Below are positions 1 to 64,000 of a DNA stretch of 64,000 bases, in pieces. The notes below the pieces were generated by a model. The model made no database searches. It was given only the letters and a program-made list of their open reading frames with translations, and had not been told where the DNA came from. How positions within the stretch are numbered: position 1 is the stretch's first letter; the number at the start of each line of letters is the position of its first letter. Both the position numbers and the translations under genes were made by a program. The DNA is from Candidatus Hodarchaeota archaeon (GTDB lineage: Archaea; Asgardarchaeota; Heimdallarchaeia; Hodarchaeales; Hodarchaeaceae), in NCBI GenBank assembly GCA_016839815.1, contig JAEOTM010000047.1:47620-111619 (forward strand). The letters are read 5' to 3'.

Positions 1-467
1 TGTAATGCCTCTGATTGACTCCTACCCATAATCTGAGCAGTCCTCAGGATACGTTTTAGCGTAGAGTTTCTAGCAATTTGCATAACTTTTTTCCAGTATG
101 AATCGTCTTGTACAAGGTCAGAAGCCCAAATAAAATCTACATTTTTTAAATCCATACCAGTTAAACGCCATACTTCAATCAAATACTTACCAGTGGTCTG
201 AATGTTGTCCAAATTTCCCCCGAGTTTATTATTGGCCCATGCATGCCAATCAGCCACCAGCATTTTGAAACGAGCGCCTGCTTTAATCATTTTATTGACA
301 TTAGTTGCACGAAGAACACCCTGTGCAATGTGTACTTGGCCAGAAGGTTCGAATCCATCATAAGCTGTAAAGGTTTTCTTTGCTGTTAGAAGTTCCTCCA
401 ATTCCCCTTCTGTTACTATTTCCTCTCCCACAGTTTTTATCAAAGCCATTCTTTCTTTTATATCCAT
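1..467 (-). CDS. tyrS: Tyrosyl-tRNA synthetase, archaeal type (5' part; runs off the window edge)
   Basis: Manual translation MDIKERMALIKTVGEEIVTEGELEELL..AYDGFEPSGQVHIAQG..LVADWHAWANNKLGG: HIGH-like motif of archaeal TyrRS. GGTGA RBS upstream. Confidence 0.93.
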   Translation of the reverse strand, partial: MDIKERMALIKTVGEEIVTEGELEELLTAKKTFTAYDGFEPSGQVHIAQGVLRATNVNKMIKAGARFKMLVADWHAWANNKLGGNLDNIQTTGKYLIEVWRLTGMDLKNVDFIWASDLVQDDSYWKKVMQIARNSTLKRILRTAQIMGRSQSEAL

Positions 468-550
468 AATACTCACCAGAAATGAGTAGAAAACCTCTAC
501 TGAAGTTTATAATAAAAATACTCTAATAATGAATTTTTCTTGATATTAAC

Positions 551-1312
551 TTAACGCTTTTCTTGTGTGTCTTTCCATCGGTTCTCGCTTACTTTTTCTT
601 TCCTATTTCTTAATTTTTTTGCTGGAAGACCGATCCAAACCTCATTGGGAGGAATTTTTTGTCCCTTTATGACTCCTGATTTAGCTCCGAGGATAGAATT
701 GTCCCCAAATTCGACTCCGCAGGCTACTATACTGTAGGTACCCACCATACAGTTCTTTCCGACTTTAGTGGGACTAACTACAATGGAAGTACCTTCATTG
801 GCGTGTCCAGTCACTACTGAATTATATCCGATGAAAGAGTTGTCTCCTATCTCAACCAATCCTGCAGTTTCAATATATGTCCTTGTAGTAATGTAAACAT
901 TTTTACCAACTTTCAACCCATACAATCGCATCAATTGTGGGAATAGGAATATTCCCCATACAAACGGAAGGGCGGTATAAACTTTCAACATGGATTTGAA
1001 GATCCCATCAGCTGCAATCCTGACAGCAATTAATCGTCCTTGTGATGAATAACGAGGGTAAATTCCTGGCTTGATGAGGAAAGGGAGCGTTAATCTAACG
1101 ACAATTTGGGAATGAAACACTCCAAAAAAGAGGACAGTAAATGAATACGCTAAAAACAAATAAAGGGGAGAGAGAAGAAAGTGTATTAATCCTAAATCAG
1201 ATGTGGTGACAAGAAAATACACTAACCATCCTTCTGGAAAAAATGAAACAACCAATAGAATACAGGTAAGTGCAAAATACAGGACAATACGCAAATCATT
1301 TACTAATGACAT
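551..1312 (-). CDS. Membrane-associated hexapeptide-repeat (left-handed beta-helix) acyltransferase
   Basis: Hydrophobic N-terminus, repeats KVGKNVYI/EIGDNSFIG/KVGKNCMVG/EFGDNSILG and the ending WIGLPAK. Confidence 0.8.
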   Translation of the reverse strand: MSLVNDLRIVLYFALTCILLVVSFFPEGWLVYFLVTTSDLGLIHFLLSPLYLFLAYSFTVLFFGVFHSQIVVRLTLPFLIKPGIYPRYSSQGRLIAVRIAADGIFKSMLKVYTALPFVWGIFLFPQLMRLYGLKVGKNVYITTRTYIETAGLVEIGDNSFIGYNSVVTGHANEGTSIVVSPTKVGKNCMVGTYSIVACGVEFGDNSILGAKSGVIKGQKIPPNEVWIGLPAKKLRNRKEKVSENRWKDTQEKR

Positions 1313-1418
1313 ACTCGTATGCTTTAGAGAGGTAATTATATCTCTTCAGATATTTCACTCAACATCTACTTTTTAAGCGAAATCATTCTACATGATTCAT
1401 TATTCTTATTAGAGATGA

Positions 1419-3104
1419 TTGATGATGAAACTGCAAACGATTTTTCTGGAACTCGTATTAATTCTCAGTCTTTGTTCAATAGTATCAACAAATGCCTTTA
1501 ACAGGACTTATGTCAGTTCTATCCAAGTTCAGGGAAAAAATTTTTCTTCAACTACCTCAGCAATAGATGAAATCGAATTAAAATATCCAACAGGATATCA
1601 CAACTTGTCTCAAGTCTATGAAGAGTTAGAACATTTCAACAATTCAGCAGAAAAATTCATCAATTATACTAATATCGGGTTGTCATATAGAGAAAATCCC
1701 ATTCCATTAATTACGTTAACTAATGAAAAAATACCAAGCTATTCCAAAGGAAAGACATTTATCGTTGCACACCATCATGCTCGAGAATTTTGTACTATTG
1801 AACACGTTTTAAGAATGATCCGAGATTTACTAAATGAATATGGATCGGATAAATCGACAACCTTTCTTTTAGATCATTTTATTGTCTATATTATTGTCAC
1901 ATTGAATCCTGATGCATTGAACATTGCATTATATGAGAATGCTTATCAAAGAAAGACTACTCAACCCATTGATGAAGATGAAGATGGATTATTTGATGAG
2001 GATCCCCCCGAGGATGTTGATGGTGATGGTCGAATAAGTGAATATGTAACAGCCCGTAAAGGGGAATGGGATTGGGATAGATCGTTTGAAGGGATAGATA
2101 ATGATAATGATTCTTTAATCAATGAAGACCGTATTGGTGGAGTTGATCTCAATCGGAATTATCCATTTCATTGGAATGATAATACTACCGATAGTGGTTG
2201 GGGAAACGATTCATCTTCATTCACTTTTCCAGGTTACAGCCCTCTTTCTGAACCAGAATCACTCGCATTAACCACTTTTGTTGCCAAACACAATTTTACC
2301 CAATCTCTTAGCCTTCATTCAGGGACAAATACTTCATTATTAGGTTGGTCTTACACCAATGCTTCCCAAGCAGAAGCTTCACTCTATACAAATATATTGT
2401 ATTTCCTAGAACTACAAGAATTACTTCCAGATAGTTTTTTTTCTAAAGAAAACGAGCTAGACTATTCTACAGCAGGTGAATGGGGGGATTGGATGTACAC
2501 TACACAGAAATCTATTCCGATGACTTTAGAGATATATCATATGGCTGGAAGCGAACAGTGGTATTTTTATGAAGAAAATTCTACACATGAGACTTGGACT
2601 CGTAATACTATCTGCGAATACTTTAATCCTCCTGCCGAGAAACTCGATTCCCTTCACCAAGATCTAATGCCATTTGAAAAATATTGGATTAGTTTGACTC
2701 CTTCTATTGAATTTGAGGGATTTAGAAACGGGAGTATTTCAAAGGATATCTATCAAATAGGTATTATAGTAGCCACTGGATCGCAATTTTTCAATACAAC
2801 TGACAATCCTCGTATTATTGTATCTCCTTCACATTCTGATATCATAACGGATTATCCTCAAACAATACCCACTTTGCTCAGGAATTCTGATACTAATGTG
2901 AATATCCAATTAATTAAAAACATTCCACCAGGATTCTTTTTCGATCTAAATGTTACTTCTGAATGGGCAAGTGACCTTTATTTACGAGTTTATGTTAATG
3001 CTTCCCAAATAAAGAGTACTCAAGGAATAAACTACATCTTTGTCATAACTGGAATCGTTGTCGCTAACGTGCTACTAAAAAAGAAAAGAAAACTACAATA
3101 TTGA
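1419..3104 (+). CDS. Secreted, membrane-anchored M14 zinc carboxypeptidase
   Basis: Signal peptide, HHARE zinc motif, LNPD, GVDLNRNYP, SEPES, LSLHSG, DxDxDG-like acidic repeats, C-terminal TM helix plus KKKRK. Confidence 0.9.
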   Translation: MMMKLQTIFLELVLILSLCSIVSTNAFNRTYVSSIQVQGKNFSSTTSAIDEIELKYPTGYHNLSQVYEELEHFNNSAEKFINYTNIGLSYRENPIPLITLTNEKIPSYSKGKTFIVAHHHAREFCTIEHVLRMIRDLLNEYGSDKSTTFLLDHFIVYIIVTLNPDALNIALYENAYQRKTTQPIDEDEDGLFDEDPPEDVDGDGRISEYVTARKGEWDWDRSFEGIDNDNDSLINEDRIGGVDLNRNYPFHWNDNTTDSGWGNDSSSFTFPGYSPLSEPESLALTTFVAKHNFTQSLSLHSGTNTSLLGWSYTNASQAEASLYTNILYFLELQELLPDSFFSKENELDYSTAGEWGDWMYTTQKSIPMTLEIYHMAGSEQWYFYEENSTHETWTRNTICEYFNPPAEKLDSLHQDLMPFEKYWISLTPSIEFEGFRNGSISKDIYQIGIIVATGSQFFNTTDNPRIIVSPSHSDIITDYPQTIPTLLRNSDTNVNIQLIKNIPPGFFFDLNVTSEWASDLYLRVYVNASQIKSTQGINYIFVITGIVVANVLLKKKRKLQY

Positions 3105-4076
3105 TTATCTATTGATTTCTCCTGGAAGATAGAAATTATAGGTTTTTCCAAGCATACGGGTCTGTAAGTAACGATCGATTCTTCGTGCGGTCTGGAAAAC
3201 AACCCAAATTTGTTTATCACCTAGAAAACCGTTATAATACCTATCAACTTCTTTATAGGTTATTGGTTCAATATCTAAATCTGAAACCTCAGTTAGGAAG
3301 AAATTATTTACAAGTTTAAGTAAGCCTGGGATCAGCTCAGCTTTCTGCTCTTTGAAAAAATTGGCTATTAGATCAATAGTTACTAATCGGAAGTCGTAAT
3401 ACCGATCAACAACTTCATCTAGGAACAAAGCTTCCAATGCCCATCTTAAGAATGAAGGAGCACTTTTTAAAAAGAGGATTGGTTCCATTGCGTCAATACC
3501 ATAAATACGTATCATTGGAGTACTTGTATCCAGATAAAAGAGTTCTGTTGAATCAGAGATGTTAGGATCTTCAGCGTTATACCCACGTACAGCCCAATTC
3601 GAGATTTGTCCATCAATTCCGACTTGAAATTTTCGAGAACTTTTGTTAAAAAACCAGATTTTTGATAGTTGTCGCATTATCAGATGTAGTAACGCGTAGA
3701 TTTCCTTTTGACTTATCGAATGGTGGATAATCGCGTTCCCGATAGATTGCGGATCAATTTTTTGTTGTGCACAATAGAGTACAATTGATCCATCTTTTGA
3801 CTTTAACCAGTAGGAAGCTTCAGAAGGGACTTCAATTCCAATTTTCGTCAAGATTTGATGATAAATTTCATATGCACGTACATGCCTTTTTACCTGTTTT
3901 TCAGTATCGAATATAGGCAATCTCTTATATGCAATAGAATCAGTAGAACTCTTAAATTCAAAAACTAAACTTATCTCACCATAACCCAATATTCCTATGG
4001 GAACAACCCCTTTTTCAGGATGTAGTGTATTAATAGTTTTTTCAAAATCCTGAATTTGGGTTATATCAATCTTCAT
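3105..4076 (-). CDS. DUF6206-like protein (kinase-like uncharacterised family)
   Basis: Motifs LGYGEISLV, AYKRLPIF, GIDGQISNW, YLDTSTP. Confidence 0.7.
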   Translation of the reverse strand: MKIDITQIQDFEKTINTLHPEKGVVPIGILGYGEISLVFEFKSSTDSIAYKRLPIFDTEKQVKRHVRAYEIYHQILTKIGIEVPSEASYWLKSKDGSIVLYCAQQKIDPQSIGNAIIHHSISQKEIYALLHLIMRQLSKIWFFNKSSRKFQVGIDGQISNWAVRGYNAEDPNISDSTELFYLDTSTPMIRIYGIDAMEPILFLKSAPSFLRWALEALFLDEVVDRYYDFRLVTIDLIANFFKEQKAELIPGLLKLVNNFFLTEVSDLDIEPITYKEVDRYYNGFLGDKQIWVVFQTARRIDRYLQTRMLGKTYNFYLPGEINR

Positions 4077-4233
4077 GACGGAACCACAGAACCTTAGACT
4101 AAGTGATAACTTTGAAGATTGGTCACCAGATAAAAGTGTTTATATCAATTCAGAGAATTCCTTTTACATCTATTGGTCAAATGATCCAATTCTTTATAAT
4201 TATTAGGAGTTCTCCTATTTTTTAGATTTTAAT

Positions 4234-4872
4234 ATGACCCAACCCATAATTTCGTATTTTGGACAATCCTGCTTTCTATTGGAATTCGAATCTACAAAAA
4301 TACTTATTGATCCTGGGAATAAGAAGCTTGGGAAGATAGAAGCTGATATCGTTTATTCCACTCACAGTCATTTCGACCATGCCTCTGGAATAAATGAATT
4401 TTTAGATTTCAATAAAGAATCTGCGATATTCATTAGTAATAAAGAAGTAACAAAGAAGTACACGGAATGGGGTAGTCGGGTGAAGACAATTGAAGACGGA
4501 ACCCAATTAAATATTGGAGAATTAACTCTTGAATTCATTTATGCCCGTCACGGTATCTTTAAAGGTGAACTAAATCTAGGAATCGTAATAAGCACTCCTA
4601 CATTCAAGTTTGGTCATGTAGGAGATGGTGTTTCATTCCAAGGATTTCGCAAAAAAAAACTTGATATCTTAGCTGTACCAATCAGTGGTTTATTTGCTGC
4701 TTCACCCAATCGTGTTCTTCAGGAATTACCCTCTTTTGAGGAACCATTACCTACTATTATACCAATGCACTGGTTATTTAGATCTCCAAAGAAATTTTGC
4801 AAAAAACTATCCAAAGAATTTCCTCAAATAAAGTGTATCGTTCCTAAGAAAGAAGAAATTGTATCTTATTAA
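4234..4872 (+). CDS. Metallo-beta-lactamase-fold hydrolase (UPF0173-like)
   Basis: GQSCF, LIDP, THSHFDHA, HVGD, IPMHW. Confidence 0.88.
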   Translation: MTQPIISYFGQSCFLLEFESTKILIDPGNKKLGKIEADIVYSTHSHFDHASGINEFLDFNKESAIFISNKEVTKKYTEWGSRVKTIEDGTQLNIGELTLEFIYARHGIFKGELNLGIVISTPTFKFGHVGDGVSFQGFRKKKLDILAVPISGLFAASPNRVLQELPSFEEPLPTIIPMHWLFRSPKKFCKKLSKEFPQIKCIVPKKEEIVSY

Positions 4873-4887
4873 GATGGAGAAGATAAT

Positions 4888-5664
4888 ATGCGTATTCAAT
4901 TAGTTTTAAACGTATGGGAGAGTAAAGCGTTCATTGCGAAGGCAATAATGAATCATCCTGACATTCAGGAGTATTTAGCAACTGGTACTATTGCAATCGG
5001 AAGAGGTATAACTAATGCATTTATTTTACGCGAATTTCTAAGCGCTACAGAAAATTCAGATTTTGATATTGATATAGATAATTATGTTGCTGGAGTAATT
5101 GATGGATCGTTATGGGTTTCGCACCCAGATACACGCACACCCGAAGTTGTATTTCGTCAAGGAAAGCCCAGTATAGAACCAATTGCTCAATCAGTAGAAT
5201 CATGTGACCTGATAATTAAGGGGGGAAATGCATTAGGTTCCGACTGGGTAGCAGGAGTCTTATGTGCACATCCACAAGGAGGAACAATAGGCTCTGTATA
5301 TTCAATAGCCCTTTCAAGAGGCATTAAGATACTTGTACCAATATCTATCCAAAAAACAATTCCGCTAGCTATTACTGAAATAATATCAGAACTTGGTGGA
5401 CAGAATAATATTGATTATGCGAGGGGATTGCCAGTAAGTTTGTTTCCAATTATAGGGGGTGAAATATTCTCGGAAATTGAAGCGATAGATACGGTAGCAA
5501 CAGTAAATGCCTATCCAATTGCTGCGGGAGGGGTATATGAGGGTGCAGGATCGTCTGTATTTGAGATTTCTGGTCCAGATACTGAAGTAGAAAAGGTCAA
5601 GAAATTATTCAATAAGATAAAAGATACTAAACCATTAAATGTGAATCTAAAACCCCATTCATAA
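4888..5664 (+). CDS. Conserved hypothetical protein (possibly NagB/RpiA/CoA-transferase-like fold)
   Basis: 258-aa ORF in a tight operon, with GRGITNAFI, IIKGGNAL, GGTIG and AAGGVYEGAG motifs. Confidence 0.55.
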   Translation: MRIQLVLNVWESKAFIAKAIMNHPDIQEYLATGTIAIGRGITNAFILREFLSATENSDFDIDIDNYVAGVIDGSLWVSHPDTRTPEVVFRQGKPSIEPIAQSVESCDLIIKGGNALGSDWVAGVLCAHPQGGTIGSVYSIALSRGIKILVPISIQKTIPLAITEIISELGGQNNIDYARGLPVSLFPIIGGEIFSEIEAIDTVATVNAYPIAAGGVYEGAGSSVFEISGPDTEVEKVKKLFNKIKDTKPLNVNLKPHS

Positions 5665-5679
5665 AGAAGTGAACAATGG

Positions 5680-6618
5680 ATGAAGAAATACTCCTACGTT
5701 ACCCGATATGAAAAAAATCCGATTTTAACTAAGGAAGACATTCCATATCAAGTTGAAACCGTTCATAATGCAGGAGTTACTAAATATAATGGTAAGTATA
5801 TTATGATCTTTAGATCCCACTTAAGGACTGGAAGATCAATCATAGGGTTAGCTGAAAGTAAAAACGGTTTTGATTTCGATGTAAGCGAAGATCCGTTTAT
5901 GATTCCTTCTCAACAACCTTTTTTCAAAGATTACGAAGAATATGGTGTTGAAGATCCAAGAATTTCTCAAATTGGAGATGAATACTACATCACATACTCT
6001 GCCTACTCGAAATTTGGTGTTAGAATTGGATTAGCTAAAACTCAGGATTTTCAATCAGTGGAACGAATAGCATTTATAACACAATCAGATTACAGAAATA
6101 CTGTTATTTTTCCAGAGATAATTAATAATGAATACATTAAACTAGATAGACCTCATTCTGATATTAGTCCTTGGAGTATTTGGATAAGTTACTCCCCCGA
6201 TTTAATTCACTGGGGGAAATCTAAAGTTATTATGAAACCAGTAATTTATCACTGGGATGAGATGAAAATAGGAGCAGGAGCCCCTCCAATAAAAACAAAA
6301 AAAGGATGGTTAAATATTTATCATGGTGTATTTCCAACAATGGACGGTTCAATCTATCGATTAGGGGTGGCTTTACATGATTTGAAAGATCCTTCAAAAT
6401 TACTCGGAATCAGTGATGAATGGATTTTACAACCAGAAGATCCGTGGGAAGTCACAGGGTATGTTCATAATGTAGTTTTTAGTTGTGGGGCAGTTCCTGA
6501 ACCCAATGGAGAAGTAAAGATTTATTGGGGAGGAGCAGATACAGTTATGTGCGTTGGGACTGCGAAAATTGACGCATTGGTTAATTTATGTCTTTCTAAA
6601 TCACGTGATCCCTACTAG
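5680..6618 (+). CDS. Glycoside hydrolase family 130 (beta-mannoside phosphorylase/glycosidase)
   Basis: RYEKNPIL, HNAG, GVEDPRI, RNTVIFPE, KIGAGAPPIKT, WLNIYHGV, GYVHNVVFSCG, YWGGADT. Confidence 0.92.
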   Translation: MKKYSYVTRYEKNPILTKEDIPYQVETVHNAGVTKYNGKYIMIFRSHLRTGRSIIGLAESKNGFDFDVSEDPFMIPSQQPFFKDYEEYGVEDPRISQIGDEYYITYSAYSKFGVRIGLAKTQDFQSVERIAFITQSDYRNTVIFPEIINNEYIKLDRPHSDISPWSIWISYSPDLIHWGKSKVIMKPVIYHWDEMKIGAGAPPIKTKKGWLNIYHGVFPTMDGSIYRLGVALHDLKDPSKLLGISDEWILQPEDPWEVTGYVHNVVFSCGAVPEPNGEVKIYWGGADTVMCVGTAKIDALVNLCLSKSRDPY

Positions 6619-6622
6619 ATAC

Positions 6623-7303
6623 TTAACAGAATCTAGAGAGATCTAATTCAGAAAAAGAATCTATTATAAGATCTGCCTCTTCAAGTTTTTTTCTAGGAAA
6701 AGAAGTTGTTATTGCAATGACATGCATTCCTGCTTGATTTGCAGCACTAATACCATGAGGGGCGTCTTCAATTGCGACACATTCTGAAGGAGAAACATTA
6801 AGCTTTTCCGCAGCATTCAAGAAAATATCGGGAAAAGGTTTACTCCGTATACCAGGTTCAGCTCCTGCAATAGAATCAAATTCATTTTCTAGAGATACTT
6901 GTTGAAGATTAAAGGTTATTTTCTTAAGTGTACCAGAAGAAGCTACTCCAATTTTCCATTTAAGATCACGAGCTTGCTTAATAATCAGATCAATACCCGA
7001 GACTCTTTTTAACTTATTTTCTGCTATTTCTAAGTATACTTCGTCTTTCAATCTCATCAGATATTGGATTTTTTCTTCAGTACCACTTAAATTAAATGTT
7101 TTGAAGTAATAATCTACTGAAGCTCTTGAAGTACCCCCCAAAATTTCCTCGTAATTCGTCCCAATATCCACACCATATTCCTGCTCAAATACGATATTCC
7201 ATGCCCCGCAACTTAATGGTTCTGAATCTACAATTACTCCATCACAATCTAGAATTAATGCCTTTATGGGTTTATCAAAACTAGAGGAAAGGTGGTTTCT
7301 CAT
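6623..7303 (-). CDS. HAD-family phosphatase (beta-phosphoglucomutase/CbbY-like)
   Basis: DCDGVIVDSE motif I, VASS, KPFPDIF, IEDAPHG. Confidence 0.9.
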   Translation of the reverse strand: MRNHLSSSFDKPIKALILDCDGVIVDSEPLSCGAWNIVFEQEYGVDIGTNYEEILGGTSRASVDYYFKTFNLSGTEEKIQYLMRLKDEVYLEIAENKLKRVSGIDLIIKQARDLKWKIGVASSGTLKKITFNLQQVSLENEFDSIAGAEPGIRSKPFPDIFLNAAEKLNVSPSECVAIEDAPHGISAANQAGMHVIAITTSFPRKKLEEADLIIDSFSELDLSRFC

Positions 7304-7319
7304 GCAAATAGAAAATTAT

Positions 7320-8600
7320 TTAGAGATTCATTAATGCTGTGGTTATCCTTTCAAGAATCTCGGTAATTTGGTTTTCAGAAATGATTAGGGGAGGTAGGAA
7401 TTTGCTTGTGGCTTTATGATTTCCGCAATAATCACAAAATACCCCATTTCTTACAGAACTTAATACAAAATAGAGTGAGGTAAAATCATCAATGAATTCG
7501 ACTCCCCACATTAGGCCTCTTCCTCTCACATCCACTATTTTATCAGAAAAGTCATTTTTTAGCTTATTTAGACCTTGACCAAATAGTTTTCCGACATTCT
7601 CCACATGGGCTAAGAATGACGGGGTTGATATAATATCCAACATTTTTCGAGTAATATAACATCCTAATTCCGATCCTCCTGTCGTACTGATATGTAAAAA
7701 TGGATCTTCCTCAAATACTGACTCTAATTCAGGGATGTAACTAGTTGTTGACAAAGGATAAACTCCTGAACTCATCCCTTTTGCTAGCACCATAATATCA
7801 GGGACAACCTGTTCCTTATCGTATAGGCCCCCATAGATTCCCCACATCTTCCCTGTCCTTCCCAGCCCTGTTTGTACTTCATCAGCAATCATTACGACAT
7901 TTTTATCATCACAAAGCTCACGAACTTCCCGAAAATAGCCTTCAGGAGGAATTAAAATTCCTCCAGTTGCAGGAATGGTTTCAAAGAGTACACATGCAGT
8001 TTCTTCATCCATAACTTCCCTTAGTGCATTTATATCTGCAAATGGAACCTGTAAAAAGTCAGGTGAATCCCAGAAGAATGGATCCTTAAAACTTGGGGCA
8101 CATGCTCCAAGAGCAAATCCTGTTACTCCGTGATAAGCCCTTTTTGCCGAAATTATCTTTTTTCGCTTTGTAAATGCCCTTGAAAGTTTAATCGCTAGAT
8201 CGATTGCTTCACCACCTCCCACAGAAAACATAGTTTTCGAGATTCTACCAGGTAAGAGATCAGCTAGTTGTTTAGCCAATAGAGCTCGTTGTTCGCTCAA
8301 TAAGTGATGATCCCCTATATCAAGACCTAGATTTAAACCTTCTTTTAATGCAGCATTAATCTCGGGATGATGGTGTCCCAAATTAAAGACACCTCCACTC
8401 GTATGACAATCTATCAATTCTAAGGGGCCATTACCATCCTCTCCCTCAAGCATATGTATTTTAATTCCTTCTCGTTTAGCTTGAATCAATCCTAAGCCAA
8501 TTTGAGTGAAAAAAGAAGCCTTCGGCTCTGATACATACTTCGCATACAAATCTACCAATGATTTTTGATCTTTGGTTCCAAAAACCTTTTTCTGATGCAT
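7320..8600 (-). CDS. Class III PLP-dependent aminotransferase (ArgD/PatA-like)
   Basis: FNLGHHHP, GGEAIDLAIKL, AYHG, IADEVQTGLGRTG, PDIMVLAKG, VRGRGLMWG. Confidence 0.9.
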   Translation of the reverse strand: MHQKKVFGTKDQKSLVDLYAKYVSEPKASFFTQIGLGLIQAKREGIKIHMLEGEDGNGPLELIDCHTSGGVFNLGHHHPEINAALKEGLNLGLDIGDHHLLSEQRALLAKQLADLLPGRISKTMFSVGGGEAIDLAIKLSRAFTKRKKIISAKRAYHGVTGFALGACAPSFKDPFFWDSPDFLQVPFADINALREVMDEETACVLFETIPATGGILIPPEGYFREVRELCDDKNVVMIADEVQTGLGRTGKMWGIYGGLYDKEQVVPDIMVLAKGMSSGVYPLSTTSYIPELESVFEEDPFLHISTTGGSELGCYITRKMLDIISTPSFLAHVENVGKLFGQGLNKLKNDFSDKIVDVRGRGLMWGVEFIDDFTSLYFVLSSVRNGVFCDYCGNHKATSKFLPPLIISENQITEILERITTALMNL

Positions 8601-8653
8601 AGAACTTTACTTCGTGACCTCCAAATAAAAATCTATTGAAGTCAATGATGAGC

Positions 8654-9613
8654 CTAGAAATAGGTAGCCAATAGGGTTGGGGAGTACAATAATCCAAAAA
8701 TAACTGCCCCCCCACCACTAGTAATCATAATAGTTCTGTATAATAACAAAGCACCTTCTTGATCCTGTCTTCTTAATAAATTGAAAACAGCAACGATTTC
8801 AATTATACCCAGTAAAAAAGGAGTCCAATTCGCGATTAAAAGGTTATTATTCATTAAATAAATGTTTAAAAGTACCAATAGCAATACTCGAACAAGTACC
8901 ACTCCTGCAGTTAATTTTATTGCTTTGGATCTCCCAAGAAACACAACTGTTGTCTTATCCCCAACCGTTTGATCGGTTTCAATGTCTATCAACATTGTAG
9001 GTAGATGTATTCCCATAACTAGTATAAAATTAAGTAGAATACCAAGGCCAACTAAGTCCAACTCAACAAATGTAGTTGGACCTAGTAATCCAACGTATAT
9101 GGGAATAAAAACCCCGATTATTACGAGTGTATCTAAGATATCCAAGATAGGACGAGATTTTAATTTGAAGGGAGGAACTGAATATAAAACTGAACCAATT
9201 ATTCCAATTAAGCAGGCTAAAATTAATAAGAGAATTTTAGAGACCGTTCTGCTATTCGGAACTAGTAAAAGATTGAAAGGAACTAATAAGATCCAGATCA
9301 GTATAGTCCATGAAAGTATCTGCACTTTTTGTAGTGGATTTGATTCACCAAGAGGATTTCGGAGAGATAAACCACGTGGATTTATAGAATCGCTTTCTCG
9401 ATCATAATATCCATTTAAGCTGAAATGACCTAAACTGAAGAGAAAAATGGATAGAGAACTGGAGATCAATGAGTTAACTGGAAGTCGATATAAGAGAGCG
9501 ATCATAAGGGCTACTTGGGAAAAAATAAATCCCCATTCAGGGCGGGATACCAATAAAAGATACCAAGAATATTCTTTGACTCTAACTAATCGATTCGTTT
9601 CTGATTTCATCAA
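8654..9613 (-). CDS. UbiA-family prenyltransferase
   Basis: SRP, NGYYDRESD, LYSVPPFKLK, DIETDQTVGDKT and multiple TM helices. Confidence 0.85.
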   Translation of the reverse strand: MMKSETNRLVRVKEYSWYLLLVSRPEWGFIFSQVALMIALLYRLPVNSLISSSLSIFLFSLGHFSLNGYYDRESDSINPRGLSLRNPLGESNPLQKVQILSWTILIWILLVPFNLLLVPNSRTVSKILLLILACLIGIIGSVLYSVPPFKLKSRPILDILDTLVIIGVFIPIYVGLLGPTTFVELDLVGLGILLNFILVMGIHLPTMLIDIETDQTVGDKTTVVFLGRSKAIKLTAGVVLVRVLLLVLLNIYLMNNNLLIANWTPFLLGIIEIVAVFNLLRRQDQEGALLLYRTIMITSGGGAVIFGLLYSPTLLATYF

Positions 9614-9708
9614 ATAATTCTGGAAAGATTTTCTTTAAATTTAATATTGCTAATCAATGAAAGTTCAAAAGATAATCGTAAGATATCATTTTGTGGCCAG
9701 ACACAAAT

Positions 9709-9769
9709 ATTTATAATGTCATACATGTTTATCTTGTCATACCGTCATACAAGTCAAAGCGATGACTTG
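9709..9769 (+). promoter_or_regulatory. Putative promoter with operator array upstream of the RHH gene pair
   Basis: TTTATAA TATA-like box, then GTCATAC at 9718, 9736 and 9744, and a perfect inverted repeat CAAGTCA-N6-TGACTTG (9750-9769). Confidence 0.55.
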
Positions 9770-9790
9770 AAAAACCGATTGGTGAAAAAA

Positions 9791-10330
9791 ATGTCAGAAT
9801 ACGATGATTGGTCAGATAAGGAAATAAGCGACTTGAAAAAGATGAAAAATGTAACGATACGTGGAATCGACTCGGAAATCTATGATGAATTCTCTTCTTC
9901 CATTAAGTCCCTCAAAATGAACATTGGAGAAGCTATCACGCAGATGATGCAAGATGTAATGGAAGATTTTGGTGAGACATTTCCTAATTTGACCGCTAAA
10001 GGATCACTAGGTAAAATGAGGAAAGATCGCATTTCCATTAATGCTCTTGATACCTTGAGAGTATCCAAGAAGGATTTGGAAGAAGCAGGTGCAGAAATCA
10101 GATTTTCTCACGTAACCAAATTAATCTTTGAACCTGATGTGGATTTAACTACCTTTAACAAGTATGTTCGAGGAATTTCGCATTGTGATTATGTAAAAAT
10201 TCCCGCTTTTCTTCCAAAGCTTGTTTTATTGTCGAAAACTCAGTATTGTGGTAAAGTTGAATCATATCCCGTGGAAGAATCTGCTAAAATGACCGCAAAG
10301 TCGTTTCATGACTCATATGAAGAAGAATAA
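9791..10330 (+). CDS. Putative ribbon-helix-helix DNA-binding protein with conserved C-terminal domain (paralogue 1)
   Basis: NVTIRGIDSEIYDEFSSSIKSLKMNIGEAITQMM fits an RHH pattern. Start moved to ATG 9791, which follows a GGTGA RBS. Confidence 0.6.
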   Translation: MSEYDDWSDKEISDLKKMKNVTIRGIDSEIYDEFSSSIKSLKMNIGEAITQMMQDVMEDFGETFPNLTAKGSLGKMRKDRISINALDTLRVSKKDLEEAGAEIRFSHVTKLIFEPDVDLTTFNKYVRGISHCDYVKIPAFLPKLVLLSKTQYCGKVESYPVEESAKMTAKSFHDSYEEE

Positions 10331-10350
10331 GAGAAATTCTCCTCAGAGAG

Positions 10351-11085
10351 GTGATTGAAACGACTGTAGAGATTATAAATCCTAGCCAGCTTAAAACTTC
10401 ATTATCACACCAAATATTTAAACTAACTGAGAATCTTAAAGCCGAGAATATCTCGTATGAAGAAATATTAGATCTCTTTCGGAATATCATTAAGGAGAGG
10501 GAGTTTTTAATTTCAGAGATAGATAATTTGAAATCCATCCTACAGACATATGAGTCAGTAATGCAAGTTAAATCTAATCCTTTGGTAATTACTTTATCAG
10601 AAATTGAAGAAAACTTGTACAATGATTTTGAAAGTTTGTCAAGCAAACTTGGTAGAAGTGATGGGGAAATTTTAAACATTTTGATGGAACTTTTTCTTGC
10701 GCGTAATGAGAAATATGCGTTTCCTAAGCTAACTGCGTCTGAACTAGTGGGAAGAGTAAAAGGAACTATTTCAACGGTGAGAATTCGAAATCATCGATTT
10801 TTGAGAATTTCTGACCAAGACCTAGAGAATTTGGATGGAAAGATAGATTTCGATAATATTAAGACCATTATCCTTGATGTTACTCCAGAGAATTTCGTTA
10901 AGTATGTCAATTCAATAAAAAGGTGTGCAGAGGTTCATGTTTCCACCACAATATCGAAGTTGATGGTATATGCGCGAACTAGTGAATGTCAAGAAATACA
11001 CTTCATTCCTCCTCAATCAGAGAATTGTCTGGAATATGCAAAAGAGGCAAATCAGGTTGTAGAAGAATGGAATAGTTACAAATGA
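10351..11085 (+). CDS. Putative RHH protein, paralogue 2, with an N-terminal coiled coil
   Basis: VITLSEIEENLYNDF..GEILNILM and LRISDQDLE..FVKYVNSIKRC align by eye with the upstream ORF. Confidence 0.6.
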   Translation: MIETTVEIINPSQLKTSLSHQIFKLTENLKAENISYEEILDLFRNIIKEREFLISEIDNLKSILQTYESVMQVKSNPLVITLSEIEENLYNDFESLSSKLGRSDGEILNILMELFLARNEKYAFPKLTASELVGRVKGTISTVRIRNHRFLRISDQDLENLDGKIDFDNIKTIILDVTPENFVKYVNSIKRCAEVHVSTTISKLMVYARTSECQEIHFIPPQSENCLEYAKEANQVVEEWNSYK

Positions 11086-11151
11086 TCTATTTTTCCTTAA
11101 ACCACCTTTACCATCCTGATTTACACTATGTAGGGCCCATATATTATCTGA

Positions 11152-12369
11152 TCAAAATGCTGTCATAATCAAGTAACCTGCAAGTGGTAAAATCAGAAGA
11201 GGGACTATTCCAATTAATAATCTCATTATTGATATTCTCTTCGTATCCATATCTGCGTTGTATTTTTCTAATGGCTTAAATCCTCGTCCAGTCATTTTAT
11301 ATTTGTTGTCGATAAGAATTGTCAGACTTGGTTGCTGGAAGAAAGAAATTCTATCAAATAATACATTTTCAAGTTCCTGAATTAATCCTTCAAATTTAAT
11401 TTGTGCAGCGGATAAATCACTAATAAGAGATTCATGGGGAGTATTTTTTAGTTCATCAAGAGTGATTTCTTTTGCTTCGATTAATTCTTTCAAAGAAGTA
11501 TCAATCTCCACATTACCCCCTTGGTACTTAAATATCCCAGATGCTCTCCAGTATTTGAACTCGTACTTTTGGGCTTGGAATTCTCCAAAATAACCTTCAC
11601 CACCGCAAGAAGAACATTTTTGTTTTCCTGTTCCTTGACATGATGTGCAGGTTCTCTGTCCTGATCCACTACATGATATACATCGTTCTCTTCTCGTTTC
11701 AGATGTCTTCTTAGCATAGTTATATTGAGTTCGTGTTACTGAACCACTACCACCACAACTAGTGCATCGACTCTTTCCAGTAGAACTACACATTGAACAG
11801 TGTGACTTTCCTTGTCCACCACAACGCATACAAGACTGTTTCTTTAACGTACCAGCCACAGGATAGATTTTTGTGCTTTTCTCAAATGTTGTTGGAAAAT
11901 CTACGTTAATAGGTTCTGAAAAAAACTGTTGCTTTTGTGCTTCAGAATAACCCATTTTCTTAGATATGGTAGAAACTTTGTAAAATTCAGCTTCTCCTCT
12001 TGCTTCAAATAATAGTGCTCCTTCATCCGCAGTCCATTTCAAGCTCTTCAGGGGAGGAGTAGATCGTAATAAACCCCTTATTCCTCTCTGATGACTCCAC
12101 CACCAAAAATTAATCAGATCGTCTGTATCTAGAGGTATTTCCGAAGCAGGATGATCGAGAATCTCTGGACGTTTTATGGGACGAATTTTGGCATAAAAAA
12201 GAAATATTACTAAATAGATACCAATAGCTATACCCGAATATATTAACAAATGTGTGTCTATTTGAAAATCTTGGTTGATTACACCGTCATAAAGCCAAAA
12301 CGTAAGCACTCCCTCTAAAATAATTAGGATCGCTCCAAAGAAAATTACAGAATATATTTTTTTCATCAT
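11152..12369 (-). CDS. Membrane protein with DnaJ-type CxxCxGxG zinc-finger repeats (SSUH2-like)
   Basis: Six CxxC motifs (CMRC, CSMC, CTSC, CISC, CTSC, CSSC), two N-terminal TM helices and one C-terminal TM helix. No J domain. Confidence 0.7.
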   Translation of the reverse strand: MMKKIYSVIFFGAILIILEGVLTFWLYDGVINQDFQIDTHLLIYSGIAIGIYLVIFLFYAKIRPIKRPEILDHPASEIPLDTDDLINFWWWSHQRGIRGLLRSTPPLKSLKWTADEGALLFEARGEAEFYKVSTISKKMGYSEAQKQQFFSEPINVDFPTTFEKSTKIYPVAGTLKKQSCMRCGGQGKSHCSMCSSTGKSRCTSCGGSGSVTRTQYNYAKKTSETRRERCISCSGSGQRTCTSCQGTGKQKCSSCGGEGYFGEFQAQKYEFKYWRASGIFKYQGGNVEIDTSLKELIEAKEITLDELKNTPHESLISDLSAAQIKFEGLIQELENVLFDRISFFQQPSLTILIDNKYKMTGRGFKPLEKYNADMDTKRISIMRLLIGIVPLLILPLAGYLIMTAF

Positions 12370-12585
12370 TTACAACATCATTGTACGAGAATTTTCATAA
12401 CGTACAATTCCTTTTAGCAGTCAATGAATCTTAAAAAAACTTTCTATGGAAATTCATTGGGTTCTTTAGTTAGAGAATCTACTATTTATCCTTAGTTCAA
12501 AGAAGATTAGTGAAGAATATTCCAAAAATTACCTCCAACTAAAAGTATAAAAATAAAAATGTAAGAAAATTACATAATCATTTTA

Positions 12586-13254
12586 TTGGTGAGAAAGAAA
12601 ATGAAATTTGGTCCAACCTCCTTTTCGCATGATACAGAGCTTACTGAACCCATTACCTCTTTTGGTCCTTTAGTTGCTCGTGGAAACCTATATGCTCCTA
12701 AAATTTCAACTAATGGGCCCTGTTCAATTGGTGAAAACTTAGAAATCGGTGAAGCATTAAAAGTGAATGGGCCCCTAGTTATTAAGGGTTCATTTACTTG
12801 TCATAAAGATGCTTCGGCCAAAGTAAATGGTCCTGTTACAATAAATGGCGGAGTAATTGGTGGAAAAATAAAAATAAATGGACCCATGAAGTCACGTTAT
12901 GTAGAAGTTAGCTCTCTTAAGGTAAATGGACCAGTAAACATTACAGAAGATATCATTGCTAAAGATAGTGTTGTACTTGGTGTGGGAAGGTCGAGTAAAA
13001 GTCGAGAGAATCAATCTGTAGAAGTGGGAGGAGTCATTGATGCTCCTCACATTCGGATTACAAATTATTCATCGATGTTTTCACCGGCGAAAATCATCAA
13101 AAAAGTAATCGGATTGAAGGATAAGTTTGAGAGAGTCCTAGTTCTGGAAGACCTCAAATTTAAAGCTAAAACTCTTGAATTAGAGGGAATTGAACTTGAG
13201 AATTGTGATACTTCAGAAGTTGATGAGATAATCAAACTCCATTCTACTAAATAA
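12586..13254 (+). CDS. Bactofilin-like (polymer-forming beta-helix) protein
   Basis: Periodic (K/S)(V/I/T)NGP-hydrophobic repeats with Gly-rich beta strands. Confidence 0.6.
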   Translation: MVRKKMKFGPTSFSHDTELTEPITSFGPLVARGNLYAPKISTNGPCSIGENLEIGEALKVNGPLVIKGSFTCHKDASAKVNGPVTINGGVIGGKIKINGPMKSRYVEVSSLKVNGPVNITEDIIAKDSVVLGVGRSSKSRENQSVEVGGVIDAPHIRITNYSSMFSPAKIIKKVIGLKDKFERVLVLEDLKFKAKTLELEGIELENCDTSEVDEIIKLHSTK

Positions 13255-13320
13255 GGGGAAATACTTACCCTGTAGTCTGCAATTACATCCAAATCTTTCG
13301 AAGATTAACCGTAATTCAAT

Positions 13321-14223
13321 GTGGTCCACAACGTGAATACACCGTCCTCGCAAAAAACGTTTTTTCAAATGGTTCGAGGTCTTTTTATCCTAGGTAGACC
13401 AGTAGATGGAATTATAATTGGGTGTACCGCTGTTCTAGGAATGATAGTTGGCTTACACTCTGTTCCGTCTACATTTCAAATAGTTCTCGGAATTTTGTGC
13501 GGTATTTTACTCCTCGCAGGAATGGATACCTTCAATGATTACCTGGATATCGAAATAGATAGTATGTCCAAACCATGGCGACCACTACCAGCTGGAATTG
13601 TAGATCGTCAATTAGCATTACTAGCTGCGATCGTAGAAACCATAAGTGCATTTATTCTAGGTTATATCCTTTTTAACTATCAAGCAATTGTAATTGGTTT
13701 GGTAGCTGTTATCCTGGCGGTTGTATACTCAAAATGGTTAAAACCCATTTTCCTAGCAAAAAATGTTATAGTAGCATTTAGTTTATCCTTAACATTTCTA
13801 GGAGGGGCTTTAGCAGTAAATTCTACCCCAGTGATAGACAATACATTTCTTTTACTACAATCTCTTGTCTTTCTTACAGCGTTTACTTTTGAAATCCACA
13901 AAGATCTAGGAGATCTAGCTGGTGATAAAGATCATGATGTGACAACATTCCCAATTCGATTTGGAATGAGCAATACCGTTTGGTTTATTAACCTCTGTTA
14001 TACCTTAGCATGGTGTATTGCTTTGTTATTCATATTCATTCTTGAAATAGATCTTTTTTATCTTATTATTGTTATGATAACAGCAATATTATTGGCATTA
14101 GTGATGTATTTATTAATTAAAAATCCTGTAAAGTATATCGAATTGACTAGAAGAATCACAACCCTAGTAATGGGATTTATCCTACTTGGTTTAGCTCATA
14201 TCTCATTATTGACTTATTCTTAA
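13321..14223 (+). CDS. Digeranylgeranylglyceryl phosphate synthase-like UbiA prenyltransferase
   Basis: LGRP, FNDYLDIEIDSMSKPWRPLPAG, YSKWLK, KNVIVA, EIHKDLGDLAGD: the archaeal DGGGPS pattern. Confidence 0.85.
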   Translation: MVHNVNTPSSQKTFFQMVRGLFILGRPVDGIIIGCTAVLGMIVGLHSVPSTFQIVLGILCGILLLAGMDTFNDYLDIEIDSMSKPWRPLPAGIVDRQLALLAAIVETISAFILGYILFNYQAIVIGLVAVILAVVYSKWLKPIFLAKNVIVAFSLSLTFLGGALAVNSTPVIDNTFLLLQSLVFLTAFTFEIHKDLGDLAGDKDHDVTTFPIRFGMSNTVWFINLCYTLAWCIALLFIFILEIDLFYLIIVMITAILLALVMYLLIKNPVKYIELTRRITTLVMGFILLGLAHISLLTYS

Positions 14224-14233
14224 CGTAAATTGC

Positions 14234-15688
14234 TCATTCTTTCTCCTTAATTCCTGACAGAAATTTCACAATAGCTTTTCTGGAATCCACATCATATTGC
14301 TTGAGAATGGCAATATCTTCCATAACAGGAGACCCACCTCCATGAACTCCAGCTACGGCAAATACACCACCTATCGAAGAGCATAATACCTCAGAAATAG
14401 ATCTATAGAGTTTATAGACATCTTTAGCAGGAATATCAGCTTTGCGTTTGATATATTTTTGTAAAAGGGGACCAATCTTCTCTTCATCAAAAAAATCTCT
14501 CTCGAAAGGTAGGGTTGCGGGTAAACCACCTGATAAATCAGCTAGTATATCCATTTCATGATAATAATTCTTCCCAGCATGTTTTCTACCAACATTACAG
14601 AACATTGGGTCAGGAATCATTGTTCCACACTCATCCTTGGTTGCTTTATATGCAGCGGCAATACCACTGGCGTAAACTAATTCAGCAACACTAATCAAAT
14701 CTGCTAGTTTAGATTGGACATGTTTTTTATCTTCAATACCATTGTATTCACTCACAAGGGCAGAATACCCTAATATGATATCTGTTGAGGAAGGTTTACA
14801 TCCTGTATAGCTATGTCGATGGTACAAAGCAAAAAGAAGAGCTAACCAACCACCGAATTGATGTTCACCCTCATAACCTCCTAAAAACACTCGTTCATTA
14901 GGGATAAAAACATCATCAAAAACAACAGTGGTTTCAACATCCCCAAAAAAGCCAGCGGGGTAGGGATCAAACTCTGATTGCCTTTTTGATTCAGCACGTG
15001 TGACAAGATAAACACCTTCCCAGTCGCCCGGGATCGAAAATGCGACAGAATATTCATCCTCTTCAGGAGTGAGAAAACGAGTAGGAGTTACAATGATCTC
15101 TTCTGCAACAGAAGCAGCAGTAATATGGTGTTTAGCTCCTCTAACAACAATTCCATCCTCTCTATGTTCAATTACTCGTAAATAAAGGTCGGGATCAGCC
15201 TGTTGATGTGGTCTTAAGGATCGATCACCTTTAGGATCAGTTTGAGCACAACAACCTACAGTATCATCCTCCTGCCAATGTCTTAACATTGCTAAGAATC
15301 GCTGATTGTAAGGTCTTTCAGTCATCATTTCTGCTCTAGCTGTTATAACTGATAAAGCATTCAATGCATCAACCCCCATACACCTAAATATACATCCACC
15401 CGTGTAATGACAAATTTCTCTGGTCAAATCTTGTTTCTTTAATAAATCATCTACTGATTGATGGATATGTGTGAATCTGTTGATTATTTTATCGGTTAAA
15501 TGAGATTTGGCCACGATTAGATCCTTAAGATTTTTATCATCAACGCAATCAAATGTTTTACAAAGGACATTTATTGCACCTGCCAGTCTTGGATCATCTC
15601 TCCTGACCTGTTCTCCATTAATATAGACATTTGGTTTCATTTTGTATAATTGATCTTTATATTCTTGAGAGGTTTTCACTAGTTCCAC
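14234..15688 (-). CDS. abfD: 4-hydroxybutyryl-CoA dehydratase family protein (FAD/[4Fe-4S])
   Basis: GGCIFRCMGVD, QTDPKGDRSLRP, VRGAKHHIT, YHRHSYTGCK, HGGGSP. The Cys/His Fe-S ligands are retained. Confidence 0.8.
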   Translation of the reverse strand: MELVKTSQEYKDQLYKMKPNVYINGEQVRRDDPRLAGAINVLCKTFDCVDDKNLKDLIVAKSHLTDKIINRFTHIHQSVDDLLKKQDLTREICHYTGGCIFRCMGVDALNALSVITARAEMMTERPYNQRFLAMLRHWQEDDTVGCCAQTDPKGDRSLRPHQQADPDLYLRVIEHREDGIVVRGAKHHITAASVAEEIIVTPTRFLTPEEDEYSVAFSIPGDWEGVYLVTRAESKRQSEFDPYPAGFFGDVETTVVFDDVFIPNERVFLGGYEGEHQFGGWLALLFALYHRHSYTGCKPSSTDIILGYSALVSEYNGIEDKKHVQSKLADLISVAELVYASGIAAAYKATKDECGTMIPDPMFCNVGRKHAGKNYYHEMDILADLSGGLPATLPFERDFFDEEKIGPLLQKYIKRKADIPAKDVYKLYRSISEVLCSSIGGVFAVAGVHGGGSPVMEDIAILKQYDVDSRKAIVKFLSGIKEKE

Positions 15689-15784
15689 AAGCCATTGTAT
15701 AAATCTACTCTAGTAACCTAGAATTAATATTTTTTAAATCTTCAGGGGGATTTAACAATTGCCAAGATCCAGACTTGTCTAGGT

Positions 15785-16141
15785 GTGAAATTTATGCAAA
15801 CTATAACGATAATTCTAAATGATGCTCCCTATGGATCTGAAAGATCCTATAATGGACTAAGAACAGCAATAGCCCTACAAAAGAAAGATACTCAAGTGAA
15901 TGTATTTCTAATAGCGGATTCTGTATACTGTGGTCTAGGAGATCAATCAACTCCGGAAGGATATTATAATATTGGACGTATGATCCGGGGTGTAACAACG
16001 AGGGGAAAAATCGGTTCATGTGGTGCATGTATGGATGCTAGAGGTCTTTCTAATCTTCAATTAATCAAAGGAGTACACAGAAGCTCAATGGCTGAATTAG
16101 CAGATTGGGTTCTATCCAGTGATAAAGTTATTACATTTTAA
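15785..16141 (+). CDS. DsrE/YchN-family protein
   Basis: NDAPYGSERSYNGLR, VFLIADSV, CGACMDARG, MAELADW. Confidence 0.88.
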   Translation: MKFMQTITIILNDAPYGSERSYNGLRTAIALQKKDTQVNVFLIADSVYCGLGDQSTPEGYYNIGRMIRGVTTRGKIGSCGACMDARGLSNLQLIKGVHRSSMAELADWVLSSDKVITF

Positions 16142-16164
16142 TCCTAGATGCAAGCAGTTGATTA

Positions 16165-18549
16165 TTAAGTACTCATATGCTCTGTTCGATGGATAATCTC
16201 ATTTTGCAATTCTATACCTAAGTTAACAAAGAGATCACTGTAGCCGGCAACTCTAACAATCAAATTTCTGTACTTTTCAGGATTTTTCTGAGCATCCCGT
16301 AGAGTTTCCACAGATACAACATTAAATTGTATGTGATGACCATCCATCTTAAAATATGAACGTACAAGATGAGCTACTTTCTTTAATGATTTTTCATCAT
16401 CAAGAAATTTAGGGGAAAATTTCTGATTTAGAAGAGTCCCACCTGTTCTTTCATGATCTATTTTCGCTACTGATTTAATCACAGCAGTTGGTCCTTTAAT
16501 ATCAGCACCTTGAACTGGTGAGACCCCTTCGGATAACGGTTCATGAGCTAGTCGTCCATCAGGAAGAGCACCGATCATTCGGCCGAAATATACGTGTACA
16601 GTTGTAGGGAGAAGATTCACGCGATGATGACCACCCTTAGTATTTGGTCTACCATCAATTGCATTCCAATAAATCTCAAAAACCTGTTTCATCACATCAT
16701 CCGCATAATCCTCATCGTTCCCATATTTCGGAGTTTCTGTTAGTAATCTTCTTCTTAATTCTTTAGACTCATTGAAGTTCGTTTTTAAAGCATTTACTAA
16801 CTCTTCCATACTCACATGTTTGTTATCATATACATTATACTTAATTGCTGCAAGTGAATCAGTTATTGAACCTAACCCTACTCCTTGGATATAAGAACTA
16901 TTGTAGCGAGCTCCTCCATCATTATAATCCTTTCCTTTCTGAATACAATCTTTGGTGAGAAGAGACATGAATGGAGCAGGAAGAATTTGGGCCCATAACC
17001 GCTCGATAATGTTGTTACCTTTAATTTTAACATCTATGAAATAATTCATTTGTTTAGTAAAAGCTAGAACTAATTCATTAAATGTAGAAAACTTCGTTGG
17101 GTCACCAGTCTCCAAACCAATTAGTTTTCCGGTATTAGGATCTGTACCGTTGTTTAACGTAATTTCAAGTACTTTAGGAATGTTGAAATATCCTGTAAGG
17201 ATATAGGCTTCTTTTCCAAAGGCTCCTGCTTCTACGCAGCCCGAAGCTCCTCCCGCTCTAGCATCAATAATCGATTTTCCTTGTCGGGTTAGCTCTTGAA
17301 TTATTGTGTCGGTGTTGAAAACAGAGGGTTGTCCGTATCCAGTTTTGATAATATCCAATGCACGCTTCAAGAACCGATCAGGAGACTTCCTACTGATTTG
17401 TACCATTGAACTAGGTTGAAGTAGACGCATCTCTTCGATAACATCAAGCAGGACATACGACAGTTTATTAACTGCATTTGATCCATCGCTCTTCACTCCT
17501 CCAATATTGATTAAACAAAAGTCTGTATAAGTATTACTTTCTTCAGCGGTTACTCCGACCTTAGGAGGTGCGGGTTGATTATTAAATTTAACCCAAAATG
17601 CCTGTAACAATTCTTTAATGAATTCCTCGTTATGGATCCCTTCAGCTAAATCCTTTTTATATAACGGATATAAATTTTGATCAAGTCTTCCTGGATTAAA
17701 TGAATCCCAAGTATTTAACTCTGTAATAACGCCAAGATGTATGAACCAATAGTGTTGAAGTGCTTCCCAGACATTTTGGGGTGCATTAGCTGGAACATTG
17801 GTACAAATTTCTGCAATAGTATTTAACTCTCTTTTTCTTTTAGAATCTGTTTCCTTTTCTGCTAGTTCCTTAGCTTTCTTTGAATAACGTTCTGCAACTA
17901 CAATGAGTGCTTCTGCGGCAATGGACATTGCAGTTAATTCTTCTTTCTTATTCAGAGCTTCAGGATCATTGAAAAAACTACTACTCCCGTTTAATGACTC
18001 GATACTTGCTTTAATTTTCTTCTGAAAATCCTTCATCCCATTGATCCATAGATGGGCTCCTCCTACTGTGTGACCCGGAGCTCTTTGCTCCATAAATTCG
18101 GTGAATATCCCTGCATGATACGATTCGATCCATTCTATATCCATTGCCGAAAATATCTTATCTCTGATCGATCTTCCTTCCCAAAATGGAGAGATTAATT
18201 CCTTTTGAAGCTTCTTTACTTCTTCATCTACTGTAAAACTAATTTTATCACGAGAATTAAGGATTTCAAAATCTTCTTGAGTATGAGTACAGATTTCTGG
18301 ATATGTAGGTGTAGCGGTCGGTTCAGGTCCCCGTTCTCCAACTATTAATTCTCCCTCGTTAATACATATCTTTTTGTTTTCTAAAATGTATTTAAAAGCT
18401 TGAGCTCGAGCTACTGGAACTGATACACGATCTGCAGCTCCACTTTGATAAAATTCCGTAAGTAATTTCGCTCTTTCTATTGATAATGATGGTTGAGCAT
18501 TCACACTCTGTTCTCGAAGTCGTTTTATCCTCTCGTTCATGTCATCCAC
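16165..18549 (-). CDS. hypD: Glycyl radical enzyme, trans-4-hydroxy-L-proline dehydratase
   Basis: FMEQRAPGHT, ELNTWDSFNPGRLDQ, NNQPAPPKVG..ESNTYTDF, SGCVE, LPTTVHVYFG and RVAGYS match HypD-specific motifs. Confidence 0.9.
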   Translation of the reverse strand: MDDMNERIKRLREQSVNAQPSLSIERAKLLTEFYQSGAADRVSVPVARAQAFKYILENKKICINEGELIVGERGPEPTATPTYPEICTHTQEDFEILNSRDKISFTVDEEVKKLQKELISPFWEGRSIRDKIFSAMDIEWIESYHAGIFTEFMEQRAPGHTVGGAHLWINGMKDFQKKIKASIESLNGSSSFFNDPEALNKKEELTAMSIAAEALIVVAERYSKKAKELAEKETDSKRKRELNTIAEICTNVPANAPQNVWEALQHYWFIHLGVITELNTWDSFNPGRLDQNLYPLYKKDLAEGIHNEEFIKELLQAFWVKFNNQPAPPKVGVTAEESNTYTDFCLINIGGVKSDGSNAVNKLSYVLLDVIEEMRLLQPSSMVQISRKSPDRFLKRALDIIKTGYGQPSVFNTDTIIQELTRQGKSIIDARAGGASGCVEAGAFGKEAYILTGYFNIPKVLEITLNNGTDPNTGKLIGLETGDPTKFSTFNELVLAFTKQMNYFIDVKIKGNNIIERLWAQILPAPFMSLLTKDCIQKGKDYNDGGARYNSSYIQGVGLGSITDSLAAIKYNVYDNKHVSMEELVNALKTNFNESKELRRRLLTETPKYGNDEDYADDVMKQVFEIYWNAIDGRPNTKGGHHRVNLLPTTVHVYFGRMIGALPDGRLAHEPLSEGVSPVQGADIKGPTAVIKSVAKIDHERTGGTLLNQKFSPKFLDDEKSLKKVAHLVRSYFKMDGHHIQFNVVSVETLRDAQKNPEKYRNLIVRVAGYSDLFVNLGIELQNEIIHRTEHMST

Positions 18550-19330
18550 CTATAGAGACTTTGGTTCCATGACTTTCAAATTCATATTTAATTTTATTCA
18601 GCTCTTTATCGGAAGGAGTTCGTACTTTGTTACCCAATCTATAATGACGGTTTAATCTTGGATATTTTCCCTCGCCTAAGTGATTGTACGGTAAGATATT
18701 TACTTCAGTTATTGAACTTAATTGTGAAATATATCCACCTAGATCTGCAATATTGGATCGAGTATCTGTGATTCCTGGAATAATCGGAATTCGTATGATT
18801 ACTGATTCATTCTCACTATTGAGATACTCTAGGTTCTTCAATATCGATTCGTTAGATACTCCTGTGTATTTCTGATGTAATTTATCATCAATAAATTTTA
18901 AGTCATATAAGTAAAGATTTAATTTGCCTAGTAAGGATTTCAATAGCTTCTGAGATCCATAACCAGTGGTATCAATTGCAGTATGAATATCCTCTTTGCT
19001 ACAACTATCTATCAGTGCTATCAAAAATTCTGATTGCAGTAATGGTTCTCCTCCGGAAAAAGTTACACCCCCATTAGATTCTTCGTAAAAAATTATATCC
19101 TTCCGAATTTCTTTCATTATATACTTAGTATCAACAACCTTTCCCACTATCTCAGTTTCTTCAGAATTAGGTCGCTTAATTGGTTCAGGATCGATGTTTT
19201 GACTTTCTGGATTATGACACCACCAACAGTTCAGGGGACACCCTTTGAAAAAGACAGTAGTTCGTATCCCTGGTCCGTCATGAACAGCAAATCGTTTAAT
19301 GTCAAAAATTGTACCTGTGAGATGATTCAT
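18542..19330 (-). CDS. Glycyl-radical enzyme activating protein (radical SAM)
   Basis: HDGPGIRTTVFFKGCPLNCWWCHNPES, GGVTFSGGEP. Overlaps the hypD start. Confidence 0.93.
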   Translation of the reverse strand: MNHLTGTIFDIKRFAVHDGPGIRTTVFFKGCPLNCWWCHNPESQNIDPEPIKRPNSEETEIVGKVVDTKYIMKEIRKDIIFYEESNGGVTFSGGEPLLQSEFLIALIDSCSKEDIHTAIDTTGYGSQKLLKSLLGKLNLYLYDLKFIDDKLHQKYTGVSNESILKNLEYLNSENESVIIRIPIIPGITDTRSNIADLGGYISQLSSITEVNILPYNHLGEGKYPRLNRHYRLGNKVRTPSDKELNKIKYEFESHGTKVSIGG

Positions 19331-19393
19331 ACTTGAGTTCTTCTTCGTTGATGAGGTTTATAATTCTTCAGCTTTTATTTCCAAGAAGTAAGA

Positions 19394-20239
19394 TTATTTG
19401 ACTTTCTTGAATATACTTGAACCTAGAATCAATGAGAGTATAATTAATTCATATCTGACCCAAGGACTACTAGCACCAGAAGTCTGAGTGGAAAGGGGAG
19501 GTGGAGAAGTATAATACTTTGTAATGGTAGAATTACTACTAGGATCTTCTGTAATCGTGTAATTATAATAAACAGGTAACGAATCATCTACATAGGGGGA
19601 ATCAGAGTACCGACCAGTACTCTCCCAAAAACCTAAGTAATCTTGGCTAGTAATCTCGATATGTGTTAGCCATTTGATCCATTTGTATCCATAAAACCTG
19701 GGACAGACTAATCTAATCGGAAAACCATGATCAACTGGTAACGGAACACCATTCATCTCATAAGCAAGAATTACATCGTTCCAATAGGCTTCATTAATTG
19801 ACAAACTCGTCGAATATCCTTCTGGAGAATGATCCGGGGTACGAAATATAACATCCACAGCTTTTTCGGTTTTTATCTCAGCTAAATTCAGAATTTCTGA
19901 TAATCTGACTCCTGTCCAGTTTGCTACTCCCGTTAAACCAACACCTCCATATGTGTAAGCTATACACGTTAGCCGTACTATTTCGAAAGTGACTGGTAAT
20001 GCTTTAATTTCACCCAAACTCAAGTTTAAAGGATTATAGATATCTCCAGAGACTATCAAACGGTAAGTCGTCGGATCCAGTTCAAAATAATCGATCGCAG
20101 TGGTGAAAAATGATTCATTAGAAGTAATTGGATATCCATTATCGATTTTAGCTTGAATAGGTATGCTTTTACCAAGAACTCCTAGTATTAGAAAAAGAAG
20201 AAGATAATTAGTTTTCCATTTTTGGTGTAACCAATGCAT
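19394..20239 (-). CDS. Molybdopterin-dependent oxidoreductase (sulfite oxidase/MsrP-YuiH family), membrane-anchored, copy 1
   Basis: RLTC Mo-ligand Cys, WTGVRLSEIL, GYSTSL, LAYEMNGVPLPVDHGFPIRLV, YGYKWIKWL, GFWE. Probable start at ATG 20239 (ORF track starts at 20296). Confidence 0.88.
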   Translation of the reverse strand: MHWLHQKWKTNYLLLFLILGVLGKSIPIQAKIDNGYPITSNESFFTTAIDYFELDPTTYRLIVSGDIYNPLNLSLGEIKALPVTFEIVRLTCIAYTYGGVGLTGVANWTGVRLSEILNLAEIKTEKAVDVIFRTPDHSPEGYSTSLSINEAYWNDVILAYEMNGVPLPVDHGFPIRLVCPRFYGYKWIKWLTHIEITSQDYLGFWESTGRYSDSPYVDDSLPVYYNYTITEDPSSNSTITKYYTSPPPLSTQTSGASSPWVRYELIILSLILGSSIFKKVK

Positions 20240-20609
20240 ACTTACCTGATTGTCTGCGAAGCGATTAAATATTTTCCCATGAAAATTCAGTTGCAATAAC
20301 GATTGTGAACGATTATAATGGTGAGGAAAGAATAAGGTTAGGACACAAAGCTATCATAAACGGTCAGTCAATCTGGAAAAGACTATTTATAAAAGATAAC
20401 GACTTATATATCCACAGCACATCTATAATTCGTGGATCCGACCGATACAATTACATCTTCTCATGAGATTCTGTAAAGACTAGATTCCTTGCCATTTGTA
20501 CATAATTCTCGATCTTTGCTTCCTCAAAATCGAGTCTTAAATGAAGCATTCGACTCAAGAAGGGTTTGCCATTTACTATATTCTTTCATCAAAGGTTTTT
20601 TTTCTTCTA

Positions 20610-21773
20610 TTATCTTCTATTTCTTTGTTTTCGATATATAACAGTAAGAACTGGGAGAATTATTATGAAATTGAAGAATATGAAACTGGGACTTGCCGAG
20701 GTGGAAGGTTCTTCTGTAGTATCAGTGGTTATTATTTCTGTCCACGAAGAAGTTCTTGTTGTATATGTCGTGCTACTCTCTATTGTAGTTTCTTCTTCTA
20801 AAGCTGCAGATACCGAGTAGTTATACACGTAACTCATATTTGGAGTAATTACACTGACATTATATCCTTCGTTAGTTACCTCAACTAAGCAGAGATGATT
20901 TACGCCTGTAAAATAGTAGTCTTCTGGTTGAATTGTGTCTAGTACGGGTCCTGCAATCAATATGCTAGAGAAATCTGAAGTACCACCACCAGAGGTTGTA
21001 TACCACGTTCCGTTTCTATATGTATTGTAAAAGTTATGGGCATGTCCGCTTATTACTAAATCCACACCATATCGGACAAATAGATCATGCCATGTATCAC
21101 GAACGTTTTGTGCAGCAATAAATCGATCTGAAGATGGATTAAGGTTCCAAAAAGGTGTATGTGTCATCGCGATTATTCGACTAATATTATTTGTGGCTAA
21201 ATCGTTCTCTAACCACGTTTGCTGTTCCGCAGCTAAGGTGAGATTCTGAAAATTATTGTAATCCTCATCAATGAAATAATAGGTATTCAAAACAATGATA
21301 TGAGTATCATTCTGGGGTGTATTAAAACTATAATAGACCTCATTTCCAGGATTATCAACATTTGCAATATATGTCTCTAAAGTTGCCTCTGTTTGAAATC
21401 CATAATCATATTCATGATTTCCTACGGCGTAGTAGATAGGTATTTCTGCTGCAATTGTACCGAAATTTGGCCACCAGTACGTATCCCACTGTGTCTGAAC
21501 TGAACCATCCCACACCACATCTCCTGAATGTAAGATGAATTCAATCTGATGCTCTTGTTTTAATGTATTAATCATGGTAGCTAGTATTTCGCATCCTGTG
21601 TTATCATCCTCTTCTGGTCTTGTATCACCCAGAAAAATAAACTTGTAATTGCTAAAATTTGAGGATTTCGTTAAAGTTTCATTTGAAACACTGCTAAGTG
21701 ATCTTCCACTACTAATAAATATTAGTAAAAAGACCCCACACATTATCCCTGCCATTAACCTCGTTTTTGTCAT
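20610..21773 (-). CDS. Secreted purple-acid-phosphatase-like metallophosphoesterase with Ser/Thr linker and C-terminal anchor, copy 1
   Basis: GDTR, HSGDVV, AVGNHE, THTP, SGHAH; signal peptide; TM helix plus RKQRNRR. Confidence 0.88.
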   Translation of the reverse strand: MTKTRLMAGIMCGVFLLIFISSGRSLSSVSNETLTKSSNFSNYKFIFLGDTRPEEDDNTGCEILATMINTLKQEHQIEFILHSGDVVWDGSVQTQWDTYWWPNFGTIAAEIPIYYAVGNHEYDYGFQTEATLETYIANVDNPGNEVYYSFNTPQNDTHIIVLNTYYFIDEDYNNFQNLTLAAEQQTWLENDLATNNISRIIAMTHTPFWNLNPSSDRFIAAQNVRDTWHDLFVRYGVDLVISGHAHNFYNTYRNGTWYTTSGGGTSDFSSILIAGPVLDTIQPEDYYFTGVNHLCLVEVTNEGYNVSVITPNMSYVYNYSVSAALEEETTIESSTTYTTRTSSWTEIITTDTTEEPSTSASPSFIFFNFIIILPVLTVIYRKQRNRR

Positions 21774-21859
21774 AGTTTATAACCTCATTCGAAATTATCA
21801 CTTAAAAAGAATAATTCCTTAAATAATCTGTCCCGCTATTATTATTGACTCACAAAGCT

Positions 21860-22723
21860 TTATTTGAAGAGCTTCCTTCTCTTTTGAATATTATAGAAAC
21901 TAGAGCCTATCAGTAGAACAATTAATGCATAATCAATCTGTAACCAAGGGATTCTCTGAGTAAATGTATCCTCTGGTAAAGAGGTTAAGATTGTATAATA
22001 CTCTATACTACTTGAATTTGTATTAGGGTCGATAGCTATTGTATAATTATAGTATATCGGAAGAGCAATATCAACAAAGGGAGAATCTGAGTATCTCCCA
22101 CTGCTTTCCCAATACCCGGTGTGATCAATTGGAGAAACTTCAATGTAAGTAAGCCATTTAATCCACTTGTAACCATAAAAACGTGGACAAACGAGTCTTA
22201 TTGGAAATCCATGTTCTACAGGTAAAGGAACACCATTCATCTCATATGCAAGTATTACATCATCCCAAAAAGCCTCTTCAATCGTTAAGCTTGTCGTATA
22301 ACCTTCTTTGGAATGATCAGGTGTGCGAAAAATTACATCCAATGCTGTTTCATACTTAATTTCGGCCAGATTTAGAATCTCTGACAGTTTCACTCCAGTC
22401 CAATTTGCCACTCCGGTATATGAAGATGCTCCATATTTATAATCAACGCAAGTAAGACGGACAATTTCAGAAGTTACTGGAAGAGATTGTATTTCGCTTA
22501 AACTTAAGCTTAAAGAGTTGTAAACATCACCGACGACTGTCAGACGGTATGCTTCTTGGTCAAGCTCAAAAAAATCTATTGCTGTATTAAAAAATTCGTC
22601 ATTAGGAGTAATAGGGGATTCAATTCGAACTGGGGCGGAAATCTGTATGTTTTTTAGTAGAAATCCAGCTAGTATGAAAAATACTATCAACTCGACTTTC
22701 CAGAATTTATAGAGAACTTTCAT
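21860..22723 (-). CDS. Molybdopterin-dependent oxidoreductase, membrane-anchored, copy 2
   Basis: Same motifs as copy 1 (RLTC, LAYEMNGVPLPVEHGFPIRLVCPRFYGYKWIKWL). Confidence 0.9.
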   Translation of the reverse strand: MKVLYKFWKVELIVFFILAGFLLKNIQISAPVRIESPITPNDEFFNTAIDFFELDQEAYRLTVVGDVYNSLSLSLSEIQSLPVTSEIVRLTCVDYKYGASSYTGVANWTGVKLSEILNLAEIKYETALDVIFRTPDHSKEGYTTSLTIEEAFWDDVILAYEMNGVPLPVEHGFPIRLVCPRFYGYKWIKWLTYIEVSPIDHTGYWESSGRYSDSPFVDIALPIYYNYTIAIDPNTNSSSIEYYTILTSLPEDTFTQRIPWLQIDYALIVLLIGSSFYNIQKRRKLFK

Positions 22724-22745
22724 TGACTAAACCCTATTATTTATT

Positions 22746-22760
22746 CAATAATAAGGTTTT
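22746..22760 (-). promoter_or_regulatory. Putative BRE/TATA promoter for a near-leaderless transcript of oxidoreductase copy 2
   Basis: Minus-strand AAAACCTTATTATTG about 25-35 nt upstream of ATG 22723. Confidence 0.4.
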
Positions 22761-22938
22761 GCATGTTACTCAATCCATAATAACGATAGTGAAGAAGTAA
22801 TGGCCTTCCTCTTACATCAGATGGAGTAAAAAAGAAAAATGGGGAAGTTATAGGAATTACTTGATTATCCCTACTTATCTTTGAAATATGTACCATATCT
22901 CATAGGAGATTCGTAGATTGCTTTCGGTCTGTATTTTT

Positions 22939-24147
22939 CTATTTTCGTCTGGGAATGATTCCAACCAATAGAATTCCGATGATTACTGACAGAGGAAAAA
23001 TGGGAGTTTTATCAGTAGTACTGGAAGTAGAGGTTTTAGAAAGAGAAGTACTAGATATTAAGGTGCTAGATGTCGAATCAATGGATGCAGTAGTAGTAGT
23101 GGTGGTAGTAGTTGTCGTAGTGGTTTCATCGAATATTCTTGTTTCAGTAACCACAAATGAATCGCCTAATGAAATTGTTTGATCGGTTTCATTGAAAATA
23201 TAAACTTCAATATTTGCCTGTATGACACCCTCACTTTCGCTAATTGAAACATTACAGTAATGGAACTCTGAAAAGTACACATCACCCTCTTGCCACTCTG
23301 ATGTGTCTGTATTGGTGTAGAGATCTGCCCCTGCACCTCCTGTTGTTACGTATGTTATATTATTCCTTACTGTCCGATAGTAATAGTGATCATGACCAGA
23401 GAACACTAAATCTACACCGTAATCATTAAATATTGGATTAAGAACTGAACGAACTTTTTGGGCATCTTCTACACGTCCCAGATCACGAACAGAGTAACAT
23501 GGACGGTGGAATATAGCTACTACGAACTCGAGTGCATTATTTTCGAGATCATCTATTAACCAATTATATTGGTCGGATGTAATATCAAATTGCCCCGACC
23601 AGTTTTCTTCAGTATTAATAAAAACGAAATGTATCTGATCCATATAATCAAAACTATAATACCGCTCATTTCCAGGTAGTTCAACGTTAGCTAGATATGT
23701 GGAAAAATCTTCGTCAGGAAGCCCCCAAATACTTGGACCTGACGCATAGGTATATCTTTCATGATTTCCAACAGCGTAGTAAAAAGTTACATTCTCTTTC
23801 GTTGCATTTTCTATATCTTCAAAATACCGATCCCAATCATCCTGTTCTCCACCAGAATTCACCATATCGCCTGAATGTAGAATAAATTCAAGATCTGGAT
23901 TTTTTTCTACTATAGAGGTAATAATGGCTGCTCTTGTAGGATTACTACTATTCTCATGTGGATAGTTCATATTATCATAATCCCAAGGTTCATGCTGTTG
24001 ACGACTATCACCTATTGCAATAAAGTGCCATGAGTCACTTAATTGACTTAAAGTACCTTCTTCCACTGAACTATGACTTAAAGTAATTGTTGAAAGTAAA
24101 AATAGGCCTAAAACAATTAAAAGAAAATTCCTTTTCATTTTTCTCAT
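22939..24147 (-). CDS. Secreted metallophosphoesterase with poly-Thr linker and C-terminal anchor, copy 2
   Basis: GDSR, HSGDMV, AVGNHE, FHRP, SGHDH; signal peptide; TM helix plus RRK. Confidence 0.88.
   Translation of the reverse strand: MRKMKRNFLLIVLGLFLLSTITLSHSSVEEGTLSQLSDSWHFIAIGDSRQQHEPWDYDNMNYPHENSSNPTRAAIITSIVEKNPDLEFILHSGDMVNSGGEQDDWDRYFEDIENATKENVTFYYAVGNHERYTYASGPSIWGLPDEDFSTYLANVELPGNERYYSFDYMDQIHFVFINTEENWSGQFDITSDQYNWLIDDLENNALEFVVAIFHRPCYSVRDLGRVEDAQKVRSVLNPIFNDYGVDLVFSGHDHYYYRTVRNNITYVTTGGAGADLYTNTDTSEWQEGDVYFSEFHYCNVSISESEGVIQANIEVYIFNETDQTISLGDSFVVTETRIFDETTTTTTTTTTTTASIDSTSSTLISSTSLSKTSTSSTTDKTPIFPLSVIIGILLVGIIPRRK
23089..23124 (-). repeat. Coding ACN trinucleotide run (Thr12 linker)
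   Basis: agtagtagtagtggtggtagtagttgtcgtagtggt encodes 12 consecutive Thr on the minus strand. Confidence 0.85.
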
Positions 24148-24264
24148 ATTTATTCCCGCTGACTTATTAATACTAAATTTGAGCTGTTAGAAATAAGTTT
24201 ATTAAAATTCTTCTCAATTAGTCGTACTATTGTAGAAAGTCCGTGACTGATAGGAAGGATACGA

Positions 24265-24714
24265 ATGGCTGAAATTAAAGAAATTCTAAATTTTGCAATT
24301 AAAAAAGAAATTGAGGCATATGATCTTTATTCGGGAATTGCTGAATCATCAAAGAATCCAGCGGTTAAAGAATTACTAAGCGAACTGGCAACGGATGAAC
24401 TTGGCCATAAAGAGGCACTTGAAAATCTTTCAAGAGCAGAAGAGATTTTAAATTTTGATATTGATAAAGTTCAAGATCTAAAATTATCTGATCACCTTCA
24501 AGCAACCACTATTGATGAAAATTCAGATTTACAAGAAACTCTTGTCTTTGCCATGAAAGAAGAAAAGGGGGCTTACGAACTGTATACCAGAATGTCTAAA
24601 GCAGCAGAAACAAAAGAAAATGCCAAGGTATTTCAGAAGCTGGCTCAAATGGAATTAATCCACAAAAATAAACTCGAAGCCTTATACGATGATATGTTCT
24701 ACACTGATAATTAG
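24265..24714 (+). CDS. Ferritin-like/rubrerythrin-domain protein
   Basis: Two internal repeats: AIKKEIEAYDLY..DELGH and AMKEEKGAYELY..MELIH. Confidence 0.88.
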   Translation: MAEIKEILNFAIKKEIEAYDLYSGIAESSKNPAVKELLSELATDELGHKEALENLSRAEEILNFDIDKVQDLKLSDHLQATTIDENSDLQETLVFAMKEEKGAYELYTRMSKAAETKENAKVFQKLAQMELIHKNKLEALYDDMFYTDN

Positions 24715-24781
24715 TACTTTATAAGCCCTTAAGACGCTATCAGATTTTGTTTTTTTCCCCATTTCAAAGGAATAATGTGAC

Positions 24782-25459
24782 CTAATCTACCTTAAACATG
24801 TTCGCAAAGCTTTCTATGGATAGAAATTCTTCCCAATGTTCAACTAAGATTTTTGCTGAACCAAATGGTTTCAGTAGTGAATTCTCGGGTATTTTACGTT
24901 TATCTTGGATGTAAATCTCTGCTCCTTCATCTAGCAGGATTTTCAAATTCCCTCCTCGGAGAAGGGACGGTGGTAGTAATAAAAGAGCAGGGACTTCCAT
25001 TTGTGGATTGGGATTAGATTCAATTATTCCCAGATAAACACATACAGACATTTTCATCTTTTTTGAATTATAGATTAAGATGGGAGGAAGATTATCCTTT
25101 AATTCCTGCAGAATGGTGGTAGAGTTTTCTAACTCACAGATGATTGTTTTATCTGCAGGTAAAAGTGTAATATCACATCCTAATTCCTCTAAAACCTCCC
25201 TTTTTGTCGCTTCAATCATAGTTTCATCTTTTTCCACATGTCCCCCGGTATTGGTAAAAGTAATCAACAATCTGTCATTAGTTACTTGCCAATATTTTTC
25301 ATTTCCAACAGCAAATAGAAATGAATCTTTCCAACAGATAAAAACTCCGTTTCCTCTATTTTTGTAGGAGAGTAATTCTTCTGAATGCAATATTTTTCCC
25401 GTTACACTTTGAAAAATTTTTACGAAATTGTTTTCAACGTACCAAAAACAATGAAACAT
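24782..25459 (-). CDS. NUDIX hydrolase
   Basis: Nudix box GGHVEKDETMIEATKREVLEELG. Confidence 0.85.
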   Translation of the reverse strand: MFHCFWYVENNFVKIFQSVTGKILHSEELLSYKNRGNGVFICWKDSFLFAVGNEKYWQVTNDRLLITFTNTGGHVEKDETMIEATKREVLEELGCDITLLPADKTIICELENSTTILQELKDNLPPILIYNSKKMKMSVCVYLGIIESNPNPQMEVPALLLLPPSLLRGGNLKILLDEGAEIYIQDKRKIPENSLLKPFGSAKILVEHWEEFLSIESFANMFKVD

Positions 25460-25469
25460 TTATACTTAA

Positions 25470-26312
25470 TTGTCTAAAAGACAGGTTCTGAGATCAATGG
25501 TAGCTTCAGAGACTTATCATTTCGTATTAGGTTCGTTAATTCTTCTTCGTCTCTTCGGATTTGTAATTTTCTTCGACTTCTATCGAAAAAATCAAGAAAT
25601 TAGGTTCTTAATTTTATCCTTGGCCATCTTAACTTATGCTTTTAGTCCAGTAATCGATTTATTCATTCAGGATATTCAAGGAACATCAACATATAATTTC
25701 CTCTTCTTCATCAGCGAACTCGCAACCTCTCTTGCATTAATTCTATTTCTCTTTGTTTTTTTTCGATATACAACTACTGAGACCTCTACAAAAGCATGGT
25801 TGACAATTCTAGTAAGTATTTTAATTATAGCAATATCTTATCCAATTGTACATCTAGATCTGGGAATTTTACTAATTCGCGGATTAAATTTGGTCTTAAT
25901 AATAATTACTATTCTACACATAATAAGAAAATGGGAAATATTGACAAATATTGCTGATAATAGCGCGTACTTTTTTTTTGTAAGTTCAATAGCAATCATA
26001 ATAGTTTTAATTGTTGGTACAGTAGGTGATAGCCCTGAAACTGACTTTATTCAATATGTCTTAAATGTAGGAATATCCTTCCTTGCAATTTTCATTTTTG
26101 TACATCTTGAATACAATCGATTATCAATCCAGAAATTTTTAATGAAAGATGATTATTCACACTCTGTAGCTCAAATTCTACAAGTATTAATTGGTCGATT
26201 AGAAACTTCACAACTTCAACACAACACAGAAGAAGCGAAGATGTTGATTGAACAGGCAATAGAAGATTGTTTAAGAGTAGGGGACACACTTACTAAAATA
26301 AGGAAAATTTGA
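25470..26312 (+). CDS. Multi-pass membrane protein ending in a HisKA-like helical hairpin (no ATPase domain)
   Basis: About 7 TM helices, then DDYSHSVAQILQVLIGRLE resembling an H-box. Probable start at ATG 25497. Confidence 0.55.
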   Translation: MSKRQVLRSMVASETYHFVLGSLILLRLFGFVIFFDFYRKNQEIRFLILSLAILTYAFSPVIDLFIQDIQGTSTYNFLFFISELATSLALILFLFVFFRYTTTETSTKAWLTILVSILIIAISYPIVHLDLGILLIRGLNLVLIIITILHIIRKWEILTNIADNSAYFFFVSSIAIIIVLIVGTVGDSPETDFIQYVLNVGISFLAIFIFVHLEYNRLSIQKFLMKDDYSHSVAQILQVLIGRLETSQLQHNTEEAKMLIEQAIEDCLRVGDTLTKIRKI

Positions 26313-26456
26313 GAGATAAACTGGTTATATTTTACCAGCTCTGTAAGATGATTTTACAGAGGATAAAAACTCCAATTTCTAATCGGAAACGATTTCGGAT
26401 GGAGACTTAGTTACCTATTAAGTCGAAGATATAAGATCGAATAAGTATCGAACCAG

Positions 26457-27380
26457 TTGGTTCTTAAAGTGAAAATACAACCACGACCTTACAATAAACA
26501 ACAAGATTTCCAACCTATCATGACATTTCTTTCAGATTTATTTCTAAGAACTAAATCATATGAAAACTGGTTCCCAGATCGTTTTGAAAATAGTAGTGAT
26601 TCTCGTGAAGACGGGATTATGATCTGGGAAGAACATGATACCACTGTTAATCCCACAACCAAGAAAATAATTGCATTGACATCACGTGATTCGCCTAAAG
26701 ATTTTTTCCTTCAAGTTGATCCAGCTTATAGGCATATTGAACCTCAAATGATCAAGTGGATCGAATCTTATCGAAAAGCAACTTCCACGCCAGAAATAAC
26801 GGAAGTTGTCATTAAAATCAACATCCTTGAAGGAAACAGTAAACGAGAAAAGTTATTATCTACTTTGGGTTATACAAACGAAGGTATTTATGGTTTTTAC
26901 CGAATTAGACAACCTAATACACCAATCCCAGAGTATGCATGTCCCAAGGGATTCAGAATTAGAACACTAAAAAGAGCTGATTATGATCAGTTAGCTTTAC
27001 TGATCAGGAGAGTCTTTGGACACGGGGAATATTTTACAGCAGAAGTATTAGAGTGGCTAGCAAGCTGTTCATTCTACAAAGAGGAACTTGACCTTGTTGT
27101 AGTTACTCCTGAAGATATAATTGCTTCATTCTGTACCTTCAGATTGGATCCTAATAGTCATATACTTAGTTTAGAACCCATGGGTACCAATCCAGATTAT
27201 CGAGGATTAGGATTAGGTAAAGCAATTATGAGTGAAGGAATTAAACGATCCATGAAATATAAACCTCCGTTTTTTTATATTGATGGAGCTGCAAACAATC
27301 CCGCTGCGAACCGATTATATGACGCTACTGGATTTACAGAAAAGTATGCTATTAATTCCTGGACTAAACGGATTAAATAA
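26457..27380 (+). CDS. GNAT-family acetyltransferase (tandem GNAT)
   Basis: EPMGTNPDYRGLGLGKAI, NPAANRLYDATGF. Confidence 0.88.
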   Translation: MVLKVKIQPRPYNKQQDFQPIMTFLSDLFLRTKSYENWFPDRFENSSDSREDGIMIWEEHDTTVNPTTKKIIALTSRDSPKDFFLQVDPAYRHIEPQMIKWIESYRKATSTPEITEVVIKINILEGNSKREKLLSTLGYTNEGIYGFYRIRQPNTPIPEYACPKGFRIRTLKRADYDQLALLIRRVFGHGEYFTAEVLEWLASCSFYKEELDLVVVTPEDIIASFCTFRLDPNSHILSLEPMGTNPDYRGLGLGKAIMSEGIKRSMKYKPPFFYIDGAANNPAANRLYDATGFTEKYAINSWTKRIK

Positions 27381-27416
27381 TGAGTGTGATCTAATACACT
27401 TTCTTCTTTATCATTG

Positions 27417-30341
27417 TTAAGAACAATTCACACAACGAGCAACTACTTCTTCATTTTTGATTTTGACTTTAACCCTTCCACAAGATTCACAAACCTCTGT
27501 TCCACATTTCTTACAGACAGAAAGAAGGTCAGGAGCGAAAGAGTTCTTACATCCTTGACATTGCTTAGGCATATGTTCAGGACAATATGTAGCCTCTGTG
27601 TTTGGATCAAATGTACTACATTCACCACATAAACCCTGTCCACATACTTTGCATACTTCGGAGTGATCCAGGCAAGCAGTTTTTCCACACTTCTGGCAGA
27701 AAGAAATATGTTCACTACAGAATAGCTTAAAACAAGTAGTACACACAAATGTAGGAGGGGAAATTTCTCCTGCCAATAATGATTGATAATAGTTCTCGGT
27801 GCTTATTTGAGGACCACATCCCTCGCACATGAGTTCAGCATTCCCATTATATAGATTAAGATTGAGATGAAATTGGTTAATGTTTTCCACACTATCTCGG
27901 TTTTCTTTAATAGAAACAGGTATAGTTAAACGAGGGACCCAATATACTGATTTTTCAATAATCGACACATCTGCCTTACCTGGCCTATAGAGATCTGGTG
28001 GCACACCTTGACCCTTAAGAACTTCAATGGACTTATGAAATGCCTCATAATTTTCCTGTTTCTCTTTGAATAGCTCTTGTCGTTTCATTTCACTTTTTTT
28101 TATCTGCTTTCTAAGTTCTTTAGTTCGTTCTTCATGCCTCATCTGTTTAGTAGATGTAGAATCAATGGATCGTTCAATTGCTTTAACTGATCTTCCCTCT
28201 GCAACACGAGCTTTCCGCTCTCCCTCCAAACTTTCCACACGTATTAGTGTTTCATCAAGTTTTTGATTCTCGATTTGTAGTTTTTCCTCTATTCCGCTTA
28301 TTTGATTAGATAACTTCGATAATTCCTTTCCAACTTTTTTTCCTGCAAGTTTTGAAATTTCAGTTCGTTCATATTCTCGTAATCGCTCCTGATAGATCGA
28401 TTCGGCCTCTGGAAAAGGATTCTGTGTAAAATACCAAATCAAATTTTCAGGGAGTTTAGTAATCACCTCTTTATCAAATTCAAGGAATTTATAATCTGAA
28501 AGGGGTTGAATTGCTAGATCTCTTGCGGGAAGAGAGGATGCGTGAATTCCTTCAATTGTGGTAGAGTTCCAATCAATTTTTCGTAAATCAAATGTACGAG
28601 ACATTTCCTCTTTAATTTGTACTGGAAACAGTAATTGGCCTTCTTTAATTGTTCTTTTTATATCTATTAAGGTTTTTGTAAAATAAAGAGGAGAATAATA
28701 TATCTCATAATCCCCTACCTCAAGATAAATTCCATCATGATCAGGATTGCCACTAAGACTTAGTCTTTCATGAATAACAGCCGTGTGTTCCTTATTTTCT
28801 GGTTTGATTTTCGGACTGAGAAAGCGTTCTGTAATTTTCCCCATTGCAGGTTTTTTCGACTTGAATGAGATTGTTGAAGGTAATTTCTCTTTCTTGACCT
28901 CAGAAACCGGTTTTTCTTTTTTCAGCTCAGCTTTTTTTGGTTTAGGAGGTTTTAACGTAAGAGCGGTAATTTCAGAATTGGTTAATGGGCCTTTATGTAA
29001 GCTTAACAACCAACGCGTTTTTAACATATTGACCCCATGGAGAGGATTGTAAGCGATGAAGTTACCTGGTTTCAGTGCACGAATCTTTCCCATTAAAGAT
29101 TTAAACTCCTCTTCCGTACCACCACTCCCTTCAAACACAGGTTTTAACGCACCTTGAACTTTTGCAATATCTTGATTGGTAGCTAATCTACCTAGTACCC
29201 AAGTAGCGATATTTGACAGCCCCCGGTAATCTAAATCACCAGGATTCTGTGTTGCTAAAACACATCCTAGTCCTGCAGCTCTTGCTTGTTTTAATAATAT
29301 TAGAAGTGCAGTTTTTGAAGGAGGACTAAGGGAACCAGCGGGCATGAATCCATACAACTCATCGAAGTATATTATAGCCCGTAAACGGCTTGTACCACCT
29401 TTCGACCAAGCCCAGCGTTGTACTTCTCCCAAAATTTCTGCTACAAAAGTATTTTTTTCATCGGAATCCGTTATTTTGCGTAGATCAAAAACTATAATAG
29501 GAGTTTTGTTCTCTTTCGTAGCTAAGCCAATTAATTTATCAAAATCAAGCTCCACTCCCGGAACTGTACGTACCATTAGTGCATTTATGTTACGGGCCAG
29601 TTCCTGACATTTAGTACTGGATATGAATTTATCAACTGCAAGTGAACCAACTTTTTTAAACGGAGGATCTTGGATTTTTTCTATTAGAAGATCCAAACCT
29701 ACAACGTTCTTTCTTTCATTTTCCCATACATGACGAATTATATTGTTTAGATATATAACACGATTATCAGTAGAGGAAGATGTACCTATCCCAACACGAG
29801 ATAACAGTAATTGTATTTTCAGATCTAAAGCACTTAACACTGCATCAGGTGATTCTTCCATCATCTTACTATAGTTTTTGGGTTTTTCAAAATGAGGGGT
29901 TAGTGAAATTTGAACACCTGCAGCATTTTTAGGAGTAATTAGTATTGTAGCAACTCTATCTGAATATTCAGCTTCAGCTGAAAGGTAATCATCGCCAAAT
30001 GAGTCTTCAAGCTTTTCTTCATATAAATTGATCCAATCATCTGCGATTTCTTCTGGATCTCCTCCCCCCCGATCTTCAGCTTCGACTTTGGCGTGTATTA
30101 ATAGTCTATCTCTAGAAAAATCACCAAGTCCTATTCCTAATGCTCCAATATCTCCCTTGGGATCAATTGCTATTACTGGAATATTCGATCGAATCGCTTC
30201 TTCAACTATTGACTTGCACACAACCGTTTTTCCCGAGCCTGAGGCCCCTAATACTGCAGCATGCGTTAAAAAAGTCGTAGAGGGTAATTCAAATCTTTCA
30301 CCCTCACCTATTCGTCCGAGAAAAAATTTTGGATCAGTCAT
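27417..30341 (-). CDS. HerA/FtsK-superfamily ATPase (DUF87/DUF853-like) with coiled coil and Cys/His-rich C-terminus
   Basis: THAAVLGASGSGKT (Walker A), IDPKGD, IIYFDE (Walker B), LLKQARAAG, LATQNPGDLD and 12 CxxC/CxxH pairs. Confidence 0.85.
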   Translation of the reverse strand: MTDPKFFLGRIGEGERFELPSTTFLTHAAVLGASGSGKTVVCKSIVEEAIRSNIPVIAIDPKGDIGALGIGLGDFSRDRLLIHAKVEAEDRGGGDPEEIADDWINLYEEKLEDSFGDDYLSAEAEYSDRVATILITPKNAAGVQISLTPHFEKPKNYSKMMEESPDAVLSALDLKIQLLLSRVGIGTSSSTDNRVIYLNNIIRHVWENERKNVVGLDLLIEKIQDPPFKKVGSLAVDKFISSTKCQELARNINALMVRTVPGVELDFDKLIGLATKENKTPIIVFDLRKITDSDEKNTFVAEILGEVQRWAWSKGGTSRLRAIIYFDELYGFMPAGSLSPPSKTALLILLKQARAAGLGCVLATQNPGDLDYRGLSNIATWVLGRLATNQDIAKVQGALKPVFEGSGGTEEEFKSLMGKIRALKPGNFIAYNPLHGVNMLKTRWLLSLHKGPLTNSEITALTLKPPKPKKAELKKEKPVSEVKKEKLPSTISFKSKKPAMGKITERFLSPKIKPENKEHTAVIHERLSLSGNPDHDGIYLEVGDYEIYYSPLYFTKTLIDIKRTIKEGQLLFPVQIKEEMSRTFDLRKIDWNSTTIEGIHASSLPARDLAIQPLSDYKFLEFDKEVITKLPENLIWYFTQNPFPEAESIYQERLREYERTEISKLAGKKVGKELSKLSNQISGIEEKLQIENQKLDETLIRVESLEGERKARVAEGRSVKAIERSIDSTSTKQMRHEERTKELRKQIKKSEMKRQELFKEKQENYEAFHKSIEVLKGQGVPPDLYRPGKADVSIIEKSVYWVPRLTIPVSIKENRDSVENINQFHLNLNLYNGNAELMCEGCGPQISTENYYQSLLAGEISPPTFVCTTCFKLFCSEHISFCQKCGKTACLDHSEVCKVCGQGLCGECSTFDPNTEATYCPEHMPKQCQGCKNSFAPDLLSVCKKCGTEVCESCGRVKVKIKNEEVVARCVNCS

Positions 30342-30935
30342 TGTCTTTCCCTATATTTGATATTATGATGAAATTGAATTAAATTAATAAATGAATCCTT
30401 TAGTTCAAGGCCCAAATAAAACTATTCTATCTAAGAAACGCCAAAAATTTTCTGCTATACTGGTGTTGGAAGATGTCTACACAAAAGTTTCCTCTTATTA
30501 CATTAAGCGGTACTCCAGAAGAAATAGGTACACAACATGGAGAACTCCTAAAAGACAAAATTCATTCTACAGTTACTTGGTATAAAAAATAATCTCTTCC
30601 GATGAAGAACGTATTTTAACTCTATGTAAGCATTTTAAATGGGAGAATGGGATTTAAGGAATACAAGTCAGGTTCTGAATATAAATTCCAGGTTGATGAG
30701 CTTGAGAAAAAACTGATGTAATCAGTATTAATCCTAAATTATGGTTTTTCCCCTTTATTTCAAATTACTTTGTTGTGAATAGAATCGTTCATTAAAACAA
30801 AACGTTTTCATAATACATACCAAATCACAGTGCATAGGACGCATGATAGGCTTCCTGCTTAGCTTATCAGAACAGAATGGCATTGATTGGCTTTCTAAAA
30901 ACTCCCTATATGTAGAATTCTCAATAAGGAGATAA

Positions 30936-31529
30936 GTGTTCTTGGTAAATGTTGGTATATTAGGAGATATGAACTGCGGAAAAACCTCTGTTTTTGTACG
31001 ATTTATGAATTCATTAGCAGCAACCAACGAAAAGATAATCGCTGGTAGCCCAGGTGGACCAGAGATGTATACCACACAGACTGTAGATTTCATTCGATTC
31101 ACTCATAGGGGATTTATCCATGTTTTATATGGCACAGGTGGGCATACAACACCTATTACCGATTATTATCGAGTTTATGTTTTGAGAAACGCTAACCGAT
31201 TCCTTTGCATGTTTGATCTATCGATTGACTTAGATAGGCAACTTGAATTCTATCATAATCTTGAAATTCCCACAAAACAAGTAACGATTTTTCTTAACAA
31301 ATATGATCTGGCAAAAGAAAACTATGAGGAATATAAGGAAAAGGTAGAGGATTTCTTTATTAATGATCAAAAAAAATTAATAAAAGAAATTCTTCCCACT
31401 GTCGCCATTAAAGTTGAGGATAATCAATTTAAAAAGGAATCACAGAATTGTTTAAAGGGGATTTTAGATTTGTGTGAGTTTGACAAAGATGCGTCTGCAT
31501 TTGACGTTTGGGATGGACAAGGAAAATAA
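30936..31529 (+). CDS. Atypical small P-loop GTPase (MglA/CvnD-like)
   Basis: G1 GDMNCGKTS, G2 YTTQTVDF, G3 LYGTGGH, G4 NKYD, G5-like PTVA. AAGGAGA RBS. Confidence 0.75.
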   Translation: MFLVNVGILGDMNCGKTSVFVRFMNSLAATNEKIIAGSPGGPEMYTTQTVDFIRFTHRGFIHVLYGTGGHTTPITDYYRVYVLRNANRFLCMFDLSIDLDRQLEFYHNLEIPTKQVTIFLNKYDLAKENYEEYKEKVEDFFINDQKKLIKEILPTVAIKVEDNQFKKESQNCLKGILDLCEFDKDASAFDVWDGQGK

Positions 31530-31548
31530 TTAAACCTAGGTTTTAATA

Positions 31549-32460
31549 TTGGAGAATTCTGATCCATTTACACAACTTGTTGATACTCTAGCTGTAATTG
31601 AAAATCAAAACCGCATTCTTTGCCTAATAGCGGTATATTTGGGTCAAAAAGCCGATCAAAACACTATCCAAGGAATTACCGACATACTCTCAAGTCTTTT
31701 AGGTAAACATGAGCAATTTACTACGACAAAAACTCGGGGGTTGATCACCTCTCTTGTGAATGGTGGGATTCTGGAAAGAGAAAGAGAGAAAGTAATCAGC
31801 TCTACAAAAGTTTCTTTTCATTCGATCAGTTCTCTAGGCTATATTGTTTTGACTTATGTCCTACTGACATATGTCATAAGAATCGATCCTGCTTCAATCG
31901 AATGGGATACCAAAAGATTCAATGAATATACTGATTCTGAAGAAAAGATGATTTTATTCTCTATTGACACCTTAATTACTCAGGAGACTACTCTGAAACG
32001 GGTTTATACTTCACTTAGATCAGGAAAAGACCCTCGTAAAATTAAACTCTCAAAACCCTTAATTATCCCAGTCAAAAAAGTCTTTTCTGGGAATACTGGA
32101 TATAGAGTGTTTAAAATCTTTGAAGAACTAATTTGGGATTACTTACACAATAATACAGGATTCACTAAATTGGGACTTGAACAATCAACAGAAATACCAA
32201 CTGCATTAACTGGTTCATTGAAGAAACTGGATGGACTCTTTCTTCAACAAGAGAATTGGACAAAAGAAAGACGCTACCGATTATCAATTCAGGGGATTTT
32301 CATTTTACCAATCTTTGCGTTACTAATTAAGCATTTTTCTGTGGATAAATCGTTATTTCCTTCCCTAAAATTAGCGAGACTAGAGAAAGATGAAAATTAT
32401 TGGATTTCTCTGTCAAAATTAGGACATACGTTTTTTAAAACGGTATATAGGATCTCATAA
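31549..32460 (+). CDS. Hypothetical protein, probably two winged-helix domains
   Basis: ITSLVNGGILERE..FHSISSLG and LKKLDGLF..RRYRLSIQG each resemble a wHTH recognition helix plus wing. Confidence 0.5.
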   Translation: MENSDPFTQLVDTLAVIENQNRILCLIAVYLGQKADQNTIQGITDILSSLLGKHEQFTTTKTRGLITSLVNGGILEREREKVISSTKVSFHSISSLGYIVLTYVLLTYVIRIDPASIEWDTKRFNEYTDSEEKMILFSIDTLITQETTLKRVYTSLRSGKDPRKIKLSKPLIIPVKKVFSGNTGYRVFKIFEELIWDYLHNNTGFTKLGLEQSTEIPTALTGSLKKLDGLFLQQENWTKERRYRLSIQGIFILPIFALLIKHFSVDKSLFPSLKLARLEKDENYWISLSKLGHTFFKTVYRIS

Positions 32461-32539
32461 TCCATTTTTTCTCTTTAATAGGGAAAATTAAAAAGCGACA
32501 AAATGAAAGATAACCTCCGAATTCTCAGAGGAAACTCAT

Positions 32540-33940
32540 TTGCTAAAGCTTTCAGATGAATTGAATAATCTCCATTATTTACCACTTGTGGATATTCACA
32601 CTCATATAGGCCGGGTTAAAATCGCAACAACAAAAGGAACCTCCCAACGAATCAACCAACCTCAAGATATAACGAATTTATATCAAAAGTTACAATATGA
32701 AATTGCTTCTCGTATCAATCAAACCAAAGAGAATCATTATATTGATATACTTGAGGTAGAAACATGTGTAGAACCTCTCTTCCCAATTGTTAAATCATTA
32801 CTCAGCGAACAATCCACAGTGAAATCACGAGCTTGGTTAGTAGACAAAATTGTAACATTCCCTTTTAATGACTTATTCCACCTAAAAACTGATCCTAAAT
32901 TTGTAAAAAGTAATCGTTATGTTCGTCATCAGGTCAATACATTGGAAAATACTTTTAGATTTACTCCTTTTTGTCGTGTTGATCCTACAGACTCGGATGC
33001 AACAAATGAAGTTCAAGAGTCTATTAAGCTTGGAATGTATGGATTGAAATTACATCCGCTTTCTCAAGGTTGGATAGAAAGAATAAAATCAGAAGAAACT
33101 AAGGAGGTATTACAAATTGCGGGAGATCTCAATATTCCAGTGATTTTTGATGTACCGAACAAAGGAGTGGCTCTTGATATTACAGCCGTGACTCAAGAAG
33201 CGCGTGATGAATCAGAGTTTCCTGTTTCGGTAATACTTGGTCATACTGGATTTGATTATTCTTCTCCGGAGGTTTTTGAGTGTCTCTCACAAGAAGGAAT
33301 GTATGCAGAAACTTCAGGAATGAGAGGGAAGGATGTTGAAATCTTCTTTAATAATGTATTAGAAGTTCCTGACTGGGAGGATAAGCTCCTCTTCGGTACT
33401 GACCACAATTATTTTAGTGTTCTTCAAGCAACGGATGTAATTGCTTTTTTATTCTCAAATCAGTTCCGCACATTACTAATCGAAAACGGAATTCAAAAAC
33501 AACCTATAGATATTGCATTCAAAATCTTAGGAGCGAATTCCTTATCCCTAATACCTGTAGCATGGCAAAGAAAAGAAAATAAATCTCCTAAACTCAAGTA
33601 TAAAATCAACAAACAAGTATTTCTTCAGTTTCTCAAGAAGTTCATGAGTATAGAGGGAAATTACCAGAGGATTGACTTGGGGTATGATCAAGCAAAAGAA
33701 CAAATTGTGCAAATCCTCACTATAGGGGAGAAAACCTCTAAAGTATCATTTGTAATTTATGAAACGATAAAACGAGACGAAATTCTTTTGCACTCACTTC
33801 ATTCAGCAATTCAAAAAGTGAATTATAGAGAACATTCATTATTTCCAATACTTTCCTCGCAAAAATCATTGAGAAGAGCAAAAAAATTGTCCTTGGAGAA
33901 ACTAGAGACTACGATGTCGCAGAATATGTCGCAAGAGTGA
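32540..33940 (+). CDS. Amidohydrolase_2-family TIM-barrel metallohydrolase with C-terminal extension
   Basis: VDIHTHIG, GLKLHP, ILGHTG, YAETSG, LLFGTDH, ILGAN. Confidence 0.85.
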   Translation: MLKLSDELNNLHYLPLVDIHTHIGRVKIATTKGTSQRINQPQDITNLYQKLQYEIASRINQTKENHYIDILEVETCVEPLFPIVKSLLSEQSTVKSRAWLVDKIVTFPFNDLFHLKTDPKFVKSNRYVRHQVNTLENTFRFTPFCRVDPTDSDATNEVQESIKLGMYGLKLHPLSQGWIERIKSEETKEVLQIAGDLNIPVIFDVPNKGVALDITAVTQEARDESEFPVSVILGHTGFDYSSPEVFECLSQEGMYAETSGMRGKDVEIFFNNVLEVPDWEDKLLFGTDHNYFSVLQATDVIAFLFSNQFRTLLIENGIQKQPIDIAFKILGANSLSLIPVAWQRKENKSPKLKYKINKQVFLQFLKKFMSIEGNYQRIDLGYDQAKEQIVQILTIGEKTSKVSFVIYETIKRDEILLHSLHSAIQKVNYREHSLFPILSSQKSLRRAKKLSLEKLETTMSQNMSQE

Positions 33941-36900
33941 AAACAATGGAACTAAAAGACTACTTATTAGAAACACCGTTATACTTCTCACATGGGATTG
34001 AAGTCGAAAATCATCTTGTGGATACTACTTCAGGTGAAGTACTGGTGGGAAATGATCTTCTGAGTACATGGGAGGAGATGTTTTCTGGAGCAGCAAAATA
34101 TTTAGAGAAACTAAAGAAAGCAAAACATACTCCAAAAACTATAGCAAAGAAGATAGTCAAAATAGAAGTCGCTGAAGAGCTAAAAAGAGAGAAACGGTTA
34201 AATTTCATATTCGTTCATTACCGACTTGGAAAGAAAACAGTCCGAGTCAATGTATTTGGTCCTGATCCAAATATTTCACAAATTACCTGGTTATTAGAAT
34301 TAGTAACCCCTCCCTGTGAGTATCTTGAAGAGATCGCATTTTGGATCGACTCTTTATACGCAGCTGCAGCTCATGGATTATCAAAACTAAAGAGTAAGTA
34401 CAAGCTGTTACCTTTAGGCCTGAATCCCATGGAAAAACGAGTACGAAGCGGTTTAACCTGTGGAGAGCACCACCATATTGGTGTAGCGTCATTTATTCGA
34501 GCACCTGTTTATAATATGTTACGCAACTATACTCCTCATTTGATCGCATTAAGCGCCACTTCTCCTTTTCTTAATCAAAAACCTAGTAGTAAGATCATTG
34601 TTAAGGAGAAAGAAGGAAAAAAGCAAGTAATTAGTAGAGGTATTCATTCTTATCGTCTAGCAAATAATACAGGACAAATGGGACCAAACATTCCGCAATA
34701 CCTTCCCATTATAGATGATATGACTACTCGGGAAGATTTTGCACGCTCGATCCGCAAAGTTCCCCCTGAGGACCGAATGATAGATCTTTTCCCCTATACA
34801 GATTATTCAACAATCGAGCTAAGGTTCTTTGATGCCCAACCTTGGAGGGAAAATCGTTTAGCTATGGTGTTACTTATTCAAGCCTTAGCACAAAAGACGA
34901 AAAACTTGATTAAAGAGAGGAAAGCAGTTCCAACTGTTTCTTCGCAGAGTTTATATGAAAACCGTCGAAAAGCAATTCAATTTGGCCTATTAGCTCAATT
35001 TACAAGGGATGAAAATCTAACTGGGGAGTTTGCCTGGTTCTATAACTATGATATCGAAAATGGAGTAAAAGCATCTAAGTTAATGCATTCTGTCCTGGCA
35101 TTATTCATTTACATTGAGGATGAACTTCTTGATTTGAATTCAAAGTATGTTGACCAGGTTCTTCTACCTGTTTTAGGTTCGGAAAAATTTGCTCCTCCAT
35201 TTACAGTATGTGAATATCTCCTATCACTCTTCACTGAAAAAGGGGAAAATGCCAATGAATTCCTGAATGAAATCTATTATTCTGAAAAACTTACTTATCC
35301 TCCGAAAGTAGCAGGTAATTTTTCTTCTTTTCTTGTTGAAAACCCTCCCGACTCATTTTCAGAAGTTAGTGCAGAAAAAGACAACTTAACCAGAATCTTA
35401 AGGCAGGATATCGCCACACGAGATGTTTTCAAGAGTCAACCTCCTCCAAAACCAAAAAAGAGAAAGATAAAGAAACCTGTTGTCCCTAAAGAGATACCTG
35501 TTGTAAAACCAAAGAAAAAAGTCCTAGTTGAAACACCTAAGAAAGTCCCACCTAAGAAGAAGGAACCAACCAAAACACCAAAAACAAAACCTGCAAAAGC
35601 AAAAAAACCAACTAAAGTTCCCCTCCTAAAGAAGGAAGTAAAGAAAACTCCTAAACTTAAACCAGTAGAAATCGTGCAGGAAAAAGCAAGTCAGGTAATT
35701 TCTGCATTTGATGAAAATGAAGATCTCGAAATTTATTCCCCTATGATTGAGATAGAACCAAAATATCAGAAGATTAACTCTAAAATCGCAAATATTATGC
35801 GTACACGTCGTCAAGAAATTGAAGCAAAACGAGTTGTATTCTTCCGAGAGCATCTAAAAGCAGAAGAATCTAATTTTAAGCCATTCCCAAAGAAAAGAGC
35901 CGCTGTATTTCCCGCTTTAATATCTGGTTCTGAATTATTTGGTTATATTGAGCTTACATTCGGTGATATAAAGAAAGTAATGTACCAATTTAGGAACAAT
36001 CCTATAACTTTAAGATTTTACGATGATACCACGAATAAAGAGGTAGATACGTTAAGGACTTTCATTGATATATCAACACTTGAAAAACGCCAAATGGTAA
36101 GAATACCTTGTTCTATCGACCTGGGAGAACTCTATGGAAAGATTAAGCTAAGAGTGGAGGCGGTTACCTCAACAAATCATCGATTATTGCCCGAAAAGTT
36201 CAGTTTTACATTAGAACGCAAAGATGAAATTAGTATTTCCCCCAAGGAGTTCTATATCACAAGTAATTTTGGGTCTGTAGAATGCATTTACAAAGCAACC
36301 AATGACTCAAAGAAGGAAGAAAGAGGGGAGTTGACGCTCCTATTAGCTACACAAGCATCATCATCACCTATTGTCATTTATGAGGAAAAGTTCTCAATTA
36401 AACCTCGTGCATCCTATGAATTGGCACGAAGTATTGATTTGTCAATTGATTATCAGCATAGTTCCTTTTATATTTTAGCTCGTGTAACTACAGGGCTTTT
36501 AAAGAAAAACCGATCTTTTAAGAGCATTCATGTTCCTGTATTACGTGAAGTGGTTGTCGATTGGTCATTTGAAACCCACACTGGTTCTAAAAATGACTTA
36601 TGGCTGGGTGTAGAGCCTAAAACACACTATGCTGTAGATTTTGTGTTTCATTTCCTTAGGTCATTGCCACCTGTAAGTATTACAATCTATATTAACACAT
36701 TTCCTCAAGGTGAAACAAAAAAATTGACGAGTTTACGATTAAAACGTTTCATCGATAAAGGAGACGAATTCCGTGCGCCAACGGTCAAATTTAAGACTCC
36801 GAAAAAATGTGGTTACTTAATCTTTGACGCGCAGATCCGTACTGAAAAAGGAATTCTTCCCATGCACCTTATTTCAGAACCTATTGGGGTATATGCGTTA

Positions 36901-36945
36901 ACCACAAAATCTACTTTCGAACAAAGCCGGAATTTAGATTTGTAA
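33937..36945 (+). CDS. Large GCS2/YbdK-family carboxylate-amine ligase with Lys/Pro linker and beta-rich C-terminal domains
   Basis: HGIEVE, LELVTPPC, CGEHHHIG, PHLIALSATSPF, SYR, TIELRFFDAQ, ENRRKAIQFGL. Confidence 0.82.
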   Translation: MKTMELKDYLLETPLYFSHGIEVENHLVDTTSGEVLVGNDLLSTWEEMFSGAAKYLEKLKKAKHTPKTIAKKIVKIEVAEELKREKRLNFIFVHYRLGKKTVRVNVFGPDPNISQITWLLELVTPPCEYLEEIAFWIDSLYAAAAHGLSKLKSKYKLLPLGLNPMEKRVRSGLTCGEHHHIGVASFIRAPVYNMLRNYTPHLIALSATSPFLNQKPSSKIIVKEKEGKKQVISRGIHSYRLANNTGQMGPNIPQYLPIIDDMTTREDFARSIRKVPPEDRMIDLFPYTDYSTIELRFFDAQPWRENRLAMVLLIQALAQKTKNLIKERKAVPTVSSQSLYENRRKAIQFGLLAQFTRDENLTGEFAWFYNYDIENGVKASKLMHSVLALFIYIEDELLDLNSKYVDQVLLPVLGSEKFAPPFTVCEYLLSLFTEKGENANEFLNEIYYSEKLTYPPKVAGNFSSFLVENPPDSFSEVSAEKDNLTRILRQDIATRDVFKSQPPPKPKKRKIKKPVVPKEIPVVKPKKKVLVETPKKVPPKKKEPTKTPKTKPAKAKKPTKVPLLKKEVKKTPKLKPVEIVQEKASQVISAFDENEDLEIYSPMIEIEPKYQKINSKIANIMRTRRQEIEAKRVVFFREHLKAEESNFKPFPKKRAAVFPALISGSELFGYIELTFGDIKKVMYQFRNNPITLRFYDDTTNKEVDTLRTFIDISTLEKRQMVRIPCSIDLGELYGKIKLRVEAVTSTNHRLLPEKFSFTLERKDEISISPKEFYITSNFGSVECIYKATNDSKKEERGELTLLLATQASSSPIVIYEEKFSIKPRASYELARSIDLSIDYQHSSFYILARVTTGLLKKNRSFKSIHVPVLREVVVDWSFETHTGSKNDLWLGVEPKTHYAVDFVFHFLRSLPPVSITIYINTFPQGETKKLTSLRLKRFIDKGDEFRAPTVKFKTPKKCGYLIFDAQIRTEKGILPMHLISEPIGVYALTTKSTFEQSRNLDL

Positions 36946-37046
36946 TGGATTCGAACTTGTACTCATTTCTTTCAAAGGATTTAATTTTTAAAGGATAAAT
37001 CAACCTAAACTGAAACAATATAGGATTACCTAACCAAGGAGACTTC

Positions 37047-38330
37047 TTGATGACTCACAAAGTTGTAAATGTAGGAAATATTGAAGGACGGGCATATCTC
37101 CATACCCTAGATATAGAAAAACTAGGTATTAATGAATTTGATTATGTTAAGATGGTGACAGAATGGGAGGATTGGGGTGCAGTTCAAATACTTTCATCAG
37201 ATGAAGTGGAACAGGGCACTATCGCTGTAGATGGAAGTGTACTCTCATCAGCAAACATCTCAGATGGTGATGCAGTCGAAGTTGAAGCAGTAAAGGCCAC
37301 AGCAGGTATTAAATCTATCAAACTTGGAATCGAACCTCTCGCAGGACAAGAGGTTGAAGAAGCTATCTTATGGATCGCTACTGAATTCGAACAGCTATCT
37401 ACATTGCTCAAAAATCGTCCTGTCTTTAATAATTTACAGATCTCATGGGAAGATTGCCCTATTGGAAGTTTGACCGTGAGATTCTTAGGTGCAGATCCTC
37501 CAATCCCTGACGAGGATATCGGAATAGTTGATCCTACTGGTAGAGAAGTAGAAATTAACATTATTCCTTTCACTGAAATGAGTTTCAACGCTGTTTTGGT
37601 TCTTGATGTATCGGGTAGTATGTCTAAAAAGGATATGAAAGTTAAAAATATTAGTGGCGCTCTAGAAGGATTGAAGAAAGGCTTAGACGAATCTAATGAA
37701 CTTAATGCGTTTATAGAAAAGTTTCAAGATGGAAAGAAAGTTTCTAGAGTGGATGCGGCTGCAATGGCAATTATGTTGTTCATGTCACTCAAGATTGCAA
37801 AGGGATGGGGAGAACAGATCCAATTATTGACGTTTTCTGGAGAAGTGGAGAAATTTGAACTTGGGGAATCAAATGTTATTTCCTGTGTAGGTGAAACCAA
37901 AAAAGCAGGAATTGAGAGTATTATAGATCACGTTGTGCAAAAAACCGCAGAAAGTACTGGGTTGACCTTTTTGAGTGGGGCAATTGATCAAGCATACAAA
38001 AGTATTGATAGTTTTGACGACAATCCTACAATCCAAAAGAAAAATCCGACCATGATTATTGTTCTGACTGACGGTAATCCAAATAAAGGAAATGGACTTG
38101 GAGTAAATCCTATTCCAATTGTTAAGCAACAGGTTGAGCAATTTCCCGAAGTGGTTCTCTATGCTATCGGTTTAGGCGAAGCAGATCGACTAATGTTACG
38201 TAAGATTGGAGAAATGGGTCGTGGAGGAAGTCTGATGGCCGATGACCTGGAAACGTTAATCGATTTTTACGATTCATTAGCTCAAAATTTCCAGATGGTC
38301 GTTAAAATGAAAAAGGAACCAGAGGAATAA
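37047..38330 (+). CDS. CDC48/VAT N-domain fused to a VWA domain
   Basis: The first ~175 aa follow the CDC48_N/CDC48_2 pattern. The VWA MIDAS is intact (LVLDVSGSM, GLTF, IVLTDG), plus YAIGLG. Confidence 0.8.
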   Translation: MMTHKVVNVGNIEGRAYLHTLDIEKLGINEFDYVKMVTEWEDWGAVQILSSDEVEQGTIAVDGSVLSSANISDGDAVEVEAVKATAGIKSIKLGIEPLAGQEVEEAILWIATEFEQLSTLLKNRPVFNNLQISWEDCPIGSLTVRFLGADPPIPDEDIGIVDPTGREVEINIIPFTEMSFNAVLVLDVSGSMSKKDMKVKNISGALEGLKKGLDESNELNAFIEKFQDGKKVSRVDAAAMAIMLFMSLKIAKGWGEQIQLLTFSGEVEKFELGESNVISCVGETKKAGIESIIDHVVQKTAESTGLTFLSGAIDQAYKSIDSFDDNPTIQKKNPTMIIVLTDGNPNKGNGLGVNPIPIVKQQVEQFPEVVLYAIGLGEADRLMLRKIGEMGRGGSLMADDLETLIDFYDSLAQNFQMVVKMKKEPEE

Positions 38331-38576
38331 AAGTTAAATTATCCTCCAATATTTTCTTCTTTTCATAACATCTGGTGACACCTAAATTTATAAAACTCTC
38401 TAATCCTTTCCCATAAGAGCTCAAGAAGGAAAATTTTTCACCTAATACATTTCAAATTATTTGTAATCCAAATAAAATCCTTAGGAAGAAGACTAAATTA
38501 TTTATACTTTGATGAAGAGTGCATAGACCCCAACTTGTAAATGAGCTTTTTTGGGAATGAGTGTTTAGGTGAACAT

Positions 38577-40100
38577 ATGCCAGAATACAAAGTTGTAACA
38601 TCCGATATTGATCCAAAAGACGCTGTTCTAGTTTCTCCGGAAAATAATCAACAAATAGTTACTCAAGCAAAATTTACTCTAGCTTTTAAAGGAGCAGAAG
38701 AAAAAGTTGGTCAGGTTTTCAAGTTAAAATGCTTCTTAGAAGAAGATGAAATTGGTTTGTCTCAGGTGATGATGAATAAGCTTGGAATAACAGAAGGAGA
38801 AAAAGTACGTCTGCAATCAATTGGACGGACAATCTCCAGAAGCTTTCCTCTAATTAAACAACGAATAACTCAACCTGGAAGAATGTTCACTAAAAACGAA
38901 ATAGATCAAATAATCAGCGATATTACTCTCGACAACATGACCCCACTTGAAGAATCGGTTTTTCTAACCTCTCAGATGCTTCAAGAATGGAGTATTGGAG
39001 AAATTGAATGTTTAACCAACGCAATAGCTCATTCAGGGCAAATGATCAATTGGGGAGATACAGTTATCTTTGATAAGCACTCTCTTGGTGGGGTTCCAGG
39101 TAACAAGGTAACTCTTTTAGTTGTTCCTATAATTGCTGCAGCTGGATTAACTATTCCTAAAACTTCGTCACGAGCTATTACCAGTCCTTCAGGTACAGCT
39201 GATACCATGGAAGCTCTTGGATGTAAAATTGAATTTACTATTGATGAAATGGTTGACATTGCTCACAATATTGGGGGACTTATTGCTTGGACAGGTGGTT
39301 TAAACATTGTTCCTGCTGATGAGAAAATAATTCGTGATGTTCAATATCCTTTAGGTATTGATCCCGAACCAATGATGATGGCTTCAGTGATCTCCAAGAA
39401 AGTTGCGATGGGAGTTAAGTTCCTTGTTTTAGATATTCCAACGGGATATGGTACTAAGGTTGCTAGTTTAGATGATGGTAAACGGATTGCTCATCGATTT
39501 GCAGAGTTAGGACGGTTACTTGGAATACGAATTGAAAGTGGAATAACTTACGGTAGCTCACCTGTCGGTAATGCCATTGGACCTGGATTAGAGGCTAGAG
39601 AAGCATTGACTAGCTTGATGAATCCCTTAGAAGCTCCACATTCCTTAGTAGGGAAAAGTACCTCACTAGCAGGTATTCTTTTGGAAATGGCTGGTAAAGC
39701 TATTGCTGGTGCAGGTCAAGAAATGGCATATGAGATTTTGAACTCTGGCCAGGCCTATCAGAAATTCCAAGAAATTCTTGAAGCACAGAATGCGGAACCT
39801 GACTTAAAACCAGAAAACATTGAAGTTGGGTCAGCAACATATGACTATCTAGCTCCTCAAAGCGGTTATGTTGTAGAAATCAATAATAAAGTAATCGTTC
39901 GGGCTGCTCGAGCAGCTGGAGCTCCTATGGACAAACGTGCTGGTGTGTACTTCCATAAAAAGAAAGATTCTGTGAAACGTGGAGAACCCTTATTTACTTT
40001 GCACGCTCCTTCAGAAAAAAAGTTATCAGCTGCTCAAGCTGAATTAACTAAAGGAGATTTACCTGTTACTATTGAAGGTATGCTTCTAGCACGTGAATGA
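38577..40100 (+). CDS. deoA: AMP phosphorylase (archaeal thymidine phosphorylase family)
   Basis: DKHSLGGVPGNK, IPKTSSRAITSPSGTADTME, ASVISKK, LDIPTG, ARAAGAP. Start at ATG 38577 after a GGTGA RBS. Confidence 0.92.
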   Translation: MPEYKVVTSDIDPKDAVLVSPENNQQIVTQAKFTLAFKGAEEKVGQVFKLKCFLEEDEIGLSQVMMNKLGITEGEKVRLQSIGRTISRSFPLIKQRITQPGRMFTKNEIDQIISDITLDNMTPLEESVFLTSQMLQEWSIGEIECLTNAIAHSGQMINWGDTVIFDKHSLGGVPGNKVTLLVVPIIAAAGLTIPKTSSRAITSPSGTADTMEALGCKIEFTIDEMVDIAHNIGGLIAWTGGLNIVPADEKIIRDVQYPLGIDPEPMMMASVISKKVAMGVKFLVLDIPTGYGTKVASLDDGKRIAHRFAELGRLLGIRIESGITYGSSPVGNAIGPGLEAREALTSLMNPLEAPHSLVGKSTSLAGILLEMAGKAIAGAGQEMAYEILNSGQAYQKFQEILEAQNAEPDLKPENIEVGSATYDYLAPQSGYVVEINNKVIVRAARAAGAPMDKRAGVYFHKKKDSVKRGEPLFTLHAPSEKKLSAAQAELTKGDLPVTIEGMLLARE

Positions 40101-40516
40101 TGATAATTACGAAAATGAAACCATCGGCATCCCTTCCTCTTGATCTTCTATCCACATTCGTAGATTATTGTAACTCGATAACTGATTCCACTGTTATTGT
40201 TGTCGAAGGGAACCGAGATATCGAAGCATTAAGATCAATTGGTTTAAATTTAACAAGTGGAAAAATACTAGCAAAAAAGGGATTATCTCTAGCCCAAACC
40301 GTTGACCAAATCTATAAATTTCCTGTGATAATTTTACTTCTTGATTTTGATAAAGCAGGAGCTCGTATACGGGGAAAATTAAAACAGGAAATTCAAAAAC
40401 GCAAAGGTCATGGACTTATTGATTCTTTCCCAAGGCAATTACTGTATAAATTTTGTCGTGCCGCTCGTATAAACGAAATCGAAGAAATTAAACAATTTTC
40501 AGATTTAATTCTCTAA
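40097..40516 (+). CDS. Small Toprim-domain protein (UPF0292-like)
   Basis: IVVEGNRDIEAL, LLLDFDKAG. Confidence 0.85.
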   Translation: MMIITKMKPSASLPLDLLSTFVDYCNSITDSTVIVVEGNRDIEALRSIGLNLTSGKILAKKGLSLAQTVDQIYKFPVIILLLDFDKAGARIRGKLKQEIQKRKGHGLIDSFPRQLLYKFCRAARINEIEEIKQFSDLIL

Positions 40517-40606
40517 ATTCAGAAATATTGGGACATAAATATATTGAAAAACAACACTGATTAAGAGTAATATCTACAGGTGATCGTGTTATTAGGAGAA
40601 TAACAC

Positions 40607-41455
40607 ATGAAAATCGGGGATTCTTCAGGATTAAAAAATGAAAAACTCTTTTTTCCTAGGCGCACAACCATTGCGAGTTTTCCTGGTGGAAAAAGTGATG
40701 TAAAAAAGCACCTTCCACTTTATTCATCGATCCCCATAAAAGTAGACTATTTAGTTGAACCTTTTGCAGGTTTAGCTAATGTCTTCATTTCAATATCCCC
40801 AAGAGTTTCGCGAGTATGGTTAAATGATAAAGATCCTGAAATTTATTCACTTCTCCATTGCATCAATGATTCTTCATTACTCCCCCAGCTCATAGAATAT
40901 ATTAAATCGTTGGAGCCCATTGATAAAGCTGATTATTATCATTGGAAAGAGTCTAATCCCTCTGAACTGTTAGAACGTGCAGTCAGAAGATTAGTCATAC
41001 TCAATTGTTCTCCCAATGGAGCTGGAGGAGGATATAGTAGGGAAAAAGCTCATCGGAAATGGTACCAAAACAAACCCAAACTTTGGTTTACAATTCAGCA
41101 GATTTTTCATAAAAAATATGTACGGATTACTAATCTTGATTATGAAGAAATTCTAAATTCTTTCTCTCATGTTGAGCATGAGAAGAAATATTTTCTCTAT
41201 TTAGACCCCCCATATTATGATGTGGCACAAAAAGGCTCTTTATATGGCAAAAAATTCAATCTTATTGATTTAAAGGAATTGAAATCGTTGTTAGCTCCTC
41301 TTTCGATTCACTGGTTATTATCAAATCGGGATACTCCTAGGGTCAGAGAGATCTTTAGAGAATTTCACTTATTTGGATATAATACCTATAATGATATGAA
41401 TAATACGAAAAGTAATAATCCTGAACTTCTCATTAGTAATCGTCCTTTTGAATAA
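40607..41455 (+). CDS. DNA adenine methyltransferase (Dam/D12 class), orphan
   Basis: FPGGKS, VEPFAG, NDKD, YLDPPY, WLLSN, ELLISN. Confidence 0.88.
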   Translation: MKIGDSSGLKNEKLFFPRRTTIASFPGGKSDVKKHLPLYSSIPIKVDYLVEPFAGLANVFISISPRVSRVWLNDKDPEIYSLLHCINDSSLLPQLIEYIKSLEPIDKADYYHWKESNPSELLERAVRRLVILNCSPNGAGGGYSREKAHRKWYQNKPKLWFTIQQIFHKKYVRITNLDYEEILNSFSHVEHEKKYFLYLDPPYYDVAQKGSLYGKKFNLIDLKELKSLLAPLSIHWLLSNRDTPRVREIFREFHLFGYNTYNDMNNTKSNNPELLISNRPFE

Positions 41456-41480
41456 AATATCAAATGTTTATTGCTACGCA

Positions 41481-41879
41481 TTAAGATTCTGATTTTCTAA
41501 AACCACAGGCAGGACATGTATGTGTTCCGTAATCCAACATAAGACTGCAATTTTCACAGGGGGTTGATTCTCCTATTACTTCAAGAGTTCCCACCTCTAA
41601 GAATCCACATTTGGAACATTTTACTGTCCCTTTCTGAAAATTTGCGCCACATTTTGGACAATATTCATCCTCTAAACCTGGTAGTTTATATGGTCTCCCA
41701 TATTTTCTCATGTTTTCCAACCCCTTTTTATCAGCATATTGCTCTGTATATCCACATTCCAGACAAGTTAATGCATTTATTGTAGAAGTCCTCAGATTTA
41801 ATAAATGCACTCTATCAATAATATGGGGACCACTAATTTCAGTATTTCCACAAATCGGACATTTTTGAGTAAATCGCAT
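41481..41879 (-). CDS. Multi zinc-ribbon protein
   Basis: CPICG..CLECGYTEQY, then CPKCG/CSKCG and CENC/CPACG. Confidence 0.75.
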   Translation of the reverse strand: MRFTQKCPICGNTEISGPHIIDRVHLLNLRTSTINALTCLECGYTEQYADKKGLENMRKYGRPYKLPGLEDEYCPKCGANFQKGTVKCSKCGFLEVGTLEVIGESTPCENCSLMLDYGTHTCPACGFRKSES

Positions 41880-42107
41880 AACCGATCGTGATTCAAAGGT
41901 TTTAATAAGATTATTTATGCAGGAAGAAGTCTTGGATTGTCAGAGAATTACGATTCTAATCCTTTCTACCTCAAATTGGACAATCATTCTTAAGCATGCA
42001 GGATGCTTTAGATGAGCTTTTCGATATACAAGGGACGGAGCAAGAAAGTTCAAAATTACTCTTCCGTTTATCCTTGATAAGTTGAACAAAAGGAGTATGA
42101 CGAGATT

Positions 42108-43181
42108 ATGCAAGCTATAATGAAAACTAGTGAAGCAAAAGGGTTTGAAATTCGTGAGGTCCCTGAACCAGCTATTAAACATAACGAGGTCAAATTAAAA
42201 ATCGATGTTGCTTCAATATGCGGCACAGATCATCACATGTGGGTGTATGACCTATGGGCACAAAATAGATTACCCCCTGCTATTCCTTTTATTGCTGGCC
42301 ATGAGGCCGGTTTAGAGGTCGTGGACATCGGAAAAGACGTTAAAAACCTACAGATCGGGGATAAGGTGTCTATGGAATGTCATGCAGCCTGTGGTACCTG
42401 TTATCAATGCAGAAGTGATCGGATGCATATTTGTGCCAATACCAAAATTTTTGGTGTGGATAAAGATGGTATTTTTGCAGAATATGCAGTTATTCCTGAA
42501 CTAAATGCAATAAAGAACGATGATAACCTTGATCCAGCCATAGCATCTCTTCAAGACCCTTTGGGCAACGCTGTACATACCATTCTTCCTAAAGATAATA
42601 TTGAAGATATTGCAGGAAAAAATGTCCTCATTACAGGGGCTGGCCCAATCGGTTTGATGGCTATTCCTGTTGTAAAAATGCTTGGTGCAGGACAAGTATT
42701 TGTAACGGCTGGCGGGAATAATTTGTTAAGATTGGAAACTGCAAAAAAACTTGGTGCTGATATGGTCCTTAATGCCCGAGAAGAGGGAGATACAATACCT
42801 AAAATCATTAAAGATGCGACTGATGGAATTGGAGTTGATGTTCTCCTCGAGATGGCTGGAAATATTTATGCTCTCAAGCATGGTTTAGAAGCTTTGACCT
42901 ATGGTGGTCGTGTTTCATTATTAGGATTCTTTCCAGGTTCTATTGAATTTGATATTAATTCTTTAATGATTAGTAAAGGGACATCTGTGTTTGGAATTGC
43001 CGGTCGTCGTATGTTTCAGACTTGGCAAGTGATGAAAGGACTGTTGAAGTCAAAAGACTTGCAATCAAAACTTAAGGATAATATTATTACGCACCGAGTA
43101 AATATGAGTGACTGGGAAAAAGGGATGACGGAAATTCATGAGAAACGTGCAATTAAAGTCGTAATGGATCCATTCAATTGA
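42108..43181 (+). CDS. tdh: L-threonine 3-dehydrogenase, Zn-dependent MDR type
   Basis: SICGTDHH..YDLWAQ, GHE, CGTCYQCR, QDPLGNAVHT, ITGAGPIG, GIAGRRMFQTW. Confidence 0.9.
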   Translation: MQAIMKTSEAKGFEIREVPEPAIKHNEVKLKIDVASICGTDHHMWVYDLWAQNRLPPAIPFIAGHEAGLEVVDIGKDVKNLQIGDKVSMECHAACGTCYQCRSDRMHICANTKIFGVDKDGIFAEYAVIPELNAIKNDDNLDPAIASLQDPLGNAVHTILPKDNIEDIAGKNVLITGAGPIGLMAIPVVKMLGAGQVFVTAGGNNLLRLETAKKLGADMVLNAREEGDTIPKIIKDATDGIGVDVLLEMAGNIYALKHGLEALTYGGRVSLLGFFPGSIEFDINSLMISKGTSVFGIAGRRMFQTWQVMKGLLKSKDLQSKLKDNIITHRVNMSDWEKGMTEIHEKRAIKVVMDPFN

Positions 43182-44158
43182 ACATGGGAATGCTTATGAA
43201 GAATATACTTGTTACAGGGGCTGCAGGACAGATAGGAACTGAATTAGTAACTTCTTTACGTCAACGGTATGGTAAAAATGCCATAGTAATTGCTACAGGC
43301 CGACGTACGCAACTTCCAGCCTATATCAAAAACACTGGTCCCTTTTCTTATCTCAATGTCCTAGATCGAAATCAGTTAGAAGAACTTGCATTTGAGAACA
43401 ATATTGACACAATTTACCATATGGCTTCTATTTTGAGTGCTGTTGGGGAGCAGAAACCCCAATTAGCGTGGGATATCAATATGAATGGACTGTACAATGT
43501 CTTGGAAGTAGCACGCACGTATAACATTAGTGTATTGTGGCCATCATCCATTGCAGTATTTGGTCCTGATACTCCTAAATTAAATACTCCAAATGACACG
43601 ATCTTGAAACCTACAACAATATATGGTATTTCAAAAGTTGCTGGAGAACTTCTTGCTGAATATTACTTTCATAAATTCTCCGTAGATGTCCGATCAGTAC
43701 GCTATCCTGGAATAATTAGCAGTGAAACCCCTCCAGGTGGAGGAACGACTGATTATGCCGTAGCCATTTATTATGACGCGGTTCAAAAAGGATCATACAC
43801 CTGTTTTGTTAGGGAAGACACTACTTTGCCTATGATATATATGCCTGATGCTATTAAAGGCTTGATTGATCTAGCAGAAGCAGATAATGCTCAATTAACA
43901 CACCGAATCTTTAATATAGGTTCGATGAGTTTTAGCGCGGGTAAGCTTGCCGATTCAATAAAAGAACTAATTCCTGACTTTACTATTCAATATAAACCCG
44001 ATTTTCGGCAAGAAATTGCTGATTCATGGCCTCAATCAGTTGATGATTCTTTTGCTCGTAGTGAATGGAAGTGGGATCCTAAATATGATTTACCAAAGAT
44101 GACCCGGGATATGATAGATCGGTTGCAAAAGAAATTCAATAAAGAGGAGAACTTCTAA
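43178..44158 (+). CDS. SDR/GalE-like L-threonine 3-dehydrogenase (NAD-dependent epimerase family)
   Basis: GAAGQIG, ILSAVGE, PSSIAVFG, YGISK, RYPGIIS, PGGGTTDYAV, RQEIADSWP. Confidence 0.85.
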   Translation: MNMGMLMKNILVTGAAGQIGTELVTSLRQRYGKNAIVIATGRRTQLPAYIKNTGPFSYLNVLDRNQLEELAFENNIDTIYHMASILSAVGEQKPQLAWDINMNGLYNVLEVARTYNISVLWPSSIAVFGPDTPKLNTPNDTILKPTTIYGISKVAGELLAEYYFHKFSVDVRSVRYPGIISSETPPGGGTTDYAVAIYYDAVQKGSYTCFVREDTTLPMIYMPDAIKGLIDLAEADNAQLTHRIFNIGSMSFSAGKLADSIKELIPDFTIQYKPDFRQEIADSWPQSVDDSFARSEWKWDPKYDLPKMTRDMIDRLQKKFNKEENF

Positions 44159-44451
44159 CGTCCGAAAATCCGATCAATCCATCTTTTCTTCTTAAAATGC
44201 TTATGCCATTGCCGTAGTATTTCATCCGCACAATCATACGGTCCTGTAAGAGCATAAAAATCAATACCAACATTGACAGCTACCTTATGTAGGAATTGAC
44301 GATCAATTTGTGCCTCTGTAATATGAATCGTTTTTATTCTTGTTATTGCTTGATAGAAAATGAGTTCGTATCCAGTCTCTATTCTTTTCATTTCACAAAA
44401 ATAATTTTGACTTGATGGTAGCTGAAAGCGAATTTTCTCATCCGAAACCAA
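44155..44451 (-). CDS. Hypothetical protein
   Basis: 98-aa ORF filling the gap, convergent with and overlapping the previous stop. Confidence 0.5.
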   Translation of the reverse strand: MVSDEKIRFQLPSSQNYFCEMKRIETGYELIFYQAITRIKTIHITEAQIDRQFLHKVAVNVGIDFYALTGPYDCADEILRQWHKHFKKKRWIDRIFGR

Positions 44452-44595
44452 TTGAATCCCATATTAGATTTCTTTTTTCTTCTTATAACATTTTCTTTTT
44501 GATTATGAAAACTAGTTTTACTTACAACTCCTGACAGATATGCTCTTTATTCAGTTAACACTTGATAAAAATTGAAAAAGAAAGGAATGGATTAA

Positions 44596-46053
44596 TTATA
44601 CATCCTTCTGTTCCCTTCCTTCCATTAATGGATACTTCCGAAATACAATAGCTCCAAGGATAAGAATAATGCCTGCCACTGGCCCAACCAATAATAAACC
44701 TACTGGGCCTGTATTTAACAATCCAGATTCGGTTGTAAATGTTGAAGACAAGTATTCTCGTCCAAATAATGTAAGTAGAATTCCTAACATCAAATCTCCA
44801 GCTGCAGCAAAAAACCAGTCTACAACACCCTGTGCAGCAAAATACATAGATTCTCTACGTTGACCTGTTCGTTTTTCATCGAAGTCGATTACATCAGAGA
44901 AAACAGAATATCCCAATACCATAACACCACCAACAGGAATTCCTACTACCAGTATAGTTAGAAAGGCCTGAACAAGCGTAAAATTTTTCCATGCAGTGCT
45001 TGTTACCGCTTGAAGCGTATCATCAGCAGTCATTGTAAACGAAACAGAGTTTTCTGGTGTGATAAAAGGTACCTGACCGATAAAAATCAGAAGCCATGTC
45101 AATATCCCAAATGATAAACAACAGTAGTAATATAGTTTAGCCTTCCCAATCCGTCTTGAAAGCATTGTAATGATTGGAATGGATAGAATAGCGGAAACAA
45201 CAAAGATTCCAGAAATTAAAGATACAAGAAGATCATCTGGAGCTAATCCAATATAATCCTGAGCAATCATCGGTAGAGCAGCAAGAAGCATAGATTCAGC
45301 TAGCATTAGAGTGCTTACTGTAGCTAAGTAGCTGGGAAAAAAACTTTTATTCTTAAATGTCTCCTTGAAAGATTCTATCATGCTTAAATGAGCTGTTGCT
45401 ATATTTGGATTCTCTTGCACTCCGAAAAACACAACTGCCATTCCTATGAACGTTAGGATTGCAATTGGGAGTGTAGCATAAAAAGCGGTTATTTTAGTCT
45501 CCCCATAAGTATCAACAAAAATACCACGTAGTATAGGAAAACTCATTATACCTAGAATTGTTCCTACAAGAACAAAAAATGTTCGATAGGAATTATACAA
45601 CGTTCGTTGGTGATCCTCTGGTGCTATTTCAGGTAGAAGGGCTAGATAAGGATTAACAACCGCTGCATTTGTCCAACGGAATCCTCCATAGGTGATAAGA
45701 AGCCAAACTAAAATCATGAATGTATCTTCAAAAGGACATGCAAATGTTAAAACAAAGAAAAACACCCAGATTGGTGTAAGAAGAAAGAAAGGCCTTCGTC
45801 GACCAAATCTTGTTCGTACATTATCTGAAAATCTAGCAATAGGAACGTTAATTAAACCTTCACTAAGCTTTGCGGTGAAAGTAACTGTAGTAACAAATAA
45901 GGCGTCGAAATCAGAGGGAGTCACCAGCACTTCCCCTAAATAAAAGGCAATAATGAATACATTTAAGACATTCGACATGATAGAACTACCAAAATTACCA
46001 AATGCCCAAAACCCGCCTTGGTATCGTCGAGGTTTATATTCTGTAACAGTCAT
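44596..46053 (-). CDS. MFS transporter, GPH (glycoside-pentoside-hexuronide) family
   Basis: FSDNVRTRFGRRRPF, PYLALLPE, SDVIDFDEKRTGQRRESMYF. Confidence 0.9.
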   Translation of the reverse strand: MTVTEYKPRRYQGGFWAFGNFGSSIMSNVLNVFIIAFYLGEVLVTPSDFDALFVTTVTFTAKLSEGLINVPIARFSDNVRTRFGRRRPFFLLTPIWVFFFVLTFACPFEDTFMILVWLLITYGGFRWTNAAVVNPYLALLPEIAPEDHQRTLYNSYRTFFVLVGTILGIMSFPILRGIFVDTYGETKITAFYATLPIAILTFIGMAVVFFGVQENPNIATAHLSMIESFKETFKNKSFFPSYLATVSTLMLAESMLLAALPMIAQDYIGLAPDDLLVSLISGIFVVSAILSIPIITMLSRRIGKAKLYYYCCLSFGILTWLLIFIGQVPFITPENSVSFTMTADDTLQAVTSTAWKNFTLVQAFLTILVVGIPVGGVMVLGYSVFSDVIDFDEKRTGQRRESMYFAAQGVVDWFFAAAGDLMLGILLTLFGREYLSSTFTTESGLLNTGPVGLLLVGPVAGIILILGAIVFRKYPLMEGREQKDV

Positions 46054-46270
46054 TTGTGATTCACCAGAGTTTTATTAGAGTAAATACTTGACTTACTCGA
46101 ACCAGTTATATAAATTTTCATCCTTTCAATGATTTCGATAATTACTATTCATTTGATACCTAAATCATGAAATAGGGAATAAAAAAGCCTTTAACTTCCC
46201 ACTAACTATTCTCATTGTGATATACTCACGATAAGACTAATAATCTTCTTTAAGTTCTAACTTTGTATAA

Positions 46271-46816
46271 ATGAAGTTTCAACAAATAATCTCCTTATTC
46301 AAAACCTGTGAAATTAATGGAGGTATATGGATCGATGCTGGTTGTGGAAATGGGACTTTTACGTTTCCCTTAGCTACCTTTGTTGACCAAGTTATTGCAA
46401 TTGATAAAAATCATAACAATCTAAGCTATTTAGAGTCTAGAAAATCGACAGAGAAGAATATTATAACCCGACATACTGATTTTAATAAACCTAATTGGTA
46501 TCATCTGTTAGTAGATGGAATTTTCTTCGGTTTTTCACTACATTATCATCCTAATCATAAGATTGCACTATCTAATGCATTTAACCAGTTAAAAAAAGGT
46601 GGAACGATTCTTATTATTGATTATGCCTCAGGAACTCCTGTATCATGGGTTCCTTATCCTTTACCTGAAGAGAAACTTCGTTCCATATTAAAAGATTTAT
46701 CTTTTATAAATATTAAGCTAGTAGATTCACTTCCATCAAAAAGAAGGAGTAGTTATTGGGATAATTCTTCGTATGTTCTAAAAGCAGAAAACCATGATTT
46801 AAAACTAATGCAATAG
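46271..46816 (+). CDS. Class I SAM-dependent methyltransferase
   Basis: IDAGCGNG, AIDK, SLHY, LKKGG. Confidence 0.85.
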   Translation: MKFQQIISLFKTCEINGGIWIDAGCGNGTFTFPLATFVDQVIAIDKNHNNLSYLESRKSTEKNIITRHTDFNKPNWYHLLVDGIFFGFSLHYHPNHKIALSNAFNQLKKGGTILIIDYASGTPVSWVPYPLPEEKLRSILKDLSFINIKLVDSLPSKRRSSYWDNSSYVLKAENHDLKLMQ

Positions 46817-46961
46817 AATTAACCAAATAGACTACAATTTAATAGACTACTTTTTATGATAGATTAAATTATTATCATTACTTGAAAATATATACAAATA
46901 TCCTTTTTGTGGAAACACCAAGCTCTAAAATATTTATTTATTATGTACTGGAGATAGAACT

Positions 46962-49079
46962 ATGAGTAGACTTCCTGATCGCATTAAAGAGTTACAAGAC
47001 TTAGCTGAAAATCTGATCTGGGTTTGGAAACCTAAAGCTCGTGAAATATTTAAAATTCTGGATCATCCTGCTTGGCATTCCACAGGACATAATCCTGTCC
47101 ATATGTTACAGATTATTCCACAGGAACGACTTGATGCTGCTGCGACTGACCCATCATTTCTAAAAAAATACGATTCCATGATCCACAATTACCATTCTAT
47201 CTTAGAAACACAAGATACATGGTTTTCAAAGGAGTTTCCTGAATACAAAGGAAAAATTGCTTATCTTTCCACTGAATATGGATTACATCAGTCACTACCA
47301 ATATATTCAGGCGGTCTAGGGATTCTGAGTGGTGATCATGTTAAGGAGAGTAGTGATTTAGGATTACCCTTTGTGGGTGTAGGTTTCGTTTACCCTCAAG
47401 GTTATTTTAAACAAAGAATTCCAAGAAATGGGTGGCAACAAGCAGAATATGAGAATATTGACTTTTCTAAATCGCCGATAAAACCAGTCCAAGCGAATGG
47501 TGACTCTCAACTTACAATTGAACTCCAATATCCAACCTCTCTCTTCTTACGCGTGTGGAGTATGAACGTAGGTCGAACTCCGATTTATCTTATGGATACA
47601 GATATAGAGCAGAATCAACCTTGGGATCGAGGATTGTCAGCTCGTTTGTATGGGGGAGACAGAGAAATGCGTATCAGACAGGAAATTGTCTTAGGATTTG
47701 GGGCTTTGAAAATCCTTTCCCATTTAGGCCATAATCCTGACGTGTATCATCTTAATGAAGGCCATACATCTTTTTCAGCCTTAGAACTACTACGACAAGA
47801 AATGCTTGGCAATGGATTGTCATTTGATGAAGCTAAGGAAGATGTTAGAAAAAAAGTAGTATTTACAACTCACACACCAGTTGCTGCTGGTCATGATCAA
47901 TTTTCTTTTGAGCTTGTATCTAAATACTTCCAGAATTTCTGGGAAAGTTTAGGAATAAGTCGAGAGGATTTCTTATCTCTTGGTGCATTCGACTGGGGCT
48001 ATGGAGATGGTCCACGGTTTAATATGACTACATTGGGAATCCGTTTAAGTCGTTATCAAAACGCCGTTTCCAAGCTAAACGGGGAAGTTAGTCAAGAAAT
48101 GTGGAAAGATCTTTACTCCAGTCCAGAATTTCGAGACCGTTCTCCTTTAGCGTATGTAACCAATGGTGTACATGTTCCTACATGGGTAAGTGGACCTTTT
48201 CAAAATCTTTACACAAAATATTTGGGGAAGAATTGGCTCCGTCAACAAGATGATCATGATATCTGGGAAAAAATTGATAATATTCCTAATGTAGAATTAT
48301 GGAACACCCGTCAAGAAGCTCGTAAACGGATGTTTTCATTTCTTCGCGAAAAAACTCGTGCACATCGTATTCAAGGTGACCGTGATTCACGGCTGACTCT
48401 TGCTGCAGGAGCATTACTTGATCCAGAAGCTTTAACAATCGGATTCGCACGACGATTTGCCACTTATAAACGGGCGGGATTGATTTTCCAAAATATCGAG
48501 CGAATTAAAGCGAACTTACTTGACCCCTATACTCCAGTTCAAATCATTTTTGCGGGAAAAGCGCATCCTCAAGATGATGCAGGGAAACATGTGTTACAGA
48601 AGATCTTTCAAAAAGTCGTTTCTGGAGAATATGGAGGTCGTATTGCATTTATTGAAGATTATGACATGCAAATGGGTAGATACCTTGTACAGGGATGTGA
48701 TGTTTGGCTTAATAATCCGGAAAAACCAATGGAAGCATCTGGTACCTCCGGTATGAAAGCAGCGATCAATGGAGTGGTGAATTTCTCGATTTTAGATGGA
48801 TGGTGGCCAGAGGCATATACGGGTGGAAATGGATATGTTATTGGGGGCCAAGAATTTTCCAACTATGATGAACAGAATCAATATGATGCTGATAGTCTGT
48901 ATAAAATATTAGAAACGGAAATTCGACCGCTTTTCTATAGACGTAATCGTGAGAATATTCCCCTAGAATGGTGTGAAGTAATCAAGAATTCTATTAAGAC
49001 TGTTACTCCTCAATTCTCAGCCAGAAGAATGCTCAAAGAATATGTTCAAAACGCTTATTCACCAAAAAAGAAAGATTAG
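46962..49079 (+). CDS. glgP: Alpha-glucan (glycogen/maltodextrin) phosphorylase
   Basis: YSGGLGILSGDH, HLNEGH, FTTHTPV, VTNGVH, FARRFATYKRA, EASGTSGMKA. Confidence 0.95.
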   Translation: MSRLPDRIKELQDLAENLIWVWKPKAREIFKILDHPAWHSTGHNPVHMLQIIPQERLDAAATDPSFLKKYDSMIHNYHSILETQDTWFSKEFPEYKGKIAYLSTEYGLHQSLPIYSGGLGILSGDHVKESSDLGLPFVGVGFVYPQGYFKQRIPRNGWQQAEYENIDFSKSPIKPVQANGDSQLTIELQYPTSLFLRVWSMNVGRTPIYLMDTDIEQNQPWDRGLSARLYGGDREMRIRQEIVLGFGALKILSHLGHNPDVYHLNEGHTSFSALELLRQEMLGNGLSFDEAKEDVRKKVVFTTHTPVAAGHDQFSFELVSKYFQNFWESLGISREDFLSLGAFDWGYGDGPRFNMTTLGIRLSRYQNAVSKLNGEVSQEMWKDLYSSPEFRDRSPLAYVTNGVHVPTWVSGPFQNLYTKYLGKNWLRQQDDHDIWEKIDNIPNVELWNTRQEARKRMFSFLREKTRAHRIQGDRDSRLTLAAGALLDPEALTIGFARRFATYKRAGLIFQNIERIKANLLDPYTPVQIIFAGKAHPQDDAGKHVLQKIFQKVVSGEYGGRIAFIEDYDMQMGRYLVQGCDVWLNNPEKPMEASGTSGMKAAINGVVNFSILDGWWPEAYTGGNGYVIGGQEFSNYDEQNQYDADSLYKILETEIRPLFYRRNRENIPLEWCEVIKNSIKTVTPQFSARRMLKEYVQNAYSPKKKD

Positions 49080-49096
49080 GTACGTTATAAGATCCT

Positions 49097-49687
49097 TTAT
49101 TCTAACATAGCAAGGGCATTATCTTGCCATGTTTTAATTTGAGCATCAGATTTTCGACCAATCAATGTAGCAATTTCTTGGCTGTGTTTTCCTAAAAGGT
49201 CATCAATAGTATTTATCCCTGCTGTGGTAAGTTTCTCAAAAGCTGCTTTTCCGATTCCTTTGACTTCTTGAACAGATGTTTCTTTGGTAAATATAGGTTC
49301 AGGTTTTGGTTCTGGTTTTACTTCGGGTCCAGGAACAGATTCAGGTTTAGGTTCAACTTTGGGTTTAACTTCTTTCTTTACTGGAGCTGCTTTTTTCACA
49401 GGTTTCTTAGCTACTTTGGGTTTTTCTTTCCGTGGTTTGGGCTTAGGTATAGCGATTACTGAAGGAGTTTTGGTCATAATTTGACCAGTTTCCATACAGA
49501 TCCAAAGATGCTGCATTTTGTCAGCGCTTGGTAAGAATCGTTCTCCAATATCATATATTGCGCCAGGGCAAGATTCTTTATGATTTGCTTTTGATACTCT
49601 ATATTTTTTCGGAATGTGCTTCTTGAGCCATCGTTTCCCAATTATGAATTCCTCGCCAGGTCTACCAAGCGTTTGTTTCCATGACAT
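49097..49687 (-). CDS. Helix-hairpin-helix domain protein with Lys/Pro/Glu-rich linker
   Basis: VKGIGKAAFEKLTTAGINTIDDLL, plus KPEP repeats. Confidence 0.7.
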   Translation of the reverse strand: MSWKQTLGRPGEEFIIGKRWLKKHIPKKYRVSKANHKESCPGAIYDIGERFLPSADKMQHLWICMETGQIMTKTPSVIAIPKPKPRKEKPKVAKKPVKKAAPVKKEVKPKVEPKPESVPGPEVKPEPKPEPIFTKETSVQEVKGIGKAAFEKLTTAGINTIDDLLGKHSQEIATLIGRKSDAQIKTWQDNALAMLE

Positions 49688-49900
49688 ACTATCAAATCCA
49701 AGAAAATCGTGTAATTAGTGGTTTATTCTCAAACCAACCTCAGTACAAAGTCCCATATAAAAGAATAAAACGTTTATTCTTCTTTCATCCTAACCCGAGT
49801 TAAGTAGTTTCATAAGCATCTGAGATATTTTTTAACTAGATCATGTGTGATCAGTATATCAATAAAAGACGAGATTTACGACCCTTAGGAAATTAATAAC

Positions 49901-50884
49901 ATGTCTGAACGAAAGAAAATCGGTGTTCTATGTTCTGGAGGGGATGCACCAGGAATGAATGCTGCATTACGCGCTATAGTTCGAAGAGGAATCTCACAAG
50001 GATTAAATATCGTAGCGATTCATAGAGGTTACAAAGGTATTCTAGATGAAGCATTCGAAAAAATGATTCCTCGCTCGGTAGGGAATATCATTCAAAATGG
50101 GGGAACAGTTATTAAAACAGCAAGATGTGAACGATTTTACACCAAGGAAGGGGTGCGAACAGCTACTGAAATCCTAAAAAAATACGAATTCGATGGTTTA
50201 ATAGCAATTGGTGGTGATGGAACCTTTCGTGGGTTGTTAGAATTACAGAAATTCTGGAAAGGACAAATAATTGGAGTTCCAGGTACCATCGATAATGATA
50301 TTTATGGTACTGATTATACTATAGGTTTTGATACAGCTATTGATACTGCTATTCAGGCATTGGACAGAATTCGTGATACTGCAGATTCTCATGAACGTGT
50401 ATTTATTGTTGAAGTAATGGGTCGTCACTCAGGATTTATTGCACTCAAAGTAGGCATAGGAAGTGGAGCAGAAGAAATACTTATACCTGAAGACGCTCCT
50501 ATTGATTTAAAATCGGTAGCCACACGAATCAAAGAAGCCCGAGATCGTGGAAAAACCAGTCTAATCATCATTGTGGCAGAAGGCGTTAGTCAGCCAGATA
50601 TTTTTGAATTCTGTAAAAAATTGACTAATCAACCTGGATTGGAATTTTCAACCCATATCTCAATATTAGGACATCTTCAAAGAGGGGGCTCTCCTAGTGC
50701 AGTAGACCGTTGGAATGCAACACGGATGGGAGCTTACGCCGTTGACTGCATCTTGGAAGGGGAAACAGGCATTATGGTTGGAGAGCGGAATCTGAAATTA
50801 GTTAAAGTGCCATTAACTGATACACAGAAGAAAAAATCAGTTGATCGGTACGCTTACTCTCTGATCAGAGATTTAGCGATATAA
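49901..50884 (+). CDS. pfkA: ATP-dependent 6-phosphofructokinase (bacterial PfkA type)
   Basis: SGGDAPGMNAA, GGDGT, PGTIDND, EVMGR, LGHLQRGG. Confidence 0.95.
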   Translation: MSERKKIGVLCSGGDAPGMNAALRAIVRRGISQGLNIVAIHRGYKGILDEAFEKMIPRSVGNIIQNGGTVIKTARCERFYTKEGVRTATEILKKYEFDGLIAIGGDGTFRGLLELQKFWKGQIIGVPGTIDNDIYGTDYTIGFDTAIDTAIQALDRIRDTADSHERVFIVEVMGRHSGFIALKVGIGSGAEEILIPEDAPIDLKSVATRIKEARDRGKTSLIIIVAEGVSQPDIFEFCKKLTNQPGLEFSTHISILGHLQRGGSPSAVDRWNATRMGAYAVDCILEGETGIMVGERNLKLVKVPLTDTQKKKSVDRYAYSLIRDLAI

Positions 50885-50999
50885 TGAGACTACCTATTAG
50901 CTTAATTCCTAGTTTCGATATACTTTAAGACTCCTCCAAAGACAACAACTAGAAGACTTCCAATATAACTGATATCTAGTTTATATTAGCTAGAGGGCC

Positions 51000-51740
51000 T
51001 CATTGTCCATTAATTACACTAACTCTCTTAATTCCTAAATAATGCTCTTGTATTTTTGGGGAATTTAAGAGCTCACGAGAGGGTCCTTCATGTACCTTCT
51101 TACCAATAGCAAGCACATACCCCCTATCACTGATCTTGAGGCTTTGTTTAGCATTTTGCTCAATCAAAAGTATTGTAGTTCCTGTTTCTCGAATTTCAAT
51201 CAATTTTTTGAGTATCTCTCTTACCAATTTTGGGGCCAAAGCAGCTGTAGGCTCATCAAGGCACAGTAATTCTGGTTTATTGACCATCGCACGAGCTAAA
51301 GCAAGCATTTGACGTTCCCCACCAGATAAATTCTTTGCTTTTTCAGATTCACGCCCTCTAATGGCAGGAAAAAGGTCATAGAGTTCTGAATAAGAATACC
51401 TTTCTTTAGATGGTAAGTACGCTCCCATTTCTAAATTTTCTTGAATGGTTAATGACCGAAACACATTATTCAATTGAGGTACGTATCCAATCCCTAATTT
51501 AGCGATTTTATTGGCAGACTTTCCTTCTATACGCTGGTCTCTGAAAGAAATTGTTCCACTAAATGGTTTTAGAAACCCTACGATAGTTTTCATTAAGGTA
51601 GATTTCCCTGAGCCATTTGGGCCTATGATTGAAACGAATTCTCCTTTTTCGACCATAATTGAGATGTCATCAATGATGATTGCCTTCTCATAACCTCCCG
51701 TTACATCAGAGACTTCTAAGAACATGTTACTCAACTTCAT
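51000..51740 (-). CDS. livF: Branched-chain amino acid ABC transporter ATP-binding subunit
   Basis: GPNGSGKST, LSGGERQMLA, LDEP, LIEQNA. Confidence 0.9.
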   Translation of the reverse strand: MKLSNMFLEVSDVTGGYEKAIIIDDISIMVEKGEFVSIIGPNGSGKSTLMKTIVGFLKPFSGTISFRDQRIEGKSANKIAKLGIGYVPQLNNVFRSLTIQENLEMGAYLPSKERYSYSELYDLFPAIRGRESEKAKNLSGGERQMLALARAMVNKPELLCLDEPTAALAPKLVREILKKLIEIRETGTTILLIEQNAKQSLKISDRGYVLAIGKKVHEGPSRELLNSPKIQEHYLGIKRVSVINGQ

Positions 51741-52533
51741 TCCCTAAATACGCATCTAAAACCTTAGGATTCGCTTGAATTTCATCTGGAGATCCGTCAG
51801 CAATTATTTCTCCTTTACTGAGAACAAACACATGATCACTTGATTCCATAATTACATCCATATTGTGTTCAACAATAAAAAACGTTGTAGACTCCTTTCT
51901 GAGTTGATCTATTTTCTCGAAGATCCGATTCGAAAGAACTGGATTTACTCCTGCAACTGGTTCATCCAGTAAGATGATTTTTCCAGAAGTCATTAATGCT
52001 CTTCCCAAGGTAAGTAATTTTCTTTGACCTCCACTTAATACCTCTGCTTTTTCATGCATTAAATGAGAAATTTCCAAAAAATCAAGTATTTCTTTAGCTT
52101 TCTGGGCAAATGTATATTCTTGATCCTTCCAAGTCTTTCTTCGAAAGATCCCCTTAAAGAAGTCGATTAACACGGTGCTCAATCTCTCTCCTGAATGAAA
52201 CTGTGCTGCAATTAGCATATTCTCCATTACGGTCAATTTTGGAAAGATTTGAGTTACTTGAAAGGTTCTAACAAGGCCTGATTGAGCAATCTGATGTGTT
52301 CTTTCTTCGTTAATAAGTTCCCCATCAAAGAAAACTTCACCTGAATCATCCTCATCTTTAGAAATAACATTTGTGATTACATTAAAAAGAGTGCTTTTAC
52401 CTGACCCATTCGGACCAATAAGCCCAATTATTTTTTGTCGTTTGAGAGTAAGATCAACATTGTTCAAAGCTTGAAGTCCTGAAAAGTTCTTACTCACTTT
52501 CTTTGTCTCTAGTATATCACTCATCTTCATCAT
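51727..52533 (-). CDS. livG: Branched-chain amino acid ABC transporter ATP-binding subunit
   Basis: GPNGSGKSTLFN, RTFQ, LSGGQRKL, LDEPVAG, VEHNMD, VLDAYLG. Confidence 0.92.
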   Translation of the reverse strand: MMKMSDILETKKVSKNFSGLQALNNVDLTLKRQKIIGLIGPNGSGKSTLFNVITNVISKDEDDSGEVFFDGELINEERTHQIAQSGLVRTFQVTQIFPKLTVMENMLIAAQFHSGERLSTVLIDFFKGIFRRKTWKDQEYTFAQKAKEILDFLEISHLMHEKAEVLSGGQRKLLTLGRALMTSGKIILLDEPVAGVNPVLSNRIFEKIDQLRKESTTFFIVEHNMDVIMESSDHVFVLSKGEIIADGSPDEIQANPKVLDAYLGNEVE

Positions 52534-52536
52534 CTA

Positions 52537-53745
52537 CTAAAAAATGTCCTCGTCCGCCTTTGTTTGCTGTATCTCTTGTAAATCTGTAGATTCAACTTTA
52601 GTAGCAACTGTTTTTATTGTTCTTTCAGGAAGTAAACCCTCAGATCGAAAGATTAGCACAAGAATAAGAAAGATTCCGAAAAACGCTTGCTGTCCGTAAA
52701 TAGGATCTATTCGTATTAGATCCTGAAAATTTGAAACAAGAGGAATCTGATCAATTGGGTTTAAGAAACCTGCAATTCTGTTCAAAAATCCCACAATATC
52801 TTCTCTAAATTGTCTAGTGAGGAAATCCGCGCTCCAGATTGCAATACTACCCACAATCGTTCCTCTATTATTAGCTAGTCCACCAATAATGATCATCATC
52901 CACATAAGAAATGTATAATATGGAGGAAACCCTGAAGGGGTAAAACTAACTATATAAAGAGACCAAATTCCTCCTGCTAACCCAGCAAAGGAACTAGCTA
53001 GGATGAATGCTTTAATCCTATAAGCGACAACATTTTTCCCAAGACTTTCTGCAGCAAGTTCGTTCTCTCTAATAGATTTTAACACTCTGCCCCATGGGGA
53101 ATTATAGAGGTATTCTAAAAAGAGGTATACCATGAAGAATAGTAAACTGATAGCCACCATAAATACAAAATCAGCAACAACAGGAGCTTCAATCACTGTG
53201 CCACCAATAGTGAGATCAGTTGTAATAAATTTGCGGAATATATTATCAATTGATAAACCGAACGCACCTCCCGAGGATCGTTGTCCCAATCCTGTACTTT
53301 GTGGCCATGCCAACCAGACTTCTGCTAGTAATGCGGTTCGTAGAATTTCCCCAATTGCAATAGTAACAATGGCTAGATAATCTTCCCGTAAATGTAATGT
53401 AGGAAGTGCCAGTAAATATCCGAATACTCCACCTACTACCATTGCTCCTAATATCCCAACATAGAATGGATAATGAAGGAGATACAACATTCCTGAAGTG
53501 TAACATCCAATCATAAAGAATGCTATCTTACCAAAATTGGAAATCCCTATTAAACCCACCTCAAGATTTAAAGATAAGGCTGCAATGCCAAATATTCCCG
53601 CAATCGAGAATAAAGGTACCGATATTGCCAGACCATTTATCCCACTAAAATTTAGTAGTGCTGTAATTACAAGGAACGCTCCCGCCCATCCAATGATAAT
53701 CGGAACTGTGTTATGTCCTTTAGAAATGATACTTTCTTGACCCAC
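52537..53745 (-). CDS. livM: Branched-chain amino acid ABC transporter permease
   Basis: LREDYLAIVT, SPWGRVLKSIRENE, IIGG. Confidence 0.9.
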   Translation of the reverse strand: MGQESIISKGHNTVPIIIGWAGAFLVITALLNFSGINGLAISVPLFSIAGIFGIAALSLNLEVGLIGISNFGKIAFFMIGCYTSGMLYLLHYPFYVGILGAMVVGGVFGYLLALPTLHLREDYLAIVTIAIGEILRTALLAEVWLAWPQSTGLGQRSSGGAFGLSIDNIFRKFITTDLTIGGTVIEAPVVADFVFMVAISLLFFMVYLFLEYLYNSPWGRVLKSIRENELAAESLGKNVVAYRIKAFILASSFAGLAGGIWSLYIVSFTPSGFPPYYTFLMWMMIIIGGLANNRGTIVGSIAIWSADFLTRQFREDIVGFLNRIAGFLNPIDQIPLVSNFQDLIRIDPIYGQQAFFGIFLILVLIFRSEGLLPERTIKTVATKVESTDLQEIQQTKADEDIF

Positions 53746-53755
53746 CTATCTTCAC

Positions 53756-55411
53756 CTACCGATCCTTTGCAGATTCCTCTCCAAATAACCCTGAGGGTTT
53801 TATAAGCAAAACCATAACTAGAATTAGAAAACCTATTGCGATCTGATACTCTGCTTTGAAGCTTGGTTCAATTCTAAACGTAGCGGTCCTTAAATTTCCT
53901 AGGAGAATTGGAATTTCAAGGAAAATTTGATTAAAGGTTCCAGTTCTTAACTGTGTAAGTAGGAATGATCCGAAATTTTCTGCTAGACCTACAATGTATG
54001 CAGCAATAATTGTCCCTCTATAACTACCTATCCCCCCCAAAATAATAACTGCAAATGTTGGTAAAAGTAGTAAAAATCCTTTAGTAGGAGTTAATGGAGT
54101 ATTAGCGAGAAATTTCAATGCTCCTCCCATACCAGCAAAACCTGCGCCAATAATCCATACAATCGCAATTATCGTACCTTTAGATATCCCAGAGGCTTGA
54201 GCAAGATCTGGATTGTCAGCCATGGCTCGCATAGCTTTTCCTAATTTGGTTTTTCTAATAATTAAATCTAGCACTACCGCAAAGAAGAGTGCCAAGATGA
54301 TTACAATTATTTTTATCTCATTTAATCTTGGTTGATTTTCAATTCTGAGAACTCTTTGTATAGTTCCATAAGTATTAGAGAGTAGAGCACGAATAATGAA
54401 TGAAACTCCAATACTAGCAATCATTAACGTCATCGGAGTTGCTTTTCTTGCTCTTAACGGTCTGAATACTAAATAATCAATAGTAAGCGCTAAGAGGCCA
54501 CTAATAATAAATGTAACTATAAGATCCACAATTAAAAGTACATAAAAACTTTCTGGAACCGATTTAATAATTGTAATGATGGATCCAAATGCAGGGATAT
54601 CTTCTAAAGCAGTAAATATTGTACCAAAAATTGGAATTCCTTCTAGAGTAGAATAAACTGGTTCCAAGATTGGTACACTATTAATGAAATCTAAGAGTGG
54701 ATCCAATACAGCAATAACTGAAGGGAGTGCAAATACAATTGTATAAGGACCAGTTACTATTAATTCACCATGGCTAAAATTTGCGAAATTGAGGATTTTG
54801 TAAGTTAATGTTAATCCTATACCTAGTAGGATATAGATACTTCCAGTAAATAGTGAATTTCTAAGAGTTTCTAGAATTATTTCAATTCCCACGATTGTTT
54901 TTCCTATATAAACGAATCCTAAGAGGTATGCTAAGAGATAAATAGCCATGAATATAAAGAATGGGTATAATATATATTGCCACAAAGGAATATCTGTGAG
55001 ATATTCTCTTTTAAAGCGATGTGCTACTTCCTTTCTCCAAACAAAGAGGAAAAACACAGGACCATAAACTAGTAAAAAGTATGTGAGTACATTATCATAA
55101 ATTCCCAGTAATCCTAATCGAAAAACAGAGTCAATGACTCCAAGCATCCCAATTGTGAAAAATAACATCCCCCAAAAAGCAGATAGTAATTTTACTGGTT
55201 TTTCCACCTGAATTTCGTTTTGAATCTTATTCAAAGCCCACAGGAGAAGAAAAGGACCGAAAAATACTTCAAAAAATATTCTTAAATTAAGAGTAAACCC
55301 TGTTGATAAGATTTCAGCAGGGGTAAGGATCGTAAGGAATAAACCAATAATAATGATGATATATTGAAAAAATCGATTTTCAGAGGGTGATTCTATAGAT
55401 GTTCCAGACAT
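53756..55411 (-). CDS. livH: Branched-chain amino acid ABC transporter permease with extra N-terminal TM helices
   Basis: GLTLTYKILNFANFSHGE, TKLGKAMRAMADN, VIILGGIGS, KPSGLFG. Confidence 0.88.
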   Translation of the reverse strand: MSGTSIESPSENRFFQYIIIIIGLFLTILTPAEILSTGFTLNLRIFFEVFFGPFLLLWALNKIQNEIQVEKPVKLLSAFWGMLFFTIGMLGVIDSVFRLGLLGIYDNVLTYFLLVYGPVFFLFVWRKEVAHRFKREYLTDIPLWQYILYPFFIFMAIYLLAYLLGFVYIGKTIVGIEIILETLRNSLFTGSIYILLGIGLTLTYKILNFANFSHGELIVTGPYTIVFALPSVIAVLDPLLDFINSVPILEPVYSTLEGIPIFGTIFTALEDIPAFGSIITIIKSVPESFYVLLIVDLIVTFIISGLLALTIDYLVFRPLRARKATPMTLMIASIGVSFIIRALLSNTYGTIQRVLRIENQPRLNEIKIIVIILALFFAVVLDLIIRKTKLGKAMRAMADNPDLAQASGISKGTIIAIVWIIGAGFAGMGGALKFLANTPLTPTKGFLLLLPTFAVIILGGIGSYRGTIIAAYIVGLAENFGSFLLTQLRTGTFNQIFLEIPILLGNLRTATFRIEPSFKAEYQIAIGFLILVMVLLIKPSGLFGEESAKDR

Positions 55412-55492
55412 TGTAAATTCACTGTTTCAATGATTGGCGTCTTTAGTACTCTAGTAGTTTTTCGTAATAACTGATTTGGAAGAAATCTTTGT

Positions 55493-55516
55493 AAAAAAAA
55501 GAAGGGGGTGGTCTCT
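55493..55516 (-). terminator. Putative oligo-T terminator/attenuator after livK
   Basis: Minus strand reads AGAGACCACCCCCTTC followed by T8, directly after the stop codon. Confidence 0.45.
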
Positions 55517-56887
55517 TTAAAGAGACTTTTTCCTCCGAATAGTGATAACAAACACTCCAAGACCAAATATTGCAAGTAATGTTGACAATACTTCAAAACC
55601 AGGAGCGCCGTCATCTTCTCCTCGTGGATCAATGAAATCATCTGTTGTTGTGAGCCCTGCGCCTGCTGACCAAGAACCAACGACTTTGAGTTCACCTGAT
55701 TGGAATTGGAATATATCATATGATGCTTCCACTACATCTCCAACCGCTGAAAAAGTTTTATTTCCTGTAGCGCCTACAAAGGCCTTTCCTACATCAGCTA
55801 TTTCTGCATTAATCAACTCACCATCATAAGTCCCTGCAGCTTCAATTGCTAAGGCACCTACAAATAACGCATCATAGGCATAATCCGCGAAGATTTTTGG
55901 TTGTTTATCTGCACTTTGAGGACTTGCAATACCTAGATCAACGATAGTTCCTAGACTATCAATGAAATCACTGTATTTACCTTCTCCGGCCGCAAATACG
56001 TGAGGTTTTGTACCTGCGACAAGTTCTGAATCATTTTCAATTGTTGCTGTTGTCTCTTCTGGATCTAGTAGGGTTTCATCAGCTATACCATCTGTACCGA
56101 ATACTGGGAGGTCAACTCCACCTTCTCTAAGATCAGTAATGAAGTTTCCACCATCAGTAATATAGGCGATTAAGACAACTGCTTCTGCTTCAGTTTGCTG
56201 TTTAATACTGGTTACTGTAGCTCCGAAATCAGTTGTTCCTGGTGCATAGCTTATTTGATCTAGTACTTCACCACCTAAAGCAGTGAATTCAGCATTTACA
56301 CCATCTCCGAAACCTGTACCATAGTCATCACCACGATGAACAACGACTATCTTAGCGAAGTCGAGTTCATTTAGGAGATTTGCCATAGCGAGAGATTGAA
56401 GGGCATCAGTGGGAACTGTTCTCCAGAAATAGTCATAGGTAGCATTGGATAGGAATGCACCTGTAGAGGCATAAGAGATTTGAGCAATATGATCATCTTT
56501 TGCTCGTTCTGCCACAGCTTTAGATGCAGAGGAACCGGCAGCACCAATGATAAGCTCAACCCCTGCTGCTTTTACTGTTTCATAGGCGGTAATTGCAGCT
56601 GTTTCTTCTGCTTTCGAATCTTGGAGATTCAATGTTACATTGAAACTGAAATCAGCCGAATTATTTATTTCATAGGCAGCTGCCAATATTCCATCGACAA
56701 TACCTAATCCTAACGCCTCCAACTCTCCTGTGATAGGTGCGAGGACACCTACTTCAAGAACAGCTGCGAGGGCATCTGGTTCGGCCTTAGCTACAACAGC
56801 GACAGGCCGAGCTTGGACGGTAGACAAGCCTATAACCCCAATGAGAAGACTTGCTAATCCAAATGTGTATACGAATTTTTTATTCAT
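55517..56887 (-). CDS. livK: Branched-chain amino acid ABC transporter substrate-binding protein with PGFE-type C-terminal anchor
   Basis: VGVLAPITG, IIGAAGS, QISYAST, FWRTVPTD, YAYDA, GATG; ends APGFE-TM-RRKK. Confidence 0.9.
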   Translation of the reverse strand: MNKKFVYTFGLASLLIGVIGLSTVQARPVAVVAKAEPDALAAVLEVGVLAPITGELEALGLGIVDGILAAAYEINNSADFSFNVTLNLQDSKAEETAAITAYETVKAAGVELIIGAAGSSASKAVAERAKDDHIAQISYASTGAFLSNATYDYFWRTVPTDALQSLAMANLLNELDFAKIVVVHRGDDYGTGFGDGVNAEFTALGGEVLDQISYAPGTTDFGATVTSIKQQTEAEAVVLIAYITDGGNFITDLREGGVDLPVFGTDGIADETLLDPEETTATIENDSELVAGTKPHVFAAGEGKYSDFIDSLGTIVDLGIASPQSADKQPKIFADYAYDALFVGALAIEAAGTYDGELINAEIADVGKAFVGATGNKTFSAVGDVVEASYDIFQFQSGELKVVGSWSAGAGLTTTDDFIDPRGEDDGAPGFEVLSTLLAIFGLGVFVITIRRKKSL

Positions 56888-57121
56888 TTTCCTAACTCCT
56901 TCATTAAACTTAATAATGAAGACACTTTCTCTATATTAATGTTAAGATCGTTTTTTGACCAATTTCTCTGAGATAACCCTTTTCGTAGATACTCAGAAAA
57001 ATCCTTTAGACATTCGTGAAAACAATAAAATTGTCTTATATCTTCCACAGATAATCAACAAAGATCTAACCCCCATTTCGGTTCACCAAAATGGTTTACA
57101 TGAGTCAGATCTAAGGATTAC

Positions 57122-57147
57122 CACTGGCATTAACACATATGCCAGTG
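57122..57147. repeat. Perfect 9-bp inverted repeat (hairpin or operator)
   Basis: CACTGGCAT-TAACACAT-ATGCCAGTG in the intergenic region upstream of livK. Confidence 0.6.
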
Positions 57148-57357
57148 AAAAATATACGCACTAATAAAGTTATCAGAAAATCCTAATCGACTCATTAACA
57201 TCTAGTTAACACCCCACAAAAATATATCTTATAAGCCTTGTTTATATTGCAATTACATTTTCACAATATGGATGAAGGGGTTATTCTAAAAGTAGAGAAC
57301 TAATTTTGATTTCCGAAGAATTGCAAATAGTATTGTTAGATTATCTATTTACTAAGG

Positions 57358-58179
57358 TTAATTCTCATATTTTTCTCGATAGTGACTGGCTGCGGTTACA
57401 GCTTTCGAGGTATCAACATTAATCCGTTTTTGCCACCAGAAAGTGTCTATCGCATAAAAGGTAATTGCAAGGAGGAAAAAGAAAAACGTCACAAAATCAA
57501 CTGGTTGCTTAACAAGTAAATCATAAATTAGCTTTGCAGCTAGAATTATTAATGAATAACCAAATGAAAGAAAAATATAACTCAATGTATCAATATACAA
57601 CCAATTCTTAATCCAATTGACCCCAGCAAATTCGATATACGACCCCACAAAAATCGCAATAAAGAGTAGGCCTAGTTCATCCGCAGAATAGAAGGCAAGG
57701 AATGCACAAATGGCTCTCAAATAGAGGAAATATTGGTCTCTCCGTGTTTCACCAAACTTGGCTTCAAATATAATCATAGGGATAATCAAGAGGATTCCAG
57801 GGAGAAAGAACTGATTTAAAGGAGCTTCTACAATCCTGCTAATGGATAGAGTAAAGATACTTACCATTCCCCAAGCGAATCCAACATAGTAAGAATGACC
57901 AAAAGTCGGATCCCATGGATGATATTTCCATTTATTCGAACTCACACCCCAATAATCTGTTATATAGCCAATAATTAGACCAAACCAAAAATAAAACCAG
58001 AGTTGCAATGCTGGTTCGAAAACTACTTCGTAGAGAACCATATATAATATCCCTAACCCCAAACAAATCCAATCATTTCGTGTTTTATTATTTAACCAAA
58101 GAACAAATGGAACACCGAACAAGAAAAAACCTAAATCCCATAAGGGTATTAAGGGTTCAAATTCTTCTGGTAGCAACAT
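57358..58179 (-). CDS. Integral membrane protein with internal duplication
   Basis: Hydrophobic throughout; GYITDYWGV..WKY and GSYIEFAGV..WLY look like repeated halves. Confidence 0.65.
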   Translation of the reverse strand: MLLPEEFEPLIPLWDLGFFLFGVPFVLWLNNKTRNDWICLGLGILYMVLYEVVFEPALQLWFYFWFGLIIGYITDYWGVSSNKWKYHPWDPTFGHSYYVGFAWGMVSIFTLSISRIVEAPLNQFFLPGILLIIPMIIFEAKFGETRRDQYFLYLRAICAFLAFYSADELGLLFIAIFVGSYIEFAGVNWIKNWLYIDTLSYIFLSFGYSLIILAAKLIYDLLVKQPVDFVTFFFFLLAITFYAIDTFWWQKRINVDTSKAVTAASHYREKYEN

Positions 58180-58424
58180 AAGTATATCTCTCTTAGAATT
58201 TAATTGTGAAACGAACAGTAGTCTTGCTTTCTGGAAAGAAATAATTACAAACTATCCAGTATTTCACCATTTAGAACAGAGATTTTTATTTCTATCGTGG
58301 TTCCGCCAGAAATTGAACCGATATGTATAAGCTTTGGCAAAAACCTTTCCAACTTCGTAGGAGAATTTTTATTGATAAGCCTGATTTTCTTCCCATTGAG
58401 ACAATAATTCTCAAATAAACCTAG

Positions 58425-58769
58425 ATGTTGCTTATGGTATCTATCATTAGTGAGGAAGAGTTTGCTGACAAGATTAAGTCAAATCTTGCAACCAATAATC
58501 CCCGTCCCTTAGTTGTTGACTGTTTCACTGATTGGTGCCCTCCTTGTAAAGCCTCTGCACCTGTGTATGAGTCATTAAGTAAGAAGTATACAGAGGCAGA
58601 TTTTGTGAAAATCAATGTGGATGAAAATCCTGGTGTAGCTCACAAATTAAAGGTTCAAGGAGTTCCTACTTTCGCAATACTTAGGGGAAATAAACTTATT
58701 GCTAAAATAGTCGGAGCAGACATGCGGAAAGTGGAAAGTAAAATTCAAGAGGCCATTAAAACATCATAG
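58425..58769 (+). CDS. trxA: Thioredoxin
   Basis: WCPPCK, KINVDE, GVPTF, VGAD. Confidence 0.92.
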   Translation: MLLMVSIISEEEFADKIKSNLATNNPRPLVVDCFTDWCPPCKASAPVYESLSKKYTEADFVKINVDENPGVAHKLKVQGVPTFAILRGNKLIAKIVGADMRKVESKIQEAIKTS

Positions 58770-58893
58770 AATATTTTTAGAATTATTTCTGACAAATCGG
58801 GGGAAAATAGACTATCTCTTTGAAATCAAGTTCCGCTTCATTATATTTTAATTTGTAGTAACCGTCTGCCTTAATCGGTAGCGAGTTTCGATT

Positions 58894-59769
58894 ATGTCAT
58901 CTACTGATTACTACAAATCACTGGGCGTCTCAAAGAATGCTTCTAAGAGCGAATTAAAAAAAGCTTATCGTAAACTAGCCTTAAAGTATCATCCTGATAG
59001 AGCCGCAAAAAGTGGAATAGATCCGAAAAAGGCTGAAGAGAAATTTAAGGAAATTTCCGAAGCTTACTCAGTGTTATCGGATGATAAAAAACGCCAACAA
59101 TATGATCAATTTGGTTCTGATTATTTTTCCCAATTTCGTGGGCAGGGTGGATTCCGTTCTTCAATTGATCCCTTTGAAATATTCTCTCAGTTTTTTGGGG
59201 GATCTCAGGGGGGATTTTCTTTTCAAAACATGGGAGGTTCTCCATTCTCAAGCTTTCAAAGTCAACCTCGTCCTCAAAAAGGCTCAGATATCCAAATTCC
59301 ATTTAAAGTGACCACTTCTGAGCTTGCGATTGAGGGTTCGATTTTAAAGAAAGTTATTAGCCTCAAAAGGCGATTTTCGGATGGAACAGAAAAGGTTGAA
59401 AAGATTCGGATTCCAATCCCAAAATCTGTTAAAGATGGAAAAACGTTAAGAATTCCATCAAAAGGAAATCTTGGGAAAAACAGAGGACCTAGTGGGGATT
59501 TATTGGTGAAAATCTCACTCATTGATGATATTTTAGCTGTTCCAATTTCAGTTTTTCTAGCAATTCGTGGATCAGAAGGAATGAAGATTAAATCTCCTTC
59601 AGGAGATAGTCTAAGTGGAAAAATTCCTGAAAATACTCGAGAAGGTGATTTGTTGGATTTTACATCTGATCTTGGAACTGTAAAGAAAATTCGTGTGGTT
59701 TATCGATATCCTTCTAAGCTATCTGATAAACAGAAGGCTTTATTAAACGAATTATATGAAACTCAATAA
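58894..59769 (+). CDS. J-domain co-chaperone, class B (DnaJ/CbpA-like, no zinc finger)
   Basis: [21 protein letters not shown]-rich linker, GPSGDL. Confidence 0.88.
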
Positions 59770-59790
59770 TCAATCGAAATTTCAACTCCC

Positions 59791-60120
59791 CTAAACTTTC
59801 AGATTCTGTTGTTGCTGCTTCAGACGAATATTTACTATTGTTTTTTTCCCAAGTCTAGTTAGAAGGTTATCAAATCCTTCTTTGAATACTTCATCTACTG
59901 TATATTGATACGCTGGCTTTAAATGATGAGAAATGTTTTCTCCAAGAAATAGTAGGACAAACTTAACTGTATAAATTCCAAATTCAGTCGTGATTGATTT
60001 AGTTATTATTCCCACTGATATCTCAGTTGAATCACTTATACTCTTCTCACAATACTTCTGGAAATAAGGCCATTGAGTGAACTGACCCATTACAGAAAAT
60101 TTTACTACAATCTGCTTCAT
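59791..60120 (-). CDS. Hypothetical protein
   Basis: About 109-113 aa ORF filling the gap; start uncertain. Confidence 0.45.
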   Translation of the reverse strand: MKQIVVKFSVMGQFTQWPYFQKYCEKSISDSTEISVGIITKSITTEFGIYTVKFVLLFLGENISHHLKPAYQYTVDEVFKEGFDNLLTRLGKKTIVNIRLKQQQQNLKV

Positions 60121-60324
60121 ATCTTTAAGCACTACATAATTTTTGATGTGTTAAAAAGGTATATTCTTAAAAATGATTTGATTTATCATAATTTATCTCT
60201 GATATTTCACATCGTCTAGAATTTATCAGAAGCACACAGGCCTAGGAGTTTATAACCAGAAGTAAAGCTATAATTTTACCCTCTATAATCTTGAATGTAC
60301 TTGATATTCTAATAAATTGGTAGA

Positions 60325-61875
60325 GTGATGCCCCCCATGACATATCGGCGTGAGACATGGAATCGTTTTTTACATACTATCCTTGAAAGAATCCCACCAC
60401 TCATAAGTTCCTATTCGGTCTCTGATCGAGAACTGATTAACTCTGTTTTTGATATACTCGCTGAAGGAAGAGTGAGTACACAAGAGGAACGGAGTAAATT
60501 TCTTATTAATATGGACAATTTTGTAAAAAAAACCATTGATGCCATTGAATACTTCAATATTCCGTTTTTATGGTTTGCAAATACGTTTTTTCTCAACGCT
60601 CAACGTTTATTGGTTGAAGCAAGCTTTCATGCGGATGACTTCATACAGTATCTCGTAAAGGTTTTACGGGGTGATCCACACACTCAAGGATTTTTTCAAC
60701 TCCTACAAAACAACACACCATTGAAGGATCTAATGTGGGAAGCTTTACAGTATTACTGTAACGAAATACATGACCCGTTAACAGAGATCCAGATGAAAAT
60801 TCTTGAGGTTATTTACTCAATGGTAAATTCAGATCCCCTACGAGCAATGGATCAGCATTACTTAACTCGAGAGATTGCCAAATCAGTTCAAGTTACAAAA
60901 CAATTTCGAGGGTTACATCATTTATTTTCACGTCTTGATGCACGGTGGGGTGTATGGATGTTTTCGGAGGCTTTTGGGATCAGTATGTTACTTTTTAAGC
61001 TTACACTATCCAAAGGTCAAAAAATAGCGGCTCATCTTGATTTCCTGTCCCAAACTAACGCTGTCCTTCAGATGAGTAATGTATATTGTAACCCTGAGGA
61101 TCCAGATGAATTTTTTGGTTTTCTTTATGTTCCAAATGAAACCGTCTCTCATCTAACTACATATCTTGAAAATAAACTCGCTCTGGGGGAGTTTAACAAT
61201 CTTTTAATTGAAAGAGTTATTGGTACTCAAGCGGGTTCTTCTTTAGTTTTGTATACTGCAGATAATGGATGGGAAGATGTCTATGTTCCTATCGAATTTA
61301 AAGATACTATCGAAAGCAGAAGACAGATCGAGATTAATGATCGACATTCAAGATTAGGATGTATCACTCCTCAATTATCTAATCGAATAAACTATAAGGT
61401 ATTAGAGTCTCCCGAACGAGCTATTCGAGTATATATCAAGACATCCAAAGCATTTTCATTTGGGAATCTACCAATAAAACTTGGAACGGACTATCATAAT
61501 TCAGTTTTCTCACAAGCTGATTTAGCTCTCTTAGCAAAATTCTTTGCCAAGAGAATAGCTGGACCCACTTTTACCGTTAGAAATGTACTCAATGAATTTT
61601 CATTAGATATGTACTGGATTGAGATTCCATCCAAATGGGAATGTACAGCCCCTACTTTTCTAACATTATTACCTTGGGCTTCAGTTCTTTCTTCACAAAA
61701 TAGATCTATTCTGATTGCTCCCCTCTCTGTAAATCTTCTAAACTGGATTAAGAAAAAACTCTCTTGGAATACTCTTCAAATACGTACAGTTTTTCGGGCT
61801 AAAGTATTACAAGAAGAATGGTATGATTTTCAGAAAGGAAGATGGAAAATTCCACCATTTTTACAGGCAAATTAA
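60325..61875 (+). CDS. Large hypothetical protein (possible winged-helix/Lrp-derived regulator)
   Basis: 516-aa ORF; LTEIQMKILEVI..LTREIAKSV is HTH-like; ends EWYDFQKGRWKIP. Confidence 0.55.
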   Translation: MMPPMTYRRETWNRFLHTILERIPPLISSYSVSDRELINSVFDILAEGRVSTQEERSKFLINMDNFVKKTIDAIEYFNIPFLWFANTFFLNAQRLLVEASFHADDFIQYLVKVLRGDPHTQGFFQLLQNNTPLKDLMWEALQYYCNEIHDPLTEIQMKILEVIYSMVNSDPLRAMDQHYLTREIAKSVQVTKQFRGLHHLFSRLDARWGVWMFSEAFGISMLLFKLTLSKGQKIAAHLDFLSQTNAVLQMSNVYCNPEDPDEFFGFLYVPNETVSHLTTYLENKLALGEFNNLLIERVIGTQAGSSLVLYTADNGWEDVYVPIEFKDTIESRRQIEINDRHSRLGCITPQLSNRINYKVLESPERAIRVYIKTSKAFSFGNLPIKLGTDYHNSVFSQADLALLAKFFAKRIAGPTFTVRNVLNEFSLDMYWIEIPSKWECTAPTFLTLLPWASVLSSQNRSILIAPLSVNLLNWIKKKLSWNTLQIRTVFRAKVLQEEWYDFQKGRWKIPPFLQAN

Positions 61876-62004
61876 TTAACTTTTGATCTGTATTTGTAAA
61901 GAAAAGCACCCCTTTTTTGAGAATATTTTTATAGGAAAAGGGTAGTATCAATATAACAAAAAACTTTTACTTACTCTTATGATTTAACAGGAGCTACTTG
62001 AGAC

Positions 62005-62286
62005 ATGGTTAGATTAATATTTAAAAATCGAACGTTTTCGGAAGGTAGAGAGGAGTCTGGGGACGCTGTTTTAATTTTAGATGAAGCTACTCAGACAGGG
62101 AAATTGGAATACTCACCTGGTGTCGGACTTATTATGCGAAGAACCGCAAGAAGACAAGCAGAGAGTATCTGCAAATCAGGATTCCTACTAGGCAACGGAA
62201 AACGTATTGGAATTGGGTTTAAATTAGAGTCAGAGGAAGATACCATCGCCGATAGATTAACGCAGGTTGGCCATGAATATCGATAA
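62005..62286 (+). CDS. Small hypothetical protein, first gene of the Rab-like GTPase operon
   Basis: AGGAG RBS; 93 aa; 12 bp gap to the GTPase. Confidence 0.65.
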   Translation: MVRLIFKNRTFSEGREESGDAVLILDEATQTGKLEYSPGVGLIMRRTARRQAESICKSGFLLGNGKRIGIGFKLESEEDTIADRLTQVGHEYR

Positions 62287-62298
62287 TTTGGTAGCCAA

Positions 62299-62838
62299 AT
62301 GTCTACTGGTGATACATTTAAAGTTGTAATCTGCGGAGATTTTGCCGTAGGTAAAACTACATTTGTAAGATCATTCCTAGATGAAGATCAAGTCCTTCTA
62401 GAGGGCTATAAGCCGACAATGGGTGTCGATATAGGTCGAAAAAAATTTAAATTAGATGAAAAAGTTCTTACCTTCCAAATTTGGGATCTTTCTGGGCAAC
62501 AATCATTTAAATCGATTCGTCCGCAATTTTACAGTCGGACAGATGGAGTAATTCTTGTCTTCGATATTACACGACAACAATCATTTTCTAACTTATCTTT
62601 ATGGCTCGAGGAAATTTTTAATAAGACAAATAGAATTCCTATTGTATTAGTGGGAAATAAACTCGATTTAATAAGTACTACTGATGATATTGTCTCTTTC
62701 CAAGATGCTGAGGAATATGCTAACCACATTTCCTCTTTAACAGGAATAGACACTCCGTATATTCAGGTTTCTGCCATCACAAGACAAAATAATATGGATC
62801 CTTTCATTTCCTTAGGGAAGTTACTTATCGAGAAATAA
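62299..62838 (+). CDS. Rab-like small GTPase
   Basis: GDFAVGKTT, YKPTMGVD, IWDLSGQ, LVFDIT, GNKLDL, VSA. No C-terminal Cys. Confidence 0.93.
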   Translation: MSTGDTFKVVICGDFAVGKTTFVRSFLDEDQVLLEGYKPTMGVDIGRKKFKLDEKVLTFQIWDLSGQQSFKSIRPQFYSRTDGVILVFDITRQQSFSNLSLWLEEIFNKTNRIPIVLVGNKLDLISTTDDIVSFQDAEEYANHISSLTGIDTPYIQVSAITRQNNMDPFISLGKLLIEK

Positions 62839-62857
62839 CTATTGTTTCTGAAAGAAG

Positions 62858-63775
62858 GTGAAGGTTTTTCGAATATTAGCGCTAACAGACATTCATGGAA
62901 ATATTAAAGCCACTAGTGCATTAATCGACCATTTAAAAACACAAGACGTTAATTTCGACTTGATGATAATTTCTGGAGATTTACCTGCCACAACACCATT
63001 GAGTGTCATGGCACAGTACATGCTAAAACATCCACTTAGCGCTTTATCGAAAACAAAGTATACTCACTGGGTTTATAAGGGTACGGGGAGGAAAAAGTTC
63101 GTATCTAAGCAAATATCCTCTATAAAGGATATTCTTGGTCTTCTGTCGACTCTTAATGTTCCCATCATCTACATTCCTGGTAATGTGGAAAGTTTGGAGG
63201 CAGTTGCGTATATTTCCAATTGGAATAAATCTAAAGTTCATATACTCGGTTCAGAACCTTATATAGAAGGAGAAGTACAATTCATAGGAGTAGGGGGTGC
63301 TATTGTACCTCCTTTTTACTCTGAGCCACTATGTGATCATGAATATGAACGAATGGTATATGAAAAAAAGTGGGATCGTTCACTTGATAGTATTCTTCCC
63401 TCTATAAATAAAATCAGTAAGAAAGCTAATATCCTTGTAACTCATGAACCTCCTTATTTTGAAGTCGAGTTTAATGATGGTAAAATTATTCAAGGGGGAT
63501 CTCAAAAAGTATCTGAAATAATCGATTTGATAAAACCAGAAATAGTGATTTTCGGCCATTATCATGAGTTTTCTTTAAGTATTAAAGTCGGAGAAGTAAC
63601 TTATGTGAATCCTGGACCATTAGCTTGCTATTATTACTCAACCATCGAATTTACGCCAGAAAAAGCTCAAGTTTTCCTTAATAAGTTACCTTCAGCGAAG
63701 TTTGATAGCATAAATAAGATATATTCAAAAAGAACAGCCAAGAACGTCCTTTATCGCTCGTTGAGGTTTGTCTAG
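62858..63775 (+). CDS. Calcineurin-like metallophosphoesterase (Icc-related)
   Basis: TDIHGN, SGD, IPGNVE, VTHEPP, FGHYHE, VNPG. Confidence 0.88.
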   Translation: MKVFRILALTDIHGNIKATSALIDHLKTQDVNFDLMIISGDLPATTPLSVMAQYMLKHPLSALSKTKYTHWVYKGTGRKKFVSKQISSIKDILGLLSTLNVPIIYIPGNVESLEAVAYISNWNKSKVHILGSEPYIEGEVQFIGVGGAIVPPFYSEPLCDHEYERMVYEKKWDRSLDSILPSINKISKKANILVTHEPPYFEVEFNDGKIIQGGSQKVSEIIDLIKPEIVIFGHYHEFSLSIKVGEVTYVNPGPLACYYYSTIEFTPEKAQVFLNKLPSAKFDSINKIYSKRTAKNVLYRSLRFV

Positions 63776-63777
63776 AT

Positions 63778-64000
63778 ATGACTATGCTCCAAAATCCTTT
63801 TGAAAACTTTATCTCCACTCTTATGGATGACTTAGGACTCTTATTTTCGAATCCTATAGAGTTTTTTGACACGTATTTCTTCTCTGCACCAGGATACAAC
63901 CTTTATAATACGATTGTATACACTTCCATAGGTATCCTTGCAATCTTACTTGTCGGAAAGATCATTGTTCGTTTAAACAAATGGGGAACTCAACGCTGGG
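63778..64000 (+). CDS. DUF63-family archaeal membrane protein (5' part; runs off the window edge)
   Basis: Manual translation MTMLQNPFENF..FFSAPGYNLYNTIVYTSIGILAILLV resembles the GYNxxNTxxY motif. Confidence 0.6.
   Translation, partial: MTMLQNPFENFISTLMDDLGLLFSNPIEFFDTYFFSAPGYNLYNTIVYTSIGILAILLVGKIIVRLNKWGTQRW

Follow-up and report, generated by a model that had tools for sequence, protein, structure and literature searches.

In gamma-glutamylation pathways such as PuuA/PuuD, a co-encoded ligase and hydrolase act in sequence on one amide intermediate. VWA adaptors of metalloenzymes form an established class, with CbbO, NorD and CoxE remodelling or metal-loading their enzymes. We analysed a six-gene locus (27417–38330) in a 64,000-nt window, the whole stretch of DNA studied here, from Candidatus Hodarchaeota archaeon (GCA_016839815.1, contig JAEOTM010000047.1, 47,620–111,619 of the forward strand); all locus coordinates are window positions. 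An earlier note on this DNA knew of no described system with this composition, and we likewise found no published one in the literature.

The closest described enzymes are the YbdK/GCS2 ligases (PF04107; E. coli YbdK, 1r8g; Salmonella, 1tt4), which the locus ligase matches in its catalytic domain, with the ExE, E, HxH and ExR motifs invariant. Unlike them, the Asgard ligase is 2.5–4 times longer, carrying a linker and a beta-sandwich tail, falls far below the NCBIfam equivalog cut-offs, is limited to Asgard archaea among the best 80 of 269 genome matches, and is without exception inherited together with a PF04909 enzyme and a Cdc48N-VWA protein. By analogy, the locus may be likened to the Pup system of Actinobacteria (PafA, Dop and Mpa) in pairing an amide ligase that has the glutamine-synthetase fold and uses ATP with an enzyme potentially able to break that bond and, in this genus, in having the gene of a putative ring-type ATPase nearby. 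Here, however, the second enzyme is a TIM-barrel metalloenzyme rather than a ligase paralogue, the ATPase is HerA-type rather than AAA+, and neither a Pup-like gene nor proteasome linkage was seen; the proposed kinship of the ligase with PafA and Dop was not supported, as it has no sequence match to either and is YbdK-like. Ligase and hydrolase are encoded together as in PuuA/PuuD, but they belong to other enzyme families, such pathways lack a VWA subunit or non-catalytic tail, and their transporters and dehydrogenases are missing here. Finally, as in the CbbO/CbbQ, NorD/NorQ and MoxR-VWA pairs, a MIDAS-bearing VWA protein is predicted by modelling to bind a metalloenzyme, although here the VWA domain is fused to Cdc48-N, a ligase is co-inherited and a MoxR/AAA+ partner is lacking.

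Gene layout and a variable spacer

The six open reading frames and their spacing were confirmed as first described (Table 1), with gaps of 19, 79, −4 and 101 bp, in order, within the five co-oriented genes. In the database, the ligase is 999 aa long, which implies that it starts at ATG 33946 and turns the 4-bp overlap into a 5-bp gap. The domain content first assigned to the six products also stands, the hydrolase and winged-helix calls leaning on relatives and models, and the non-standard fusions and motif changes are real, comprising the ligase linker and tail, the G3 motif of the GTPase, and the coiled coil and Cys-rich tail of the ATPase.

Table 1. Features of the locus, given as window positions
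Feature	Position	Strand	Size and basis
HerA/FtsK-type P-loop ATPase	27417-30341	-	974 aa; DUF87 and PADLOC mad8/HerA models
Divergent ATPase-GTPase spacer	30342-30935	.	594 bp; alignment of seven spacers
Atypical small GTPase	30936-31529	+	197 aa; GTP_EFTU and small_GTP matches
Probable tandem winged-helix protein	31549-32460	+	303 aa; wHTH leads, weak MarR/ArsR fold matches
Amidohydro_2-type (PF04909) metal-dependent TIM-barrel enzyme	32540-33940	+	466 aa; PF04909 via orthologues
YbdK/GCS2 carboxylate-amine ligase	33937-36945	+	1002 aa; PF04107
Cdc48N-VWA protein	37047-38330	+	427 aa; VWA, VWA_2 and CDC48_N matches

Among the seven spacers compared, an insert of ~330 bp aligned in this genome only, and it holds a decayed gene remnant (a 39-codon ORF at 30473–30592). 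An intact 341-aa AAT/peptidase-C45 (PF03417) gene, whose N-terminus shares 72% identity with the remnant, occupies the same place in genome G020 and has a 71%-identical copy in G002. IS insertions were observed inside the locus in G002. The flanking genes are ordinary metabolic and informational ones (AMP phosphorylase, MetRS and PFK).

The ligase, the hydrolase-fold enzyme and the Cdc48N-VWA protein

The ligase matches GCS2 at 30.9 bits (cut-off 21), and its profile finds YbdK 1r8g at E 6.5e-15. Its catalytic domain (~1–491) is followed by a Lys/Pro-rich linker (~495–580) and by a helix and three Ig/CARDB-like beta-sandwich domains (590–1002), a fast-evolving tail modelled confidently as a beta-sandwich array (pLDDT 86). 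Residues E22, E24, E121, H178, H180, R196, H201, R240, E294, R296 and D299 are invariant among orthologues, and we infer from the intact motifs that the protein would be an active ATP-dependent carboxylate-amine ligase of the YbdK type. Outside its own family, the best multi-domain structural matches of the tail are the C-terminal beta-barrels of transglutaminases (TG3, factor XIII and protein 4.2; Z 10.4–11.2 over ~200 residues, TM 0.45 to the TGM1 cluster), but the identity is ~10%, the tandem Ig-like arrangement is generic and the transglutaminase core is missing.

The hydrolase-fold enzyme of the window had no Pfam match of its own; 23 of its 31 orthologues match PF04909. Its HxH...H...D metal ligands are invariant among orthologues, the full invariant set being D18, H20, H22, K170, H172, D204, H235 and D288, and it carries a C-terminal extension of ~120 aa. 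Profile comparison with solved structures gave weak matches, mostly to PF04909-type decarboxylases. Because characterised members of this family are mainly decarboxylases, hydratases and lactonases, PF04909 does not imply amide hydrolysis, and the role of “eraser” earlier given to this enzyme, which had been taken from the fold name, was not supported as stated.

These two enzymes could instead serve a small-molecule pathway, a possible reading that we regard as rather doubtful. The product of the ligase would be an amide metabolite, gamma-glutamyl-type or otherwise (such as a thiol, a solute, the precursor of a cofactor or a transient gamma-glutamyl intermediate), the PF04909 enzyme would then catalyse hydrolysis, decarboxylation or ring chemistry, and the VWA protein would be a structural or regulatory subunit. 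The solved relatives of the ligase, all YbdK-type enzymes with small-molecule substrates, are consistent with this, as are the small aromatic and heterocyclic acids on which PF04909 members act, the ligase–hydrolase operon pairs typical of gamma-glutamylation, and Lokiarchaeia-type genomes, in which the ligase has no tail, the VWA gene lies 14–107 kb away and a bare ligase–hydrolase pair remains. The ligase is also the only GCS2 gene in this genome and may therefore have a small-thiol role. Arguing against such a pathway, most of the trio's ligases have 450–930 additional residues that are non-catalytic and include beta-sandwich domains, the score with NCBIfam glutamate-cysteine ligase models is 59.7 against a cut-off of 371, no transporter or further pathway gene recurred with the trio across lineages in the sampled neighbourhoods, and strict co-inheritance ties both enzymes to a Cdc48N-VWA subunit that bears a MIDAS and is predicted to lie over the active-site face.

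This third protein is a fusion of a Cdc48-N double-psi barrel and a VWA domain whose MIDAS is complete, and it has no ATPase domain. It matches VWA and VWA_2, and CDC48_N at 27.8 bits, below the cut-off of 35.1; among 26 orthologues, CDC48_N is matched in 20 and VWA in 24–25, and D187, S189, S191, T307 and D342 are invariant. Its profile matches VAT-N and p97-N; no chain of DEPDC5 (Iml1; GATOR1/SEACIT) appears among the best 60 of 123 profile matches, and a search of this genome for PF12257 found nothing even at E up to 10. Modelling of the hydrolase with the VWA protein, a check that the earlier note had proposed, predicted an interface (ipSAE 0.82, 0.76 and 0.82; best of three controls, 0.00), on a scale whose mark 58 of 80 solved complexes reach, as do 2 of 110 mismatched pairs. 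The runs share no fewer than 59% of contacts, with partner pLDDT of at least 78. In the model, contact is made by the loops after H22, D204, H235, S259 and D288, which form the catalytic face; the VWA protein is predicted to cover this face as a subunit.

An interface on the metal-binding face, together with the intact MIDAS and the known class of metalloenzyme VWA adaptors, would also fit a maturation or activase role, in which the VWA protein remodels or metal-loads the TIM-barrel enzyme and the HerA-like ATPase stands in as motor in Hodarchaeales. We consider this quite improbable: a MoxR/AAA+ partner gene was absent from every sampled trio neighbourhood, the ATPase is missing from most trio-bearing lineages, and the strict co-inheritance of the ligase is left unexplained.

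Across the same 251 Asgard genomes, the hydrolase is present in 132, the ligase in 134 and the Cdc48N-VWA protein in 135. Within families the three counts differ by no more than a few genomes (f4, 5/5; f11, 49–50/59; f12, 5/5; f14, 50–52/54; f23, 6/6), and all three proteins are missing together from others (f3, 0/26; f5, 0/10; f17, 0/19). Of the 36 loci sampled from ten families, 32 have a trio partner no more than 20 kb from the ligase, and contigs of Thor, Frey, Heimdall, Loki, Sigyn and Asgardarchaeia show the same linkage. In the ligase and hydrolase trees alike, a single deep split separates two types, a pattern with which the VWA tree is compatible, and Frey- and Jordarchaeia hold a full trio of each type; this ancient pair of types aside, there is one copy per genome. 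The trees follow taxonomic families, indicating vertical inheritance. Among the best 80 of 269 genome matches, all are titled as Asgard MAGs except three titled Bathyarchaeia or Thermoproteota, which are probably mislabelled; within that set, the trio is an Asgard-specific module.

Genes added in one Hodarchaeales genus

The ATPase matches DUF87 (30.6 bits; cut-off 23.2) as well as the PADLOC mad8 and HerA models and gives weak HerA matches in the PDB. Its core spans residues ~1–470, with the DUF87/HerA P-loop N-terminal; a coiled coil comes next, and then a tail that is rich in Cys and His and resembles a zinc ribbon. In the GTPase, G1 and G4 are intact while G3 reads LYGTGGH, without the Asp, and these motifs are invariant in 11 of 11 orthologues. 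The 303-aa protein has no Pfam match; language-model leads and weak MarR/ArsR fold matches, from a poor model (pLDDT 64.5), suggest that it probably consists of two winged-helix (MarR/ArsR-like) domains.

Their distributions differ from that of the trio. Of 21 genomes of the genus, 17 have the winged-helix family, against 0 of 61 elsewhere in the class, and the loci examined outside the genus gave no GTPase orthologue. The ATPase has orthologues in 14 of 16 genus members and in f19, f23 and the HodQ lineage, but f19 has no trio and in f23 the ATPase is not linked to it. The ATPase, GTPase and winged-helix genes (unit A) are thus a genus-level addition, separable from the trio. The earlier note had treated the genes as one unit: profiles, linkage, congruent trees and the complex model bear this out for ligase, hydrolase and VWA protein, which co-occur and stay linked, but not for all six, the remaining three joining the trio in one genus only, with the GTPase and winged-helix families confined to that genus and the ATPase separable from the trio.

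Within the genus the block is cohesive. The order and orientation of the six genes are kept in six other genomes, at 47–83% protein identity and with different flanks, and the six are all present or all missing together, so unit A could be more than a passenger. In a second Hodarchaeales lineage, an HTH protein and an orthologous ATPase lie 3–6 kb from a hydrolase–ligase pair in a different arrangement. Such observations would fit a six-protein reversible tagging machine, with the ligase as writer, the hydrolase as eraser, the Cdc48N-VWA protein as adaptor, the GTPase as switch and the HerA-type ATPase as motor. We nonetheless judge it unlikely, given the genus-bound GTPase and winged-helix families, ATPase orthologues that are trio-free or unlinked, and the trio without any unit A gene in most Asgard lineages; moreover, loss of a whole block of contiguous genes is uninformative on function, and we know of no VWA adaptor for a HerA-type ATPase. 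Unit A is probably regulatory, with the winged-helix protein as a transcription factor, rather than part of a conserved machine.

A conflict or defence role, also raised earlier, was not upheld and appears highly unlikely because of the vertical inheritance and the ordinary flanking genes. The mad8 and HerA matches, the fast-evolving ligase tail and the IS insertions in one locus would fit it, but the other proteins gave 0/5 PADLOC matches and the trio is single-copy apart from its two ancient types.

A working model for the locus

We tentatively favour, at somewhat below even confidence, a reading in which the locus joins two units, a conserved Asgard three-protein enzyme module (unit B) and the lineage-specific unit A, and in which the trio acts as follows. 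The ligase would spend ATP on linking a carboxylate with an amine of a target peptide or protein, docking would be supplied by the ligase tail together with the VWA/Cdc48N subunit, and the hydrolase–VWA heterodimer would then remove or further convert the ligase-made linkage. The chemistry, the macromolecular target and any coupling to unit A are what we infer; no substrate, product or tag gene is evident for the trio, and a writer/eraser tagging cycle is possible. Asgard archaea thus carry a trio whose composition has no published description that we could find, and to which add-on genes have been joined in one Hodarchaeales genus.

Conservation of the six-gene cluster within the genus

Our ORF scan of the window reproduced exactly both the six genes and the spacing described in the earlier note: a minus-strand gene for a 974-aa ATPase, divergent from plus-strand genes for a GTPase (197 aa), a winged-helix (wHTH) protein (303 aa), a hydrolase-fold enzyme (466 aa), a ligase (1002 aa) and a Cdc48N-VWA protein (427 aa). 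Searches of Pfam, NCBIfam and PADLOC placed a HerA/FtsK-type P-loop at the N-terminus of the 974-aa protein, recovered the small GTPase, assigned the first third of the 1002-aa protein to GCS2 and found CDC48_N and VWA domains in the last protein of the cluster; the 303-aa and 466-aa proteins matched nothing in these three resources, and the translation of the latter has an HxH near its start. The odd fusions and motif changes that had been pointed out are likewise visible in the translations, as a Cys-rich tail on the ATPase, the sequence LYGTGGH at G3 of the GTPase and a Lys/Pro-rich stretch in the ligase.

By whole-genome search, the ligase is present in 17 of the 21 genomes of the genus. 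Comparing the genomes with sufficiently long contigs, we found all six genes in the same order and orientation in six others of the genus, at 47–83% protein identity and with different flanking genes. The locus tolerates insertions. In genome G002, a DDE transposase has inserted; together with repeated 346-aa genes (L024:5887-7143 and L078), it divides the cluster between two contigs. In both G002 and genome G020, an AAT/peptidase-C45 gene separates the ATPase gene from the GTPase gene, and the window retains a remnant of it, 72% identical over the residual ORF to the start of the intact 341-aa G020 gene at the equivalent position (the G002 copy is 71% identical). In genome G015, the GTPase gene is separated from the wHTH gene by an inserted M29 aminopeptidase gene; the cluster has therefore twice taken up enzymes that cleave amides or peptides.

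Within the genus, the six genes are all present or all missing, a pattern that one deletion of the contiguous block would equally give. The ligase, VWA, hydrolase and wHTH genes are lacking in three genomes (G005, G006 and G010); G006 and G010 lack the ATPase as well, and the sole ATPase of G005 is a 47%-identical paralogue. We considered G015 as a genome with the ATPase, GTPase and wHTH genes alone, but ruled this out, as the hydrolase gene follows the wHTH gene there; the locus contains 300 N, and the missing ligase is probably an assembly gap.

Two genes follow the cluster. The N-terminal domain of the VWA protein weakly matches AMP phosphorylase, the product of the first of them, and the VWA family profile matched the AMP phosphorylase structure 4ga5 at E 0.011. 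Direct BLAST of the VWA protein against AMP phosphorylase found no similarity, and we rejected a functional link, attributing the match to a double-psi barrel fold that the VWA protein has in common with the N-terminal domain of AMP phosphorylase. The adjacency is also inconsistent, since the AMP phosphorylase gene is not beside the cluster in several genus genomes. The Toprim gene follows the cluster in 7 of the 8 other genus loci examined, with or without an intervening AMP phosphorylase gene, and is probably a housekeeping gene kept in synteny.

Features within and after the six-gene cluster (window coordinates)
Feature	Position	Strand	Description
AAT/peptidase-C45 (Ntn-hydrolase, PF03417)	30473-30720	+	decayed remnant in the ATPase-GTPase spacer; 39-codon ORF
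AMP phosphorylase	38541-40100	+	519 aa
Toprim protein	40097-40516	+	small stand-alone protein, 139 aa

A three-gene core across Asgard archaea

The earlier note treated all six genes as one system, whose neighbourhood and phylogenetic profile should be conserved together. Beyond the genus this holds for the hydrolase-fold enzyme, the ligase and the Cdc48N-VWA protein (the trio), whereas the GTPase, wHTH and ATPase genes lie outside the conserved module. Two or three trio genes occur within about 12 kb on Thor-, Frey-, Heimdall-, Loki-, Sigyn- and Asgardarchaeia contigs, at least one orthologous partner lies inside 20 kb of the ligase in 32 of 36 loci from ten families, and Jord- and Freyarchaeia carry two complete sets per genome. 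Across the same 251 Asgard genomes, we detected the ligase in 134, the VWA protein in 135 and the hydrolase in 132 (about half of those sampled), with near-identical counts and identical sets of positive and negative families; whole families are negative for all three (f3, 0/26; f5, 0/10; f17, 0/19). The ligase and hydrolase trees have one deep split in common, with which the VWA tree is compatible, separating a type 1 trio (Hod, Heimdall f4, Sigyn/Loki2, one Frey copy and one Jord copy) from a type 2 trio (Thor, f10, Asgardarchaeia, f27, f29, Lokiarchaeia f14 and the remaining Frey and Jord copies). The trio therefore duplicated and diverged as a unit, and it has been inherited as one since before the split of the Asgard classes. 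As an evolutionary unit the trio is solid; its chemistry is not.

Scanning 185,579 species genomes yielded 269 ligase relatives, and among the best 80 of these all but three are titled as Asgard MAGs; the three, titled Bathyarchaeia or Thermoproteota, are probably mislabelled. Searches of a 5.8-billion-protein set returned Asgard-type proteins and fragments only. Alongside the type 1 trio, loci of Jord- and Freyarchaeia (L051:12029-13555, L053, L063 and L030:20341-22379) carry two further conserved genes, encoding proteins of about 510–520 aa and about 110 aa that no Pfam family firmly matches. Ras/Arf-type small GTPases are found near the trio in other Asgard classes; such genes being abundant in Asgard genomes, we took their proximity to be chance.

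The ATPase scores 30.6 bits against DUF87 (cut-off 23.2), has the Walker A sequence GASGSGKT and matches HerA chains in the PDB at E 5e-4. Full-length orthologues occur in f19, a family without the trio, and lie 0.5–1 Mb from both trios in family f23; in another lineage of Hodarchaeales, the genes for the ATPase and an HTH protein lie 3–6 kb upstream of those for a hydrolase and a ligase. The ATPase thus represents a family of its own that became linked to the trio in Hodarchaeales, where the link may be functional. The wHTH family is present in 17 of 21 genus genomes and in 0 of 61 other genomes of the class. No wHTH or GTPase relatives were detectable beside the trio elsewhere, or among the neighbours of the ATPase or the ligase in other lineages. 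The wHTH model is of too low quality to give firm fold matches; it matches MarR/ArsR regulators best, and the protein would fit a local transcription factor. We rank the six-part tagging machine proposed in the earlier note below a peptide or protein target and a small-molecule pathway for the trio. A defence role ranks lower too: the ATPase alone matches a PADLOC model, that of MADS defence (mad8), and none of its five neighbours does.

Catalytic domains and a predicted hydrolase-VWA contact

The window ligase matches PF04107 (GCS2) at 30.9 bits (cut-off 21), and its family profile matches YbdK (1r8g) at E 6.5e-15, placing the catalytic domain as YbdK-like. The acidic, His and Arg ligands of its ExE, E, HxH and ExR motifs (E22, E24, E121, H178, H180, E294 and R296) do not vary among 26 sequences that cover all lineages. 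Against the NCBIfam equivalogs for glutamate-cysteine ligase, it reaches 59.7 bits at best, where the cut-off is 371; one review notes, and no more than that, that GshA-type InterPro families match some Asgard proteins (PMC7278568). For PafA/Dop, we found no family match in the Pfam scan (E up to 0.01) and no chain in the PDB profile search (E up to 1). As to the small tag gene and the proteasome/Mpa genes of a Pup system, the sampled loci, screened for ORFs of at least 70 aa, showed no proteasome or AAA+ gene.

Past about residue 491, the ligase continues as a strongly basic Lys/Pro linker, typical of Heimdallarchaeia ligases and absent in Thor, and then a tail whose confident model (pLDDT 86) shows a helix and, after it, three Ig/CARDB-like beta-sandwiches. 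Its structural matches, to complement and alpha-2-macroglobulin MG domains and to transglutaminase C-terminal barrels, are generic sandwich arrays. Profile comparison shows the tails of long-form ligases to be homologous across lineages; Lokiarchaeia-type ligases have none. In L071:12261-14102 and 13 other loci (f14, f27 and f29), the gene before that of the tail-less ligase always encodes a protein of about 610 aa that matches no Pfam family and in which no similarity to the ligase tail is detectable. We rejected fusion evidence for a contact between tail and VWA protein, as the longer f27/f29 VWA proteins and the 613-aa Lokiarchaeia-type partner are unlike the ligase tail. A 1239-aa ligase homologue from the protein-set search (P0126) carries double-zinc-ribbon domains (PF12773 and PF17032) that recall the Cys-rich tail of the window ATPase.

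PF04909 (Amidohydro_2) is matched by 23 of 31 hydrolase orthologues (best E 1.5e-18), the window protein itself having no match, and the TIM-barrel metal ligands (HxH, His, His, Asp; H20, H22, H172, H235 and D288) are invariant in all 31 sequences. Weak matches among solved structures are mostly PF04909 decarboxylases, and the name amidohydrolase therefore does not establish amide cleavage. In Thorarchaeia, a long gene (887 aa in L029:22543-23426; also L044:1-1152 and L046:1-725) is divergent from the hydrolase-VWA pair, and the N-terminus of its product shows a weak resemblance to the hydrolase (E 1e-4 to 1e-8).

The VWA match of the third protein scores 34.3 bits (cut-off 23.8), with a complete and invariant MIDAS (DxSxS, Thr, Asp; D187, S189, S191, T307 and D342). 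For CDC48_N (PF02359), the window protein reaches 27.8 bits, below the cut-off of 35.1, and 20 of 26 orthologues match at E up to 0.001; with a profile match to VAT-N (1cz4) at E 0.0028, the sequences point to a Cdc48-N/VAT-N-type double-psi barrel. No AAA+/MoxR gene lies beside the VWA gene in any locus examined, in contrast to MoxR-VWA or CbbQO-type pairs, in which an AAA+ MoxR gene adjoins it, and we rank a maturation role of the VWA protein lower.

The hydrolase and VWA genes are the pair most often directly adjacent, and we modelled this complex from alignments in matched genome order. The complex scored 0.82, 0.76 and 0.82, against 0.00 for the best of three controls; 58 of 80 solved complexes attain the score mark, as do 2 of 110 mismatched pairs. 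Contact agreement between runs was at least 59% and partner pLDDT at least 78. We know of no solved complex of this kind, so that the model is unlikely to reproduce one. The modelled hydrolase contacts include loops just after H22, D204, H235, S259 and D288; the model therefore sets the Cdc48-N domain, with part of the VWA domain, over the active-site mouth. The model thereby supports a predicted hydrolase-VWA heterodimer.

Possible roles of the trio

Each part of the cluster comes from a known superfamily. The earlier note knew of no described system of this composition, and our literature search agrees: it found no paper on the module and no description of the trio combination, its Asgard-only range or the predicted heterodimer. 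We favour a peptide or protein target, at a little under an even chance, because most ligases carry large docking domains, because the subunit bearing the MIDAS and Cdc48-N domain shows strict co-inheritance and is expected from the model to gate the second enzyme, and because the sampled neighbourhoods reveal no transporter or additional pathway gene that recurs alongside the trio. A small-molecule pathway is a strong rival that we nevertheless hold to be the less probable; it would fit existing knowledge of the two enzyme families, the reduction to the two bare enzymes seen in Lokiarchaeia and the status of the window ligase as the only GCS2 gene in its genome.

A bolder reading seems improbable. 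Here the trio would be an Asgard-only, ATP-using system that adds and removes an amide-linked group on proteins (for example, a gamma-glutamyl-type mark), its Cdc48N-VWA protein would be a relative of the eukaryotic DEPDC5/Iml1 N-terminal half, and Hodarchaeales would have coupled the system to a small GTPase, a winged-helix protein and a ring ATPase. IML1 (PF12257), which represents that N-terminal half, had no match in the window's genome at E up to 10, and the best 60 of 123 structure matches of the VWA family profile include no DEPDC5 chain. Were this reading true, the module would be an archaeal precursor of a GTPase-linked regulatory module of the eukaryotic type.

No known archaea are more closely related to eukaryotes than the Asgard archaea, and gene sets that span their lineages but lack an assigned function are rare leads to their cell biology. 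In the trio, a putative ATP-dependent amide ligase occurs together with domains for protein docking (Cdc48-N, VWA and Ig-like). If proteins are its targets, the module would constitute a post-translational system that is new and separate from both ubiquitin and Pup; if its product is a metabolite, it would define an Asgard-specific chemistry.

Follow-up and report, generated by a model that had tools for sequence, protein, structure and literature searches.

A Cdc48-type N domain followed by a vWA domain in Asgard archaea: a candidate docking subunit for a linked carboxylate-amine ligase and metal hydrolase

Introduction

The 64,000-nucleotide stretch of Hodarchaeales DNA analysed here (the window) encodes a protein in which a Cdc48/VAT-type N domain is followed by a von Willebrand factor A (vWA) domain, and whose gene is accompanied in most of the ortholog neighbourhoods compared by genes for an Amidohydro_2-type hydrolase and a giant GCS2/YbdK-type carboxylate-amine ligase. 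We consider it somewhat probable that this protein, referred to as Cdc48N-vWA, is the non-catalytic docking subunit of an Asgard-specific module formed by the three genes. The pairing with the hydrolase is supported by genomic linkage, by a natural fusion and by a complex model; the chemistry of the module and its substrate are inferred.

The gene and its two domains

The coordinates of the Cdc48N-vWA gene, its domains and its neighbours are given in Table 1. The open reading frame and its translation are exactly those reported in an earlier sequence-only reading of this DNA. Nevertheless, the true start is probably not the first TTG but the ATG at position 37050, which would yield 426 residues, because a GGAG motif is found 8 nt before this codon and the proteins of relatives begin at the same position in the alignment; an AT-rich stretch lies upstream. 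The gene is present in a single copy in the genome from which the window comes. On the opposite strand, window positions 37184-37588 (-) contain an antisense open reading frame; frames of this kind, of 100 to 245 aa, recur in 13 loci including the window, and in all likelihood reflect the conserved sense frame rather than a gene.

Table 1. Features of the Cdc48N-vWA gene and of its neighbourhood in the window
Feature	Position	Strand	Details and basis
Cdc48N-vWA gene	37047..38330	+	427 aa from TTG 37047; open reading frame list and translation
N-domain lobe 1, double-psi beta barrel	37047..37301	+	residues 1-85
N-domain lobe 2, beta-clam	37308..37571	+	residues about 88-175; two-lobe structure alignments
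vWA domain	37578..38306	+	residues 178-420
MIDAS motif DVSGS	37605..37619	+	residues 187-191; regular-expression match
Other MIDAS residues	T307, 37965-37967; D342, 38070-38072	+	
Short acidic C-terminal tail, MKKEPEE	38307..38327	+	alignment and tail count
Amidohydro_2-type metal hydrolase, conserved partner	32540..33940	+	466 aa; weak Pfam match, linkage, complex model
Giant GCS2/YbdK-type carboxylate-amine ligase, conserved partner	33937..36945	+	1002 aa; Pfam/NCBIfam and PDB matches, linkage
Atypical small GTPase (197 aa) and 303-aa protein, co-oriented upstream	30936..32460	+	
HerA/FtsK-like ATPase, divergent	27417..30341	-	974 aa; weak NCBIfam matches

The first domain had been read as the double-psi barrel and beta-clam of the Cdc48/VAT N domain, and several lines of evidence bear this out. 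Residues 13-83 match the Pfam family CDC48_N (PF02359) with an E value of 2.8e-6 and 27.8 bits, below the cut-off of 35.1 bits; the same family is matched by the N regions of 29 of 36 relatives, with a best E value of 3.5e-10. An AF2 model of residues 1-180, built with an alignment of 36 diverse N regions as input, reached a pLDDT of 90.2. When this model was compared by Foldseek with isolated p97/CDC48 N domains, approximately 180 columns were aligned with TM scores of 0.69-0.72 (by query) and 0.68-0.80 (by target), and an rmsd of 2.9-3.8 A. No CDC48_2 sequence match was found for the second lobe; however, an exhaustive VIA-align search aligned the N domains of CDC48A, PEX1, NSF and VAT, as well as UFD1, over 150-168 residues, and because these structure alignments span such a length we conclude that both lobes, i.e., the barrel and the beta-clam packed against it, are present. 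The identity with the N domains of Cdc48/p97/VAT, PEX1, NSF/Sec18 and UFD1 is only 11-21%, and in contrast with the Cdc48-type proteins no AAA+ ring follows.

The second domain matches the Pfam families VWA and VWA_2, both above their cut-offs. The metal-site residues expected on a vWA fold, a DxSxS motif plus a Thr and an Asp, are all present, and the five MIDAS residues (D187, S189, S191, T307 and D342) are invariant across 33 orthologs, in agreement with the complete MIDAS that had been noticed from the sequence. A motif search found no Walker A, as had also been stated, and there is no AAA Pfam match. An identity as a Cdc48/p97/VAT AAA+ ATPase is thus ruled out, given that the D1/D2 modules, the Walker A motif and the AAA match are all missing. 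The description of the vWA domain as standing in place of the AAA+ domains is correct as a statement of domain order, but not as a demonstrated evolutionary replacement. Both domains are binding modules and no enzyme domain accompanies them, so that the idea of an adaptor holds. The C-terminal tail is short in the window protein; in the Heimdall-type orthologs it extends to 52-78 aa, with 28-42 Asp/Glu residues and no Lys or Arg.

Distribution of the family among Asgard archaea

The search for this architecture revealed a widespread Asgard family and not an orphan; we found no paper that describes a ligase/hydrolase/Cdc48N-vWA module. A word-indexed search recovered 89 homologs of 234-507 aa, nearly all of the named ones from Asgard archaea, i.e., Hodarchaeales, Heimdall-, Thor-, Odin-, Jord-, Freyr- and Promethearchaeota. 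The closest database proteins are 94-95% identical and carry the labels Hodarchaeales or Heimdallarchaeota. A full HMMER scan of 1.84 billion representatives returned only 90 clusters, and the named members that were looked up among them are Asgard proteins plus one record labelled Korarchaeota. In the ESM Atlas, one cluster, of archaeal origin, shows the same two-domain shape (TM 0.84).

The Cdc48N-vWA gene was detected in 172 of 301 sampled Asgard genomes, and in 62 of the 90 high-quality ones, but it is confined to 10 of the 30 families sampled. The catalytic domain of the GCS2-type ligase occurs in the same 10 families, with closely matching counts for the two genes (Cdc48N-vWA and ligase, respectively: 11/11 and 11/11, 5/5 and 5/5, 6/6 and 6/6, 65/76 and 61/76, 61/68 and 61/68); the remaining 20 families yielded no match to either gene (for instance 0/28, 0/19 and 0/11). 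Because this pattern is steady and single-copy, it argues for a housekeeping role rather than for one in mobile defence.

The length of the proteins varies among lineages. At three loci (L032-L034) and in two families (f14 and f27) the vWA protein has 580-770 aa and carries an N-terminal extension, which in L034 shows a weak match to an extra double-psi barrel; where this long form occurs, the ligase reading frame has only about 550-610 aa versus 1000-1400 aa elsewhere.

Genomic linkage with a ligase and a hydrolase

In total, 25 neighbourhoods representing 23 distinct loci were compared using tblastn and all-against-all blastp. Among the 18 ortholog neighbourhoods (L001, L003, L005-L007 and L017-L031, with the long form of L034 counted apart), 15 contain a homolog of the Amidohydro_2 hydrolase no more than about 10 kb from the Cdc48N-vWA gene, and 13 of them the ligase as well. 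The linkage persists at loci whose Cdc48N-vWA protein shares only about 30% identity with that of the window, and the order and orientation of the linked genes vary among lineages. The 764-aa long form of L034 is also linked to both genes. Against a docking function within a fixed module, the ligase and the hydrolase are absent near the close ortholog of L006 and at four paralog loci (L032, L033, L035 and L036).

The window's hydrolase matches Pfam Amidohydro_2 weakly (E 0.011); its orthologs match this family (PF04909) clearly, and Amidohydro_2 is found in 30 of the 30 nearest named clusters of the ESM Atlas. The free hydrolases keep the DxHxH, LKLHP, GH and FGTD motifs typical of metal-dependent amidohydrolases. 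The 466-aa protein is a TIM-barrel enzyme of the Amidohydro_2 type. The ligase, a carboxylate-amine ligase of the ATP-dependent GCS2 type, is matched by Pfam GCS2 and by YbdK-type NCBIfam models, as well as by the PDB entries 1tt4 and 1r8g. Its catalytic part comprises approximately residues 1-480, and it is followed by a Lys/Pro-rich linker and by a large beta-rich C-terminal part for which no family match was obtained.

Other neighbours have a narrower distribution. Homologs of the small GTPase, of the 303-aa protein and of the HerA-like ATPase were found beside the module at L017-L019, in the window's genus, and at L007, but nowhere else; these three genes are genus-specific additions that lie outside the core module. 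At these four closest loci the ATPase gene (window 27417-32460 for the whole arrangement) is divergent to a tight run in which the GTPase gene comes first, followed by that of the 303-aa protein and by the module. The 33 matches of the genome to the Gtr1_RagA model do not include this GTPase. Elsewhere in the same genome (L009-L016), at least 10 strong matches to the Gtr1/RagA model were recorded, with E values of 1e-16 to 3e-36; the reading frames involved span 193-737 aa, and contigs C168 and C182 carry clusters of them. Two Asgard families only (L003:15150-16670 (-) and L023-L026) show, beside the module, a coiled-coil protein of 506-529 aa together with another of 90-116 aa. Downstream in the window, positions 40097-41455 (+) encode a small protein with a Toprim domain (139 aa) and, after it, a D12-class N6-adenine DNA methyltransferase (282 aa). 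Neither the neighbourhood in the window nor those fetched loci that carry Pfam annotation showed a MoxR-like gene, and a MoxR-associated vWA protein was ruled out as an identity for Cdc48N-vWA, since no MoxR-type AAA+ gene is adjacent.

Natural fusion and complex model

In four loci of one Asgard family the two proteins are joined in a single polypeptide of 873-892 aa, which at one of these loci is in pieces. Residues 1 to about 400 of the fusion align with the hydrolase, and the part between residues 465 and 870, approximately, with the Cdc48N-vWA protein over its full length; the fusion gene adjoins free copies of both genes. The DxHxH, H, GH and D motifs, retained in the free enzymes, have been lost from the hydrolase half of the fusion, and it shows no Pfam match; judged from these losses, the fused copy is catalytically dead. 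A natural fusion is classic evidence of joint function and, therefore, the free hydrolase and the Cdc48N-vWA protein are expected to work together.

A complex of the two window proteins was modelled with each partner given its own alignment. The ipSAE, which is the model's confidence score and no measurement, was 0.82, 0.78 and 0.76 (median 0.78), versus 0.00 for three control pairings; each partner had a pLDDT of 78 or more, and at least 37% of the contacts are shared between runs. In the calibration of the tool, 58 of 80 solved complexes attained the mark, as did 2 of 110 mismatched pairs; these counts are only a rough guide here because our own alignments were used. We know of no solved complex of this kind, so that recall of a known structure is unlikely.

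On the hydrolase, the modelled contacts involve barrel loops at the catalytic end and a helical insert after the DxHxH strand, i.e., residues 24-57 (after this strand), 174-180, 206-213, 239-241, 260-268 and 291-295. On Cdc48N-vWA, they involve both N lobes, the linker residues 96-100 and one face of the vWA domain; the MIDAS residues do not take part in the modelled interface and the MIDAS is exposed. The enrichment of conserved residues at this interface is not significant (15/44, p 0.17), which counts against the docking function.

The position of the interface over the catalytic face of the hydrolase also favours a different explanation, namely a small-molecule pathway in which Cdc48N-vWA serves the hydrolase as a regulatory or maturation subunit, acting as an active-site cap (an inhibitor or a gate) or in metal loading, as MIDAS-containing vWA partners do for other enzymes, and with no modification of proteins. 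The same genomic data that suggest a docking module fit such a pathway, and the YbdK/GCS2 and Amidohydro_2 enzymes characterised to date use small molecules as substrates. We consider this explanation unlikely: the module has no linked MoxR-type ATPase; the ligase has 1000-1400 aa among the loci, with a Lys/Pro-rich linker and large extra domains; and dead fused copies have been retained, a feature commoner in protein-scaffold systems.

Relation to the ubiquitin system and to Cdc48

The sequence-only reading had proposed that the protein captures Cdc48-type substrates or cofactors and passes them to a separate motor or to the proteasome. The part of this proposal that concerns an adaptor agrees with the two binding modules and the lack of an enzyme domain, but the hand-over to Cdc48, to another motor or to the proteasome finds no support in the window genome, where the conserved partners are the ligase and the hydrolase, the HerA-like ATPase is restricted to the genus and the E2 genes are located on other contigs.

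A related view is that of a free adaptor similar to Ufd1 or Rpn10, whose N domain would bind ubiquitin-like folds or Cdc48 cofactors while the vWA domain docks to an unfoldase or to the proteasome. This view draws on two orthologs from Sigynarchaeota (565 and 570 aa, 38% identical to the window protein) that end in a ubiquitin-like domain (PF00240, E 3.9e-6 and 9.4e-6) and are encoded near genes of the ubiquitin system: one of them lies 1-5 kb from a cassette of ubiquitin, ThiF-type E1, UQ_con-type E2 and JAB genes, and the other two genes away from a JAB gene. In the window genome and in the other, non-Sigynarchaeota, loci that were fetched, no Cdc48, proteasome, ubiquitin, E1, E2 or JAB gene is adjacent, the conserved linked partners being instead the ligase and the hydrolase; moreover, the window protein has neither a ubiquitin-like domain nor a Pfam match to a ubiquitin-binding family. 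For these reasons we regard the free adaptor as distinctly unlikely for the window protein, while the Sigynarchaeota loci keep the ubiquitin idea alive for the family.

Neither of the two Sigynarchaeota loci (L038 and the locus of P0091) was found to contain a ligase or hydrolase gene within 10 kb, a further point against the docking module. These loci suggest that the family may work with whichever system for writing and erasing amide bonds a lineage possesses. In L038, the gene between that of the ortholog and the JAB gene (L038:1981-3108 (-)) codes for a 375-aa protein that crosses the membrane several times and has a Cys/His-rich, perhaps RING-like, tail.

Comparison with DEPDC5/Iml1

Among solved structures, we found the order of a Cdc48/NSF-N-like domain and then a vWA-like domain only in DEPDC5 and Iml1 (Sea1). 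According to a review, the NTD of DEPDC5 is Sec18/NSF-like and its SABA domain is Sec23-like, a composition present in no other protein (PMC8534245). It could therefore be asked whether Cdc48N-vWA is an archaeal relative of this N-terminal half (NTD plus SABA), serving as a scaffold for small-GTPase regulation as in GATOR1/SEACIT; small GTPase genes do occur near Cdc48N-vWA in the window's genus and in Heimdall-type loci. A whole-model Foldseek search aligned the DEPDC5/Iml1 chains over about 430 columns with E values of 7e-11 to 6e-10, TM scores by query of 0.34-0.37 and an rmsd of 9-11 A, and ranked them beside p97 N-D1, for which the rmsd is about 20 A. DEPDC5 is not among the best 50 rigid whole-model alignments, so a rigid superposition of the two domains is unsupported.

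Sequence similarity to DEPDC5/Iml1 is not detectable: Pfam IML1 (PF12257) has no match in the window genome even at an E value of 10, and profile searches of the PDB sequences do not reach DEPDC5. Furthermore, the N domain is nearer to those of Cdc48 and PEX1, the MIDAS is complete, and the protein stops after the vWA domain at 427 aa, lacking the SHEN, DEP and C-terminal domains. The conserved neighbours are the ligase and the hydrolase and not NPRL2/NPRL3, and the GTPase neighbours differ by lineage in a group of archaea rich in such genes, with the 33 Gtr1_RagA matches of the window genome as an example. Work on Asgard genomes has reported NPRL2-like longin proteins and has named no DEPDC5 relative. 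Thus, the likeness to DEPDC5/Iml1 is real at the level of fold order only; common ancestry is possible but unproven, and a role for Cdc48N-vWA as a GATOR1-like scaffold seems highly doubtful.

Proposed function and comparison with other systems

In the docking-module interpretation that we favour, both N lobes, their linker and one face of the vWA domain would clamp the catalytic face of the hydrolase's TIM barrel, as seen in the complex model. The free MIDAS would be available to bind an acidic group on a third partner, which may be the ligase or the substrate. The ligase would form an amide bond and the hydrolase would remove it, on a substrate that is probably macromolecular, and the docking protein would bring together the eraser, the writer and the target, or else gate the hydrolase. 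No gene for a substrate or a tag of the module was identified.

Several features set this arrangement apart from known adaptors. The N domain is predicted to hold a hydrolase, unlike the known N domains, whose ligands are UBX, SHP or ubiquitin. The MIDAS-type vWA adaptors BatB, TFIIH p44/Ssl1, Rpn10, ArnB and the Sec23/24 trunk all lack a Cdc48-type N domain and, to our knowledge, none of them pairs with a GCS2 ligase or an Amidohydro_2 enzyme. The closest parallel, by analogy only, is pupylation (PafA, Dop, Pup and Mpa), in which a carboxylate-amine ligase, an amide-cleaving enzyme and a binding protein are likewise combined, and whose ligase is related to the glutamine-synthetase/GCS-like fold class. 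In contrast with pupylation, the putative Asgard eraser is a TIM-barrel amidohydrolase and not a homolog of the ligase, no gene for a Pup-like tag was found, no proteasomal ATPase is linked to the module, and tagging is here a proposal.

A bolder possibility, which we think rather unlikely, is that the module constitutes a ubiquitin-independent Asgard system that writes and erases amide bonds on proteins, in which Cdc48N-vWA would hold the eraser while its MIDAS captures an acidic target or tag; eukaryotic DEPDC5/Iml1 may subsequently have acquired this two-fold module.

Significance

Among archaea, the Asgard group is the nearest known relative of eukaryotes. Its members have kept, widely and by vertical descent, a gene set built from folds that eukaryotes use in the Cdc48/NSF/PEX1 adaptors, in vWA scaffolds (Rpn10, TFIIH and Sec23/24) and in DEPDC5. 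We know of no described system in which a giant amide ligase and a metal hydrolase are combined with such docking folds. Protein modification by the module, if it occurs, would mean that the lineage ancestral to eukaryotes has a new kind of tagging chemistry alongside ubiquitin; should a relationship to DEPDC5 hold, the family would be the first archaeal antecedent of the largest GATOR1 subunit. Either way, the hydrolase and its predicted adaptor form a pair that lends itself to expression and experimental testing.
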